The notes: generated from the letters alone by a model not told the origin. A stretch of 64,000 nucleotides of DNA from a virus (IMGVR_UViG_3300028563_000014:1-64000); one strand, 5' to 3'; positions 1 to 64,000 are shown, numbered from the stretch's first letter. Program-made: numbers and translations.

Positions 1-260
1 CCGGGCACCACGACCACTAGCATGGGGTCAGCTTCGGCAAAAACCCGCTGCACCTCCGCGATCAGGGCCGGCTCCGGGCGCCGGCTATGGAACAGGTCGC
101 CGGCCACGAACAGGGTATCCGCCCCAGCCGCCCCAGCCGCCTTCACCGCGGCCTGGAGCGACGCGATCGTCAGCCGGGCCCGAGCGTTCAGCCCATTCTC
201 CATCGCTCCGCCGAAACGCGCGTGGTTCCCGCAGTGACAATCCGCGATGATCGCTATCAA
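1..260 (-). CDS. SbcD/Mre11/T4 gp47-like metallophosphoesterase nuclease subunit (partial, runs off window)
   Basis: Not in the ORF track. Hand translation from TTG 260 (TTGA overlap with upstream stop) gives LIAIIADCHCGNH...LFVAGDLFH...VVVVPG, i.e. DxH, GDxF and the start of GNHD motifs. Confidence 0.8.
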   Translation of the reverse strand, partial: MIAIIADCHCGNHARFGGAMENGLNARARLTIASLQAAVKAAGAAGADTLFVAGDLFHSRRPEPALIAEVQRVFAEADPMLVVVVP

Positions 261-550
261 AACGCCCTCCTCTTGATCTCCTGCACTTCAGCCCTCGACA
301 GCAGGATCATTGTCCGCGTCTCCGGGACGAACACGCTCCGCGGCAGCTCGCGCCCGTCCATCTCCCCGCCCGGATCGAGGCCACGCCGCTGCGCCAGCGC
401 CTCGGCGTCGACCAGGGACGCCGCCTCGACGATCAAGCCCCCGAGGTAGTGCGGGCCGTCGTCGGTCAGTGGGGGCTCGGCCTGCCGCGCGTCAGCGATC
501 GTCTTCTTGTCGTCGCTGGTGAACTCCAGCAGGTACAGCGCCAGCGGCAT
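257..550 (-). CDS. hypothetical protein
   Basis: 97 aa ORF overlapping both neighbours. Confidence 0.6.
   Translation of the reverse strand: MPLALYLLEFTSDDKKTIADARQAEPPLTDDGPHYLGGLIVEAASLVDAEALAQRRGLDPGGEMDGRELPRSVFVPETRTMILLSRAEVQEIKRRAF
305..316 (-). promoter_or_regulatory. CGGACAATGATC motif, copy 1 (upstream of SbcD-like gene)
   Basis: Exact 12-mer also at 4035, 5502 and 14962. Confidence 0.6.
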
Positions 551-903
551 CAGCCCGGCTCCCGCGCGTCGGCCAGCGCCGCCTTGTCAACGTCCGACAC
601 GTAAGCCGAGTCGACCTCGACCCGGCGGCACTCGACCCGAGCAATGCCGCACCTCTCCAGCACCGGCCTCAGGAGGTGAGCGACCTTGGTCGCAGCCTCG
701 GCGGGACTGTCGTTGAAGTCGAAGATCGCCACGAAAGAGAGCGACGAGTGGTCCGGTATCAGCTCCATATCCGAGTAGCCCCAGAGGTCGCTGACCTTCA
801 GCGCCACCTCGTAGGCCTCGGCTACCTCCTGCTCCGCTTCCCGGATCGCCGCCCGCGCCCGCCCGAGCGGCGTCTGCACCAGCGCCTCGTCCTCTTCCGT
901 CAT
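550..903 (-). CDS. hypothetical protein
   Basis: 117 aa ORF, ATGA overlap with recA. Confidence 0.65.
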   Translation of the reverse strand: MTEEDEALVQTPLGRARAAIREAEQEVAEAYEVALKVSDLWGYSDMELIPDHSSLSFVAIFDFNDSPAEAATKVAHLLRPVLERCGIARVECRRVEVDSAYVSDVDKAALADAREPG

Positions 904-1943
904 GACCCCTCCTTCTTCTGCCGGATCGCCACCTTGACGTCCGGCGCCGCCTCGTCAACCGGCCACCCCAGCGCCAGCCGCGCCTCTCTCAGGCTCGTGC
1001 AGTCCCTTCCCACGCACCCCGCCTCCTTGGCGAAGTCCATCGTGCTGGCCGCGTCGTCGAACCCCTCACCGAACCGCAGCAGCACCTCCGCGTCCCGCAT
1101 GGGCACGGTGCACTTGTTCTTGATGGCGCGCACCCGCGCCCACTTCCCCACGCGCGCCGTCCCGCGCTTCTCGAACTGCCCGTGGCTCATGGCCAGGCGG
1201 ATCGAGCTGTAGAACTTGATCGCGTTCCCCCCGGGCGTCGTCTCCTGAGGCCCGTACATGTTCCCGATCTTCGCCCGCACCTGGTTCACCAGCACCAGGA
1301 TCGCCTGCTTCTCCGAGACCTTCGGGGCGAGCACCCGCATCCACTCGCTCCAGGCCCGCCCCATGATCCCGGGGACGTCCTTGTCCCTGGCGTGGGCCTT
1401 CACCGCGTCCTCAGGCAGGCAGCTGTCGACGCTGTCCAGGAAGACCACCAGCTTCTGTTTCCCGCGGAGCTTGTCCAGCAGGCACTCGACCTCGCGCAGG
1501 AACACCTCCAGGACGTCGCAGTCGGGCGTCACCACGTCCTTCCGGGAGACCCCGAAGGTGTCCACCCACTCCGGCGCCAGCGCCGGCTCGCTCTCCCCGA
1601 ACACCACCAGCGCCCCGTCTCGCTGCGCCGCCCCCATCAGGTGCCACTCCAGCGCGCTCTTGCCCACGCTCTCCGGGCCGTAGACCTCGACGATGCGCCC
1701 GTAGGGCAGGCCCCCGATCCCGATCACATGGTGGTCGAGAACGGAGAGCCCGGTCGGCATCACCGACCGGACCCTGCTCCGCCCACCCAGCGCCAGCGTG
1801 GACGCCGCGCTGTTCTCCCCGCCGGCACCGCCAAACTCCTTGCGCAGGAGCGCCGCCGCGCGCTCCGCTACCGTCAGCTCGACGGCCACCTCCTTGGGCG
1901 GCCGCGGCGCGCGCTTCTTCTTCGGCTTCTTGGCGGGGCCCAT
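900..1943 (-). CDS. recA: RecA/UvsX-like recombinase
   Basis: GGLPYGRIVEVYGPESVGKS Walker A, VFLDSV Walker B, NQVRAKIGNMYGPQETTPGGNAIKFYSSIRL, IKNK. Confidence 0.95.
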   Translation of the reverse strand: MGPAKKPKKKRAPRPPKEVAVELTVAERAAALLRKEFGGAGGENSAASTLALGGRSRVRSVMPTGLSVLDHHVIGIGGLPYGRIVEVYGPESVGKSALEWHLMGAAQRDGALVVFGESEPALAPEWVDTFGVSRKDVVTPDCDVLEVFLREVECLLDKLRGKQKLVVFLDSVDSCLPEDAVKAHARDKDVPGIMGRAWSEWMRVLAPKVSEKQAILVLVNQVRAKIGNMYGPQETTPGGNAIKFYSSIRLAMSHGQFEKRGTARVGKWARVRAIKNKCTVPMRDAEVLLRFGEGFDDAASTMDFAKEAGCVGRDCTSLREARLALGWPVDEAAPDVKVAIRQKKEGS

Positions 1944-1946
1944 CGG

Positions 1947-2903
1947 TCAGTTCCCCGCCGGCTCGTGCTCGGCGTCGACCGCGTCGTGGTTGCGATCTTC
2001 CTTCGCCGCCAGGCGGCGGCCCTCCGGGATCGGGTCCGGGGCGACGGGCTTCGCGATCAGCTTGCGCATCTCCGCCGTCTCGAGACCCGAGCGCGCCTTC
2101 GACAGGTCGTGCAGCTGGGACAGCCACTTGCGGTCCTCGATCACGGACGCCGCGCGCGCCGGCAGGCACGTGTACTCGGTGTCGTCGCGCTCGGTCCCCT
2201 TCCGCTCGATCACTAGGTTGAATCCCGTGTCCGGGTGAGAGAAGTCTCCCCCGGCGTCCTTGTCCTTGAAGATCTTCATCATCGTCTCGTAGACGCCCTG
2301 GACGATCTGCAGGATCCGGACGCCCTTCTTCTTGTCCTCCTCTCGGTCCATCCTGACCGCGTTCACGAAGAACTCCTCTCTCGACCGCAGTTCGCGTGAC
2401 AGCTCCTTCGCGTCATCGTCCGATCGCCCGAGCTTGCCTAGGGCACCGGAGACGACGCAGAACAGGCACTCGCCGTCCGCGGTCTTGTTCGGGCAGATGA
2501 AACCCTTGAAGCCCTTGCGGGCCGGGGGGACGGTGACGTCCTCGATCCCGAGCGCCATCGCCAGCTCGAACCGCTCCGTGTCCTCCAGCGCGGCGAAGAT
2601 CTTCAGCGCCTCCCGGAGCTTCTCCGCGTTCACGTTGTGCACCCAGACCCGCTTCACCAGCGGGCCGCCGCGTTTCGGCGGCATGACGCGCCAGACGTAC
2701 TTCCCGGGCTTGTCCATCTTGACCATGGCGCCCTTCGCCTTGCGCTCCAACGCCGACTCCTCGTAGTCGGCGAAGTCAGCCGCCACCGCGTCCGGGTCTG
2801 CCGGTTCCCAGTCCTGCTCCTCCGCCTCCGGGGCCGGAGCCGTCGCTGCCGCGGGGGCGGCGCTCGCCGTCGTCTTCGCTGTCTTCGTCGCCTTGGTCGT
2901 CAT
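1947..2903 (-). CDS. T4 gp32-like single-stranded DNA-binding protein
   Basis: WRVMPP...H...FICPNK...ECLFC Zn motif, FFVNAV, GDFSHPDTGFNLVIERKG..TEY; next to recA. Confidence 0.75.
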   Translation of the reverse strand: MTTKATKTAKTTASAAPAAATAPAPEAEEQDWEPADPDAVAADFADYEESALERKAKGAMVKMDKPGKYVWRVMPPKRGGPLVKRVWVHNVNAEKLREALKIFAALEDTERFELAMALGIEDVTVPPARKGFKGFICPNKTADGECLFCVVSGALGKLGRSDDDAKELSRELRSREEFFVNAVRMDREEDKKKGVRILQIVQGVYETMMKIFKDKDAGGDFSHPDTGFNLVIERKGTERDDTEYTCLPARAASVIEDRKWLSQLHDLSKARSGLETAEMRKLIAKPVAPDPIPEGRRLAAKEDRNHDAVDAEHEPAGN

Positions 2904-2951
2904 CGTGTCTGTTCCTTTGGTCGTTGGTGTCCGGAATAAAAACGGAATATT

Positions 2952-3503
2952 TCAGCGGCGGGGCCGCTCGCCGCGCAGGGACGGGTCGGCGCCGCGGTCG
3001 GCCCTGATGTCCGCCCCCAGCGAGACCAGCATGTCCCGCTTGGCGTCGAGCACGTCCACCATGGCCAGGGCCTCGCCGGCCTTCTTCGTGGCCGCCGCCA
3101 CCAGCTTCCCGTGCTTCTCGATGGTGTCGATGACCGACTCGCGCAGCTTGCGGAACTCCGGGTCCGTCTTCACCCGGGCTTCGATCTCATCGACCGTCGC
3201 CGACTTCGCCTTCGCGTCCCCACCGGCTCGCGCGGCCTCCACCGCCTCCGCGTCCTCCTTGCGCTTCTGCAGGCGGATCTTCTGCTCGCCCACCTCCAGG
3301 TCGAGCTCGGCCCGCTCCACCGCCGCCTTCTGCTCGACCTCGGCCAGGTGCTGCGCCTCGCGCGCTGCCACCCGCCGCGCCGTCCACCGCGACAGGGTTG
3401 ACGGCAGCTCGGCGTACTCCGTGGCCAGGGCCTCGACGTTGATCGAGACCGCTCGCTTGATGTCAGCCTCTGACTCGGCCTGGGGCTTCGTTGGCGTGGC
3501 CAC
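2952..3503 (-). CDS. coiled-coil protein, possible UvsY-like recombination mediator
   Basis: Helical, TVDEIEARVKTDPEF...LDAKRDMLVSLG; sits beside SSB and recA. Confidence 0.5.
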   Translation of the reverse strand: MATPTKPQAESEADIKRAVSINVEALATEYAELPSTLSRWTARRVAAREAQHLAEVEQKAAVERAELDLEVGEQKIRLQKRKEDAEAVEAARAGGDAKAKSATVDEIEARVKTDPEFRKLRESVIDTIEKHGKLVAAATKKAGEALAMVDVLDAKRDMLVSLGADIRADRGADPSLRGERPRR

Positions 3504-3506
3504 TGG

Positions 3507-3992
3507 TCAGCTCTCCCCGGTCGAGATGCCCATCATCTCGCAGGCGTTCAGGACGCGGACCGAAACGTCCTCCGAGGCGATCGGAGCCAGGAAGGCCGGA
3601 GCGCCGTCCTGATCTCGGATCCGCGCTACCTCGGCCACCAGCTCCACCGCCGTGACGGCGGGCGCCTCCTTCTGGAGCATCGCCACCAGCTTCCGCATGG
3701 TGTTGACCCCGGTGTAGCCGCGCTTCTTCGCGGCCGGCGCAGGGGCCGGTTTCCGCGCCGCCGTCTCCGGCACCGGCCGGGGAGATTCTTCGGCCTTCTC
3801 CGTCATAACCGCCGCCGCCGCGCCACCGCGCGCCACCGCGCGTAATTCTGCCTCTGGCATCTCCTGCAGCACCCGTGGCGGGTCGAGGCCGATCAGCGAG
3901 ATCACCGCCTTGGGGTTCGCCCAGGCCATCGCCACCGCTCTGAACAACTCGGGCTCGCGCTCCGAGTCGAGGTCCTGAATCACGATCTTCAT
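3507..3992 (-). CDS. hypothetical protein
   Basis: ATG 3992 preceded by AAGGA; MKIVIQDLD... Confidence 0.6.
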   Translation of the reverse strand: MKIVIQDLDSEREPELFRAVAMAWANPKAVISLIGLDPPRVLQEMPEAELRAVARGGAAAAVMTEKAEESPRPVPETAARKPAPAPAAKKRGYTGVNTMRKLVAMLQKEAPAVTAVELVAEVARIRDQDGAPAFLAPIASEDVSVRVLNACEMMGISTGES

Positions 3993-4034
3993 TCCGTTTC
4001 CTTCCCGGGGCCGGCAATCGACCCCTTGCCCCCA

Positions 4035-4046
4035 GATCATTGTCCG
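4035..4046 (-). promoter_or_regulatory. CGGACAATGATC motif, copy 2
   Basis: Intergenic, heads the SSB/recA operon; extends to CGGACAATGATCTGGG as at 14958-14973. Confidence 0.65.
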
Positions 4047-4062
4047 CGCACCGCCCGCCCGG

Positions 4063-5496
4063 TCAGGCGCGGTCGTCGTCCCGCTCGGCCGCGTCGTAGA
4101 AAGCCATGAACCGGCCGTCCCAGTCCACGTCGACCTCCCCCTCCGGACCCTCCCGGTGCTTCGCCACGATGATGCTGGCCGGCACCGGGCCCTTGGACGC
4201 GCCGCGGACGCCCGGGTCGCGCCAGGGGAACAGCACCAGGTCCGCGTCCTGCTCGACCGAACCCGAGTCGCGCAGGTCGGCCAGGATCGGCTTCCGGCTC
4301 ACCCCGCCCTTACCGCCCTTCTCGCTCTCGCGGTTCAACTGGGAGACCAGGGCGATCGGGCAGTGCAGCTCCTTCGCCAGCTTCTTGAACCGGCGGGTGA
4401 TCTTGGTGACCACCTGCGTCCGGTTCTCGCTGTCGGACGACTCCTCCACCTCGACCAGGCCGAGATAGTCGACGGCGATCACCTTGCGCACCTTGGTCGG
4501 CGGCTCGCGCTTCTCGGTCAGCGCCTTCGCCCGCGCCTCGCGGTCGATCTTCGCCGCCCAGCGCCTGGCCTCGGAGCAGATCTGCCGGAGCCCCAGCGCG
4601 TCCGTGTTGATGTGCAGGTCGAGCGGCGCCAGCTTCTTCCCCGCGTCATGGACCTTGATCCACTCCTTGGTGTCGATCTTCGCCCGGGAGATCCGGTTCC
4701 CCGTCACTTGCCCGACGAACGCCAGGCCCCGCTCGATCAGCTGCTGCCGACTCATCTCCAGCGAGAACATCAGCGTCGGCACTCCGCCCATCGACATCCG
4801 GATCAGCGTCGACCAGGCCAGCGACGACTTGCCCTTGCCCGGGCGCGCCGCGATCACGATGACCTGCTCCTCGCGCCACCCGCCGATCTTCTCGTCGTAC
4901 TCGCGCAGACCGGTCTGCACCTCGTACTCGTCGGGCTTGTCTTGCTTGTTCTGGATCTCGTCGATCCCGTGCTGGAGCACGTCGCCCAGGCGCACCGTCC
5001 CCGCTCCCATCGGGACCTCGAGGTTCGCCACCGCCGTCCGGTGCTCGGCGACCAGGTCGTGCACGTCCTCCTCGCCGTGCGCGCGCAGGACGATCTCCGT
5101 CGCCGCCTTGATCAGCCGGCGCCGGACGGCGAAGTCCCGCACCTGGCGCGCGTAATGCGGGACGTCCTCGCCGGTCGAGACGACGTCCATGAGCCTCGTC
5201 AGGTAGATCTCTCCGTCTTCCAGCCGCGACAGCTGCCCCCGCAGCCGCAGCTCGTCGGCCAGAAAGACCGGGTTGATCGGCTTCCCGGTCGTCACCAGGT
5301 GGCGCATGGCCTCGTAGATCTCCCGGTGCGCCGGCATGTAGAACTCGTCCGCGTCCCGCAGGAACAGCGTCACGTCCTCCATCGCGGACGGCTTGATCAG
5401 CACGCTCCCCAGCACCGCCTGCTCCGCCTTCAGCGAGTAGGGCATGGGCCGGCTGTTCGGGAGAGGAGACCTCGGGTCCTTCTCGCTGTGTTTCAC
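4063..5496 (-). CDS. dnaB: replicative DNA helicase DnaB
   Basis: PYSLKAEQAVLGSVL, IAARPGKGKS, FSLEMS, VDYLGL, SQLNRESE, LADLRDSGSVEQDADLV, IVAKHREG. Confidence 0.97.
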   Translation of the reverse strand: MKHSEKDPRSPLPNSRPMPYSLKAEQAVLGSVLIKPSAMEDVTLFLRDADEFYMPAHREIYEAMRHLVTTGKPINPVFLADELRLRGQLSRLEDGEIYLTRLMDVVSTGEDVPHYARQVRDFAVRRRLIKAATEIVLRAHGEEDVHDLVAEHRTAVANLEVPMGAGTVRLGDVLQHGIDEIQNKQDKPDEYEVQTGLREYDEKIGGWREEQVIVIAARPGKGKSSLAWSTLIRMSMGGVPTLMFSLEMSRQQLIERGLAFVGQVTGNRISRAKIDTKEWIKVHDAGKKLAPLDLHINTDALGLRQICSEARRWAAKIDREARAKALTEKREPPTKVRKVIAVDYLGLVEVEESSDSENRTQVVTKITRRFKKLAKELHCPIALVSQLNRESEKGGKGGVSRKPILADLRDSGSVEQDADLVLFPWRDPGVRGASKGPVPASIIVAKHREGPEGEVDVDWDGRFMAFYDAAERDDDRA

Positions 5497-5501
5497 GGGG
5501 C

Positions 5502-5513
5502 GATCATTGTCCG
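5502..5513 (-). promoter_or_regulatory. CGGACAATGATC motif, copy 3
   Basis: 5 nt upstream of the dnaB GTG start. Confidence 0.65.
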
Positions 5514-5875
5514 AAGAGCTGGCGCCAGGTCTGCACGCGGAGATCGCAGTCCTGGCAGGCGACGTCGCCGTATCCGCCGGGGCACTCGAAGTGCCGCCAG
5601 CAGACGTGCTCCAGCGTCCAGCTATTGCGCCGGCGCAGGTCGGCGCAGGGAGCGCAGAGCCACGCGTACGTCGTCCACTCCTTCGTCAGCAAGAAGATCC
5701 CGATCGCCCGCCGCACCGGCTCGCGCAGGTCGTGCGGCGCCACCTGAGCTACGATCGCCTTGATCTCGGCCACCGTGATCGGCGGGCCCTCGACCACGGT
5801 CAGCAGCGAGTCCTGGTGCACCACGCGCGTCCCGCCGCCGATCTTCCGCGGCGCCGGAGGCTTCGCCCGCTTCAT
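5504..5875 (-). CDS. Cys-rich hypothetical protein (CxxC pairs)
   Basis: ATGA overlap at 5875; LCAPC...ACQDC; lies between initiator and dnaB. Confidence 0.6.
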   Translation of the reverse strand: MKRAKPPAPRKIGGGTRVVHQDSLLTVVEGPPITVAEIKAIVAQVAPHDLREPVRRAIGIFLLTKEWTTYAWLCAPCADLRRRNSWTLEHVCWRHFECPGGYGDVACQDCDLRVQTWRQLFGQ

Positions 5876-6759
5876 AGCTTCGGGTACTCGACTTCCTCGG
5901 CCTGTCGGTAGCCGCCGCCGCGGTAGCCGTTGTGGCCGTTCGAGGCCGGCGCGTCGTTCGACTTCGAGAGCCAGGTGTACAGGAACCTGGGCATCCCGAC
6001 CGCCGTCTTGCGCTTGAGCTTGTTCGCCTTCGCCCAGCCGAGCGCCAGCCGGCACTGGGCCGCGACGTCGAGCCCCGGGAAGATCTCCCGCCACTCGTCG
6101 ATCTGCGCTTTCGTCAGCGACCACTCCGGGACCTTCCCGCTGCACGGGAAGACCATCACGACCGGAGAGGCCGGCGGGGGCGGCGCCGCGCGCGCAATTT
6201 TCTCCGGGTCTTCGGTCTTCCCCAGAGGCATCTGGGTTCCGGCAGAGGCCGGCGCGGGAGGTCTGTCCGCAGACCTCCGCGCACTCTGTTCTGATCTCTT
6301 GGGATCGGGATCGGGATCGGTAACGGGGGTTTTGTTTGGAAACCCTTGAGGGTTTCCCATGGGTTTCTGATCTACCCCCCCCAAGGGTTTTTCACGGGGC
6401 GGTTTTGCCACCTTCTGGACCCCTCTTGGACGCCCTCCGAGGGCCCCGAAACGCCCGTTGCTCCGCAGTAGTTTGACCTTCCGCTCCCCTTCCTCGTCGT
6501 ACCCATCCACCACCAGGTCATCGCCACGCCAGGAGGCCAACCCGGCGGTCACTGCGTGCTCGACTTCAGCGGCGGAGACGTGGGCCCGGGTGAGCCACTC
6601 GCGGTCCTTCCAGAGCTTGGCGCCCACCAGGCGGTCGGTCTCGACGCCGTCCGACGTGCAGTAGGAGAGGACCCGGATCCAGGCGCCCAGGGCGGCGCAG
6701 TCGGCGTCCATCGCCGGCGGCGTCGTCATGAACTGTCGGTGCGCGGCGGCGAACCTCAC
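5872..6759 (-). CDS. phage replication initiator (lambda O-like)
   Basis: N-terminal helical domain, NGRFGALGGRP, KP-rich linker, C-terminal EWREIFPGLDV...W...KRKT..GMPRFLYTWL; upstream of dnaB. Confidence 0.75.
   Translation of the reverse strand: MRFAAAHRQFMTTPPAMDADCAALGAWIRVLSYCTSDGVETDRLVGAKLWKDREWLTRAHVSAAEVEHAVTAGLASWRGDDLVVDGYDEEGERKVKLLRSNGRFGALGGRPRGVQKVAKPPREKPLGGVDQKPMGNPQGFPNKTPVTDPDPDPKRSEQSARRSADRPPAPASAGTQMPLGKTEDPEKIARAAPPPPASPVVMVFPCSGKVPEWSLTKAQIDEWREIFPGLDVAAQCRLALGWAKANKLKRKTAVGMPRFLYTWLSKSNDAPASNGHNGYRGGGYRQAEEVEYPKL
6300..6420. other. putative replication origin inside the initiator gene
   Basis: Local AT rise, repeated AAACCC/GGGTTT units, inverted repeat GGAAACCCT-TG-AGGGTTTCC, three GGGATC copies. 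Confidence 0.6.
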
Positions 6760-7631
6760 TCGGCCACCTCGCACAGGCCCCAGCGCATGCACCCCTCGTC
6801 CGCGGCGCCGGGAGCGAACAGATCCTGTTGCCGGCCCCCGCGGGACGTCTTAGACCAGGCAACGACGTCGTCGATGGGTATGCACTTCCGCTGTCCCTGC
6901 TCATCGCGTATGGGAGCCTGGAAGAATGTCGGAGGGTTGAACTTGTCCGCTTCTCCACGGGCATCCGCCCGCGCCAGTGCTGCCACCTGGACGCGCTCCT
7001 CCATCTTCCGAATCCGAACGATTTGCTCCGGGTGCTGCTCAGCTACGAATCGAATTTCAGCCTTCCGTGAGAAAATGCACGGAAAGCAACCGACCCGGGA
7101 TGCTCCCTGTAGGTACAGCGGGTTTGGCAGTAGGCCGTGACGCGTGTGGATGTCGATTACGTCCTGCTCGGTCCAATTGATCAGTGGCCGCCATACTTCG
7201 CAGTCGAACCCTTTCGACCACTCCCACTCCGGCATCTGCGAGCGCGCCTTCGACTCGCCCGCCCGGATGCCAACGGCGTTGACCAGGTCGAGGCCGACGG
7301 CCACCTGGACGGCCAGGTAAGCCAGGACCGGCTTGACCTTCAGCTCCTCCGTGCAGAAGCGCCGGGTGCGCGACGGGAACATGCCCTTGTGCGCTACCAG
7401 CTCCTCCATCTGCCGCTCACCCTTCAGGACGGCGATCGGCCCGAGGCGTTCCCCCAGGTACTGCAGGTGGTCGTACGTCTCCTGGGCTTCCCATCCGGTG
7501 TCGCAGAAGACCCGGTCGTGCTCGATCCCCTGCTCGGTGAGCCAGAGGGACATGGCCGCGGAGTCTTTGCCGCCGGAGATCGACGCCACCACGCGCCGTC
7601 CTCCTAGCTTGGCCTCGAGGTCCGCGTTCAC
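6756..7631 (-). CDS. PAPS reductase-family protein
   Basis: SISGGKDS PP-loop, FCDTGWE, RFCTEELK, GIRAGESKAR, LYLQGASRVGCFPC. Confidence 0.9.
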   Translation of the reverse strand: MNADLEAKLGGRRVVASISGGKDSAAMSLWLTEQGIEHDRVFCDTGWEAQETYDHLQYLGERLGPIAVLKGERQMEELVAHKGMFPSRTRRFCTEELKVKPVLAYLAVQVAVGLDLVNAVGIRAGESKARSQMPEWEWSKGFDCEVWRPLINWTEQDVIDIHTRHGLLPNPLYLQGASRVGCFPCIFSRKAEIRFVAEQHPEQIVRIRKMEERVQVAALARADARGEADKFNPPTFFQAPIRDEQGQRKCIPIDDVVAWSKTSRGGRQQDLFAPGAADEGCMRWGLCEVAE

Positions 7632-7640
7632 GTGCGAACC

Positions 7641-7799
7641 CCAGATGAAAGAACCACCCAGCTCGACCCGCCCCGTCTCTTTCCAAAGGTGCGGTTGTTC
7701 AGGTCGCCCTCAGGACGCAGACGAGCCGAGCTGGGTGGTTCTTTCATCTGGACACCTTTGGAATTTTGGAAAGGTTGGGAGGGACGGATCGACCTGAAC
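7641..7799. repeat. cluster of interleaved inverted repeats (25, 11 and 10 bp)
   Basis: 7641-7665/7727-7751, 7681-7691/7753-7763 and 7697-7706/7790-7799 are each perfect reverse complements. Confidence 0.9.
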
Positions 7800-7840
7800 G
7801 GGGAAGAAATTACCCCACCGGTCACGAAAAGGAAACGGGG

Positions 7841-8086
7841 TCAATTCGGGTGCAGCACCGCCCCGTCGTTGAACAGGGGGAACATCCGATCGCACCCGGG
7901 GCAGTTGACCAGGGCTGCCTGCCAGCTGGCGGTCGCCCCCTCGCCGTCCACCAGCTTGCCGCGGCCAGCTCCGACGAAGTCCTCGTTGACGTTATCCTGC
8001 GGCAAGCCGTCAGCGAGCAGGCGGATCTTGCGGCCGCACGCCACGAGCGCCCAGTCGTCGTACAGCTGCACCAGGACGTGGATCAT
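7841..8086 (-). CDS. hypothetical protein
   Basis: ATGA overlap; MIHVLVQLYDDW...CPGC. Confidence 0.55.
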   Translation of the reverse strand: MIHVLVQLYDDWALVACGRKIRLLADGLPQDNVNEDFVGAGRGKLVDGEGATASWQAALVNCPGCDRMFPLFNDGAVLHPN

Positions 8087-8385
8087 GACGGGCGCTCGGC
8101 CACCGGGAACAGGGGCAGGCCCTGCGTCTTCCAGCGGATCCAGGCGGTCACGTGGGCCATGGACGGCAACGTCACCGGTACCGCCGTGTCCGCCGCGCGC
8201 GTCGACCCGTCCGGGACCGGGTGTCCCTCCGGGACGACGTAGAACAGCTGGCGCCCCGGGACGAAGTAGATCCAGTGCGGGTGGCGCCGGCTCTCGCGCA
8301 TCGCCTGCCATACCTCCTTGGCCACGGCCTCGGTCGCGCCCAGGAACCACTCCTTCTTCTCCGCCTCGGTCACGCGAAGCTCCAC
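8083..8385 (-). CDS. hypothetical protein
   Basis: 100 aa ORF in operon. Confidence 0.55.
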   Translation of the reverse strand: MELRVTEAEKKEWFLGATEAVAKEVWQAMRESRRHPHWIYFVPGRQLFYVVPEGHPVPDGSTRAADTAVPVTLPSMAHVTAWIRWKTQGLPLFPVAERPS

Positions 8386-8606
8386 GCGAGCGGGGTCGAG
8401 ACGTCGGTCTCCCGGTTCTCCGACTGCTGGGCTATCGTCCGCGCCCGCGCCAGGCTCCGAAGCGCGTCGTCACGCAAGTCCACCGCGACACCGTCGATGA
8501 ACAGCTGCGCCGCGTACGGCTCCGTTCCGCCCCCCGTCCACACCACCTCGTAGGCGGTGCCGTTCTGGCCGACCGCCCGCATTCTCGTGTCCTGGTTCTT
8601 CCTCAT
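8370..8606 (-). CDS. hypothetical protein
   Basis: ATG 8606 preceded by AAAGGAGAGG. Confidence 0.65.
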   Translation of the reverse strand: MRKNQDTRMRAVGQNGTAYEVVWTGGGTEPYAAQLFIDGVAVDLRDDALRSLARARTIAQQSENRETDVSTPLAWSFA

Positions 8607-8628
8607 CTGGTCCTCTCCTTTCGTTTGT

Positions 8629-10032
8629 TCACGCGCGCTCCATCGCCGACAGGTCGTCCTCGCGCACCACCCGCGTCTCGTACCCGCGGGACCGGTAGGC
8701 CTCCATCCGCAGGCGCGCGTGCGCCTCAAGCCAGCGGTTGCCGACATCGAGGAAGTCCCAATAGCGCACCAGCTCCTTCTCGCCGGCGATCCGCATCAGT
8801 CGGCCGGGCTTCTGGATGGCGTCGATCCGGGAGCGGCCCGCGGCCAGGTTCACCGCGCTCTCGACGAACGGGATGTCGACCCCCTTGTTGAAGATCTTGG
8901 AGACCACCAGCACGTCTGACCGCCCGGTGTTCAGGCGGATCTTCGCCCCGTTGCGCGCGTTGGTGCTGTTCACGCCGGAGATGTACTCGGTGCGCACGCC
9001 CGCGGCCTCGAGGCGCCCCATGAACGCGCGTCCGTGCGGGACGGCCTTCACGAAGGCCAGCGCAGGCCGCGGGCACAGGACCGGAGAGGAAGCGATCCGA
9101 GCGGCGATCCGGTTCCGGTCGGCGTTCAGCACCACCCCCGCCTCATAGACCTCGCTCCAGGACCCGGTCATCCGGTGCTGATGGAACTGGATCATCAGGA
9201 TTTCGATGCGCGCCAGGACCCCGGCGTCGACCAGCTCCTTCACCGGGACGTCCACGATCAGCGGGCCCAGCGCCTCGATCGTCCGGTAGTCGTCCTCGTC
9301 CTCGCGCTCCAACGGGGTGGCCGACAGGCCCACCCTCCAGTAGGCGTTCGGGGTGGCCATGGCCACCTTGTGGCTCTCGCCCGGCGCCAGGACCTGGACC
9401 TCGTCGCACACCAGGCCCTGGGCGCCCTCCAGCAGCTCGTCGACTTCGCCCCCCTCGCCGATGCCGCGTAGCAGCGCCTGGAGGGTCGCCACGGTCACCC
9501 GGCGCGGGTCCTTCTCGCCGTCGCCCCAGAGCCCCGCCCGCTCGCCCGTGCGCAGGAAGATCCGGTCGGCGGCCTGGTGCATCAGGTCTTTCGTGTCGAC
9601 CAGGATCAGCCACCGGACGGGGACGGCCTGGGCCAGGGCGGCAAACAGTTCCGATTTTCCCGATCCTGTTGGCATGGCGACGATCCCGCGCCTCCGCTCA
9701 AGGATTCGCTCCAGGACGGGCGTTTGATACGACCGCAGCCAAGCCCCGGCCGAGGCGTTCAACGTCACCCTGGGCTCGCGGCGGACGTCCTGGAGCTCGA
9801 TCTGGACCCCGGCCTCGCGCGCCCGGCCCACCACCATCCGGACAAGCCCGGCCCCGAACCGCTGGCGCCGCTCGTCCAGGAGCCGAGTGGAGCCGTCCCA
9901 GACGCCGTTCTGGTAGGCGTCCGTGTGCTCCGCCCCCTTCACCGGAACGGTCAGGTACTGGCGGAGCCAGGCCAGATCCTCTGGGGAGGCGTCCTCGACC
10001 CGCGCCCAGAGGTTGTCAGCGATCAGTTTCAA
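8629..10032 (-). CDS. superfamily 2 helicase (UvsW-like)
   Basis: LRSYQ, MPTGSGKS, CDEVQ, GLSATP, GVDIP, IQKPGRLMR; TTG start overlaps the upstream stop. Confidence 0.9.
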   Translation of the reverse strand: MKLIADNLWARVEDASPEDLAWLRQYLTVPVKGAEHTDAYQNGVWDGSTRLLDERRQRFGAGLVRMVVGRAREAGVQIELQDVRREPRVTLNASAGAWLRSYQTPVLERILERRRGIVAMPTGSGKSELFAALAQAVPVRWLILVDTKDLMHQAADRIFLRTGERAGLWGDGEKDPRRVTVATLQALLRGIGEGGEVDELLEGAQGLVCDEVQVLAPGESHKVAMATPNAYWRVGLSATPLEREDEDDYRTIEALGPLIVDVPVKELVDAGVLARIEILMIQFHQHRMTGSWSEVYEAGVVLNADRNRIAARIASSPVLCPRPALAFVKAVPHGRAFMGRLEAAGVRTEYISGVNSTNARNGAKIRLNTGRSDVLVVSKIFNKGVDIPFVESAVNLAAGRSRIDAIQKPGRLMRIAGEKELVRYWDFLDVGNRWLEAHARLRMEAYRSRGYETRVVREDDLSAMERA

Positions 10033-10253
10033 TGGGCCCTTCCCGGCGGCCGCGCGATCTTCCCCCACAGGGAGATGCTGACGGCCACGAACCCGATCGC
10101 GAGCGCGGCGTAGGACGACGCCCGAGACACGTCGTCCCAGCACCAGCAGCCGGCATGCCAATCGTCGACCAGGTCGAGGACGACGTCCACCATGCGGCTC
10201 GCCAGCCCGAACGACGCCAGTAGGATCACCAGCGCCGATACGGCCGGCCTCAT
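10029..10253 (-). CDS. small membrane protein
   Basis: Two hydrophobic segments; overlaps both neighbours. Confidence 0.55.
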   Translation of the reverse strand: MRPAVSALVILLASFGLASRMVDVVLDLVDDWHAGCWCWDDVSRASSYAALAIGFVAVSISLWGKIARPPGRAH

Positions 10254-10597
10254 CCCGCGCTCCGCCGCGCGCCCCGAGGGGCTGCCTTGGGAGCGCTGCG
10301 CGCCTTGGCCGCGCGTTCCTCACGCCGGGCCGGCGGCAGCGGCGCGGCCGCGGTCACCTGCCCCGGGAACGCCGCGGGGAACTTCCGCTGCAGGTCCGCC
10401 AGCGCCACGTAGACCGAGCCCTTGCCGGCGCCCCAGGTCTCGACCTTGAACTGGCCCGCCCGGATCCAGTGGAAAATGTTGCTGCGCGGGTGCTTCACCA
10501 GCTCCGCCGCGCGCGCCACGCTGACGAACCCCTTCGCCTCCATGATGGCGGCGCGCTCCGCGGCGTACTTCATCGTCTCTTCCTTCGCGTTTCCCAT
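10250..10597 (-). CDS. excisionase-like HTH DNA-binding protein
   Basis: FVSVARAAELVKHPRSNIFHWIRAGQF...YVALADL. Confidence 0.7.
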   Translation of the reverse strand: MGNAKEETMKYAAERAAIMEAKGFVSVARAAELVKHPRSNIFHWIRAGQFKVETWGAGKGSVYVALADLQRKFPAAFPGQVTAAAPLPPARREERAAKARSAPKAAPRGARRSAG

Positions 10598-10640
10598 GCT
10601 GTCTCGTTCTCCTGGTTCGTTGTTGGGGGGGCCTCGGCCT

Positions 10641-11315
10641 TCAGGCCAGGCGAGCTTCGAGGACGTCGACCTGCAGGCGGAGCGCGCCGATGCCGGCGGC
10701 GTCCAGAGCGCGCTTGTACCGGCGCGCGCAGCGCTCGACCTCCGCCGGATCCAGCCCTAGCCGCTTGGCGATCTCCCGTTTGGACAGGGGCGCCTCCTCC
10801 AGGCCGATCAGCAGCTCGCCGACGTCCCGCCCGTAGCCGGCGAAGCGGCGGCCCACCCGCTCGACTGCCGCGCGCCACCGCACGCGCGCCACCGCCAGCT
10901 GCTCCTGCAGCTCGCGCCGCTCCATGCCGGCGTCGAAGTCCTGCAGGAGCTGCAGCGCCGGCTCTGCCGCCAGCGCCTTGTTGGCGACGCCGTTCGGGCG
11001 GTCGCTGACCTGGTCCAGCGGGATGCACACTGCCATCTCCCGCTCGCGCCCCAACCGCGCCGCGCTCTTGAGCGACGTCGGGTGCAGCAGGCGCGTCAGC
11101 GCCGCGTTCACACCGTTGCGGATCGTGAGGTCGAAGAACCCGGAGGCCCCCGGGTTCGCCGGATCCCAGCGGTGGGCCGCAGTCAGGCAGTGCAGCCAGG
11201 CTTCGTTCTCGACCTCCTCGTATTCGACCGGGAGGCCACGGTGCATCACCCCGCGGGCGAAGGCGGCGGACTTGGTGCGGATCAGTTCCAGGCAGACGGG
11301 CGACAGATCGGGCAT
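10641..11315 (-). CDS. sigma-70 family RNA polymerase sigma factor
   Basis: Region 2-like YEEVENEAWLHCLTAAHRWDP..G.SGF and region 4 HTH LSKREIAKRLGLDPAEV. Confidence 0.8.
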   Translation of the reverse strand: MPDLSPVCLELIRTKSAAFARGVMHRGLPVEYEEVENEAWLHCLTAAHRWDPANPGASGFFDLTIRNGVNAALTRLLHPTSLKSAARLGREREMAVCIPLDQVSDRPNGVANKALAAEPALQLLQDFDAGMERRELQEQLAVARVRWRAAVERVGRRFAGYGRDVGELLIGLEEAPLSKREIAKRLGLDPAEVERCARRYKRALDAAGIGALRLQVDVLEARLA

Positions 11316-11407
11316 GACGGTTCCTCCTTGGTACGTTCGGGTTCTCGGGCGGGGCGGCGAAGAGCGCGGTCACCCGGGCGGGGAGACCGTCTCGCGCTCT
11401 ACCGTAA

Positions 11408-11947
11408 TCAAGTCTGTTTCTTCTCGCAACCATTCGGCGTAGGCAGGGCGATCAGCCACTGCGCGATCTGGACGGCGCGGTCCTGCAGCTGCTCCGGAGG
11501 GATACCGCCGCGCCGCTGGCGCCAGTGGGCCCAGCGCTCCATCCGCCGGTCCTGGCGGTTCAGGCCGTCCAGGAGCTGCCGCAGGTTCTTGACCAACTCG
11601 TCCTTGTCAGGCAACGCTACTGGGTGCACGGCTGGTGCCTCTGTCGTTCGGGGCGCTTCTGGTGCGGGGACATCGGGCAGGACCCCCGGCTCGTTCGTGA
11701 CGGGCGAGCCGGGGTCATCCTGGAGCAGGGCGCGTAGCTGGACCTTGTAGATCGGCATCTCGCAGATGAGGCCGTCCACCGTGACCAGCGCCTTCCACCA
11801 GCCCGGGAGGACGCCGTTCGGAGCGAGCGGGGCGATCACTTCGCCAGACGCCCCGGGAGGCACCCGGACCGTGGCCTTCGGGTCATCCGCCCCCCGGGGC
11901 CAGGCGCCCCACCAGTCGCCGCGGATGACGAACTTCTTGCCGACCAC
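11408..11947 (-). CDS. hypothetical protein
   Basis: 179 aa ORF. Confidence 0.55.
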   Translation of the reverse strand: MVGKKFVIRGDWWGAWPRGADDPKATVRVPPGASGEVIAPLAPNGVLPGWWKALVTVDGLICEMPIYKVQLRALLQDDPGSPVTNEPGVLPDVPAPEAPRTTEAPAVHPVALPDKDELVKNLRQLLDGLNRQDRRMERWAHWRQRRGGIPPEQLQDRAVQIAQWLIALPTPNGCEKKQT

Positions 11948-12058
11948 GTCAGACCAGAACCTTGCTCGTCTTCATGTGCGATCCTTTCGTCGGTCAGTTA
12001 TCCAGGCGAACTCAGCCGTTGCCGTACGCGCCCAGGTGCGTCCCGATCCCGCGCGCCA

Positions 12059-12247
12059 TCAGCACCGACTGTGCCGGCTCCAGCGCGTGGGCTTGATTTC
12101 GATGGGCTGGATGTTGTCGCCCTCGATGTATGCGGGGCGCCCCAGCCGGTCGGCCTTCTCCTGCGCGATGGCTTCGAGGCGAATGTCGCTCAGTCCGTCT
12201 GCGAGCTGGTTGCCGTGTCCGTCGGTGATCATGTACGTGGTTTTCAT
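12059..12247 (-). CDS. small hypothetical protein
   Basis: GAGGAG-ACACC-ATG; MKTTYMITDGHGNQLADGL... Confidence 0.65.
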   Translation of the reverse strand: MKTTYMITDGHGNQLADGLSDIRLEAIAQEKADRLGRPAYIEGDNIQPIEIKPTRWSRHSRC

Positions 12248-12318
12248 GGTGTCTCCTCGGTTCGTGTTGTTGCAGGCGACCTCAGCGGCGACGGGCTTGC
12301 CTGGTTGGTGGTTAGTCG

Positions 12319-12834
12319 TCAGTTGCCTCTCGAACTCCTCGCGTAGCCGGCGCAGCGTCGCCACTCCTTCGCGTCCGTCTTCGAGACGCGCTTCTTCAGG
12401 TTCTCCAGCTTGGCCTTCGGGTCGATGCCCTCCTCCGCCGCCCGGGTGATCTTCTCCGCGGTCTCGGCGATCTTGACCTCGGAGAGCAGCGCCCGAGCCG
12501 TGTCGCGCGCGGCCGAGACCGCCGTCCGCGTGTCCAGCTCCAGCGTCTGCTGCGACCACTCGACGTCGTCCGTCAGCTGGCGCCCGAGGTGCACCTGGCG
12601 CAGCGCCTGCTCCATCGTCATCCCGTTCCAGCAGGCCAGCCGGTTCGCGAAGGCGTGCAGGTTGTTGGCGCCGGCGCCGAAGTCGCTCCAGGCGAAGCCG
12701 AACACCATGAACTCGCCGGGCGCCGGCTCGAAGATCCGGGGGACGATGAACTTCATCGTCACCCGGATGTCCGAGCCCCGACCATCGACCACGATCGCCC
12801 CGGCGCGCTGCGCCTCGCCGATCAGAGTGTCCAA
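12319..12834 (-). CDS. DUF932-like protein, C-terminal part (split gene, 3' end may be truncated)
   Basis: WSDFGAG...RLACWNG...RQVHLG motifs; AAAAGGAG upstream of a TTG inside the direct repeat. Confidence 0.7.
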   Translation of the reverse strand: MDTLIGEAQRAGAIVVDGRGSDIRVTMKFIVPRIFEPAPGEFMVFGFAWSDFGAGANNLHAFANRLACWNGMTMEQALRQVHLGRQLTDDVEWSQQTLELDTRTAVSAARDTARALLSEVKIAETAEKITRAAEEGIDPKAKLENLKKRVSKTDAKEWRRCAGYARSSRGN

Positions 12835-13264
12835 GATTCGATTCTCCTTTTCGGTTGGTTCGGTTCGGTTAGTTGGTTATCCAGGCGACGCGCTTGCCTG
12901 GTCGGTGGTTAGTCGATGCTGCGCTCGGCTCGAATGGCGGCGCGCGTCGCCTTGCCCATCGCAGCCAGCTTGCGCTGCATGCACTTGACGACCTCTGCCA
13001 TGTTCGCGGCAGGGTCCGTCACGGTCTCGGATACGCCGTTGCCCGTGCGCGCGTCTGTGAGCCGCAGGCTCACAGAAATGAGCCGCACGACCTCGCCCGT
13101 GTATGTCCCGTCGGGATTCTGCGGGGCATGGTCGCGGGACTTTGCAAGCGCCTCGATCTTTGGGGCGGCGGCCTTTGCGTCAGCCACCAGCTTCGCTGCC
13201 TCAGTCGCTGTCATCGTCGTCGTCGTCGTCATGAAAACCACTCGCCGATCAGAGTGTCCAAGAT
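12814..13264. repeat. 24-bp perfect direct repeat flanking a 427-bp insertion unit
   Basis: ctcgccgatcagagtgtccaagat at 12814-12837 and 13241-13264. Confidence 0.95.
12909..13232 (-). CDS. hypothetical protein carried inside the insertion
   Basis: 107 aa; ATGA overlap with the stop of the DUF932 N-terminal half. Confidence 0.65.
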   Translation of the reverse strand: MTTTTTMTATEAAKLVADAKAAAPKIEALAKSRDHAPQNPDGTYTGEVVRLISVSLRLTDARTGNGVSETVTDPAANMAEVVKCMQRKLAAMGKATRAAIRAERSID

Positions 13265-13708
13265 CGGCCGGGCATCGATGCGCCGGAACTTCGAGGACAG
13301 GACCGCGCGGACCTCCGTGCCTACGCGGCGGACCAGGTAACGCGACTTCTCCTGTCCCATGTGGACGCCGTCGTTCAGGTTGCGGGCCAGGAGCTCGGTT
13401 CCCCACTGCCCCTGCGTCAGCAGGTGGTCGGCGTAGGCCATCGGCATCTTGGCCTGCTCGGACAGGTGATTCAGCGCGTGCCGGTGGACCTGGTAGAAGG
13501 TGCCGGCGCCGACCGCCACCCCCACCTCGCCCGGGCGCGTGGCGGTGAAATTCAGGGCGGTGGCGCGGGCCACGGCGTCCTCCGGGATCTCGCGCAGGAT
13601 GCGCTCCTGCAGCCCGACGGCGCGGGCCTGGCCCTGGGCGATGTACTGCTCCAGGCGGGACTGGGCAACCTGGCGCTGGGCGGGGGTGGAGGCGATGAGG
13701 TTCGACAT
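13229..13708 (-). CDS. DUF932-like protein, N-terminal part (split gene)
   Basis: HALNHL...MPMAY...LARNLN...LVRRVGTEVRAVLSSKFRRID; ends ILDTLIGE-WFS*. Confidence 0.7.
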   Translation of the reverse strand: MSNLIASTPAQRQVAQSRLEQYIAQGQARAVGLQERILREIPEDAVARATALNFTATRPGEVGVAVGAGTFYQVHRHALNHLSEQAKMPMAYADHLLTQGQWGTELLARNLNDGVHMGQEKSRYLVRRVGTEVRAVLSSKFRRIDARPILDTLIGEWFS

Positions 13709-13799
13709 GACGGTCCTTTCGTTCGGGTCAGGAGAGCGAGGGCAGCGCCCCCTTGGGCGACCGCGCGCGATAGTCAGCGCCGCGCGGCCGGAGGATGCA

Positions 13800-14060
13800 T
13801 CAGGCCGCACCTCCTTCCCGGCGCCGAGCCATCATCCGCTCCACGGCCTCCACGCTGGTGCCCTCCGGCCACCCCAGCCCCTGGGCGATCAGGTGGGCGT
13901 AGCCCAGGAATATCTCCAGGCCGTCGCGGGCGACGTAGATCTCTACGTTCCCGGCGGCCGGGCCGCTCCGGTACCCGTCCACCAGCACCGCGACGAACGT
14001 GCGCCCGTCCTGCTCGAACTCGGCCCGCGCCGCGACGTAACCACCAACTACGTATCCCAT
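13800..14060 (-). CDS. hypothetical protein
   Basis: ATG 14060 downstream of an AT-rich promoter. Confidence 0.5.
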   Translation of the reverse strand: MGYVVGGYVAARAEFEQDGRTFVAVLVDGYRSGPAAGNVEIYVARDGLEIFLGYAHLIAQGLGWPEGTSVEAVERMMARRREGGAA

Positions 14061-14106
14061 CGGTCCCTTCTTTCTGCCCGGCGGGTCCAACCGCCTGACG
14101 AAGAGG

Positions 14107-14135
14107 ACCTTACCGTAATGAAAAACTAAACGCAA
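14107..14135 (-). promoter_or_regulatory. AT-rich sigma70-like promoter, probably early
   Basis: TTGCGT-17 nt-TAAGGT in a strongly AT-rich intergenic patch. Confidence 0.55.
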
Positions 14136-14144
14136 ACAAAATCG

Positions 14145-14387
14145 TCAGCCCTGGTTCACTGGCGCCAGATCAGCGGGGCCCCGATAAAAGCACCGGTACT
14201 CTCCCCAGCCCCACTGAAAGCACCTCCTCTCCCGCTCGAACGCCGCGAAGTTGAACGCGCGGTTCAGCAGGTCGGTCGACGGCCCGCCGCAGCGCTGGCA
14301 GACGGCGCCATCGTAGAGCTGCTTGACGGGCGCGCCCGGGGGATGGGCAGCCAACCATTTCTTGCCAGGTCCGATCCGGTACTTCAT
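14145..14387 (-). CDS. hypothetical protein
   Basis: 80 aa, CxxC, ATGA overlap. Confidence 0.5.
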   Translation of the reverse strand: MKYRIGPGKKWLAAHPPGAPVKQLYDGAVCQRCGGPSTDLLNRAFNFAAFERERRCFQWGWGEYRCFYRGPADLAPVNQG

Positions 14388-14953
14388 CCGAGCAGCCCGA
14401 GCGCCTTTTGTCTGCCGTAATGCGCGAGGAACAGTGCGTCCGCGCGGTCGACCAGGAGCGCGCCGCGTGGCCCGCGCAGATGCGCCGCCGCCGCTGGGTA
14501 GAGCTGGCAGATAGCCGGGACCGCCGCCTCCTTCGTCTTCGGCTGGCCGGCGAGCAGCCGCGCCTTCCAGGTGACCGCGGCGACGATGTCGTAGGGGATC
14601 CCGAGCGCGGCCAGCAGGCCCTGCCAGATCCCGAACCCCTCGCCGGCGGCGAACGCGTACTGCGCTCCCATCGGGATGATGCGAGTCCCGATCCGCCGGG
14701 GCTGCGCCGTCGCGCGCTCCAGCGTCAGCGACGCCAGCCGAGCGTTGCGCAGGATCAGCGCCATCTCCGCCGGCAGGTAGACGCGCTTCTTCTTCTTGTT
14801 CCCGGCCTTCGTCTTCGTCGTCAGCTCGACCTCGATGGTCGGGACGTCGAAGAACTGAACCGACAGGTCCGGTCGGATCACCGCCAGGGCGCCGTCCTTC
14901 CCCGGATCGATGCCACCGAACGACTGCCCCTCTGCGAACGTGGTTTGGCTCAT
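14384..14953 (-). CDS. ruvC: RuvC-like Holliday junction resolvase
   Basis: GIDPGKDGALA, TLE, FAAGEGFGIW, VTWK, DRADALFLA. Confidence 0.85.
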   Translation of the reverse strand: MSQTTFAEGQSFGGIDPGKDGALAVIRPDLSVQFFDVPTIEVELTTKTKAGNKKKKRVYLPAEMALILRNARLASLTLERATAQPRRIGTRIIPMGAQYAFAAGEGFGIWQGLLAALGIPYDIVAAVTWKARLLAGQPKTKEAAVPAICQLYPAAAAHLRGPRGALLVDRADALFLAHYGRQKALGLLG

Positions 14954-14961
14954 GGTACCCA

Positions 14962-14973
14962 GATCATTGTCCG
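14962..14973 (-). promoter_or_regulatory. CGGACAATGATC motif, copy 4
   Basis: 8 nt upstream of the ruvC ATG. Confidence 0.65.
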
Positions 14974-15000
14974 GGCCGAGGCCGCGCGGGCAAGGATGGA

Positions 15001-15483
15001 TCAGGCGGAGGGCGCGCCGGTCGTCGGCAGGACGGACACCGGCGTCGCCGCGGTCGCCGCCGCGCGCGCCACCTTCATCCCGAACACGGCTGCGGAGACC
15101 TTCGCCTCGAGGGCTGCCTGGAGTTGCTCGTCGTTCGGGAGCTGCAAGATCGTCTTTGCGCGCTCGATCCCCTCGGGGCCGAACTGCGCCTTGAGCTTGT
15201 CGACGGCGATCGCCCGGAGCTTCTTCTTGTCGTCCATGGACAGGGTTCCGTCCTGGATCCCGGCCTTGAGCTCGACCAGCTCGTGGGCGCTGATGTCCTT
15301 CACGATCTCGCTGATCTGCAGCGCCAGGCGCTCCCCGAATCCACGCGCCACCTCGTTCTTCACCCGGGCCTTCAGGAAGGCATTCCACTTATCCAGCAGG
15401 AAAGGGGACGCCGCAGTGACCATGACGCTCAGCAGCCCGAGGACCGCGATGATGAGCTTTACGACGGCATCAGAGAGGGACAT
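15001..15483 (-). CDS. holin-like membrane protein
   Basis: N-terminal transmembrane segment then helical domain; last gene of the late region. Confidence 0.5.
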   Translation of the reverse strand: MSLSDAVVKLIIAVLGLLSVMVTAASPFLLDKWNAFLKARVKNEVARGFGERLALQISEIVKDISAHELVELKAGIQDGTLSMDDKKKLRAIAVDKLKAQFGPEGIERAKTILQLPNDEQLQAALEAKVSAAVFGMKVARAAATAATPVSVLPTTGAPSA

Positions 15484-15634
15484 GCAGACGATGGTGCCAC
15501 TGGTTTGTCTGCCGCGTCTACTTCTGTACGGGGAGGCGGCAGGTCGACCAGCACCGGCCCGGTGTTTTCGATGAAATCTCGCGGGACTGGTCGCCAGAAG
15601 CTCCAGTAGACCGCGAGGGGTTCCATGTGGAACG

Positions 15635-15961
15635 TCACCTGCCGCGCCGCTCCTCTTCGACCGGGACGCTCCGCTTTCTTCGGTCCCGGAAGAACCCGAC
15701 CTCGATCCCTCCGCGCCGGTCCGGGTCCATCATGACGAGCCGCCCGGTGACCTTGCACCACCACCAGCGCCCGGACGCCGGCCCGCGGCAGAGGACCACA
15801 GGTTGTTCCTCCGTAACGCGCCAGGCGTCGCCGTGCGATGCCGGCGGCGCCGCGTCTTCAGGCAGTTCCCGAAACTCGCAGCCGCGCTCTGGACAGCGGC
15901 GCGCGACCCTTGGGGTCTTCGCGCCGTCGTCAGGCTCGTACGCCAGGTCTACGTCTTCCAC
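15635..15961 (-). CDS. hypothetical protein
   Basis: Cys/Trp-containing ORF. Confidence 0.5.
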   Translation of the reverse strand: MEDVDLAYEPDDGAKTPRVARRCPERGCEFRELPEDAAPPASHGDAWRVTEEQPVVLCRGPASGRWWWCKVTGRLVMMDPDRRGGIEVGFFRDRRKRSVPVEEERRGR

Positions 15962-16317
15962 GGCCCTATCTTCGGGGTGACCCCGGGGGAAGAATCCTCG
16001 CGGCGCGGTAGCCCGGCGCGGGCGCGCTCCTCGTCGATCTGGAGTTTCAGTACCTTGCGGTGCTCGATCAGCAGCTCGATCGCGCACTTCTCGTGCGCGT
16101 CCAGCTCCTCTAGGGCAGCCGCTCGATGAACGTGGTCAGTTCGCTGGACGCCGATGAAAGCATCCGCGAAACGGTCGAAATACCCTGCGAGATCTCTTGT
16201 GAGCTTGACCCCGTCTTGGGCGTGCCTGAGGCCATCGACCGCCTCTTGAACCTTCCGCGAAACCGCCGCCGCTGCCCCACCACCAGATCGCGGACTACCG
16301 TTTCGCTCATGCGACAT
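15949..16317 (-). CDS. hypothetical protein
   Basis: GGGAGA upstream of ATG 16317. Confidence 0.55.
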   Translation of the reverse strand: MSHERNGSPRSGGGAAAAVSRKVQEAVDGLRHAQDGVKLTRDLAGYFDRFADAFIGVQRTDHVHRAAALEELDAHEKCAIELLIEHRKVLKLQIDEERARAGLPRREDSSPGVTPKIGPWKT

Positions 16318-16336
16318 ATTCTCCCTGTTCGTTTGA

Positions 16337-16681
16337 CTAACCACCAGCTCGTGCCGTCTGTACGATCATCGCGATCCTGCCTACCCAGGCCAGCAATCCC
16401 AGGGCCACTGCTATCGAGAACGTCATCGCCGCCGTCTTCCATCGGTCGGCCGTCTTGGATTCCATAGCCCGCTGGGTGACGATGGCCTCCACCGCACTCG
16501 TCAGCCTTGCCAACTGCTCCGAGAGCTCGCCCAGGCGCTCAGCCAGGTCAGAGTCCCTGTCGGCTAGATCGCGGTTTCGCTGCTCCTGGTGAGCCTCGAA
16601 TTTCTCCAACATGCCGACGCGCACCTCGAGTCCTCGAGGGGGGCCGCCCCCGCCGAACCCGACCAGGTGAGGTGCCGACAT
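16337..16681 (-). CDS. coiled-coil protein with C-terminal transmembrane helix (lysis-associated?)
   Basis: Heptad segment then TFSIAVALGLLAWVG; promoter TAGACG-18-TACGGT. Confidence 0.6.
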   Translation of the reverse strand: MSAPHLVGFGGGGPPRGLEVRVGMLEKFEAHQEQRNRDLADRDSDLAERLGELSEQLARLTSAVEAIVTQRAMESKTADRWKTAAMTFSIAVALGLLAWVGRIAMIVQTARAGG

Positions 16682-16729
16682 GCCACCCACCGTATCTGAC
16701 GGTGAAGAGGCTCGTCTAGATTCCCGTGG

Positions 16730-17017
16730 TCACGGGAAGCAAGCTGACCATGCCGCACATGTCGTCGCGCCAGCCAGGCACCCGGTATCGTACGTGAACG
16801 CGCCGCTGTTCTGGACGTTCTGGCAGACCGCCTCGCACTCCGGGTTCGTGTCGCACCCGAGGCGCGCGCCGTTCTGGCAGGCGTCCGCGCAGGAGGCTCC
16901 TGGGATCGGCGTCGGGATCGGCGCGGGCGGTGGCGGCACGGACGCGCACCCGGCCAGCGCCAGCACGGCCCCCATCACCAGCGCGGCCAAGATCAACGCT
17001 CTCTCCATTGCGCGCAT
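16730..17017 (-). CDS. Cys-rich lipoprotein
   Basis: Lipobox LAGC, Pro linker, 8 further Cys. Confidence 0.7.
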   Translation of the reverse strand: MRAMERALILAALVMGAVLALAGCASVPPPPAPIPTPIPGASCADACQNGARLGCDTNPECEAVCQNVQNSGAFTYDTGCLAGATTCAAWSACFP

Positions 17018-17793
17018 CAGAACCCCTTGAAGCGAGGCGTGCTCACGGCGATCCAGAGGTCGGTCGCCGCCTGCACGTAGTCCCACGAGATGTCGAAGTA
17101 ACCGCCCTGGAAGACGTTCGTGCCCCAGCTGGTCAGCGACCGAGCTGCCCGATCGCCGTCGTGGCCGCACAGGACCATGGCGTGGCCCCCGGCGATCTGA
17201 TCCCCCGGCTCCGGCGGCTGGGCGATGCCCGTGGGCCCGAGGTTCCCAGAGCAGAACTGATCCGTGACCTGGACGCCGTAGACCACCAGGTGGCCGGCGC
17301 CCAGCGCTCGCTTGACGTCGTCCACCAGCGCGCCGCCGATCGACAGGATCCGGCGGTAGTCCGTCGGCTGCCGCTGGTCGAACGCCCCCTCCAGCACGGA
17401 CAGGGGCGGCTGCTTCTTCCACCGGTCCTCGCCGCTGTACGGCCAGAGCTCCTCCGGGCAGAAGCCGAACGTGGAGATCGCCTCGAACCCCAGGTGGATG
17501 AACGACCCGGCGTCCTGGTCGGTCTCCCGCAGATACGACCGGCCCAGCCAGTAGGCGGCGAGCCGAGACAAGATCGGCGTCTCCGCCGGCGCGCCCTCGG
17601 CCAGCTGGCACCCGCGGACCACGTTCGCGATCGAGTTGTAGACGCAGTCCTCGTAGTCCTGGTCGAGCACGGTCGTCAGCGAAACGAGGTCTGACGCCGC
17701 TGGCACCGGGCCCGCGCCCAGGTGCGGACGGGCGTCTCGCTGCGCACCGAGCCCCGGCGGAGATGGCCGGTAGCCGAGCCGGCGCGCGTTCAC
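17017..17793 (-). CDS. papain-like (C1A) cysteine peptidase
   Basis: VLDQDYEDC (Q...C), LSRLAAYW, GFCPEELWPY, GGHAMVLCG, TSWG...GGYF. Confidence 0.85.
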   Translation of the reverse strand: MNARRLGYRPSPPGLGAQRDARPHLGAGPVPAASDLVSLTTVLDQDYEDCVYNSIANVVRGCQLAEGAPAETPILSRLAAYWLGRSYLRETDQDAGSFIHLGFEAISTFGFCPEELWPYSGEDRWKKQPPLSVLEGAFDQRQPTDYRRILSIGGALVDDVKRALGAGHLVVYGVQVTDQFCSGNLGPTGIAQPPEPGDQIAGGHAMVLCGHDGDRAARSLTSWGTNVFQGGYFDISWDYVQAATDLWIAVSTPRFKGF

Positions 17794-18176
17794 GTCCCGC
17801 TCCCGGCTGCCAGCGCCACGTGGGTGATCCAGTCGCCCAGGCTGCCCCCGGCCCACCCGCACGAGCAATTCCCGGGCGTGGTGGCGATCCTAACGTGCCT
17901 CAGCATCGCCGCGCGGAAGTCCTGCGTGGTCCGGATCTTCGCAGTCGAGGCCGCCTGCGACTCGGCCGCTGACACGCCGGACGTCTGCGCCGCCCGCTGC
18001 TCACCAATCACGTCATTGGCGCGCGCGATCAGGACGTCGAGCCCGGCGTCCACCAGGACGCCGACCACCCGCTCCGTCAGCAGGACCCCGGGGAACGGCA
18101 CGGAGACCAGCTCCGCGAGCTTCAGGACGTCGTCCACGACGTCCTTCGCCACCTGCGCCTGTGGCACGCCGCTCAT
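17790..18176 (-). CDS. hypothetical protein
   Basis: 128 aa, C-terminal H..CSC...H. Confidence 0.55.
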   Translation of the reverse strand: MSGVPQAQVAKDVVDDVLKLAELVSVPFPGVLLTERVVGVLVDAGLDVLIARANDVIGEQRAAQTSGVSAAESQAASTAKIRTTQDFRAAMLRHVRIATTPGNCSCGWAGGSLGDWITHVALAAGSGT

Positions 18177-18178
18177 GG

Positions 18179-18673
18179 CTACGACCGCGGGGCCGACAAG
18201 ATCGCCGGGTCTGAGATTACGTAGCGGGTTCCCGGCGGCAGCGAACGAACGGAGACGCGCCCCGGCGCGCCGACGCGCTGCACGCCCAGCGGCCCCAGCA
18301 GTGCCATAACGCTCACGTAGGCCGTCTGGAAGTCCTGGAATGCCTCGGCGATCTGCACCTGCGAGAGCGCCTGGGTCCCTTGGCAGATCTTCAGGCCGGC
18401 ATCGTTCGCCACCTGCGCGTCCGAGATGCCGATTTCGATCTTCGCCTGAAGTGCCGGGTTGGGTGCGGTTGCGAAGATCGCCTGCTCGGTGGCCCTCACG
18501 ACGACCAGGGCGACCTGGGCGTCCTTCGCGTACGCCTCGGCCTGCGGCAGGTTGTTGATGACCGGTGCCAGGTGAGCGCACCCGGGGGACATGCCGACGG
18601 CGATCATCGCCACCCCGAGGATCAGCCCGGACAACGTGCAGGCTACACCGCAGATCCGCGCGAGCTTCTTCAT
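18179..18673 (-). CDS. putative lipoprotein
   Basis: Basic N-terminus, hydrophobic stretch, SPGC; own promoter. Confidence 0.6.
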   Translation of the reverse strand: MKKLARICGVACTLSGLILGVAMIAVGMSPGCAHLAPVINNLPQAEAYAKDAQVALVVVRATEQAIFATAPNPALQAKIEIGISDAQVANDAGLKICQGTQALSQVQIAEAFQDFQTAYVSVMALLGPLGVQRVGAPGRVSVRSLPPGTRYVISDPAILSAPRS

Positions 18674-18706
18674 GCGGTCAACTCTGCGCCTGCCCGCGCG
18701 CGACTG

Positions 18707-18937
18707 TCAACCTTGCGGGGCTGCAGCATCCAGCGCGTCGAGCGTCACGGAGATGGCCGTTCGCAGCGACGTCAGCGCGTGCGACAGCGCCGCTACCTGC
18801 TCCGTCAACTCATTTGCGCGCTGGGCCACCAGCGTTACCTCGGCCTTCAGAACGGAAGCGCGGCTGGCGGTCTCTCGGGCTTCTCGCCCCAGGACCACCA
18901 GCCGCTGTCTGATTTCGGAGCGCTGACGCTCCGTCAT
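18707..18937 (-). CDS. small coiled-coil protein
   Basis: 76 aa heptad pattern. Confidence 0.5.
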   Translation of the reverse strand: MTERQRSEIRQRLVVLGREARETASRASVLKAEVTLVAQRANELTEQVAALSHALTSLRTAISVTLDALDAAAPQG

Positions 18938-18944
18938 GGAGACC

Positions 18945-19349
18945 TCAGCTCGAGGGAACCGCCGAGACCTCGGGCAGCTGCAGCTCGTAGACGCTGGCCG
19001 GCACCGCCTCCTGCGACGGGATCGGCGGGTTCAGGTCCATGTGGCCGGGGTGCGCCGGGCTGCCCGCCTTGAAGGTCGCGTACTTCTCGCCCTTCACGTA
19101 GACGGTGGCCTCCGTGATCAGGGAGTTCGCCGGGATCATCTGCTTCGTGAAGATCCGGGCATCCTTCGGGTCGCGCAGTTCATGCGCCGGGTGGAACACC
19201 ACGTCCGCCTTCGAGAAGGCGAGCAGGATGTCTCCGCCGGCCAGGTTGATCGGCGTGAGCTTGACGTAGGTCGTCCAGGCTTCCTCGCCGTCCTCGCCCT
19301 GGCGGGGAACCCGAGAGATGAGAGCGCACTTGCAGAGGATCTTCGGCAT
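18945..19349 (-). CDS. hypothetical protein
   Basis: 134 aa, AAAGGA upstream. Confidence 0.6.
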   Translation of the reverse strand: MPKILCKCALISRVPRQGEDGEEAWTTYVKLTPINLAGGDILLAFSKADVVFHPAHELRDPKDARIFTKQMIPANSLITEATVYVKGEKYATFKAGSPAHPGHMDLNPPIPSQEAVPASVYELQLPEVSAVPSS

Positions 19350-19377
19350 GGTCTTCGTCCTTTTCGATTGCTGTTTT

Positions 19378-19788
19378 TCAGAGCCCCATGGACGCCCGGG
19401 AGCGTGCCTGGGCCTCCTGTCGGTCGAACTTCTTCTCCCACACCTCGCACGGCCCGTCCCCTGCCATCTTCTTCGAGCAGGTCTTGCAGCAGGGGCGCCT
19501 GCACGCGCTGCAGAAGCAGCCGATGTCGTCCAGGCGCTGCGAGAACTCGACGATCGTCACGTGCTGGCAGTGCCCGCAGGTGAACGTCTCCTTCTCGACC
19601 AGCTTCCCGGTCGAGACGTCCTCGGTGAGGAAATACCCCTTGCGGCGCCCCTGGATCTCGAAGGAGATCCGGGGGACGCCCTCCGCCTTCGGACGGGCGT
19701 GCGCGTTGTACCGGTAGCCGTCGGATACCTCCTCCGGTGGAGGGGGAGGCATCTCGCCGTCTGCGGTCGATGTGACCGAGGTATCCAC
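19378..19788 (-). CDS. Zn-finger-like Cys-rich protein
   Basis: FTCGHC...FCSACRRPCCKTC...C. Confidence 0.65.
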   Translation of the reverse strand: MDTSVTSTADGEMPPPPPEEVSDGYRYNAHARPKAEGVPRISFEIQGRRKGYFLTEDVSTGKLVEKETFTCGHCQHVTIVEFSQRLDDIGCFCSACRRPCCKTCSKKMAGDGPCEVWEKKFDRQEAQARSRASMGL

Positions 19789-19812
19789 GCGCGCGCTCGA
19801 GGGCCTTCCTCG

Positions 19813-20262
19813 TTACTCGACGAAGTCGCTGTTGACGTCGACCGTGGTCAGCGCGCCGCCGGGGGCCTGGATCTGGAAACCCAGGCCGTTGGCGGTGACC
19901 GCCAGGAAGCAGAGCTCGGCGTCCGGGTTGTAGCCCATCCACTGGCCGAAGCTGCGCGGGTTGAAGCAGACGTCCAGCATCGGCTCGCCGGTGGTGTAGG
20001 TCGGCTCGGCCGAGGCGTTCGAACCTGCGACGCCGCCCGCCACGCTCACGCCGTTCTTCGGGCGAGGGGTGACCGCGGTGCTGGTGCCGGCCGCCGTCGA
20101 CTGGCGAACGAACACCTGGACCGAGGCGTCCGACGACGGCGCGCCGGTGGTCCCGATGCGGAACGCCACCAGGCGGGACCGGAGGGTCGACGACCCGGTG
20201 AGGACGAGAGGGGTCTTGGTCGCCGCGGGGGCGATGGATCCGGAAGCGCCGAAAGTGGGCAT
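19813..20262 (-). CDS. putative virion structural protein
   Basis: Ser/Thr/Ala-rich and beta-type; own promoter plus AAGGAG SD. Confidence 0.6.
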   Translation of the reverse strand: MPTFGASGSIAPAATKTPLVLTGSSTLRSRLVAFRIGTTGAPSSDASVQVFVRQSTAAGTSTAVTPRPKNGVSVAGGVAGSNASAEPTYTTGEPMLDVCFNPRSFGQWMGYNPDAELCFLAVTANGLGFQIQAPGGALTTVDVNSDFVE

Positions 20263-20340
20263 TGCGTCTGCTCCTTGATGGGAAAGATTGCCGTGCTGGC
20301 TCCGGACATGCTGCCGGACCCCGGGAGCAACCGTCAAGAT

Positions 20341-20715
20341 TCAGCCGGCGACTAGGTAGTGCAGCGCGCCCACGCCCGCGACGACCACGGCCGTCATCAC
20401 CGTCATGTCCGACGACCACACCACCTCGCGATCGAACGGGATCGCCTGTGGGGGACCCGCCGCCGTCGTGAAGAATGCCACCATCGGGGCATCGGACTGC
20501 AGCAGCACCAGGCGCGCGCCGGCCCCGACCGGGACGACGAAGGCGTCCACCGGCGGGCCGCCTGACCCGGGTGCCCCGGTGGCGACCGCCGCGTCCCCGG
20601 ACTGGTACGAGTCGACCTCGACCTCTTCGAAGACCTGGTACCGGGAGAGCGTCGTCGTGTTGCCGGCGTAGCCCGGATCGACGACCGCCGCCCCGCGCAT
20701 GCGAACGCGCACCAT
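20341..20715 (-). CDS. small beta-rich structural protein (paralog family A)
   Basis: Similar to 20722-21081 and 54443-54832. Confidence 0.6.
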   Translation of the reverse strand: MVRVRMRGAAVVDPGYAGNTTTLSRYQVFEEVEVDSYQSGDAAVATGAPGSGGPPVDAFVVPVGAGARLVLLQSDAPMVAFFTTAAGPPQAIPFDREVVWSSDMTVMTAVVVAGVGALHYLVAG

Positions 20716-20721
20716 GTCGCG

Positions 20722-21081
20722 TCAGTCCCCCGCCAGGAGGTACTCCAGCACGCCGGTCCCGACGATTCGGATCGTCGAGTACGGCGACCGGTCGGACTCC
20801 AGGAACAGGATCCGGTCGAACGGCACGCGCTGGTCGGCGCCCCCGGCCCCGCTCGACAGCAGCGCCGTCAGCAGGTCGCCCCGGAGCGACTTCAGCAGGA
20901 CGAACTTGATGCTCACGATCGATCCCTGGTCCAGGGTCATCGGCGAGATGTCCGTGCCGGCGACCCCACCGGACCCGCTCCGCTCCGCGCTGTAGGTCTT
21001 CTTCCCGGCCAGGGAGACCGTGGTGGTCAGCCCGCCGCACCCGGAGGGGCTGAGGTTCGCCGTTCCCGCGATCTCGAGCAT
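20722..21081 (-). CDS. small beta-rich structural protein (paralog family A)
   Basis: Ends IVGTGVLEYLLAGD; VPFDR matches IPFDR in its neighbour. Confidence 0.6.
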   Translation of the reverse strand: MLEIAGTANLSPSGCGGLTTTVSLAGKKTYSAERSGSGGVAGTDISPMTLDQGSIVSIKFVLLKSLRGDLLTALLSSGAGGADQRVPFDRILFLESDRSPYSTIRIVGTGVLEYLLAGD

Positions 21082-21109
21082 GGGACGGATGGTACCAGCC
21101 GGCGGCCCG

Positions 21110-23620
21110 TCAGGTCACGATCACGTCTACATCCAGCAGCAGCAGCAGCTGGAACTGCACGCCCTTCGGGCGCTCGATCACCGGGTTCACCTCGACGTCC
21201 ACCCAAGCCGTCCCGTCCCAGATCGCTGGCGGCCGCCGCCACCCGGACCGCAGCAGCACCATGTCGCCCAGGAACGACGCGGGCGGGGGAGGCGGGGGCG
21301 ATACCCCGGCTCCTACGTCCGCCGCGCCAGCGCGACGCCAGGCCGCCCCGAAGGGCGCTCGGATCAGCTCCCCGTCCGGCGGCGGCAGCGCCAGGCCGGC
21401 GGCGGAGACCACCCACCCCACGGCGTCGTAGCGCCCGGAGGCGCGCGCGGCGGCGCGGGCCCGCGCGATCTCTTCCGGCAGCGGAGGGCGCCCGCCGGCC
21501 AGGGAGGCGTCCTCGACCAGCTGGATCACTCGCGGCGGCGCGCGGCGCACCGGCGCCTGCCACGCCTCGTCAGGAAGCGGCGGGTGCGTCGCCCCTGCCC
21601 CCACCACCAGCTCCTCGGTCCGCGCGACCACGCGGCCCGACTGGCGCCGGACCTGCGCCTGCTCGGAGAGCGTCCCCAGCGGGGAGACCGGCGGCGGGGC
21701 GAACGGCTCGCGCTCCGGACGACCACGGGGAACGGGCGGGCGGATCGGCTGCTCGTCGTACCAGGGAGACATCTGCGCCACCACCGGAGGCGCTGCCCAC
21801 GGCTCGCGCTCCGGGCGTCCGCGGGGCACCGTGGTCCGCGGCGCAGTCTCCCAGAACCACGTAGCCGTGAACGCGGGCGGGACGAACACCGACGAATTCC
21901 AGGAATCCGGGACCAGCAGCGCCGCCCAGGCGCGTCGCGCGGGCGGCCGGGGCTCCGTCACCGCGTAGTGCGGCAAGAGGGACGCCAGCGGCGGCGCGGC
22001 GAACGGCTGGTCGACCTGTCGCCGTGAAATGACCAGCGGCGCGCGTAGCACCTGCTCCGGGAGAGCGGACGGTAGCTGAGTGGCGGCGGGCGCGCCGAGC
22101 GCCTCGCCTCCCGGTTGCGCGCGGGGGCGCGGGGGCGCGGGCCGAGCCGGCTGGTCGTTGAGGGCTCCTGGAGCAGGTGCGGCAGCGTCCGCTCCAGGAG
22201 CGCGGGCCCGGATCACAGCGGAGGGCCGAGCCATCACCGGGTCCTCGGCCCACGTCCCGAGCTGCGCGGACGGAGGCGCCGCGAACGGCTCGCGGTCCAA
22301 CCGGCCCCGCGGGATGGCCGGGTGCGGCGGGTTGTCCTCATACCAGGGCGCCAGTTGAGCGACCGGGGGGAGCGCCATCGGCTCCCTCTCCGGGCGCCCG
22401 CGCGGGACGTTGGTTGCGGCCGGCGTCTCCGCGTACCAGGGCGCCAGGGCCCCAACCGGCGGCGCAGCCCAGGCGTCTACCGGGGTGCCGCGCCAGACGC
22501 CCTGGCGCCGCGCCAGCAGCGGGTCTTCGAGCGCGGGGGGCAGGGAGAGCGACGTCGCCAGGGGCGCCGGGGCCCCCTCCTGCGCGACCCTGCGCACCTG
22601 GGGCGCGCGCGGCGGCAGGAACGGGGCATCGCCCAGCGCCGGCAGCGGCGCGCCCAGCGAGGCCTCTCCTGCGCGCTGGCGCGCAGCCACGCGACCCAGC
22701 GCGGCCGGGGACTCGAATCCAAAGCCGGGGACGACCGTCGACCCGGGCGGCAGCTCGAAGACGTGCAGCGGGACCCGAGTCGGGGCGCGCCACGGAGGAA
22801 CGGAGACGACGGGGGGGAGGGCCAAGATCGGAACAGGCAGGAGAGCGGAGACGACGTCGCTGGCTGAGAGCGCCAGGGCGAGCTCGCGCCGCCGTTGCGT
22901 CGCATGGAGCGCGCGCGCGGCCACGAGCAGCGCCGGATCCCTCTCCTCGAACCACGGCAGCAGACTGCCTGACGCGAACGGCGCCGTGCTCGCGATCCGA
23001 ACCGCCGTCGTGTGGCCTGCTAGCGTCCCCGTGTACGTTCCGGCCACGAGGTCCGTGACGGTGGTGTTGCTGTCCGGGGACTCGTCGAAATTCCAATAGG
23101 CGACCAGGCCCGAGGTGCTCGGGTTCATCGTCTGGTTCCAGTTCGCTGCGATCTGCCCGCTGGTGCGGGCGACGTTCCAGAGGCGCACCTCATCGAGCGT
23201 GATATCGGCCGTATTGCCGGCGCTTCCGGACCCTAAATTTGCGAACGCGAAGGTCCCGGAGAACGAATTCAGCGTCGTTGGCGTCCCAGCAACCCCATTG
23301 ATGTAATAGGAAAGCGTCGTTCCGCTGCGAACGATCGCGATGTGGTACCACGTGCTCGCGCTGATCGTCTCAGAGCCGACGATGTAGTTCGTTCCCGTCG
23401 ACCCGAGAAAGAACTGCAGGACGTCCGCGTAGAACTCGATCTCCTGGTAGGTGTTCGAAGGGCCGGCGAGAACGTAGTCCTGGTATCCGCCGCCGCCGCC
23501 GTGAGCTGTTCCTCTCTTGACGAAAAACTCGATCGTGAAATCGCCGGATATCGACGGCGTGGACCCGAGGGCTACGTACTGGCCCTCGGTGTAGTCGAGT
23601 GGGAGTGCCCGGTTCGACAT
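21110..23620 (-). CDS. LamG/concanavalin-like domain followed by long Pro/Arg/Ala-rich repeats
   Basis: FTIEFFVK, TWYHIAIVR, LDEVRLWNVART, GLVAYWNFDE; then ~30-aa PW...PRGRPEREP repeats. Confidence 0.75.
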   Translation of the reverse strand: MSNRALPLDYTEGQYVALGSTPSISGDFTIEFFVKRGTAHGGGGGYQDYVLAGPSNTYQEIEFYADVLQFFLGSTGTNYIVGSETISASTWYHIAIVRSGTTLSYYINGVAGTPTTLNSFSGTFAFANLGSGSAGNTADITLDEVRLWNVARTSGQIAANWNQTMNPSTSGLVAYWNFDESPDSNTTVTDLVAGTYTGTLAGHTTAVRIASTAPFASGSLLPWFEERDPALLVAARALHATQRRRELALALSASDVVSALLPVPILALPPVVSVPPWRAPTRVPLHVFELPPGSTVVPGFGFESPAALGRVAARQRAGEASLGAPLPALGDAPFLPPRAPQVRRVAQEGAPAPLATSLSLPPALEDPLLARRQGVWRGTPVDAWAAPPVGALAPWYAETPAATNVPRGRPEREPMALPPVAQLAPWYEDNPPHPAIPRGRLDREPFAAPPSAQLGTWAEDPVMARPSAVIRARAPGADAAAPAPGALNDQPARPAPPRPRAQPGGEALGAPAATQLPSALPEQVLRAPLVISRRQVDQPFAAPPLASLLPHYAVTEPRPPARRAWAALLVPDSWNSSVFVPPAFTATWFWETAPRTTVPRGRPEREPWAAPPVVAQMSPWYDEQPIRPPVPRGRPEREPFAPPPVSPLGTLSEQAQVRRQSGRVVARTEELVVGAGATHPPLPDEAWQAPVRRAPPRVIQLVEDASLAGGRPPLPEEIARARAAARASGRYDAVGWVVSAAGLALPPPDGELIRAPFGAAWRRAGAADVGAGVSPPPPPPASFLGDMVLLRSGWRRPPAIWDGTAWVDVEVNPVIERPKGVQFQLLLLLDVDVIVT

Positions 23621-23626
23621 GGCTCC

Positions 23627-25414
23627 TCAGAAGCCCCCGTACAAGAACAGGCCCGCGCGCCCGACAGTGATCGTCGGTCCGCCGTTCAGCTGAGCCATCC
23701 CGAACCCAGCGCGCATGTAGTCGTTGATCGCCGCAGCCATCCACTGGGGATGAGGATTATTTCTGGAGACCGTCCGAATCGCGGCCAGGTACCCGGCAGC
23801 ATTCGTGAGCCCAATGCTGGCGGCGTAGCTGTCCAGGTTGCGGGACGGAGCAGGGAACGACGTCGTCGCTGTCGACGGTCCGGCCTCGCTGCTCGCGCCG
23901 AGCCAGTTCGATCCGCCGCTGCTATAGCCGTGGTACGTCGAACCGTCCGTCCAGAAGTGCGACGTCGAGAGAAGCGAGTAGGTGTTCCCCGTGAACGTGA
24001 ACGGCGTGAAGATCGCGCTGTCCACCTCGTAGGCCCCTTGGCCTTGGTCGGGGTCCTGGATGACGTTCGAGAAGATCTTGATGTTCGACCACGTCGGGCG
24101 CGCGGTGACGAGGATGCCCGTGTCGTGCATCCGATAGATCACGTTGTTGTCGATGTTCAGGTTCCCGCTGAACTGCGTGCTAGTGTCGTCGTCGATGGCG
24201 ATCGCGAAGGTCCCATTCGTGTAGCTGTAGTCGGTGAACAGGTTGTGCTCGATCACCGATCCGTTGTTGTTTTTCATCTCGATGCCCCACCCGAGGCTGC
24301 GCCCGGTGGGGTTGCTCTGGTTCGTCTGGCTCAGGACGTTCCACGTGATGCTGCTGTTCGTGATGCACCCTGTCCCGTCGCACGACGATCCGGGCGTGCC
24401 GTTCGCCATGCTGATGCCGACCTCGCCCTGGAAGAAGAAATTATTGTAGGCGACGGTGTTGTTCGTGACCGTGATGTCCGTTCGCCCGTACTGAACGAAT
24501 TTCAGACTCAGCGAGGATGACCTGCCAAAGATATTCCCACGAGCTGTTACGGCCGTGCTGTCCTCGATGTAGACGTGATGGTTGAAGACGTCGGCAGGTT
24601 GGCCGCCGGTCACGTTCCATGCGTTCATATCAAACCAGTTCTCTTCGAAGATGGTCCCAAATGTTCCCGTGCTCGCCGCCGCGATGTACGCCCCTTGCGC
24701 GTGGCCACCGCAGCTTGACGGGTTTCCGTTGTACTGGTCGGTGATGACGTTGCGGCGGATCACGATATCCGTCGGGTGGACGAGGCTGACGTAGGCGATA
24801 TTGATCCCGTCCTCGAAGAAGTGGAACCAGTTGTCCTCGATGAGGAGGTCTGACCCCGCGTCGAAGATCGTGATTCCATTCGTACACGGGGCGGCTCCTC
24901 CCGATCCCCCGCCGGCACCCGCATAGTTGCCGCTCGCCGGGTCCTTGGCCGCGTCATAGAAATCCAACCCGATGATGTAGACGTGGCTCAGCGTCCCCGA
25001 CCCGCCCCGGCTGATGAACGAGCCTACGCTGCTGCTGCTGCTCGTCTGCAGCCGCGGCCTCGTCGTGCTGCCGGTGGAATAGCTCGATATCACGATGGGC
25101 TCGTCTGAGCCGCGACCGTTGAAGTTCGTCGGAAGGCCGAGACCTTCATCCGTCCACGTATCTCCAGCCTTCAGGTACAGGTGGTCAGGCTTGCCGTTGC
25201 GGATGAGCGCCAGCGCGTTCGAGAGGTGGCGCTTCGGAAGCGACGGGCTCAGGCCGCTGTTGCTGTCGCTGCCGCTGGTGCTGACGTAGACGTCGACCGT
25301 GTCGGAAGAGTCGGCCACCAGCGTGTAGCCGTTGCCATCGCGCGTGACGTTGGCAGCCCACGCAGAACTGCTGAGTCCCACGATGGCAACGACGATAGCG
25401 GCGTGAAGCCTCAC
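23627..25414 (-). CDS. right-handed beta-helix protein with signal peptide (depolymerase/adhesin-like)
   Basis: GTG start (GTGA overlap) MRLHAAIVVAIVGLSSSAWA; YVSTSGSDSNSGLSPSLP; repeated IEDN/IRRN/FEEN/ARGN rungs. Confidence 0.8.
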   Translation of the reverse strand: MRLHAAIVVAIVGLSSSAWAANVTRDGNGYTLVADSSDTVDVYVSTSGSDSNSGLSPSLPKRHLSNALALIRNGKPDHLYLKAGDTWTDEGLGLPTNFNGRGSDEPIVISSYSTGSTTRPRLQTSSSSSVGSFISRGGSGTLSHVYIIGLDFYDAAKDPASGNYAGAGGGSGGAAPCTNGITIFDAGSDLLIEDNWFHFFEDGINIAYVSLVHPTDIVIRRNVITDQYNGNPSSCGGHAQGAYIAAASTGTFGTIFEENWFDMNAWNVTGGQPADVFNHHVYIEDSTAVTARGNIFGRSSSLSLKFVQYGRTDITVTNNTVAYNNFFFQGEVGISMANGTPGSSCDGTGCITNSSITWNVLSQTNQSNPTGRSLGWGIEMKNNNGSVIEHNLFTDYSYTNGTFAIAIDDDTSTQFSGNLNIDNNVIYRMHDTGILVTARPTWSNIKIFSNVIQDPDQGQGAYEVDSAIFTPFTFTGNTYSLLSTSHFWTDGSTYHGYSSGGSNWLGASSEAGPSTATTSFPAPSRNLDSYAASIGLTNAAGYLAAIRTVSRNNPHPQWMAAAINDYMRAGFGMAQLNGGPTITVGRAGLFLYGGF

Positions 25415-26340
25415 AGCGCGCACCCGACAACCAGACCGACGCCATGCCTCGCTTGCCACCACCCGGGGACACTCATGTCGATGACTTCGACCGGTCCCGG
25501 TGGGTGCAAACCGGCAAGCACACAAGGGGGAGTAGACCAGCCAAGTGCAAACATGAAAGCATCGTAGTTCGTCGTCCCTCCTCCGTTGGGGTCGGCGTCG
25601 TTATTCGCCAGGATCGCCGAATTGTGAGACGTCGCTTCAGTAGAGCCGAGCGGATTGGACGGGTCATAAAATGCCGCATAGGAAATGTAACTCGGCAATG
25701 TCAACGTGGCGTAGTTGCTGAATAACAGCGCGTTCGATGACCACGTGCTCGAAGTTGAGTCGACGGCTGACGCGGACGTCAACTCAGACGAAACCGTGGC
25801 GGTCAGCGCGCTTCCGTTGCGCCATGCCTTTATTCGAGACGCCGCCGCTTGCCCCGTGTCAACGGCTACCTGCAATCGATTGCGCCCCGCCGCCCATGGG
25901 AATGAGTAGTTCCCATTAGACGAGTAGACCTCCAGCGCCGTCCCGGTTCCCGAGACGAACACCAAGAAGACGTACGCGATATTCACGTTTCCTACCTCTG
26001 CGATGATGTCGAATGACGCCGGCGTGGTGTCATCGAATTCGCACTCGAAGTAGAGCTTCGTTGTGCCGCCGTATGCGGTCTGGAACTTCGTTCCGTTAAG
26101 CGCAGCTGACGTAGCCGTGGCAGCACCGGCAAAATTGTAATAACCACCCCCGCTGTTGCTGCCCCACGCTGAACTCCCGCCCGCAGTGATCGTTGCGGCG
26201 ACCGGTGAAGCAGCGGAGTCACCGATGGTGGTCCCGGTTCCTTCGTTGAATTTATAGAGCGCCAGCGGTGTCGTCGCCGCTGCAGGCGCGGACGCCAGGA
26301 GCATGACCAGCGCGAGTAGGAGTTTCTGCAGCCGGCGCAT
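25411..26340 (-). CDS. LamG-like protein with signal peptide
   Basis: ATG 26340 (TGATG overlap) MRRLQKLLLALVMLLASAPAAA; ALYKFNEGTGTTIGDS. Confidence 0.75.
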   Translation of the reverse strand: MRRLQKLLLALVMLLASAPAAATTPLALYKFNEGTGTTIGDSAASPVAATITAGGSSAWGSNSGGGYYNFAGAATATSAALNGTKFQTAYGGTTKLYFECEFDDTTPASFDIIAEVGNVNIAYVFLVFVSGTGTALEVYSSNGNYSFPWAAGRNRLQVAVDTGQAAASRIKAWRNGSALTATVSSELTSASAVDSTSSTWSSNALLFSNYATLTLPSYISYAAFYDPSNPLGSTEATSHNSAILANNDADPNGGGTTNYDAFMFALGWSTPPCVLAGLHPPGPVEVIDMSVPGWWQARHGVGLVVGCAL

Positions 26341-36202: not shown

Positions 36203-36574
36203 TCACCGGACCTCCCCGTTCGTGATGTAGCCGTGCCAGCACTCCGGGGGTCCCACGGCTACGGACGGCGACAGGGTGAGGTCGTCCAGTCCGGTGCCGG
36301 TCATCTGCCACCGCGAGGGGCCCCCATTGCGCGACTGAGAACCGGCGTCAGCCGGCGCGGGCTGGCACCCGATCGGGTTGGCGAATGACACCTCGACCAT
36401 ATGCGGGCGCGCTCCGTCGATCGGGAACTCCGGCTTGCCGTACCCGCACGGGCACCAGAACCGAACTCCGTCAGCGCCCACGATGTTCAGCAGGTCGCCG
36501 TAGTAGGTCCCCTTCGCCGTGGTGTTGCGGATGAACCCGGCACTGAACCACGGGTTCGTCAGACGCGCGATCAC
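36203..36574 (-). CDS. DUF6527-like Cys/His protein
   Basis: FWCPCG...H...RWQMTG..DLTLSPSV...CWHGYITNG. Confidence 0.65.
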   Translation of the reverse strand: MIARLTNPWFSAGFIRNTTAKGTYYGDLLNIVGADGVRFWCPCGYGKPEFPIDGARPHMVEVSFANPIGCQPAPADAGSQSRNGGPSRWQMTGTGLDDLTLSPSVAVGPPECWHGYITNGEVR

Positions 36575-37677
36575 GTGAAGCTCACGTCCTCCGGGCGCAC
36601 CCGGATCAGGATGCTGTTCGACGTCGGGACGACGTCGCCGGCAGGGACCACCAGGGAGTCGTCGTTCACCAGGACGCCCGGCACGGCCTTCGCCGCCCCG
36701 ATCATGTCCGCCCGCCGCAGGGGCTGCCCCGGGATCAGGAACTGCGCCACGGACACCGCCACCGCGCGCACCTCGGCCTGGGCCTGCTGGGTGTCGATGC
36801 CGGTAGAGTAGGCCAGCTTGTAGGTGACCGGCTCGTAGCTGATGAGCCCCCCGGAGACGAAGACCGGGATCCCGCAGGCCCGGAACTGCAGCAGGACGTC
36901 GCTCACGGCCTGGAGCATCGGGCCCGAGGCGTTGCCGGCGTCGTCCCCGATCACGAGCTCCACCGCGCCCGCGGGCAGGCCGCTCCCCGGGTTGCTGATC
37001 TCGAACGCGCTCGATACGGACACCCCGGGGACCGTCAGCGCCGCGTACTGGATCGCGCCCAGCGTGGCGCGCCGGAGCGTGATGTAGTACCCGCGGATCC
37101 GCCCGCGGAACCTGGGATCGCTCTCCTGGACCGTCCCGCCCGCCGCCGGCTCTGGGTTCGTCACCGTGATCGTCGGGTCGAACGCCTGGTCACCGAGCAG
37201 GGAGATCGCCCCGGCGGGGACGTTCTGGTCCGGCCCGACGATCGCCGCGACGACGTCCGCGGCGACCTCCAGGTCCGGCGCGTTGAACACCGCATCAGAC
37301 ATCAGCGAGAACGTCGACCCCTGCGCTGTCGTGAACCGGAACCCGGCCTGCAGGACCCCGCCCCCCGCCCCCGCCGTCGGGCGCGACAGGAGGACCCCGG
37401 TGGTGGCCGCGTTCGCCGGCTTGCGGGTGATGCCGAAGCGGTCGTAAGCGAGCCGGTCCAGGCCGTCCTGGCGGGCGGTGTCGACGAACAGGTCGCGCAT
37501 GCAGCGCGCCCAGGCCGCGACCAGGTTCTCGCCCATCACCGAGGCCTGGCCGACGATGATGTTCGCGTCGCTGCCGGCGACGTCGACCACCTTCGGGTTG
37601 ATGCGCGTGTTCGGCTGGCCCTTGATGTAGCGGCGCCCGACGGAGAATAAGTCCTGCCGGCTCGGAAGGTCAGCCAC
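36571..37677 (-). CDS. baseplate J/gp47-like protein
   Basis: FVDTA...LDRLA..RFGITRKPA, TVTNPEPAAGGTVQESDPRFRGR. Confidence 0.9.
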   Translation of the reverse strand: MADLPSRQDLFSVGRRYIKGQPNTRINPKVVDVAGSDANIIVGQASVMGENLVAAWARCMRDLFVDTARQDGLDRLAYDRFGITRKPANAATTGVLLSRPTAGAGGGVLQAGFRFTTAQGSTFSLMSDAVFNAPDLEVAADVVAAIVGPDQNVPAGAISLLGDQAFDPTITVTNPEPAAGGTVQESDPRFRGRIRGYYITLRRATLGAIQYAALTVPGVSVSSAFEISNPGSGLPAGAVELVIGDDAGNASGPMLQAVSDVLLQFRACGIPVFVSGGLISYEPVTYKLAYSTGIDTQQAQAEVRAVAVSVAQFLIPGQPLRRADMIGAAKAVPGVLVNDDSLVVPAGDVVPTSNSILIRVRPEDVSFT

Positions 37678-37680
37678 CGG

Positions 37681-38628
37681 TTAGGCCCCCGCCGATACAG
37701 CGCCGTCGCTGGAGATCGAGGCGTTCAGGCGCACCTGGCGCCCGGAGCGCGTCTTGATCAGGCTGTTCACGAACGTCAGCCCGGTCCCGTCGATCGACGT
37801 CGTCACGCTGACCGCCGCTACCTCCGGCTCCTGGGAGATCTGATTGATGGCGTCGACCTTCAGCGCGGCGAGCTTGGACGTGCTGCCGATGCTCTTCAGG
37901 TCCACGGCCAGGCCGTAGCCGGGCAGGTGAGCGAAGCTGTTCTTGCGGGTGCCGAACCGGCGCAGGACCCGCTTCACCAGCCCGAGGTCCTCGGCCTCCG
38001 GCGCCGCGTCCCCGCTGTCGTCGATCTGCCAGCAGCCGATGGCCGGCGGGTTGGCGATGTCGATCAGGTCCTGCCGGCGCTCCGGGAGCCGCGTCTCGGA
38101 CAGCTGGGTCACCCCGTCGAACTGGGCATCGTACGGCGCGCCCAGGCCGCCCCCGAAGGCCGAGGCGACCTGCCGGACGTGCACCTGGTAGCGGATGCCC
38201 AGGACGAGCTGCCGGTCGACGCAGACGTCGATCCCGCGCTCGTAGGGCGCCAGCGGACTGGACCCGTTGCCCACGCCCCAGGCGGGCCCGGCGACGACGT
38301 CCGTCAGGACCCCGACCGGGGTAGGCGCGGTCGCCGCGCCCGACACGACAGAGAAGCTGTAGTTGCTCGGGTTCAGCGCGTCGGCGCGCCCGGACGGGGT
38401 CCGGTGCTGCGGGGTCTCCGAGAACACCACCCGGACCACCTGGCCGGCGACCGCGACCGCGCGCAGCACGGACAGCGACCCGCCGCTGCCCATCGGGTCG
38501 CCGTAGGCCTCCCCGCCGTAGCCCCCATGGCGAGGGGGGATCGCGGACGGGCCCGTGGACTCGCTGTCCTCGTCGTCTGCCCCACCGACAGGGGCGCCGC
38601 CCAGGGGGGACCCGCCGGTTCCGCTCAT
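37681..38628 (-). CDS. gp25/GpW-like baseplate protein with N-terminal Ig-like domain
   Basis: C-terminal DDSGD...VLRRFGT...HLPGYG...QEPEV. Confidence 0.7.
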   Translation of the reverse strand: MSGTGGSPLGGAPVGGADDEDSESTGPSAIPPRHGGYGGEAYGDPMGSGGSLSVLRAVAVAGQVVRVVFSETPQHRTPSGRADALNPSNYSFSVVSGAATAPTPVGVLTDVVAGPAWGVGNGSSPLAPYERGIDVCVDRQLVLGIRYQVHVRQVASAFGGGLGAPYDAQFDGVTQLSETRLPERRQDLIDIANPPAIGCWQIDDSGDAAPEAEDLGLVKRVLRRFGTRKNSFAHLPGYGLAVDLKSIGSTSKLAALKVDAINQISQEPEVAAVSVTTSIDGTGLTFVNSLIKTRSGRQVRLNASISSDGAVSAGA

Positions 38629-38638
38629 GCGTTCGACT

Positions 38639-39382
38639 CTACTCGGATTTGGAGGTAACCGACAAAAACGCGGTCGACTGCGCCTCGAACGCCTGCCACG
38701 CCGCCTGCAGCGCCTGTAGGCCCGGCTGGAGCGCCCCCAGGGGCCCCACCGCCACGGCGATGAGCGCGGCGAGCCCGGCCAAGATCGCCGCGCTCTGGGT
38801 CGCCTGCGCCTCCCGGTAGGCGTCTCCGAGCAGCAGGTGCTGCTGGGCGTCCTTGCCCAGGGAGATCTCCCCCTCCTTGCTGATCACGACCGCCTTCCCG
38901 GCGCTGGCCAGGGACGCCGAGCCGTCCGCCTCGAGGCGCAGGACCGCACCCGCCGCCGTCCGGACCTCGATCGGGACGCCGCGGGCGAAGATGCTCGCGC
39001 GGTCGTTCCGAAACACCGGCTTGCCGTCGGTCTCCACCGGCAGCGGCTCTGAGGCCCCCGCCACCACGCACAGGACGTAGGGGATCATCGCCAGGTCCCC
39101 CCCGGGGATCGCCACCAGCACCTGGTTCCCTGGGCGGATCGGGAACAGGACGGAGACCGCGCCGGCCTGGTGCCCGTAGTGGCAGGTGATCGGCACCCCG
39201 GACGGCTCCAGGACCACGTCCACGTCCACGCCAGACGGCGAGATCACGACCGCGTTCGGGTCGGTGTAGTCGGGCTGCTCCCCGTTGACGGCGGCGACCG
39301 TTCCCCGGGAAACCCAGAACCGGGCGTCGATACCAGCCATCGTGAGCCCCGCCCCCAGGCGGAGCATGTCCGGGGACCTCAC
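38639..39382 (-). CDS. baseplate spike (GpV-like)
   Basis: OB-fold-like FPIRPGNQVLVAIPGGD; beta-repeat C-terminus ending FLS..SK. Confidence 0.75.
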   Translation of the reverse strand: MRSPDMLRLGAGLTMAGIDARFWVSRGTVAAVNGEQPDYTDPNAVVISPSGVDVDVVLEPSGVPITCHYGHQAGAVSVLFPIRPGNQVLVAIPGGDLAMIPYVLCVVAGASEPLPVETDGKPVFRNDRASIFARGVPIEVRTAAGAVLRLEADGSASLASAGKAVVISKEGEISLGKDAQQHLLLGDAYREAQATQSAAILAGLAALIAVAVGPLGALQPGLQALQAAWQAFEAQSTAFLSVTSKSE

Positions 39383-41535
39383 CCGCCGCCCCCCACCGCC
39401 GCCTCGGCCAGGCGCACCAGCAGCTGGTCAGTGTTCGCCTGGATAGCGGCGGCGCGCCCGTCGGGCTTGGCGCCGGACACCGCAGCCTTCAGCCGGTCGT
39501 TCGTGGCCGCGTCCTGGGGCGCCAGGTTGGCCGGCAGGTTGCGCGCTTCCAGGAACCCGGAGAGCTCGATCGTCACCGAGAACCCCTCTCGCACGGACCA
39601 CTGGTACTCGACCCGGCGGCAGTAGAACCAGTCGGTCAGCTTAGCCGAGGCGTAGGCCGCTTCGATCTTGGCCAGGGCTGACTCCAGCGCGGACTTCTGG
39701 CCTACGGCGATGAACGCCTTGCTGTTCGGGTTCTCGAGCAGCGCGCGCCGCAGGAAAGCCGGGTTGCTCCGCCGGCCGAACAGTTCGGACAGGCCGTTCA
39801 CCACCAGGTCGGCGGACGGGTCGGAGACGGTGCTCCCGACCGTCACACGGCAGGGCGTCCCCGGCCGCAAGCGCAGGATGTCCGGGTTCTCGTTGTGCGT
39901 CTCCGGCCGGGTCGGGTCGAGGTAGCTGCACAGCTCGTTCGTCTCGATCGTGCACTGCAGCTCGTGCCGGCTGATGGAGTGGTAGAGGGCCACTGCAATC
40001 AGGTCCAGCGCCTCCTGCGACCGGATCTCCCGCACCTCCCGGACGATCTCCTCCTCGATCGGCTGGTGCCCGAGCGCCGAGCCGGCGCCGCCCGACCCCA
40101 CGGCGCTGGGCTTCGTCGCGCGGTGCGTGCGCGGGAAGAACGCCTCCAGCGTCCGCTTCCCGGGCGGCCCGTCCGGGTTGTGGCAGATGACGCGAATGCG
40201 CGGCGCCCGGTTGCGCCCGTACTTCCGCGACATCTTCATCTTCTTGATGTTGGAGCCCCAGACGAAGAACCGCACGTCGGTGTGGATGACGGATCCACCC
40301 ACCGTGATGTCGCGACCGAACCCGTCGACCGGGCCACCCGGCACCACGATCCCGTCCTGCGGCGTCTCCTTGATGTTCTGCGGCGGCACCAGGAGGATGT
40401 TGTTGGCTCCGATCGGCGTCACCGAGCCGTCCGCCTCCTGGGCCACGATCGACGGGTCATAGACTGGGATCATTCCGCCCAGCAGCGCCGCGCGCGTGAC
40501 GATGTCCCAGATGGACACGTCGGTGGACGGGTTGATCGACGGCGGCTGCACGCCCGCAGGCTGCCCCCCGCCCGGGTCGGCCGCGGGGTCCATGCCGGGC
40601 GGCGGCCCCCCCTGGACGAGCCCGCCTGCCTGCGCGCGGCTGGCCGCCGTCTGGAGCGACCGCTTGAAACGCTGGGCGTCGATCCGGGGCTCCTTCGCCG
40701 GGTCGACGTTCGGGAAGTACCTGACGCCGATGGCGTCGCCCAGCTGGCCGTTGAACTCCGGCACGGTCGAGATCACGCGCCGGATGTAATCGGCCAGCCC
40801 CTCGCCCCCGGGCGCCACCCGCAGCTCCTTGGCGAACGGGTTGACCTTCAGGGCGTTCAGGCGCCCCTCCAGTGAGTCGGCGCTGACGGAGATCTTCACG
40901 TCCTCCTCGTCCGCCTCCATGTCCTCGCTCTCGGCGTAGCCGCGGAACACCGGCGGCAGCCCCATCACCCGGGGGATCCAGCTGGCCGGGTCGGCATAGT
41001 CGTCGACCGCGGCGGTGCCGAAAAACACCTCCACGAACATCGCCCGGACAATCTCCGGGGCGATCGGGAGGTCCGACAGCTGGACGCCGAACGTCAGCTT
41101 TGCCGCGGTGCGGAACCCGTCCAGGTTCAGCGTCAGGTCCACCGGGACGACGCAGATCTGCACCGAGTTGTCCGTGCGCGATTTCCCGAGGGGAGCGGCC
41201 GCCGCGCCGGGCGCCGCCGTCCCCGCCGCGCTGGCGGCCGCGCGCCGGCTCGCCACCGCTGCCGCCGCGTCAGCCCCCAGGTCGCGCTCCCCGGACGCGC
41301 GCCGGACGGCCTGCAGGTTCGCCGCCGCCTGCGCCGCCGCCTGCGCCTTGGCCGCCGGGGATTTCGGGGGGGAGCTCTCCGACTGCGCGCCGGCGCCGTC
41401 GTCGTTGGTGAAGTCCTCCAGCAAGATCGACAGGCGCAGCACCGCCGCTGGCCGGTAGACGTACTTCACCCCGGCGGTGCCGGAGGAGAGCACCTCGGCG
41501 GATAGGGCGCGAGGGATCTGCGGGGTCAGCGCCAC
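39379..41535 (-). CDS. baseplate hub protein
   Basis: Size and synteny; C-terminal FYCRRVEYQWS..GF...IEL. Confidence 0.65.
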   Translation of the reverse strand: MALTPQIPRALSAEVLSSGTAGVKYVYRPAAVLRLSILLEDFTNDDGAGAQSESSPPKSPAAKAQAAAQAAANLQAVRRASGERDLGADAAAAVASRRAAASAAGTAAPGAAAAPLGKSRTDNSVQICVVPVDLTLNLDGFRTAAKLTFGVQLSDLPIAPEIVRAMFVEVFFGTAAVDDYADPASWIPRVMGLPPVFRGYAESEDMEADEEDVKISVSADSLEGRLNALKVNPFAKELRVAPGGEGLADYIRRVISTVPEFNGQLGDAIGVRYFPNVDPAKEPRIDAQRFKRSLQTAASRAQAGGLVQGGPPPGMDPAADPGGGQPAGVQPPSINPSTDVSIWDIVTRAALLGGMIPVYDPSIVAQEADGSVTPIGANNILLVPPQNIKETPQDGIVVPGGPVDGFGRDITVGGSVIHTDVRFFVWGSNIKKMKMSRKYGRNRAPRIRVICHNPDGPPGKRTLEAFFPRTHRATKPSAVGSGGAGSALGHQPIEEEIVREVREIRSQEALDLIAVALYHSISRHELQCTIETNELCSYLDPTRPETHNENPDILRLRPGTPCRVTVGSTVSDPSADLVVNGLSELFGRRSNPAFLRRALLENPNSKAFIAVGQKSALESALAKIEAAYASAKLTDWFYCRRVEYQWSVREGFSVTIELSGFLEARNLPANLAPQDAATNDRLKAAVSGAKPDGRAAAIQANTDQLLVRLAEAAVGGGG

Positions 41536-41536
41536 G

Positions 41537-42727
41537 TCAGCACTGCTGGCTGAGGTTGCCCGAGGACCCGTTCGCGGGCCGCGGGATCACGATGGACCGG
41601 CCCGGATCGTCGCTGGCCCCGTCCGGCGGCGCCGGCACGGCCGACCCGTCGATGTCGTTCTGGTTCGCGATCAGCCACCACATGTCCGGGTCCTGGTAGT
41701 AGCGCAGCGCCAGATCGCGCAGGTCCGTCCCGGCCGGCGCGTCGACCACGGCGATTACGTCCGGCTGGAAGCTCTCCTGCAGTCCGGCGCTGGCGTCCAC
41801 GCACCGCTCGCGCGCCACGTCGACCTGCAGGAGCTGCGTGAACAGGTCGTCCTTCAGGGTCAGCAGGCCGAGCGCCGAGTCGCGCACCTCGATGAACAGG
41901 AGCGCCATGTTCAGCAGGTTCTGCTCCACCTGGCCCAGGGCCTCGACCGTCGCCGCGCACGCCCCGATCATCTGGAGCGCCGCCTGCGCCGGGACCTGGA
42001 CTGATGACACGATCATGGCTGAGCCCGCTTGGATCGAGTCGAGGGCGCTGGCCACCTGCTCGTAGGCCTGGCCGATGCCGTTCGCGATCTGCTGCGGGAT
42101 GCCGCCGGTCGAGACGGCCGGCCCCTGAGAGAACTCGTCCCACATCGCGGCGGACAACTGGGCGTCGTCCACCGCTTCGTTCATGTCCTGGCGCGGGTTC
42201 ACCTTGGCCGTCGTGAGCGACGCCGGGGCCTGGCTCTGCGTCTTCGATCGCCACTCGAAGTCCGCTTCCCACTTGATGTCCTGGACGCGGGCGATCTCGA
42301 ACTTGGCCCGGGAGACGATCCCCTGCCGGATGACGGGCGTCCCCGAGAGCACCGGCGCCCCGGTGTCCCCACCGATCGCCCCGCCCCAGCTCACCTCGAC
42401 CGAGACCCCGCGGACCCTCAGCTCGTCGAGTAGCTCCATCAGGGCCCAGGCCGCGCCGTCGCCCAGGAAGCGGTCGTTCCACTCTCCGGCCACCGTGGTG
42501 GGCTTCTCCGTGGGCCCCAGGGCCTGCTGGGAGGCCACCGGGTTGCCGTTGTACCAGGTGGTGACCACCTTGTGCGTCCCTTCCAGGATCAGCGCCCCGG
42601 CGACGTTCTGACGCCCGACCAGCTGGATCACCCCGGGCGCCTGGTCCGGCTGCAGCTGAGCGACGGACAGGTCGCCCTCCAGAACTCGGATCTGGAACGG
42701 ACCAGCTTGGGAGGCGAAGTCGGCCAC
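41537..42727 (-). CDS. tail tube initiator with C-terminal LysM-like domain
   Basis: TDLRDLALRYYQDPDMWWLIANQN; follows tape measure. Confidence 0.75.
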   Translation of the reverse strand: MADFASQAGPFQIRVLEGDLSVAQLQPDQAPGVIQLVGRQNVAGALILEGTHKVVTTWYNGNPVASQQALGPTEKPTTVAGEWNDRFLGDGAAWALMELLDELRVRGVSVEVSWGGAIGGDTGAPVLSGTPVIRQGIVSRAKFEIARVQDIKWEADFEWRSKTQSQAPASLTTAKVNPRQDMNEAVDDAQLSAAMWDEFSQGPAVSTGGIPQQIANGIGQAYEQVASALDSIQAGSAMIVSSVQVPAQAALQMIGACAATVEALGQVEQNLLNMALLFIEVRDSALGLLTLKDDLFTQLLQVDVARERCVDASAGLQESFQPDVIAVVDAPAGTDLRDLALRYYQDPDMWWLIANQNDIDGSAVPAPPDGASDDPGRSIVIPRPANGSSGNLSQQC

Positions 42728-42736
42728 GGGGAGATC

Positions 42737-44467
42737 TTAGTCCCCGAGGGGCTCCGCCGTCATCGCCTGCGATCGGGCGTGCACCTGGTTCTCGAGATTG
42801 TCCCAGAAGCGCAGAAAGGCCCGGCCCGGGTCCTTCTCCTCGTTCTTCCACGTGACGTGGATCCCCCCGTTGAAGTTGTAGACCGGCTTCGGCGGCTTCG
42901 TCCCGGGCACGCCCTCCGTCCGCGCCGCCTGGCGCACCACGGCCAGGTTCCGGCTCAACACCTCGGCCGCCGCCGCGCCCAGCAGCCCAGCGCTGGCGCC
43001 CGCGCCCAGGCCGGATGACTTGAACATCGCGGCGAACTTGTCCCGGTCGGCGCTGGCCATCGAGTCGACGATGCCGTTGAACTTCTCCATTGCGATCGCG
43101 CCGTTCTCGAACAGGCCCTTCTGCTTCAAGATCTCCGCCGCGGCGCTGGCGCGCACCGCCATGTCCTTCTTCCCGGCCTCGATCTGCTCGTTCGTCAGCT
43201 CCGAGTTGTGCTTCTGCATGTAGGCCTGCGTCTTGGCGATCTCGCCCACGGTCGAGAAGAAATCGCCCAGCTCGGATGCCTGCTTCTTCCGGCTCTGCCA
43301 CTCGTCGTAGACGCCCTTCAGCGCGATGGCCGCCAGGCCGCCCGCCGTGACGATGGCGCCGAACATCGGCGCCACGGCCCCGAGCGTGCCCAGGAGGCCA
43401 CCCGCGCCCGACAGCGCGCTCCCCACGCCGCCCAGGGCCCCGATCCGTCCTACCCCGGCTCCCAGCCCCGCCAGGCCCCCGCCGAGCGACGCCGCCAGCT
43501 CCCCGACCTTCAGGCCGGCGAAGACCGCCCCGATCGCCACCCAGTGCTCGCGGATGAACCCGGAGATGCTCTGGAGCGTATGGAACCCGGCCACCAGCTT
43601 GCCGGCGAACGATTCGACCAGGCTCTTGCCGTCCTTGCCTACCTGGCTGATGTGCTTCGACCAGCCCTCCAGGCTCTTGGCGATCTCCTTGAATAGCGGG
43701 CCGGTGGCATCGCGCAGCAGCGCCGAGACCGTGATCTGGGCCCGGGTCAGCGCGCCTCCGATCCCGCCCCCCATCGCCTCCGCGATGTCCTTCGAGCCCT
43801 TGAGCCCCTTCTGGATGCGCTCGTAGATCTGCGGCGCGGAGAGCTTGTGCAGGTCTCCAAGCGTCATACGCATGGCCAGGGAGAAGTCGTTCCCCGGACG
43901 GATCGCCTTCGTGGTCAGCGCGCGCGCAATGGTCTGGGCGGCTTCCTCACCGCTGACACCGTAGCGCTTGGCCGTGGCGATGGACGCCTCGGTCAGTCCC
44001 ATCACCTTCTCCTGCGAGAGGCCCAGGCCCCCGGTCGCCACCAGGAGCTTCTTGTAGGCCGCGGTGACGTCGTCGAGCGGCATGACGTACTTGCCGGCGG
44101 ACTCCTCCAGTTCCTCCGTCACGCCCTTGGCGATCTTCATCGACCGGGTGAACTGGTCGATCTCCGACGTCCCCTTGCCGAAGTCGAGGGCCGACGTCAG
44201 GACGCCCGCGATGCCCTTCTGCGTCTGGGCGAACTCGGTGTTCGCCTCCTTGATCTTCTCGATCCAGGACCCGACCCCGTAGCCCAGCCCCAGCGCCGCC
44301 AGCGTCGTCAGCCCCTGCTCGCGCCGAAACTCGCCCACCCGCTCCCGCAGGTGGTCCAGGCGCTTCGCCCCACCCTCGAAGGCCGAGGCCATGCGCATCA
44401 CCGTCGCGCCTACGCCGGCGTCGCGCGCGGTGAACTCGGTCCTGACCTCTCGGCCGATGGTCTCCAT
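42737..44467 (-). CDS. tape measure protein
   Basis: Ala/Gly-rich helical 576 aa, directly after the chaperones. Confidence 0.85.
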   Translation of the reverse strand: METIGREVRTEFTARDAGVGATVMRMASAFEGGAKRLDHLRERVGEFRREQGLTTLAALGLGYGVGSWIEKIKEANTEFAQTQKGIAGVLTSALDFGKGTSEIDQFTRSMKIAKGVTEELEESAGKYVMPLDDVTAAYKKLLVATGGLGLSQEKVMGLTEASIATAKRYGVSGEEAAQTIARALTTKAIRPGNDFSLAMRMTLGDLHKLSAPQIYERIQKGLKGSKDIAEAMGGGIGGALTRAQITVSALLRDATGPLFKEIAKSLEGWSKHISQVGKDGKSLVESFAGKLVAGFHTLQSISGFIREHWVAIGAVFAGLKVGELAASLGGGLAGLGAGVGRIGALGGVGSALSGAGGLLGTLGAVAPMFGAIVTAGGLAAIALKGVYDEWQSRKKQASELGDFFSTVGEIAKTQAYMQKHNSELTNEQIEAGKKDMAVRASAAAEILKQKGLFENGAIAMEKFNGIVDSMASADRDKFAAMFKSSGLGAGASAGLLGAAAAEVLSRNLAVVRQAARTEGVPGTKPPKPVYNFNGGIHVTWKNEEKDPGRAFLRFWDNLENQVHARSQAMTAEPLGD

Positions 44468-44469
44468 GC

Positions 44470-44703
44470 TTACGAGCGCTCCAGCTTCCTCATGGCGGCG
44501 ATCCCCTCCAGATAGGCGGCCATGTCCCGCTGGGTCATGGCGTACAGGTGCGGGAGCTGCTGCCGGCCGTGGACCGTCGCCTGGGCGAACTGGAGCCAGA
44601 TGTTGCGCTCGATCTTCCGGCAGATCGAAGCGTCCTGGAGTTTCTCCAGTTCGCCGTACACTAGCCCGTTGGCTAGACGGACTGCTTCATGCTGTCTAAA
44701 AAA
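44470..44703 (-). CDS. tail assembly chaperone, -1 frameshift extension
   Basis: -1 frame open from the slippery heptamer to the stop just before the tape measure gene. Confidence 0.75.
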   Translation of the reverse strand, partial: FFRQHEAVRLANGLVYGELEKLQDASICRKIERNIWLQFAQATVHGRQQLPHLYAMTQRDMAAYLEGIAAMRKLERS

Positions 44704-45050
44704 GCTTTGCCGTCCGCCTCGGACGGGAAGTTGATCTTGTTCAGCGCGCGGCAGAGCAGGCGCAGCACCGGCGGCGAGCACTTGTCCAGCCAGTCGCCGC
44801 CCTGGTCCGCGGCCTTCCCGTTTACCTTGATGACTGATCGGCGCACCAGCTCGTACTCCAGGGCCTGGGCAGCGCCCGTGGCATTGGCGGCGCGCGCGGC
44901 ATCGATCTCCTGGCCCATGGTGTAGGCCTGCATCACGACCGACGTCGGGTCCGAGTCCGGGAAGATCCGAGCCCCATCTGGGATCGTGAACGTGTAGGTG
45001 GCTCGCTCCAGGGTGGCCGGATTGAGGACGGACGCTGCGCTCGTGGTCAT
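44673..45050 (-). CDS. tail assembly chaperone
   Basis: Between tube and tape measure; T TTT TTA near its 3' end. Confidence 0.8.
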   Translation of the reverse strand: MTTSAASVLNPATLERATYTFTIPDGARIFPDSDPTSVVMQAYTMGQEIDAARAANATGAAQALEYELVRRSVIKVNGKAADQGGDWLDKCSPPVLRLLCRALNKINFPSEADGKAFLDSMKQSV

Positions 45051-45091
45051 CGCTGTCTCCTGCCGGTCGGGTTATGACGGCAGGGGCGATG

Positions 45092-45538
45092 CTACACCAG
45101 CGACAGTTTGAAGTCCTCGGCCTCTCCGGTCAGCTTCTCACCCACGTACGAGTCCCGCCCGGCGATCGTCAGGGACGGGTTCGAGAACTTCAGGTCCCCG
45201 ATCGTCACGCGCGGGCGCTGGCCGTTCGGGAAGTTCAGGACGCACGCGACGCCGATCTTGAAGTTCGCGGCGTTCGTCCGCTTCGAGGCGCGGTCGCGGA
45301 TTACGCCCAGGAGGATGATCCCCTCGTTGCTCTCCGGGTCGAACTCGAGGTCGAACCCGACGCCCTTGTAGATCTCGTCCTTCCGTTCCGACCCCTCGCC
45401 AAGGTAGCCCTTCGAGAGGATGTCGGACTTGACCGTCAGGGTCATGCTGGAGACGGCGGTGATCGTCCGGAGCAGGACCCCGGCGGAAGTGATCCGGAGC
45501 TGGGTGTCCTGCCCCTTGAGTCGCTGTTCTTCGGCCAT
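45092..45538 (-). CDS. tail tube protein
   Basis: 148 aa beta-rich, directly after sheath, AAGGAG SD. Confidence 0.75.
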   Translation of the reverse strand: MAEEQRLKGQDTQLRITSAGVLLRTITAVSSMTLTVKSDILSKGYLGEGSERKDEIYKGVGFDLEFDPESNEGIILLGVIRDRASKRTNAANFKIGVACVLNFPNGQRPRVTIGDLKFSNPSLTIAGRDSYVGEKLTGEAEDFKLSLV

Positions 45539-45566
45539 GGTCTGCTATCGCTCCTTCCGGCGCAGG

Positions 45567-47255
45567 TTAACCGACGGCCGCCGCGGTCGCAGACGGGATG
45601 ATCACCGTCTCGCCGATCTGGGTGTTGAACACGATGTAATCCATCGACGGCAGGAGCCGCACGTAGGTGATGATCACGAAGATCCCGAGCGCCGTCAGCT
45701 GGTCGGTGTTGCCGCTCGACGGGTCCAGGTAGTAGTCGACGATGCGCTGGGCCGCCGGGACGTTCGGGCTCTTCAGCCCCTCCAGGAACGCCTCCGCTGC
45801 GGCGACGAAAGCGTCTACGCGCTCCGTGGTCCCGGGGAGCTTCTGGTAGGGCGCGGCCACCTCCGCCAGCGTGTCCTGGATCAGGTCCGCCATCCGGCGG
45901 CGCTTGATCGGCGTCCGCGTCGGGTAGACCGCCGAGTTGGCCGCGGTCACGCCCTGCATCCACTGCCAGCCGGTCGCCCGATCGTTGTAGAGCACGCAGA
46001 CGCCCGCCGCGATCAGGTTCGCGTAGTCCTGCTTCGCCAGCGGGGAAGTCACGAAGGCGTCCTCGACCTGGACGATGTCCGTCATGTACTCGTTGGCCAC
46101 GCCCGGGTTGATCTCCTCGGACAGGTTCGAGAGCAGGCCCGCCATCCAGCTGGTCGCGTCGATCGAGACCGCGATGTTGCCGAGGTCGACCGATTTGATC
46201 TTGGCCTTCGGGAACGTGACGATCACCCGGTCGGCCGGCTGGGCGTACCCGTCCGCCGCCGCCAGACCGATCGCCGCCGCCTTCGCCGTGGCCGCTGCCG
46301 CCGCCGTGTTCGCGGTGGCCGGGTCGGCGCCGACGATCACGATGCGGCCTCGCCCCATCTCGCTACAGGCCACCGCGTTCGCCGCCAGCGCCTGGCGGAT
46401 GGCCTGGGTGCGCCGCGCTGCCCAGAGGACGACGATGGCGCTGGTGACGTCGGACCCGGGCTGGGTCTTCCCGATCGCCGCCACGTACTGAGCCTCGAGG
46501 CGCGCTGCCAGCGTGGTCCCGGTCCCCTGGGGCCAGAGCGTCGTCGCGTTGTTGACCGCGGAGATCGTGGTCGTCGCGGCGACGTTGTCGATGGCCGGGT
46601 CGAGCACGTTGACGATGGCGGCGACGGCCGTGGCCACCACCGGCTCGACCACCCGGATCGGAAAGCACGGGATCGTGAGCGTCAGCGCGTTGGACGTCAC
46701 CAGGGTCCCGATCGGGACGACCGTGTCGCCGGATGCCGCGTAGACCGCGGTCGCGCTCCCGAAGGCCGCGTTGTTGGCGAAGCGCGTGCCCGCCTTCACC
46801 ACGATCACCTTGTTCGTTTTGCTGGAGACGTCCTGGTCGGCCGCGGCTACCGTCACCGTGACGGTCAGGGCTCCCTTGGTCGTGCCCTGGTCGGTCGTAA
46901 CCGCTTCGTGGTCGACACGGACGATCGCCAGCCGGCGGAAGGTCCGCCCGAGCAGCATCAGGTTGCCGTTGCCGTTGTACTTCCCGGACCCGCCCTGGCT
47001 GCCGTCCTGGATGTCAGCGGCCGACTGGCTGAAGTACGGGTACACCTTGGGCCCGTAGAGCGCCTGGGCCTCGCCCCCGCTGCCGACCTCGGTCGGGTCG
47101 AAGGGGCCGGACACGAACTCGCCGATCATGCAGGCCGAGCCGGGCGACGTCCCGAGCGTGACGGCCGGGCCGGTCTGGTCGACGATCACGATCTGCGGGA
47201 CCGCCGTGATCTCGGCCAGCGACGGCATCTGGTTCCGGCGCAAGAAGAATGCCAT
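45567..47255 (-). CDS. contractile tail sheath protein
   Basis: IGEFVSGPFDP, RRRMADLIQD, VRLLPSMDYIV. Confidence 0.85.
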   Translation of the reverse strand: MAFFLRRNQMPSLAEITAVPQIVIVDQTGPAVTLGTSPGSACMIGEFVSGPFDPTEVGSGGEAQALYGPKVYPYFSQSAADIQDGSQGGSGKYNGNGNLMLLGRTFRRLAIVRVDHEAVTTDQGTTKGALTVTVTVAAADQDVSSKTNKVIVVKAGTRFANNAAFGSATAVYAASGDTVVPIGTLVTSNALTLTIPCFPIRVVEPVVATAVAAIVNVLDPAIDNVAATTTISAVNNATTLWPQGTGTTLAARLEAQYVAAIGKTQPGSDVTSAIVVLWAARRTQAIRQALAANAVACSEMGRGRIVIVGADPATANTAAAAATAKAAAIGLAAADGYAQPADRVIVTFPKAKIKSVDLGNIAVSIDATSWMAGLLSNLSEEINPGVANEYMTDIVQVEDAFVTSPLAKQDYANLIAAGVCVLYNDRATGWQWMQGVTAANSAVYPTRTPIKRRRMADLIQDTLAEVAAPYQKLPGTTERVDAFVAAAEAFLEGLKSPNVPAAQRIVDYYLDPSSGNTDQLTALGIFVIITYVRLLPSMDYIVFNTQIGETVIIPSATAAAVG

Positions 47256-47309
47256 CTAGGCGGCCCTCACCTTCATGCGGACCATGCTGCGGCCGCGCGT
47301 GCCCGGAGG

Positions 47310-47969
47310 TCAAGAATCGGTGGGACGCGGGATCGGGCCCTCGCAGACCTTCATGACCGTCTTCAGCGTGAACGGCGCCACCGGCCCCAGCATCACGTGC
47401 TTCGCCTCAGCCCGGACGACGAACGTCGCCTCGTTCTGGTTCCGCGCGGCCGTGTCCTGGTCGTCGTGCTTCTGGCTGGACAGGAACGTCAGCCGGCACG
47501 GGATACCGAAGTACCCGGGCATTGGGACGAAGACGCCGTTGCGCGCCCCCCGGCGCCACATGAGCAGGCGCGGGTCCTGGAACGTCGTCTCGATGCCCGC
47601 CAGCAGCGCCTGGCGCTCCGCGGACGTCGGCGCTCGGACCACCACCTCGACGTCCCTGGTGGCCTCCTGGAGCTCGTAGAGCCCGAACCCGAGCTGCCCC
47701 TGCGGCTCCCAGGTCTCCTCGAGCAGCCGCGGGGTCGGGTGGGACGGCCCGTAGACCAGGGGCGGGTCCGGCAGGATGCACCCGGAGGGCCGCTCGAACT
47801 CGTCGTTGAACGTCGGCCAGTCCGTGAACACCCGCTTCAGCTGGATCGTCCCCTGCCCGCCCGGGCCCGGCCAAGCGCAGGCGGTCAGCCGATCGGCGAT
47901 GGCCTGGGACATGGCCGTCGTCAGGTCGACGGTCTGCTTCCGGCTGTAGTCCTCGCGGCTGAACGCCAT
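47310..47969 (-). CDS. tail terminator/completion protein
   Basis: Synteny, directly upstream of sheath. Confidence 0.55.
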   Translation of the reverse strand: MAFSREDYSRKQTVDLTTAMSQAIADRLTACAWPGPGGQGTIQLKRVFTDWPTFNDEFERPSGCILPDPPLVYGPSHPTPRLLEETWEPQGQLGFGLYELQEATRDVEVVVRAPTSAERQALLAGIETTFQDPRLLMWRRGARNGVFVPMPGYFGIPCRLTFLSSQKHDDQDTAARNQNEATFVVRAEAKHVMLGPVAPFTLKTVMKVCEGPIPRPTDS

Positions 47970-47978
47970 GCGATTAGC

Positions 47979-48482
47979 TTACTCGCCGGCGCCCGCGCGC
48001 CCCAACCTTCGCTCCAGCGCCTGGCGGACGATCGGCTCCAGGCGCCGCGACGCCAGCTGCAGGACGTGCCGCGCCGGCAGGCCGCGCCGCTTGATGGCGC
48101 GGGCGATCAGGAACGCCGCCTGGCGGATCTCCGCCTCCGCTGCCCGCCCGCTCCCGCGCACCAGCTTCTTCCTGCGCACCCAGTCGGCGATCACAGCTAT
48201 CGGCGGCGCCTTCGCTCCGGGCCGGCGCCCCTCCTCGATGATCGCCCCGTGCTTCGAGTAGTTGTAGATCACCGCCCCGTGCGGGATGTCCTCGAACTTC
48301 CAGGACCGGCGGTAGATCGTCCGGTCAACCGGAGGCGGAGAAATGCTTGCGATCTCCTCCTGCACCAGACGCGGCCCGTGGAGCTTCACCGTCCGCCGGA
48401 TCTCCGCTACCGCGTCCTCCACCACCATCCCCTCCTGGCGCCGGAAGTCGCGCGCCAGGTCCGAGAACGAGACCACCTTCAC
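47979..48482 (-). CDS. HK97 gp10-like tail completion protein
   Basis: PVDRTIYRRSW, AIIEEGRRPG, IARAIKRRGLPARH. Confidence 0.7.
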   Translation of the reverse strand: MKVVSFSDLARDFRRQEGMVVEDAVAEIRRTVKLHGPRLVQEEIASISPPPVDRTIYRRSWKFEDIPHGAVIYNYSKHGAIIEEGRRPGAKAPPIAVIADWVRRKKLVRGSGRAAEAEIRQAAFLIARAIKRRGLPARHVLQLASRRLEPIVRQALERRLGRAGAGE

Positions 48483-49081
48483 GGCGTCTCTTCGTAGCGC
48501 CCGGCGTCGTAGTCCTGCTTCGTGAGCGTCACCCGCCACGACATGCCGTCGCGCGACAGGACCGGCACCTTGGACGGCGGACTGAAGCGCCGCACCGGAG
48601 GCGGCGGCGTGCTCGGCCGCAGTTCCCGGATCTCCCAGAAGAACTCCACGTTGCGCTTCGAGGTGCGCGGGAGCAGCGGGTCCCGCAGGTCCGGCGTCCG
48701 CCCGGTCAGGTCGTCCTCCGGGATGCGCGCGCTGATCTGGTCGATCACCACGTCGCCCTCCTCCGTCAGCCCGGTGGAGTGGACGTTCCGGTTGACGCTG
48801 TCGATGTCTCGCACGCGCGGCGGGGGCAAGATCTCCCGCCGCGACGTGACCCGCGCCAGCCCCTCCCCAACCTGGTTCCCTGTCCACACGGCGTGGACCA
48901 GGAACACCCGGTAGGGCCGCAGCCCGAGCTCGGCTGCGATCCCACGGACGCTGTCGACCACGCCCACCAGGTCGAACCCCAGCGTCGCCGGCGCCGCGTA
49001 CGGCTCCGGCCCGCGGAGATCCCCGGCCAGCTCGGGGATGTCCGCCGCCGGGGTCCCCGACTGGACGCGGTCGTCGGCCAC
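48479..49081 (-). CDS. head closure/head-tail adaptor
   Basis: Synteny; beta-rich. Confidence 0.5.
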   Translation of the reverse strand: MADDRVQSGTPAADIPELAGDLRGPEPYAAPATLGFDLVGVVDSVRGIAAELGLRPYRVFLVHAVWTGNQVGEGLARVTSRREILPPPRVRDIDSVNRNVHSTGLTEEGDVVIDQISARIPEDDLTGRTPDLRDPLLPRTSKRNVEFFWEIRELRPSTPPPPVRRFSPPSKVPVLSRDGMSWRVTLTKQDYDAGRYEETP

Positions 49082-49084
49082 GCC

Positions 49085-49579
49085 TTAGCCCGGGAGCGCC
49101 GCCGACGGATCCAGGATCGGAGACCAGCGGATCAGCAGCCAGGTGCTCACGTTCAGCGTGGTCGGGAGGTACCCGCTATTGGTCGTGTGCTTCACGCCCA
49201 GGCTGTCGCCCTTGTAGAAGGCCACCGGCTTGACGAAGTCCTGCGTCCCCTTGAGCGCCGCCGCGAAGTTCACGTTGTCGCCCACGATGGTCCCGGCGAT
49301 CGTCGCGTTAACGACGCCCGTGCCAGCAGTCACCGCGGCGGAGGTCTGCCAGACGAGGCCGATGATGTGCCCGGCGCGCCCAGCTACGACCGCGTTCGGA
49401 GCGGCAGCGTCCACGGCCTGGAAGGTCTCCGCGACCCCGGCCTGGCTGGCAGCGAGGGCGGCGACCCGGAAGGCCCCGACCTGGTCGAAGCGCGCGTTTG
49501 GCGTCTCGATCGCCGCCGCGTTGCTCACAAGGGTCCGGGTCTTCCCCTGGCCCAGATCCGTTACCTCGTAATTGTTCAT
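49085..49579 (-). CDS. putative structural protein
   Basis: GGGAG SD; beta-rich 164 aa. Confidence 0.55.
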   Translation of the reverse strand: MNNYEVTDLGQGKTRTLVSNAAAIETPNARFDQVGAFRVAALAASQAGVAETFQAVDAAAPNAVVAGRAGHIIGLVWQTSAAVTAGTGVVNATIAGTIVGDNVNFAAALKGTQDFVKPVAFYKGDSLGVKHTTNSGYLPTTLNVSTWLLIRWSPILDPSAALPG

Positions 49580-49613
49580 GCTCTGCGTCTCCCTCGTGTT
49601 GGCTGTTCTCGGT

Positions 49614-50042
49614 TCAGGACCACGTCACGGGCCGCGCCATACTGCTGCGACCGGCCCCCGGCAGGTCCTGTGCGTACGGGTTGGGCACCACGCCCAGGAC
49701 GTTCGCCAGGCGGTTCACCCAGCGCGTCCGCTCGCGCTCCAGGTCGTCGCCCGCCGTCGGGTTCAGCTTGATGCTGTCAACCTGGCTCACCCGCACCTGC
49801 CCCAGGACCTCGGTCAGCCGGGCGTCGATGGCGTCCAGTCGGCCGAGCAGCATCCGGACGATCCCCGCTGCCGACACCGGCGTGTGCTCCAGCACCGAGT
49901 CCACCATGAAGGACGTCTGCGTCGCCGCCGGCACGCCCAGCGAGATGGACTGCGCCAGCTGGAGCACCTGGTAGCCCAGGTGGTACTTGATGCGCGTCTT
50001 CTCCTCCTGGGAGAAGACGACGCTCGGCTCGGCGTTGGACAC
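49614..50042 (-). CDS. head-tail connector protein
   Basis: EKTRIKYHLGY...RLANVLGV; synteny. Confidence 0.6.
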   Translation of the reverse strand: MSNAEPSVVFSQEEKTRIKYHLGYQVLQLAQSISLGVPAATQTSFMVDSVLEHTPVSAAGIVRMLLGRLDAIDARLTEVLGQVRVSQVDSIKLNPTAGDDLERERTRWVNRLANVLGVVPNPYAQDLPGAGRSSMARPVTWS

Positions 50043-50097
50043 GACAGGGAGACGGTAACAGGTACCGCCCCCCGCTGTGAAAGATCGGCCGGGTGCC

Positions 50098-50454
50098 CTA
50101 CCCCTGAGCGCTCGTGAACCAGCCCGGCGGGTCGCACCGCTCCAGGCCGATCCCCGCGTTCCTCAGCTTCTCGAAGTCGTAGGCGCCGGCCCGCAGGGTC
50201 TCCCCGCCGGGGATCGTCATCACCCCGCCCTTGCGCGCGACGTCGCCCCCCTTCGTCACGCGGGCCCACTCCCAGCCCCGGACGTCGTCCGGCGCGAACG
50301 CCACCGCCGGCTCGTCGCTCTCCCCGGGCCCGGCGGGGAGCGTCGTCTGCGCTCTCGCGGGCGCCTTGGCGCCAGCCGCCGGCTTCGGACCGGGCTTGGA
50401 ACCCGGCCCCACGCCGAGAGGGGAAGTGTTCACCTGGGTGTTCTCGTCGGACAT
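50098..50454 (-). CDS. hypothetical protein
   Basis: GAGGAGG SD. Confidence 0.65.
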   Translation of the reverse strand: MSDENTQVNTSPLGVGPGSKPGPKPAAGAKAPARAQTTLPAGPGESDEPAVAFAPDDVRGWEWARVTKGGDVARKGGVMTIPGGETLRAGAYDFEKLRNAGIGLERCDPPGWFTSAQG

Positions 50455-50468
50455 GGGCGCCTCCTCAG

Positions 50469-50671
50469 AAAAAAACCGCAGGCTGCAGCGAGAGAAATGG
50501 GAGCACAGGACCGAAGTCCCAGCCCCCCCGGCCAATACGTGGGCCGTACACGAGGTCTCGCTGCCGACCCGCGGATCCCGACGGCTCACCGGTTGAGGCC
50601 GAAGCCTGCCGTTTCTCGCCGTCAGGAAATCCCGGGCACCGCACCGCGCGGCGCCTCTTGTTCTCGTTCAC
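50469..50671 (-). ncRNA. candidate ~200-nt structured RNA
   Basis: Own promoter 50679-50708, two C(UUCG)G hairpins, long-range stems, ends in U7. Confidence 0.6.
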
Positions 50672-50798
50672 GCCTCTCAGCTTGCAGCCGGGCGGCCCCG
50701 CCGGTCAAGGGGGCCAGTCCTCGAGGTCCAGCCGGCACCTGGTGCAGCAGCGCAGAAGAGGCGGCAGCAGCACCAGGCACCGGAAGCAACTGGACAGG

Positions 50799-51290
50799 CT
50801 AGGGCGTGGTCGACGGCGCGCCCGAGGCGGCGGGCGTCGCGCTGGTATCGCTGGTGGGGGCCGTGGTCCCGGTGCTGGCGGGCGGGGCGGCGGGGGTGTT
50901 CGCCACGACCGCGGTCGTCAGGTCCGACTTCTTGGCTGCCAGCGCGGCGGAAGCGGCCTTGATCTTCGCGCCCAGCGCTTGGATCGTCGCGCTGTCGGCG
51001 CCGGCAGCGGCGGTCACCTCGGAACCCGCGCTGTCCAGCAGCGCGACGGCGGCGTCGATGGTGGTGCTCAGACCCTCTTCCGCAGAGGTCAGGTCGGTGA
51101 CCTCCGCGGTAAGGGTGTCGAGATCCTGGGTTACCTGGTCGAGTGCGTTGGACATGGCGGCTTCTCCCTTTGCGATCGGTTCGAGCAGCGCCAGGGCCCG
51201 CCGCATCATCGCGGCCAGGTCGTCTACCTTGCGCTCGATCCGCTGCATCCTCGAAGGCATCTCCAGCGCGAGGTCGACGGCGTTGCTCAT
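50799..51290 (-). CDS. coiled-coil protein with a possible second in-frame start at 51155
   Basis: Heptads; promoter-defined ATG 51290 and SD-led ATG 51155. Confidence 0.6.
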   Translation of the reverse strand: MSNAVDLALEMPSRMQRIERKVDDLAAMMRRALALLEPIAKGEAAMSNALDQVTQDLDTLTAEVTDLTSAEEGLSTTIDAAVALLDSAGSEVTAAAGADSATIQALGAKIKAASAALAAKKSDLTTAVVANTPAAPPASTGTTAPTSDTSATPAASGAPSTTP

Positions 51291-51330
51291 GCCGCCGACG
51301 ATGCGGCGACGGGGACAGCGGCGTCAAGCG

Positions 51331-51374
51331 GAAAAGAGAAAGGGCCGGGGAGGTTTCCCTCCGCCGGCCCTTTC
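51331..51374 (-). terminator. intrinsic terminator after the major capsid gene
   Basis: GAAAGGGCCGGCGGAGG-GAAA-CCTCCCCGGCCCTTTC followed by TCTTTT. Confidence 0.8.
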
Positions 51375-51477
51375 GGGCGTCATCCGCGTTGCCTCAATTT
51401 TTCCCCCCGGCCTCTTTGGCCGCGACGGTCCTGCGGAGGTCGCGTTACCCCGCTACAGCGGGGGCGCCTTCAAAGCC

Positions 51478-52860
51478 TTACTCGCCGTGGCAGATCACGA
51501 CCGCGCGCTTGTAGCTGGCGGGGCTGGACGTGGCCAGCTCGTCCGTCGGGATCGGCCAGTCGCCCGAGATGCTCCAGGTCGACGCCGTCAGCTGCTGCAG
51601 GCGGTCCTGGGGCGCGCGGAGGATGAGCCGGATCCGCTCGGTCATGACCTGGACGCCGCCGTTCACCACGGCGAACTCCCCGATCTTGCCCATCACGCCG
51701 GCCTCGGAGATGTACTTGCTCTCGTCGAGGTACTTCTCCTCGATCCAACCCTGGCCCGTCATGATCGGCCGGTGGACGTTCACGCCCGCGGCGTTCACCG
51801 TCTCGAACCCGTGCGTCGCGCCGGTCTGCGCGTCCGGGTCGCACGTAGTCACGTAGGGCGCCTCGTTGTTCCGGTAGAACGCGCAGTTCAGCAGGTAGCC
51901 GGCTGCGAACTGCCGGTAGTGGACGCCGTCCGGCATCGATGTATTCAGCACCCGGAACTCGTTGTCGGAGAAGATCTGCGACTCCGAGGTCGGGTCCAGG
52001 TGGACGTGGAACGAGCCGTCCTCGTGGGTCGGGACGTTGTTGAAGCGCATCTGAGCCACCGCCGAACGGATGTCCGCCAGGGTCAGCAGGTCGCTGCTCG
52101 AGATGTCGTCCACGCCCGCGCCGCCGCCGCTGTAGACCACGACGGAGCGCTTCGTCGACAGGACGGGCGAGCGCGCCGGCACGTTGCCGGAGAGCGCCGG
52201 GGTGATGGTCAGCGTGCCCGCGTGGATCTCCGCGAACGGGTCGTTCGCGTTGTCCGGGGTGAACGCCGTCACCTGGCCGACGTACGTCCCACCCACCTGG
52301 TTCGGGATCGTGATGTTGATCGGGTTGGACGAGGAGACCAGCGCCGGGCGGCCGTTGAACAGCGCGCGGGTGAACCCGGTCAGGTTCGCCACGTGGATCG
52401 AGGTCGCCGCGCTGTTCGCCAGCGTGTCCACCATGCCGTTGCCCGAGATGTAGGCGTTGTAGCCCTTGTCGCGGACGACGCGGTTGATGGACTGGCCGGA
52501 GTGCATGCCCAGCGCCTGCATGTTCGACAGATACTGGTTCGCCAGCGTCACGTAGCTGGTCGGCATGTGGGTATCGACCGTGTCCGACCACTGCGCCGCG
52601 GTGGCCTCCCACTGCTCGACGCCGACCGTCTTCGGCACCGGGTCCAGGCCGGGAGAGATCGGCCGAGTGGTGGGCTTGATCAGGCCGCGCCGGGTGAACG
52701 TCATGTTCGCGCCCAGGTTCACGGCCCACAGCTCGGGCACCGCTTCCATGCGGTACAGCAGGCGGGGGAACAGGGCGTCGCGGAAGGTCCGCTGCAGCGT
52801 GCGGTCCTGGATGCTCGAGACGACGCTGGGGTTGAACGCGACGCTGATTTGATCGGCCAT
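51478..52860 (-). CDS. major capsid protein
   Basis: 460 aa after scaffold; strong promoter, AAGGAG SD and downstream terminator; LTLADIRSAVAQMRFNNVP...FHVHLDP. Confidence 0.88.
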   Translation of the reverse strand: MADQISVAFNPSVVSSIQDRTLQRTFRDALFPRLLYRMEAVPELWAVNLGANMTFTRRGLIKPTTRPISPGLDPVPKTVGVEQWEATAAQWSDTVDTHMPTSYVTLANQYLSNMQALGMHSGQSINRVVRDKGYNAYISGNGMVDTLANSAATSIHVANLTGFTRALFNGRPALVSSSNPINITIPNQVGGTYVGQVTAFTPDNANDPFAEIHAGTLTITPALSGNVPARSPVLSTKRSVVVYSGGGAGVDDISSSDLLTLADIRSAVAQMRFNNVPTHEDGSFHVHLDPTSESQIFSDNEFRVLNTSMPDGVHYRQFAAGYLLNCAFYRNNEAPYVTTCDPDAQTGATHGFETVNAAGVNVHRPIMTGQGWIEEKYLDESKYISEAGVMGKIGEFAVVNGGVQVMTERIRLILRAPQDRLQQLTASTWSISGDWPIPTDELATSSPASYKRAVVICHGE

Positions 52861-52945
52861 GTGCTCTTATCTCCTTGGTCCGCAACTGTGCAGTGGCGCC
52901 GCGACGGCCGTCAAGAATCGGCGGCCGTCGCCACGGCCCGAGAGA

Positions 52946-53818
52946 TCAACTCCCGGTGAACTGGTACTTCCGACCCCGGTACTCCTTGAACTCTTCTTCG
53001 GTCATGTCGTCGACGGACTTGTCCGCCGGCGGGGTCACCTTCGTCTTCGCGTCGGGCGTCCCGCCGCCCGGGGTCGCGCTCTCCGGCGCCGCCGTCGCAC
53101 CCGCCACCGGGACCGTCGTCGTTGGCTTCGGGGTCGCCGCGCCCGCGAACAGGTGCGGCCGCTTCGCCCGCAGCCCGGTGAAAAACGCCTCGGGCTCCGG
53201 GAGAGGCTGACCCTCCGGGACGGTCGCGCAGGTCCGGCGGAGCAGGTCCAGCACGTAGTCCGTCTCCTCTGCCAGAACCCCCGCCACCAGCGCCTTCCCG
53301 CGCATGCGCTCCTCGAAGACCTCGTCCCGGGCCTTCGCCCTCACCGACTGCAAGCGCCGCTTCTTCCGCTCGACGACGTCCTTCAGCCGCTTGATCTCGC
53401 GCTCCTGGCGCTCCTCGGCCTTCGACTTCCCAGTCGTCGCCGCGCTCGCCGCTGGTGTTCCGCCGCTGGCTGCTGCCGCTGCCGCCGCGGTCGCTGCCTT
53501 CTCCCGGTCGGCGATGATCTTCTTCGCCTCCTCCAGGCCGACCCCGAGTTGCTCCGAGACCAGCTTCTCCGCGTCGCGCCGTACGCGCTTCCTGAACTCG
53601 GCCTCCGGGATGGTGATGACCGGGCGCTTCTGCCCGCCCCCGCCCTGCCCACCAGCCGCTGCCGCGGGAGCCGCTCCGCCCGCCGGGGCGCCCGCGCCAC
53701 CAGCTCCAGCGCCCGCCGCTGGGGTTCCGCCTGCGCCCGCCGCTCCGCCGCCCTCCGCGCCGGCTCCGCCGCCGGCTGCTCCGCCTTCTCCGCTTCCCTT
53801 GCCCTCTTCGTTCGCCAT
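52946..53818 (-). CDS. capsid scaffolding protein
   Basis: Gly/Ala-rich N-terminus, coiled coil, RPHLF, DDMTEEEFKEY C-terminus; precedes capsid gene. Confidence 0.8.
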   Translation of the reverse strand: MANEEGKGSGEGGAAGGGAGAEGGGAAGAGGTPAAGAGAGGAGAPAGGAAPAAAAGGQGGGGQKRPVITIPEAEFRKRVRRDAEKLVSEQLGVGLEEAKKIIADREKAATAAAAAAASGGTPAASAATTGKSKAEERQEREIKRLKDVVERKKRRLQSVRAKARDEVFEERMRGKALVAGVLAEETDYVLDLLRRTCATVPEGQPLPEPEAFFTGLRAKRPHLFAGAATPKPTTTVPVAGATAAPESATPGGGTPDAKTKVTPPADKSVDDMTEEEFKEYRGRKYQFTGS

Positions 53819-53954
53819 GTCGCTCTCCTCTTCGTGTCCTCGCCGGTTAACCGCCCGGTGGTGGCGTAGGGGGAGGAATGCCCCCGGTTACTGCTCTGCG
53901 TTGCTACAGGACGCGCGCGGAGCCCACCTGGAGCCCCGGCGCGCGTCCGCGAAA

Positions 53955-54365
53955 CTACTTGTCGAGCTGGCCCAGCAGGCAGCTCGCCGCCTGGGTCAGG
54001 TCGGCCTTGCTGTACACCAGGTCGCAGGTGGTGTTCGCATCGGCGGTGTTGAATAGGAGCTTCGAGCCGCCGTCCCAGATCACCTCGCCCGGGAGGGGCA
54101 CGAGCGCCCCGGTACCGGTGATGGCGCCCTGGCGCAGCTTCTTGGTGCCCGCCGTGCCGCCGATGCCGTTCACCTGGAACACCGCCACCGCCGCCTGCGC
54201 CATAGTGCAGACGTGGGACGTGATGGTGGCGCCGGTCTCCGTCTTGGCCAGGCCGGAGATGATCACCGACAGCAGCTCGCCGAAGCCCAGCAACCGCAGA
54301 GCGTCGGCGAGGCGGTTCAGGTTCGCTGAGTTGAGGGAATCTCGCTTCGTGGTCTCTGCGCTCAT
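53955..54365 (-). CDS. putative head decoration/structural protein
   Basis: Own promoter and AGGAG SD; head module. Confidence 0.55.
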   Translation of the reverse strand: MSAETTKRDSLNSANLNRLADALRLLGFGELLSVIISGLAKTETGATITSHVCTMAQAAVAVFQVNGIGGTAGTKKLRQGAITGTGALVPLPGEVIWDGGSKLLFNTADANTTCDLVYSKADLTQAASCLLGQLDK

Positions 54366-54442
54366 GGTCGTTGGTCTCCTACGAGGGGTTGCCTGTTCGC
54401 GGACCAGGATCGACCCGCGCGCGCGCCGCGGTCAAGATTCGC

Positions 54443-54832
54443 CTACGTCGTGTCGCCCGCCAGCACCAGCTCGTAGTCCCCATTCCCGACGATCCCGATG
54501 GCCGTGAACTCGTCCCCGCCGTTCGGGTTGTGCACGAAGATCTGGTCGCTGACCGGCATCTTCTGCACCGCGCCGCCGTTCACGGACGTCAGCAGCAGCA
54601 GCATCGGGGCCCACTGCGCTCGGAACCAGAGGAACCGCACCGCGGTCAGCCCCTGGAGCGGCACCGCGTACGGGCTCCCGATCGGCGCGTTCACCGACCC
54701 GCGGAAGGTGAACGCGCCCGAGTAAGCCGCGCATACCGCCAGCTGCCTGACCTCCTGCGCGGTCAGCCCGCACCCGGCCGCCGGGGAGAGCGACAGAACG
54801 CCCTGCAGCGAGACGAGCGCCGGCTGACCCAT
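54443..54832 (-). CDS. small beta-rich structural protein (paralog family A)
   Basis: Ends IVGNGDYELVLAGD. Confidence 0.6.
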   Translation of the reverse strand: MGQPALVSLQGVLSLSPAAGCGLTAQEVRQLAVCAAYSGAFTFRGSVNAPIGSPYAVPLQGLTAVRFLWFRAQWAPMLLLLTSVNGGAVQKMPVSDQIFVHNPNGGDEFTAIGIVGNGDYELVLAGDTT

Positions 54833-54838
54833 CGCGGG

Positions 54839-55003
54839 CTACTTGACTTCCCGCAGGCCGGTGAAGGCCGGGGCCGTCTCGCGGACAGGGTTCAGCTTCG
54901 TCCCCCAGGCGTCCGCCTCGTTCATCGGCTTCGCGTCCGGGACCGATCCCGGCGCCCCGTTCTTGCGATCGTACTCATCCAGCGGGTTCGCGTTCTCGGC
55001 CAT
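54839..55003 (-). CDS. small hypothetical protein
   Basis: AAGGAG SD; 54 aa. Confidence 0.6.
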   Translation of the reverse strand: MAENANPLDEYDRKNGAPGSVPDAKPMNEADAWGTKLNPVRETAPAFTGLREVK

Positions 55004-55049
55004 GGTGCTGCTCCTTGAGTAAGAATTGAGTAACAATTCCCCGGCGGGC

Positions 55050-55205
55050 CTACCGGCCGCGGGTGATCTTGAACGGGACCGGGGCCGGCGGCTCGTTGTT
55101 GCTGCCGGGCTGGATGTTCGCCAGCTTGGCGAAGTCCGTGTCCTTCGCCGGGTCGCCCTGCTGCCGGACGATCTCCTCGTTCGGGTCCTCGCCTTTGACG
55201 TCCAT
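55050..55205 (-). CDS. small hypothetical protein
   Basis: MDVKGEDPNEE...PFKITRGR; not in ORF track. Confidence 0.55.
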   Translation of the reverse strand: MDVKGEDPNEEIVRQQGDPAKDTDFAKLANIQPGSNNEPPAPVPFKITRGR

Positions 55206-55206
55206 A

Positions 55207-55377
55207 TCAGCCCCCCTTCAGGTTCTTGCAGGGAGCCGGCGGCTCCGGCGGGTTGGTCGGGTTCGCGCGGTAGTCGCGCTCGGCGACTCGCTCGTCGTTC
55301 TTGCGGGCCATCTCCTCGGCCTCGACCGAGGAAATGCCCTTGTTCGTCTTCAGGGCGATCTCGCGCAGCGTCGGCAT
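55207..55377 (-). CDS. small hypothetical protein
   Basis: GGAGG SD; MPTLREIALKTNKG...; not in ORF track. Confidence 0.55.
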   Translation of the reverse strand: MPTLREIALKTNKGISSVEAEEMARKNDERVAERDYRANPTNPPEPPAPCKNLKGG

Positions 55378-55379
55378 GT

Positions 55380-55592
55380 TCACTTCCTCCCGCGAAACGG
55401 ATTCTTGTCGATGACCGGGCTCCCGCTCTCGGTCGGGTCGTCGGACAGCCCGCCGCTGGCCTGGCGGGAGATCTCGATGTACGAGTCGCGGCGACCGAGC
55501 CCCGGGTTGGCCTCGTCGGCGGTCACGCCGGCCGGCAGCCCGGGTACGTCCTCGATCACCTTTGCGGGCGGTGGGCCCTTCGATGCGGACAC
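55380..55592 (-). CDS. small hypothetical protein
   Basis: 70 aa. Confidence 0.55.
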   Translation of the reverse strand: MSASKGPPPAKVIEDVPGLPAGVTADEANPGLGRRDSYIEISRQASGGLSDDPTESGSPVIDKNPFRGRK

Positions 55593-55595
55593 GGC

Positions 55596-56021
55596 TCAGT
55601 CGTCCTTCTTCTCGTCTCCGCCACCGTCCTCGTCGTCTTCCTCGTCCTCGTCGTCGCCCGGTTTTTCGTCGGGCTCGTCGTCTTCGTGGGCCTCTTCGAT
55701 CTCGTCGGCCAGGTCGTTCACTTCGGAGACCAGGTCGTCCGCCATCGACAGGACGTTCTTGAACGCCTTCTTCGTGGCCTTGTCCTCGTCGCCCATCTCC
55801 TCGCCGCGCAGGTCCTTGAAGGCATCCTGGACGGTGGTCGCGGCCTCGCGGATCCGGCCCCAGAGATTGCTGGGGGCCTCGTCGCCGCCGGTCCCCTCGT
55901 CGTCGTCCGGATCGACCTCCTTGCCGCCCGTGCCGCCGCCAGCGTCCCCGCCGTCATCGGCGCCGCCATTGCTGCCCTTCGCCCAGTTGCGCAGATCGTT
56001 CTGGTCGGCGTCGTTTCCCAT
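55596..56021 (-). CDS. highly acidic protein
   Basis: Asp/Glu-rich 141 aa; own promoter. Confidence 0.65.
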   Translation of the reverse strand: MGNDADQNDLRNWAKGSNGGADDGGDAGGGTGGKEVDPDDDEGTGGDEAPSNLWGRIREAATTVQDAFKDLRGEEMGDEDKATKKAFKNVLSMADDLVSEVNDLADEIEEAHEDDEPDEKPGDDEDEEDDEDGGGDEKKDD

Positions 56022-56071
56022 GGCGCCGATGATGCGCGGCGCGCGCGGCGGGTGTCAAGAACGCCCGGGGA

Positions 56072-56350
56072 CTAGGACCAGGTCGAGATCTCGACCGTGG
56101 CCGGACCGCCGCTGACGGCGCGCAGCCAGATCTTCTGGATCGTCATGCTCTCGAAGCGGCGCGAGGACGCCTTCAGGTTCGCGCTGTCGAGGCGCCCGTG
56201 CTCGTTCTTGCCGTCGTAGGAGAAGGCGACCACGGACGCGGTCGAGACGTAGATCTCGAGGTTCTTCATCACCGCGCCCGCGTCGTAGTCGGGCAACGTG
56301 TTGTACGTCGTCGTCGCCGTGGTCGCTACCGATGCCGCGCTGGCTGCCAT
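56072..56350 (-). CDS. small beta-rich protein
   Basis: 92 aa; own promoter. Confidence 0.6.
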   Translation of the reverse strand: MAASAASVATTATTTYNTLPDYDAGAVMKNLEIYVSTASVVAFSYDGKNEHGRLDSANLKASSRRFESMTIQKIWLRAVSGGPATVEISTWS

Positions 56351-56492
56351 GCCGGAGAGCCTACGCGCCGGCAGAGCCGCGGGTCAATTCGAGCGGCGAG
56401 CAGACCCCCGCCAGCCTGTGCACCTCGCGGTGCGCGCCGGCACGCCCTGAAGCGTGAAGCTCGGCAGCGGGAGCCAACCGCTGACGAAGCTA

Positions 56493-57413
56493 TCACAGCC
56501 CCGGGACGCGCGGGCGGACCGGACCCGCGTCGTCGAGCTGCGGCGAGGCCGGCCAGGAAGCGAGCCACGGAATAGTTACGGCACGATCCTGGGGCCGATT
56601 GGGGGGTTGGAAATACTCCACCACCTTGCCCGTCGGGACCCCGCGACTGTTCTTTACTACCCAGCGGAACGGCTTGTCGACGTCGACAGTTTGCCCGTTC
56701 AGTTCGATGGAGTCCTCGCCCGTCCGGTTGTCGATGGTCTCCACCAGGCGTTTCATCAGCCTCGGGACCTGCGCCTTCAGCGCCGCCATCCCAACCTGGT
56801 TCGACACCCCGTAGGCGTAGGACACCTCGGTGCGCACGATGCGCTCCGCCCGCCAACGCTGCTTAGCGAACACCCCGTCCGTGCCCGCCACCCGGTCCAC
56901 CGCCTCGTCCACGCCCTCGCCCTGGAGCATGGAGAGCGTCAGCTCGTCCCGGATCTTCTTCACCACCGGTGGCCCGTACAGCTCGCTCGACCGCTTGAAG
57001 TGGTCCAGGAGCGACGGCGCCTGGCCGCGGTAGGCGCGCTGGAACACCGCCGCCTGGCTGGGTTGGAGCACCGGGGCCAGGCCCCCGAAGTGCTTCTCCA
57101 GGGTTTCCACGGCGCCCACCAGGTGGCGGGGGGCGAGCTTGGCGGCGAGCCCGCCGGTGTCGTCCAGGTGCTCGGCGATCTCCCCCTGGAGCTCCCGCAC
57201 GGTCGCCGAGACCTGGGCCAGCACCTGGCGCAGGTGCTGCGCGCCGAACGTCTGGCCCTTCCCCGCGCGCACCATCCCGGTCAGCTTCCGCTCGAGGTCC
57301 GTCCTCGACCGCTCGTAGAACTTTTGCAGGCGGCCCACCCCGCGCACCTCCGTCAGCCCGAACAGCTGGCGCCGGTGCAGGTCAACCATGCGCATGACGG
57401 CGGAGACGGCCAC
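56493..57413 (-). CDS. minor head protein (SPP1 gp7/Mu F-like)
   Basis: RAERIVRTEVSYAY, DNRT, LNGQTVDVDKPF, PPNRPQDR. Confidence 0.88.
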   Translation of the reverse strand: MAVSAVMRMVDLHRRQLFGLTEVRGVGRLQKFYERSRTDLERKLTGMVRAGKGQTFGAQHLRQVLAQVSATVRELQGEIAEHLDDTGGLAAKLAPRHLVGAVETLEKHFGGLAPVLQPSQAAVFQRAYRGQAPSLLDHFKRSSELYGPPVVKKIRDELTLSMLQGEGVDEAVDRVAGTDGVFAKQRWRAERIVRTEVSYAYGVSNQVGMAALKAQVPRLMKRLVETIDNRTGEDSIELNGQTVDVDKPFRWVVKNSRGVPTGKVVEYFQPPNRPQDRAVTIPWLASWPASPQLDDAGPVRPRVPGL

Positions 57414-57419
57414 GGCGGG

Positions 57420-57707
57420 TCAGCCCTCGTCTTCGCCGCCGTTGACGGCGTAGTCGGTCAGGTAGGCCGCGGTCATCGCGATCTGCGACCGCTTCACCGA
57501 CCCGAACAAGTACATCCCGTCGAATCCGTCCTCGTCGATGGCGACGATGACGATCCCGGCCGGTTTCTCCTTCGCCGCCAGGAGCACGTGCAGGCGCTTC
57601 AGCGCGTCCTCCGGCTTGGCGGCGCCCGGGAAGGCCTCCATCTCCCCGGCCTTCCTCCGCCCGCGCCCAGCCTTCTTCCGCGGCGGCAGGGTCAGGACCT
57701 TGGCCAC
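57420..57707 (-). CDS. hypothetical protein
   Basis: 95 aa. Confidence 0.55.
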   Translation of the reverse strand: MAKVLTLPPRKKAGRGRRKAGEMEAFPGAAKPEDALKRLHVLLAAKEKPAGIVIVAIDEDGFDGMYLFGSVKRSQIAMTAAYLTDYAVNGGEDEG

Positions 57708-57714
57708 GGGCTGG

Positions 57715-58257
57715 CTACCCGCCCCTCGGCAGGTCGGAGATCGCCGCCACCAGCCCGCCCCGCCCGAACGGGTTCTTGGGCGCCTCGACCCCCTCCTCGC
57801 CGGACGGGACCTGAACCGTGTTCGGGTCCCCGTCCAGCGCCAGGGCCTGGACGACGTGGGGCCCTACCCCGTAGGCCGAGGCCTGGCTGGGCGAGACGAT
57901 GTCCGGGAGCGCGGCCAGCGCCTTGTCCCACGGATCTTCGACCGCGTGCCCGTCCACGGTCAGCGGCCGCACCAGCTGGGCGTTCCGGTGGCGCCGGATG
58001 GGCACCACGTTCGGGTACGCCTGGGGCGCTCCCGCTTGCGGCTGGTAGGGCGCGGGCGCCGGGACGAAGGCCTGCGGGGCGGGCGCCAGCTGCGCCAGCC
58101 TGAGGACGCCCTGCGCGTCCTGGACGTAGACGTAGCCTTCAGGGGCCGGCGGGAGCTGCGAGGAGGGGGACGGCGCCCGCGGGGCTGGGGCCTCCTCCCG
58201 GGTCGCCGCCGGCCTGCGGCCCCGGGAGGCCCAACGCCTGAGGTCGTCCTGGCTCAT
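57715..58257 (-). CDS. Pro-rich hypothetical protein
   Basis: 180 aa. Confidence 0.55.
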   Translation of the reverse strand: MSQDDLRRWASRGRRPAATREEAPAPRAPSPSSQLPPAPEGYVYVQDAQGVLRLAQLAPAPQAFVPAPAPYQPQAGAPQAYPNVVPIRRHRNAQLVRPLTVDGHAVEDPWDKALAALPDIVSPSQASAYGVGPHVVQALALDGDPNTVQVPSGEEGVEAPKNPFGRGGLVAAISDLPRGG

Positions 58258-58654
58258 GGGGCAACTGTACCCCCAGCTCCGCCGCCAGCGCTACGAAAGA
58301 CGGAAACTCGGCCCGGTCGTCGACGAAGCGGTCGGCCCGCGGCTTCCCCGGGCCCTCCCACACCGGCACCAGCCCCCACACCCCCTCGGCCCGCAGGAAC
58401 GCCCTCATCTCGTCCAGGAGCGCCCACTGCTCCAACGCGTCCGGGTCGACCGCGCCGGTCTCCGCGTAGGCGTCGCCGGCGCCCGGCTCGCCCGGGCACG
58501 GGGTCGCCCGGCAGGTGTGGATCACGACCGGCACCCCGGCCACCACCGCGCCCAGCAGGAACTCCCGCGCCCCGGGCCGCCAGCGCAGCGGCGCCGCGTC
58601 CTTCTCCACCAGCGTGCCGTCGAAGTCGACGGCCGCCGCGTACCAGCCGGGCAC
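58139..58654 (-). CDS. HAD-superfamily hydrolase
   Basis: AVDFDGTL, IHTCR, GKPRADRFVDDRA. Confidence 0.8.
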   Translation of the reverse strand: MPGWYAAAVDFDGTLVEKDAAPLRWRPGAREFLLGAVVAGVPVVIHTCRATPCPGEPGAGDAYAETGAVDPDALEQWALLDEMRAFLRAEGVWGLVPVWEGPGKPRADRFVDDRAEFPSFVALAAELGVQLPHEPGRPQALGLPGPQAGGDPGGGPSPAGAVPLLAAPAGP

Positions 58655-58657
58655 CGG

Positions 58658-60415
58658 CTACGCCTCCGCCTCGGGGCGCGGGCCCCGCCCGGTCCCCTCG
58701 CCCGTCAGCGCGCGCATCGACTCGCCCGTGACCCCGGCCTCGGCCGACGCCTCCGCCTGGGCCAGCATCTCCGCCTGCTCCCGCTCGACGTTCTGCTGCA
58801 TCGAGGCCACGTCACGTACCTGGAAGATCGGCCCGGCCACGTGCTTGCTGGCCGTCTCCCGGTCCACCAGCTCGCCCGCCTTCGCCGCCACCGCGTTCTG
58901 GATGTCCAGGCCCTCCTCCTGCGGCGTCTTGCTGAAGTACGGACCCCACTGGATCGAGATCTGCCCGCCGGGCCCGAGCTCCTGCGGGACAGGCGTCACC
59001 TTGCCGTCCGCGCCCATCACCAGGCGGGGAGGCAGGCGCAGGTCGAATACGCCCACGCGCTTCTCCCCGTCCGGCCCGTCCGGCAATGGGATCGGCTCCG
59101 CCGACGTGAACTTGCGGACGATGGCCACGGCGATCTCCAGGGTGCGCACGATGGCCCCGCCGTACTGGTCGCGCAGCTCGTCCGCGCAGGTGAGCATCGG
59201 CTCGAACATGAGCTTGATCGCGAGCGAACTCACCGCCGATCCGCCGACCTCGGCCGGGTCGACCATGATGCAGCGGGTGAGGGCCTGGATGCGCTTGTCG
59301 AGCTTGTCGGCGAGCTTGCCGGCCGCCTCGATGCCGGCGCCGGTGATCTCCAGGAACCCGGCCTTGCCGTCCTTGCCCAGCTCCAGCGCGCTTCCCGATC
59401 CGAGCGGCACCGGAGAGCCGGCTGCCGCTCCGGACTGCTTCGGGTCCGTGGCCGTCCACGGAGTCGGGTCGCAGGTCTGCAGGACGCCCTTGTTCATCTG
59501 GGAGAGCAGGCGGTCCAGGACGTCGATCATCTTCCAGGCGCCCTCGCAGTCGGCGTCGCCGTCCAGCTCCTCCTCGTCCTCGTGGTTCTGCACCCAGACG
59601 CCGGGGAAGAACCCGAGGTCGTGCTTCGTGTAGAGCGCCGGGTCCGGCGTCCACTCGAAGTCCTCCGGCTTCGCCCCCTCGGCGCGGACGGGCTTGTACA
59701 CCACGTCTTCGATCTCCGTGATGATGCGGCGGTAGATCCACTCGACCTCTCTCACCCCGACCACCTTGTTCGTCTTCTGGTCGATCACCGGCTCCTCGCG
59801 CAGGACCGACCAGGTCTTCAGCATCGCCGCCGGGGTCCAGGTGCGCCGGTCGCGCCAGAGCACCTTGCAGTGCTTCGAGTTGTGGACCTCGAGCGCCATC
59901 TTGGAATCGCGCATGTGGACCGTGAGCGCGACCGACCCCACCGCGCCGCCCAGGTTGCGCGCCGAGCGCCACTTCGGCCAGAAGCGCATCTGCTTCCGCA
60001 GTTCCTCCAGGAGCGCCTCCGTCTGCGGGTCCTGCTCGACCATCACCTGAGGCAGGCGCTGCTCGCCGAACAGGAGCCCGGTGAGCCGCCGCACCACCGC
60101 CTTCGCCGTGTTCGTCTCGACGCTGGGCTTCTTCTGGCGCGTCGATAGGCCCTGCGCGATGACCTCGAACCCGGGCGGCTGCTGCACCACCTGCGGCGAC
60201 TGGGTCTCCCAGAGCTCCGGCGGCATGCCCCACCAGTCGTACTTCTGGTGGTCGTACTGCTCGCCTCGGTAGAACGCCTCGTATCGCTCCAACTGCTCGT
60301 AGCGCGGCCCGGCGTTGTAGGGCCCGGGGCTCGTCTTCTCCAGGAACTCGCGCGCCTGGATCTGGGTGAGCGCGAACGGGTCGAGAACTACCTTGCCTTC
60401 GGGTGAGTACGCCAC
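58658..60415 (-). CDS. portal protein (SPP1-like)
   Basis: RYEAFYRGEQ, NTAKAVVRRLTGLLFG, HDLGFFPGVW..N, SSLAIKLMF; synteny. Confidence 0.85.
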   Translation of the reverse strand: MAYSPEGKVVLDPFALTQIQAREFLEKTSPGPYNAGPRYEQLERYEAFYRGEQYDHQKYDWWGMPPELWETQSPQVVQQPPGFEVIAQGLSTRQKKPSVETNTAKAVVRRLTGLLFGEQRLPQVMVEQDPQTEALLEELRKQMRFWPKWRSARNLGGAVGSVALTVHMRDSKMALEVHNSKHCKVLWRDRRTWTPAAMLKTWSVLREEPVIDQKTNKVVGVREVEWIYRRIITEIEDVVYKPVRAEGAKPEDFEWTPDPALYTKHDLGFFPGVWVQNHEDEEELDGDADCEGAWKMIDVLDRLLSQMNKGVLQTCDPTPWTATDPKQSGAAAGSPVPLGSGSALELGKDGKAGFLEITGAGIEAAGKLADKLDKRIQALTRCIMVDPAEVGGSAVSSLAIKLMFEPMLTCADELRDQYGGAIVRTLEIAVAIVRKFTSAEPIPLPDGPDGEKRVGVFDLRLPPRLVMGADGKVTPVPQELGPGGQISIQWGPYFSKTPQEEGLDIQNAVAAKAGELVDRETASKHVAGPIFQVRDVASMQQNVEREQAEMLAQAEASAEAGVTGESMRALTGEGTGRGPRPEAEA

Positions 60416-60567
60416 CCCGTCAGCCTACGCGCCGAAGCCCGAGGCCCGCAATATGCGCCACAGGAGCTGGCGGATCCGTCCGGGCGGTGGCAGCGGCGGC
60501 TCCAGCGCGTACTGGGACGGCTCCACGTCGGCGTAGCCGTCCCAGCCCGCCGTGCTGGCGGGGATGG

Positions 60568-61014
60568 CTACGACCGTCGGCTGGCGCGCTGCAGGGCCAC
60601 CCGGCGCTCCGCCTTCGAGACGCTCCGGTTCGCCATCAGCTGCCGCTCCAGTTTCTTTCCGGTCGCCCATCGGTCGAAGTCCTCCGGTGTCAGGAACTGG
60701 GCCAGCAGGTCCGTGGGCGTGAACGCCATCTTCGCCCGCGCGTTGCGCCACTGGCCCTCGTGCGGGAGCCCCGCGGCCGCGCTGCCGACGTTCACCGGTA
60801 CCCGCTCGGGCGGCCACCAGACGAACCCGTGCGCCTCCATCGCGCGGGCGTAGGCCTCCGCCTTCCGCCCGTCCGCTACGCGCGCCACCACGTCGGCGTG
60901 CTCCAGCAGGTCGAAGGCCGGGCGCTGATCTACGCTGCCAGCGTCCGTGCCCGCCTTGATGCGGTTCATCGCCTCGCGCAGCGCGCCCTCGTCGAAGTTG
61001 AAGATCTTCGGCAT
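60568..61014 (-). CDS. hypothetical protein
   Basis: TGATG-coupled start MPKIFNFDEG. Confidence 0.6.
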   Translation of the reverse strand: MPKIFNFDEGALREAMNRIKAGTDAGSVDQRPAFDLLEHADVVARVADGRKAEAYARAMEAHGFVWWPPERVPVNVGSAAAGLPHEGQWRNARAKMAFTPTDLLAQFLTPEDFDRWATGKKLERQLMANRSVSKAERRVALQRASRRS

Positions 61015-61187
61015 CACCAGGTCCTGGTGTCGCTCTCGTCCTGCAGCTGCGCCCGCGCGCCGCCCTCCCGCCACGCCGCCTGCTCCCTGTCCGCGGCCAG
61101 GGCCCGCTCGCGCCCCTGGCGCAGCGCCCGGCTGACGTCGCGGTGCCACCGGTACCAGGCGAGCAGCCGGCGAAAGAGCGCGATCAC
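61014..61187 (-). CDS. small hypothetical protein
   Basis: MIALFRRLLAWYRWHR...; overlaps both neighbours; not in ORF track. Confidence 0.5.
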   Translation of the reverse strand: MIALFRRLLAWYRWHRDVSRALRQGRERALAADREQAAWREGGARAQLQDESDTRTW

Positions 61188-61678
61188 TTCCAGGCGCCCG
61201 CCCGCTTGTCCAGCCGGGCCGACCCGGACATCTCGCGCTGGCGCGCCATCATCTCCGGGTGCGTCTCCTGCCCCGGCTTGGCCACCATCATGAAGTCGTA
61301 CCCCGGCGCCTCCTCCCGCGCCGCCTTCACCTCGTCCGAGAACTGCGCGGACATCGGGTCCGTCGCCCGCACCGGCACCCGCCGGAACTCCTCGGGCTTG
61401 GCCGCGTGCGCGCCGGCCGAGGTCTTGATCAGCAGCACCACCTCGAACGCCTCCAGGCGCTGGGGCGGGATCTTCGGCTCGGCGCTGCCGCCGCCTTCGG
61501 ACGAGAGGGGCTTGCTCATGCCGGGCAGGATATCACGCGAGACGGGCACGCCGGGGTAGAGCTTGGCGATCTCCTCCGCGCTGAGCCTTCGCCCCTTCGA
61601 CGTGCGCGGGTCACGCCACGGCTTCAGGCTCGGGGCGTCCTTCATGTCGCGGTAGTGGAACCTGGTCCGCGCCATCAC
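61184..61678 (-). CDS. hypothetical protein
   Basis: 164 aa, coupled to neighbours. Confidence 0.55.
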   Translation of the reverse strand: MMARTRFHYRDMKDAPSLKPWRDPRTSKGRRLSAEEIAKLYPGVPVSRDILPGMSKPLSSEGGGSAEPKIPPQRLEAFEVVLLIKTSAGAHAAKPEEFRRVPVRATDPMSAQFSDEVKAAREEAPGYDFMMVAKPGQETHPEMMARQREMSGSARLDKRAGAWK

Positions 61679-62124
61679 CCCTCGCCCGCTGCCGGGTCCT
61701 CCGCCTCCGGCGGCGGCGCGCGCTCCGGGTCCACCACCACCGGAGGGATCCGCACACGCGCCCGGCCCTGCTTCCCGGCCCCCTCCGGCGGCTGGCGGAT
61801 CTCGTAGACCGTCATCCGCGCCCCGGGCTGGACCACCAGGAACATCGCCTGGTGCGGGTAGATCAGATCGCCCGCCTGCTGCGCGGCGCGCTCCACCTGC
61901 GTCAGCGACATCTTCGCGCGATCCTCCGAGGACAGGACGAAGACGAACGCACGCTGGTCCTGCCCCAGGTCGAAGGCGTAGGAGCGCAGCGGCGCGGCGA
62001 TGTCGAGCCGGTCGGGCTCGAACGTCTCCAGCACCATCTGGCGCCGGTCCTTTTTCTTTGGCTTCGGGCGGTCCCCCGGCGGCGCGGGGACGGGCTTGGT
62101 CGCTTGGCTCATGCTGGTCATCAC
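61675..62124 (-). CDS. hypothetical protein
   Basis: 149 aa, coupled to neighbours. Confidence 0.55.
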   Translation of the reverse strand: MMTSMSQATKPVPAPPGDRPKPKKKDRRQMVLETFEPDRLDIAAPLRSYAFDLGQDQRAFVFVLSSEDRAKMSLTQVERAAQQAGDLIYPHQAMFLVVQPGARMTVYEIRQPPEGAGKQGRARVRIPPVVVDPERAPPPEAEDPAAGEG

Positions 62125-62909
62125 CTCATGTTCAGGTCTCGCCGCCCGTCACCGGCGATGCGCCGGTTCCCCCACTGGTCGATCGCGGACTTGCAGAACC
62201 ACGCCGCCATCACCCCGTCCGTGGTGCTGTACTTCGGATAGAGCGAGAACTGCCTGAAGAACACGCACCAGGAGCAATCGTGCCCCTCCGGGTGCCCCTC
62301 CCATTCGCCCGACGGGAAGGACCACGCCCGGTTCGAGAACTCCACCTCGAGCCCCGGCAGACCGAACGCCGGGTCCGCCTTGTTCTTCCCGGTCGTGTGC
62401 GCCTCGACCTTCATCCAGAGAGACGGGTAGGCGGTCTTGCCCTTCTGGATCCAGTCGATCAGCGAGCCCTGGTACGCGTTGTTCTCGACCATCACGTATT
62501 GCACGTTGTGCCGGCCGCAGACGTCCGCCAGCATCATCGCCGTCTCCGGGCTCGACCAGGCGCCGTGCACCACCTCCGCCACGATCCGCCGCCGCGTGGT
62601 CGGCTCCACCACTACCACCACGATGAAGTTGCCCGGACGGGTGGCGGAGGACAGGTCGACCCCGACGTAGGCCGGCCACATGCGCCGGCGCACCTCGGAG
62701 ACGATCAGGCCCGGCTCGCAGCAAAGCTTGAAGCTCGGGAACTTCAGGTCGCCGGGCTTGATCACCTGCATCCGGAACCCCTGCAGCCACATGGCGTGGC
62801 CGCCCTCGTCGCCGCCGCGCGCCTTCTGCTCCAGGACGTCGCGCGGGAACTTGCTCTCCCACAGCGGCAGGTCCGGGAGCTTCTGAACGCTGACGGCGCG
62901 AGGGCTCAC
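62121..62909 (-). CDS. terL: terminase large subunit, C-terminal RNase H-like nuclease domain only
   Basis: LPLWESKF linker, YVGVDLS, VMVENNAYQ, TGKNK, YPKYSTTDGVMAAWF; no Walker motifs. Confidence 0.8.
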   Translation of the reverse strand: MSPRAVSVQKLPDLPLWESKFPRDVLEQKARGGDEGGHAMWLQGFRMQVIKPGDLKFPSFKLCCEPGLIVSEVRRRMWPAYVGVDLSSATRPGNFIVVVVVEPTTRRRIVAEVVHGAWSSPETAMMLADVCGRHNVQYVMVENNAYQGSLIDWIQKGKTAYPSLWMKVEAHTTGKNKADPAFGLPGLEVEFSNRAWSFPSGEWEGHPEGHDCSWCVFFRQFSLYPKYSTTDGVMAAWFCKSAIDQWGNRRIAGDGRRDLNMR

Positions 62910-62912
62910 GTT

Positions 62913-63011
62913 CTAGCGCCCCACCTCGACCATGCCCTTGAAGCTGCAGCCGCCGTGGAAGTAGGCGCCCGCGTCCGCGTTCGGGAACTTCTCTCCAGGC
63001 TTGGTCTCCAT
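62913..63011 (-). CDS. 32-aa hypothetical peptide
   Basis: AAGGAGG SD before ATG. Confidence 0.45.
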   Translation of the reverse strand: METKPGEKFPNADAGAYFHGGCSFKGMVEVGR

Positions 63012-63070
63012 CGGGCCTCCTTGTCGTTCTCGGATCTGCTCTTCTCCAGTCACTGCCAAAATAGGCGGCT

Positions 63071-64000
63071 TCACCGGTCCACCGGCCCCGGCAACACCAC
63101 CGGCCGCTCGACCACCGTGACCGCATCCGCGGCGAACGCGGCCTCTGCCGGCGCCGGGTCGACCACCGAGAACGTTGGCACCACCACCGGCGGCGGGCAG
63201 GCCCGCAGGAACCGCTCGCCCGCCGCGCCCCAGTCCAGGTTCCGGAACCACGCCTCCACCGCCAGGTGCTGCCCGGCCCCGCCGTGGTCCGGGACGTACG
63301 CGTGCTCGTGGCAGCAGCAGGCGAAGACCACGGGCCAGCCGGCCGGCGCGCCGCCATCGTTCAGCGCCAGGTTGCGCAGGCGCCCCTCGCCAGGATCCCA
63401 GCACGTCAGCGCCCAGGCGTCGGCGCCCATCGCGAGCTGCCGCAGGTCCGCCTGCCAGTCGTCAACCGAGCCGTACGCGAGAGCCAGCGCAGCCTGCAGC
63501 GGCGCCGCGCTGGCTCCTCCGGCTGTCACTCCCGCTACCGCGCCGCCCGCTCCCGCCAGCCCCTGGAAGAAAATCTCATGCAGGACGGCATCTTGCGCGG
63601 CCTCCGTCTCCTCTCGCGCCACCTGCGCGCGCTCCGGCGGCGTCACCTTGGGTTTTCCCAGGTAATCGGCCACGGTTCCCGCCAGGCGGGTAAACGGCTC
63701 CTGGTAGCCGGGCAGGCTGGTGGCGGGGTCGCCGTAGAACAGGCCGAGGCCCGTGACCATTAGCGCCACCGTCTCCAGCTTGAAGGCGGCGCGCGAGTCC
63801 TCCTGGTAGCCCTCCGTGTCCCCGCCGAGCCAGGCGGCGAAGGTCTCGGCCCAGTCCTCGTCCGGGTGCTTCTGGGCGTAATGGGCCATCTGGCCCTGGC
63901 CCGGCCGGTCGAGGTTCCGGACGTAGTCGGCGGCGCGGGCGGGGTCCGGCTCATAGGCGTCGAGGTACGGGCGAGCGAAGTCCCCGAAGGCGGTGCGCCA
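63071..64000 (-). CDS. putative Zn-metallopeptidase domain fused to an Fe/Mn-SOD-like C-terminal domain (5' partial)
   Basis: Frame open to window end: WRTAFGDFARPY...YAQKHPDEDWAETFA, then LHEIFF...YGSVDDW...HEHAYVPDHG...WFRNLDW. Confidence 0.75.
   Translation of the reverse strand, partial: WRTAFGDFARPYLDAYEPDPARAADYVRNLDRPGQGQMAHYAQKHPDEDWAETFAAWLGGDTEGYQEDSRAAFKLETVALMVTGLGLFYGDPATSLPGYQEPFTRLAGTVADYLGKPKVTPPERAQVAREETEAAQDAVLHEIFFQGLAGAGGAVAGVTAGGASAAPLQAALALAYGSVDDWQADLRQLAMGADAWALTCWDPGEGRLRNLALNDGGAPAGWPVVFACCCHEHAYVPDHGGAGQHLAVEAWFRNLDWGAAGERFLRACPPPVVVPTFSVVDPAPAEAAFAADAVTVVERPVVLPGPVDR

Follow-up and report, generated by a model that had tools for sequence, protein, structure and literature searches.

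A one-gene insertion between perfect 24-nt direct repeats in a conserved phage gene that has also lost its 3' end

Genome context and layout of the locus

The window, by which we mean the whole stretch of DNA that was analyzed, covers positions 1-64,000 of a virus record of 87,462 bases, for which CheckV estimates a completeness of 100. The first and last 144 nt of that record (1-144 and 87319-87462) are the same sequence apart from one mismatch, and the record is listed as 'linear'. It is probably a complete genome, either circularly assembled or terminally redundant. The neighboring genes all lie on the minus strand, in a part of the genome that encodes a RuvC-like Holliday-junction resolvase (14384-14947) and, at 8629-10098, a DNA helicase. 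At the locus itself, a gene that is continuous in related phages, hereafter the host gene, is interrupted by an insert carrying one small gene, the cargo, and is represented by two separate open reading frames. The features are as follows:

13229-13708, minus strand: N-terminal half of the host gene, 159 aa, with homology over 13241-13708 and an insert-derived WFS-stop at its end
13241-13264: direct-repeat copy that closes the N-terminal half and encodes ILDTLIGE; L006, a relative whose site is empty, has this sequence once and unchanged
12838-13240, minus strand: insert proper, 403 nt, missing from L003, L004 and L006 in alignments
12909-13232, minus strand: cargo (cassette) gene, 107 aa, in an ATGA overlap with the stop of the N-terminal half
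12884-12915, minus strand: 32-nt motif across the stop of the cargo gene, found just once more in the genome, at 12287-12318
12838-12908, minus strand: non-coding tail of the insert, 71 nt, with a hairpin, an AC-rich run and AAAAGGAG
12814-12837: direct-repeat copy that opens the C-terminal half and holds the TTG start (12832-12834)
12319-12834, minus strand: ORF of the C-terminal half, 171 aa, with family homology from 12837 down to 12364 only
12287-12363, minus strand: beginning of the DNA that replaces the conserved 3' end of the host gene, about 45 nt of which resemble the cargo gene, followed by the 32-nt motif

The preliminary description of this DNA had reported perfect 24-bp direct repeats 427 bp apart, and this was borne out: the repeat (CTCGCCGATCAGAGTGTCCAAGAT, plus strand) stands at 12814-12837 and 13241-13264, 24/24 identical and 427 nt from start to start, and the identity ends at both borders (c at 12813 versus a at 13240; t at 12838 versus c at 13265). 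Among the exact repeats of the whole 87,462-base genome it ranks third in length, after a 126-nt terminal overlap and a 27-nt repeat. By our own arithmetic, about 1e-5 pairs of 24-nt repeats would be expected by chance in 87 kb.

The N-terminal half ends in ...RPILDTLIGEWFS (...RPILDTLIGE-WFS and the stop). The insert, with a GC content of 0.633 versus 0.69 for the genome, holds a single ORF of 107 aa that begins in the ATGA overlap with this stop, just as had been described. Its tail has a 6-bp hairpin at 12881-12901, the fold of which is not better than that of shuffled sequences (z 0.83), and its end reads ...GGAGAATCGA. The tail places AAAAGGAG at 12844-12851, 9 nt ahead of the TTG at 12832-12834, again as had been noted. 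Judged from its sequence and position, AAAAGGAG would allow ribosome binding for a restart of the C-terminal half at this TTG. The three-ORF layout would thereby permit translation of the N-terminal half, the cargo and the C-terminal half from one transcript, in keeping with the earlier proposal that the insert keeps downstream translation going.

Other repeats were found in and around the locus. A 12-nt perfect inverted repeat, CATGAAAACCAC, pairs 12237-12248 with 13230-13241; one of its arms starts the downstream 62-aa gene, and the other stops exactly at the edge between insert and repeat. We estimate that about 0.06 chance matches of this type would be expected within ±1.5 kb. It is set aside as an oddity: some boundary 12-mer finds a match somewhere by chance in 0.845 of 200 simulated genomes, and the inverted repeat is probably fortuitous, though located at a junction. 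A 23-nt AT-rich exact repeat, CTAAACGCAAACAAAATCGTCAG, occurs at two distant intergenic spots (14126-14148 and genome 75713-75735), and a 16-nt exact repeat, CCCAGATCATTGTCCG, at three places (window 4031 and 14958, genome 76726). Both may be regulatory sites of the phage.

A single gene in the relatives

Both halves of the host gene belong to phrog_1362, with consecutive matches at profile positions 70-162 of 391 for the N-terminal half (E 5.7e-6) and 173-333 of 391 for the C-terminal half (E 4.6e-17). The host gene normally encodes about 365 aa. In a host-family profile of 366 positions, the N-terminal half corresponds to positions 1-156 and the C-terminal half to positions 148-308, where the match stops at 12364. 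The name 'DUF932', under which the gene was first described, is weakly supported. A PF06067 (DUF932) match in one of 41 homologs (E 6.3e-4) and a language-model look-up, in which full-length homologs adjoin ESM Atlas clusters with DUF932 on 18-42% of their members, hint at the resemblance, whereas Pfam matches neither half at E<=1 and leaves a full-length homolog (P0004) without a match at E<=10. Searches for the function of the family returned no Pfam family, PDB sequence match or Foldseek match. In its structure model (pLDDT 91.3), the break lies where helix 150-163 begins and separates an N-terminal helix/strand part from a part made of a sheet plus helices.

The site was compared with seven distinct related contigs (L003, identical to L007; L004, identical to L011; L006; L008; L009; L010; and L012), which comprise two complete phages (L003 and L004) and five metagenome contigs. 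In all seven, the gene runs continuously across the site, the uninterrupted reading in relatives being ...RP-ILDxLxGE-AQR..., while two separate matches (residues 3-160 and 153-312) were seen in the window alone. The closest relative, L006, has one identical copy of the 24-nt sequence and no insert, its sequence at the site being ...GCCCGGCCG-ATCTTGGACACTCTGATCGGCGAG-GCGCAG.... Identity between L006 and the window is 88-100% over stretches of 60 alignment columns, except for one mosaic patch. In a search of 5.8 billion protein clusters, 96 of the 98 homologs were 352-424 aa long, and a search for lengths of 94-300 aa yielded, apart from the C-terminal half in the window itself, just a single fragment of 94 aa on a contig of 626 bases.

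Since the relatives are continuous and L006 carries a single 24-nt copy without the insert, the insertion is the derived state. It is genuine and fairly recent, and it added 403 nt together with a 24-nt duplication. Much of the preliminary description was sustained by these comparisons: removal of the insert restores the uninterrupted frame read in the relatives, the integration is recent, and a natural two-gene layout was not seen at any of the seven homologous loci.

Two side observations concern the same gene. A patch of the N-terminal half at about 13470-13570 is 50-61% identical to L006, with flanks at 92-100%, and looks like a small intragenic recombination mosaic. In L004 (and thus L011), the homolog shifts frame near residue 325 (at about 4515-4530), just ahead of the conserved C-terminal block, which is either a frameshift or a sequencing error.

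Loss of the conserved 3' end

The insertion is not the only lesion in the host gene. From 12364, after ...DAKE, the gene in the window diverges from all relatives, and the final 15 codons of the C-terminal half are unrelated DNA. Past that point L006 continues with ...IADAFNSPDVV...LPxGNTxWRxSNAIS...LERLAGDVL. The C-terminal segment of about 55 residues that has been lost is the most conserved block of the host family; the missing profile positions 309-366 hold 7 of the 20 invariant and 5 of the 30 nearly invariant columns. A search of the whole genome with the family profile left positions 309-366 of 366 unmatched and turned up no additional copy of the gene. The C terminus was thus truncated by a second rearrangement, at 12364.

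The replacing DNA opens, from 12362 on, with some 45 nt that can be aligned to the 3'-terminal codons of the cargo gene (a local alignment of 77 columns). It continues with the 32-nt motif at 12287-12318, which is 94% identical to the motif across the cargo stop at 12884-12915. Up to 7 mismatches, this motif has two copies in 87 kb, and none was found in viral contigs. We considered whether the cassette arose from a local tandem duplication of 12287-12363 and rejected this origin, because the two tails, once the 32 nt are set aside, differ from each other far more than the window does from L006. A genome-wide, PeSL-like regulatory repeat was likewise rejected, given two copies in 87 kb and none in viral contigs. 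At the 12364 junction there is a microhomology of 7/8 (GCCGACGC versus GGCGACGC), which fits the same type of process, i.e., illegitimate joining.

Other changes in the gene are smaller. The window lacks 2 codons in the conserved WxNSDYG motif and has two replacements at positions on which the relatives agree (5/6 and 6/6 of the others agreeing). Of 158 codons in the C-terminal half, 13 differ from L006 synonymously and 4 non-synonymously; these are small numbers, and most of the divergence may predate the lesions. The open frames and the synonymous excess thus give no clear sign that decay has set in. Taken with the truncation, however, we infer that the host gene is most likely inactive or decaying in this lineage. 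The preliminary description had also envisaged a switch between intact and split protein. This is not supported: the conserved C-terminal segment of about 55 residues is missing from the whole genome, so the normal protein is not restorable by excision.

The DNA beyond the truncation varies as well. In run X2, one contig matches the window over 12328-12364 only and has other sequence on either side. The genes 3' of the host gene (12059-12247, 62 aa; 11408-11947, 179 aa) are without a PHROG family and are wholly unlike those found downstream in L003, L004 and L006. This stretch beyond the host gene is a gene-replacement hotspot.

The cargo protein and its family

A HMMER scan with the 107-aa cargo retrieved 15 proteins at E<=0.001, itself included. 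Eleven are relatives of 84-121 aa that align over their full length at 33-47% identity, and the other three are long repeat proteins having the DGTYTG-type stretch alone in common with it. The conserved motifs of the cargo family are D.AP.N.DGTYTG, TGN and KATRxxIRAER. The NPDGTYTG-type stretch is also tandemly repeated in big metagenomic proteins, P0006 (2135 aa), P0013 (383 aa) and P0018 (1112 aa), with 21 such stretches in P0006. The AlphaFold model of the cargo (pLDDT 92.1) consists of a helix, three strands and a long helix. The GC3 of the cargo gene is 0.81 versus 0.93-0.95 in the host gene, as would suit a coding gene acquired from elsewhere. The cargo is a genuine gene, belonging to an uncharacterized family of about 100 aa in metagenomes and phages.

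Neither the cargo (P0002) nor any of its 11 relatives matches a Pfam or PHROG family at useful E-values, and Foldseek searches with its fold against PDB and BFVD gave no significant match. The best VIA-align result, to LptE-like lipoproteins, has a Z of 6.2, which is within the range common for this tool. No HNH, GIY-YIG, LAGLIDADG or other nuclease signature was detected by Pfam or PHROGs.

The cargo is unique at the 90% clustering level (5.8 billion clusters), and its sequence was unmatched in 50,697 phage records (tblastn) and in IMG/VR. A profile search, with a family profile built on a 5-member alignment, found the family in neither of the two complete relatives. In bacterial genomes there were only matches of 23-26 residues to the DGTYTG motif and no full homolog. 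The sole cargo homolog with genomic context (L005) is a free-standing small gene that lacks flanking repeats. A donor of the cassette was not found in the collections searched. No second copy of the cassette ORF turned up in the phage records, the viral contigs or the protein clusters, and the tail motif has none in viral contigs and, in the genome, just the one at 12287-12318. The search for the cassette ORF at other sites, which had been put forward as a check, therefore came back empty in these collections.

Filled and empty alleles in metagenomes

Parts of the stretch are present in seven rhizosphere metagenome runs, and the contigs of four of them were compared. In X1, which may be the source sample, contigs covering 12364-12837, 12808-13270 and 13241-13459 have depths of 37, 40 and 44, and the second of these contains the whole insert and both repeats with zero differences. 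In X2, from another study, a contig (13130-13652) crosses the joint between the insert and the N-terminal half. With X3 and X4 included, the cassette sequence occurs in contigs of four separate runs; for X2-X4 our reading is confined to the covered parts of 11800-14200. The split allele is real and is found in several studies. The mis-assembly against which the preliminary description had cautioned is not borne out, given one X1 contig that spans the insert with both repeats and an insert depth of 40 versus 37 and 44 in the flanks.

The adjoining X1 contigs share 30 nt, and the shared stretches coincide exactly with the outer repeat edges (12808-12837 and 13241-13270), from which a word length of 31 can be read (the overlap being 31 minus 1). 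Since a 24-nt repeat alone cannot break a graph of 31-letter words, the contig breaks point to a second, insert-free path through one repeat copy. X1 and X2 also hold a loose-ended contig that matches the window rightwards from 12364 and has, on its other side, a normal L006-like 3' end, at a depth of about 12. On the simplest reading, the split-gene phage co-occurs with an L006-like strain whose gene is intact, and this co-occurrence explains the breaks at the repeat edges. The breaks would equally fit rare excision, the contigs being unable to discriminate between the two. Both alleles are thus present in X1, the possible source run of the window. In the contigs of the four runs, as distinct from the raw reads, no insert-free joint and no circle-type joint is listed, which does not prove that such joints are missing. 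The insert's supposed excisability is left unsupported. Nor does the cassette give any sign of being mobile, having neither a second copy of its ORF in the collections searched nor terminal inverted repeats.

Search for mobility machinery

No tyrosine or serine recombinase was found in the phage genome, where PF00589 is unmatched. The ORF of the insert has no recombinase or transposase signature in Pfam or PHROGs, in agreement with what had been said of it at the outset, and there are no terminal inverted repeats of the insert among the 22 inverted pairs in 11500-14800. An Rfam search for ribozymes at 11800-14300 (E<=1) gave two sub-threshold chance matches only, and the duplicated exon sequence argues against a self-splicing intron. 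A search of the insert for promoter-like sites found none, and its single terminator match, at the edge (13256-13239), is within chance expectation.

Origin of the insertion

We consider it reasonably likely that the insert represents a lineage-specific, one-off gain of a gene by illegitimate recombination, inside a probably dying gene. Foreign phage DNA of 403 nt would have been joined into the middle of a conserved gene of about 365 aa in this rhizosphere phage. The donor piece would span from 8 nt ahead of the ATG of the small gene to just short of the next start codon, and its beginning carries what appear to be the last codons (W F S stop) of the upstream gene in the donor. Borders of the insert that coincide with gene borders of the donor are the pattern of phage mosaic joints. 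The two joints would have been offset by 24 nt, which would leave 24 nt of target on either side. From the form of the joints and from general knowledge, we infer that a staggered break may have been filled in and its ends joined, or that there may have been a double template switch. The N-terminal half would then stop 3 codons into the insert, where the cargo starts at the ATGA, and the tail would bring a ribosome-binding site for the TTG restart of the C-terminal half, so that expression of all three parts could continue. A second rearrangement at 12364 would have cost the protein its conserved C-terminal segment of about 55 residues and presumably its function. Recombination between the 24-nt repeats could still delete the insert but would not restore the normal protein.

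Three features sit less easily with a one-off event. The perfect 24-nt duplication resembles the trace of a dedicated mechanism, and random joints would rarely be so tidy and frame-friendly. The borders of the cassette at translation signals look designed, though selection acting on random events could suffice. Finally, the start of the second rearrangement, which resembles the 3' end of the cassette, suggests that the process may recur, as opposed to two unrelated accidents. On account of the tidiness of the duplication and of the related sequence at the second junction, a dedicated mechanism keeps a low probability. In one form, the insert would be a tiny non-autonomous cassette, made up of an ORF and a tail bearing a ribosome-binding site, which is moved in trans by an enzyme making 24-nt staggered cuts and whose filled and empty alleles interconvert. 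The perfect flanking duplication, the borders exactly at translation signals, the second junction in the host gene that begins with a related gene end and the 32-nt motif, the filled and empty alleles in one sample, and a size near that of the 439-bp mycobacteriophage MPME (PMC3029335) would all suit it. Yet neither the ORF nor the tail has a second copy wherever searched, the family members are only 33-47% identical and the one with context lacks flanking repeats, terminal inverted repeats are absent, the tail hairpin is not more stable than shuffles, and the phage lacks a tyrosine or serine recombinase. Moreover, SNPs and an intact 3' end set the sample's empty allele apart, which makes it another strain and not an excision product. 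We regard such a cassette as improbable. A bolder version, to which we give slightly less credence still, would place the insert, as the first example seen, in a class of minimal gene cassettes of phages, which are inserted in trans by a 24-nt staggered cut so as to keep the operon translated. It would be just as much of a long shot that, within such a class, 12287-12363 is the scar of an earlier cassette and the repeats allow loss, with the alleles cycling.

A separate question is whether the host gene still works, i.e., whether it is a functional gene in pieces, with both halves made and reassembling into a working protein. The ATGA overlap and AAAAGGAG 9 nt upstream of the TTG would serve such a gene, the duplicated 8 residues give each half an ILDTLIGE segment at the start of helix 150-163, and both frames are open, with 13 synonymous versus 4 non-synonymous differences from L006 in the C-terminal half. 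Contigs from several runs, which belong to different studies, carry the split allele as well, and there are precedents among the phage genes described in PMC2988022. These points are weakened by the fact that open frames tell little at 69% GC and the events are recent, and they are opposed by a C-terminal half without 7 of the 20 invariant columns (profile 309-366) and by the 2-codon deletion in a conserved motif. A functional gene in pieces is therefore unlikely, albeit less so than a mobile cassette. An assembly artifact or a chimera of two strains, for its part, is scarcely credible. The sample does contain at least two related strains, and the Logan contigs do break at both repeat edges, but a 24-nt repeat is shorter than the 30-nt contig overlaps and so unable to create joints, contigs of X1 (12808-13270) and X2 (13130-13652) span the joints, and the insert has a depth of 40, equal to that of its flanks (37 and 44).

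Comparison with known systems

Morons are single accessory genes with their own translation signal, normally found between genes, and the gain of a moron is the system closest in origin to the one-off gene gain that we favor. As in moron gain, the accessory gene is absent from close relatives, the donor-side junctions lie at gene boundaries, and GC3 is below that of the neighbors; the downstream region likewise varies among the relatives. Unlike a moron, the insert interrupts a conserved gene and has a precise 24-nt duplication on its flanks, and a promoter or terminator of its own was not found.

Target duplications are usually 2-14 bp. Long ones are made by the IS1634/IS1549 group, and Cas1-type integration duplicates a whole repeat. 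The flanking duplication described here is, like these, far longer than usual. Those systems have a known enzyme and defined ends, however, whereas the insert carries no such enzyme and the phage has no tyrosine or serine recombinase. With insertion sequences in general, the target duplication is the sole shared feature, as the ORF contains no transposase and inverted repeats are lacking. The insert also differs from an integron cassette, in which a structured attC site follows the ORF and an IntI tyrosine recombinase is available: its tail has a 6-bp hairpin that folds no better than shuffled sequence (z 0.83), and PF00589 is unmatched in the phage genome.

Phage genes can also be split by free-standing homing-endonuclease genes, which are the nearest functional analogs of our case. 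For example, mobE splits nrdA in Aeh1, mobA a topoisomerase gene in T4, and a seg gene splits gene 43 in phage 25 (PMC2988022). After the mobE insertion in Aeh1, both pieces of NrdA are made and reassemble into a working protein (PMC2988022). In these cases, as at our locus, a one-gene insert turns a gene that is uninterrupted in relatives into two ORFs (PMC2988022), and the stop codon ahead of the inserted ORF lies in an overlap with it, a hint of coupled translation. A conserved gene is split, with intact alleles in relatives, in our case as well. Those insertions carry a nuclease gene and have no duplication (PMC2988022), whereas the cargo here has no nuclease signature in its sequence, a 24-nt duplication flanks the insert, and the host gene is also truncated, such that retained function is doubtful.

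The ultra-small mobile elements MPME1 and MPME2 of cluster G mycobacteriophages, the nearest in size, are 439 bp long (PMC3029335). They have left and right inverted repeats, occur as identical copies at several sites, and add 6 bp at IR-L in place of a target duplication (PMC3029335). Our insert resembles these elements in its size of about 0.4 kb, in landing within a gene and leaving the larger part as an ORF, and in having an empty site in a close relative. It differs from them in lacking terminal inverted repeats and any other copy, and in its 24-nt target duplication.

Significance

The filled and empty alleles of this locus are both in hand, from close relatives in the same kind of sample, which is rare for uncultured phages, and the pair pins the exact joints of a gene gain. 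It shows that the interior of a conserved gene is open to entry by an accessory gene, and that duplication of 24 nt of target is possible without recognizable mobile-element machinery. A confidently folded, uncharacterized family of phage proteins of about 100 aa is added as well. As it is now known, the locus is a single well-documented case of mosaic gene gain together with gene decay. If the duplication signature recurred at other sites, it would point to an unrecognized mechanism of insertion in phages.
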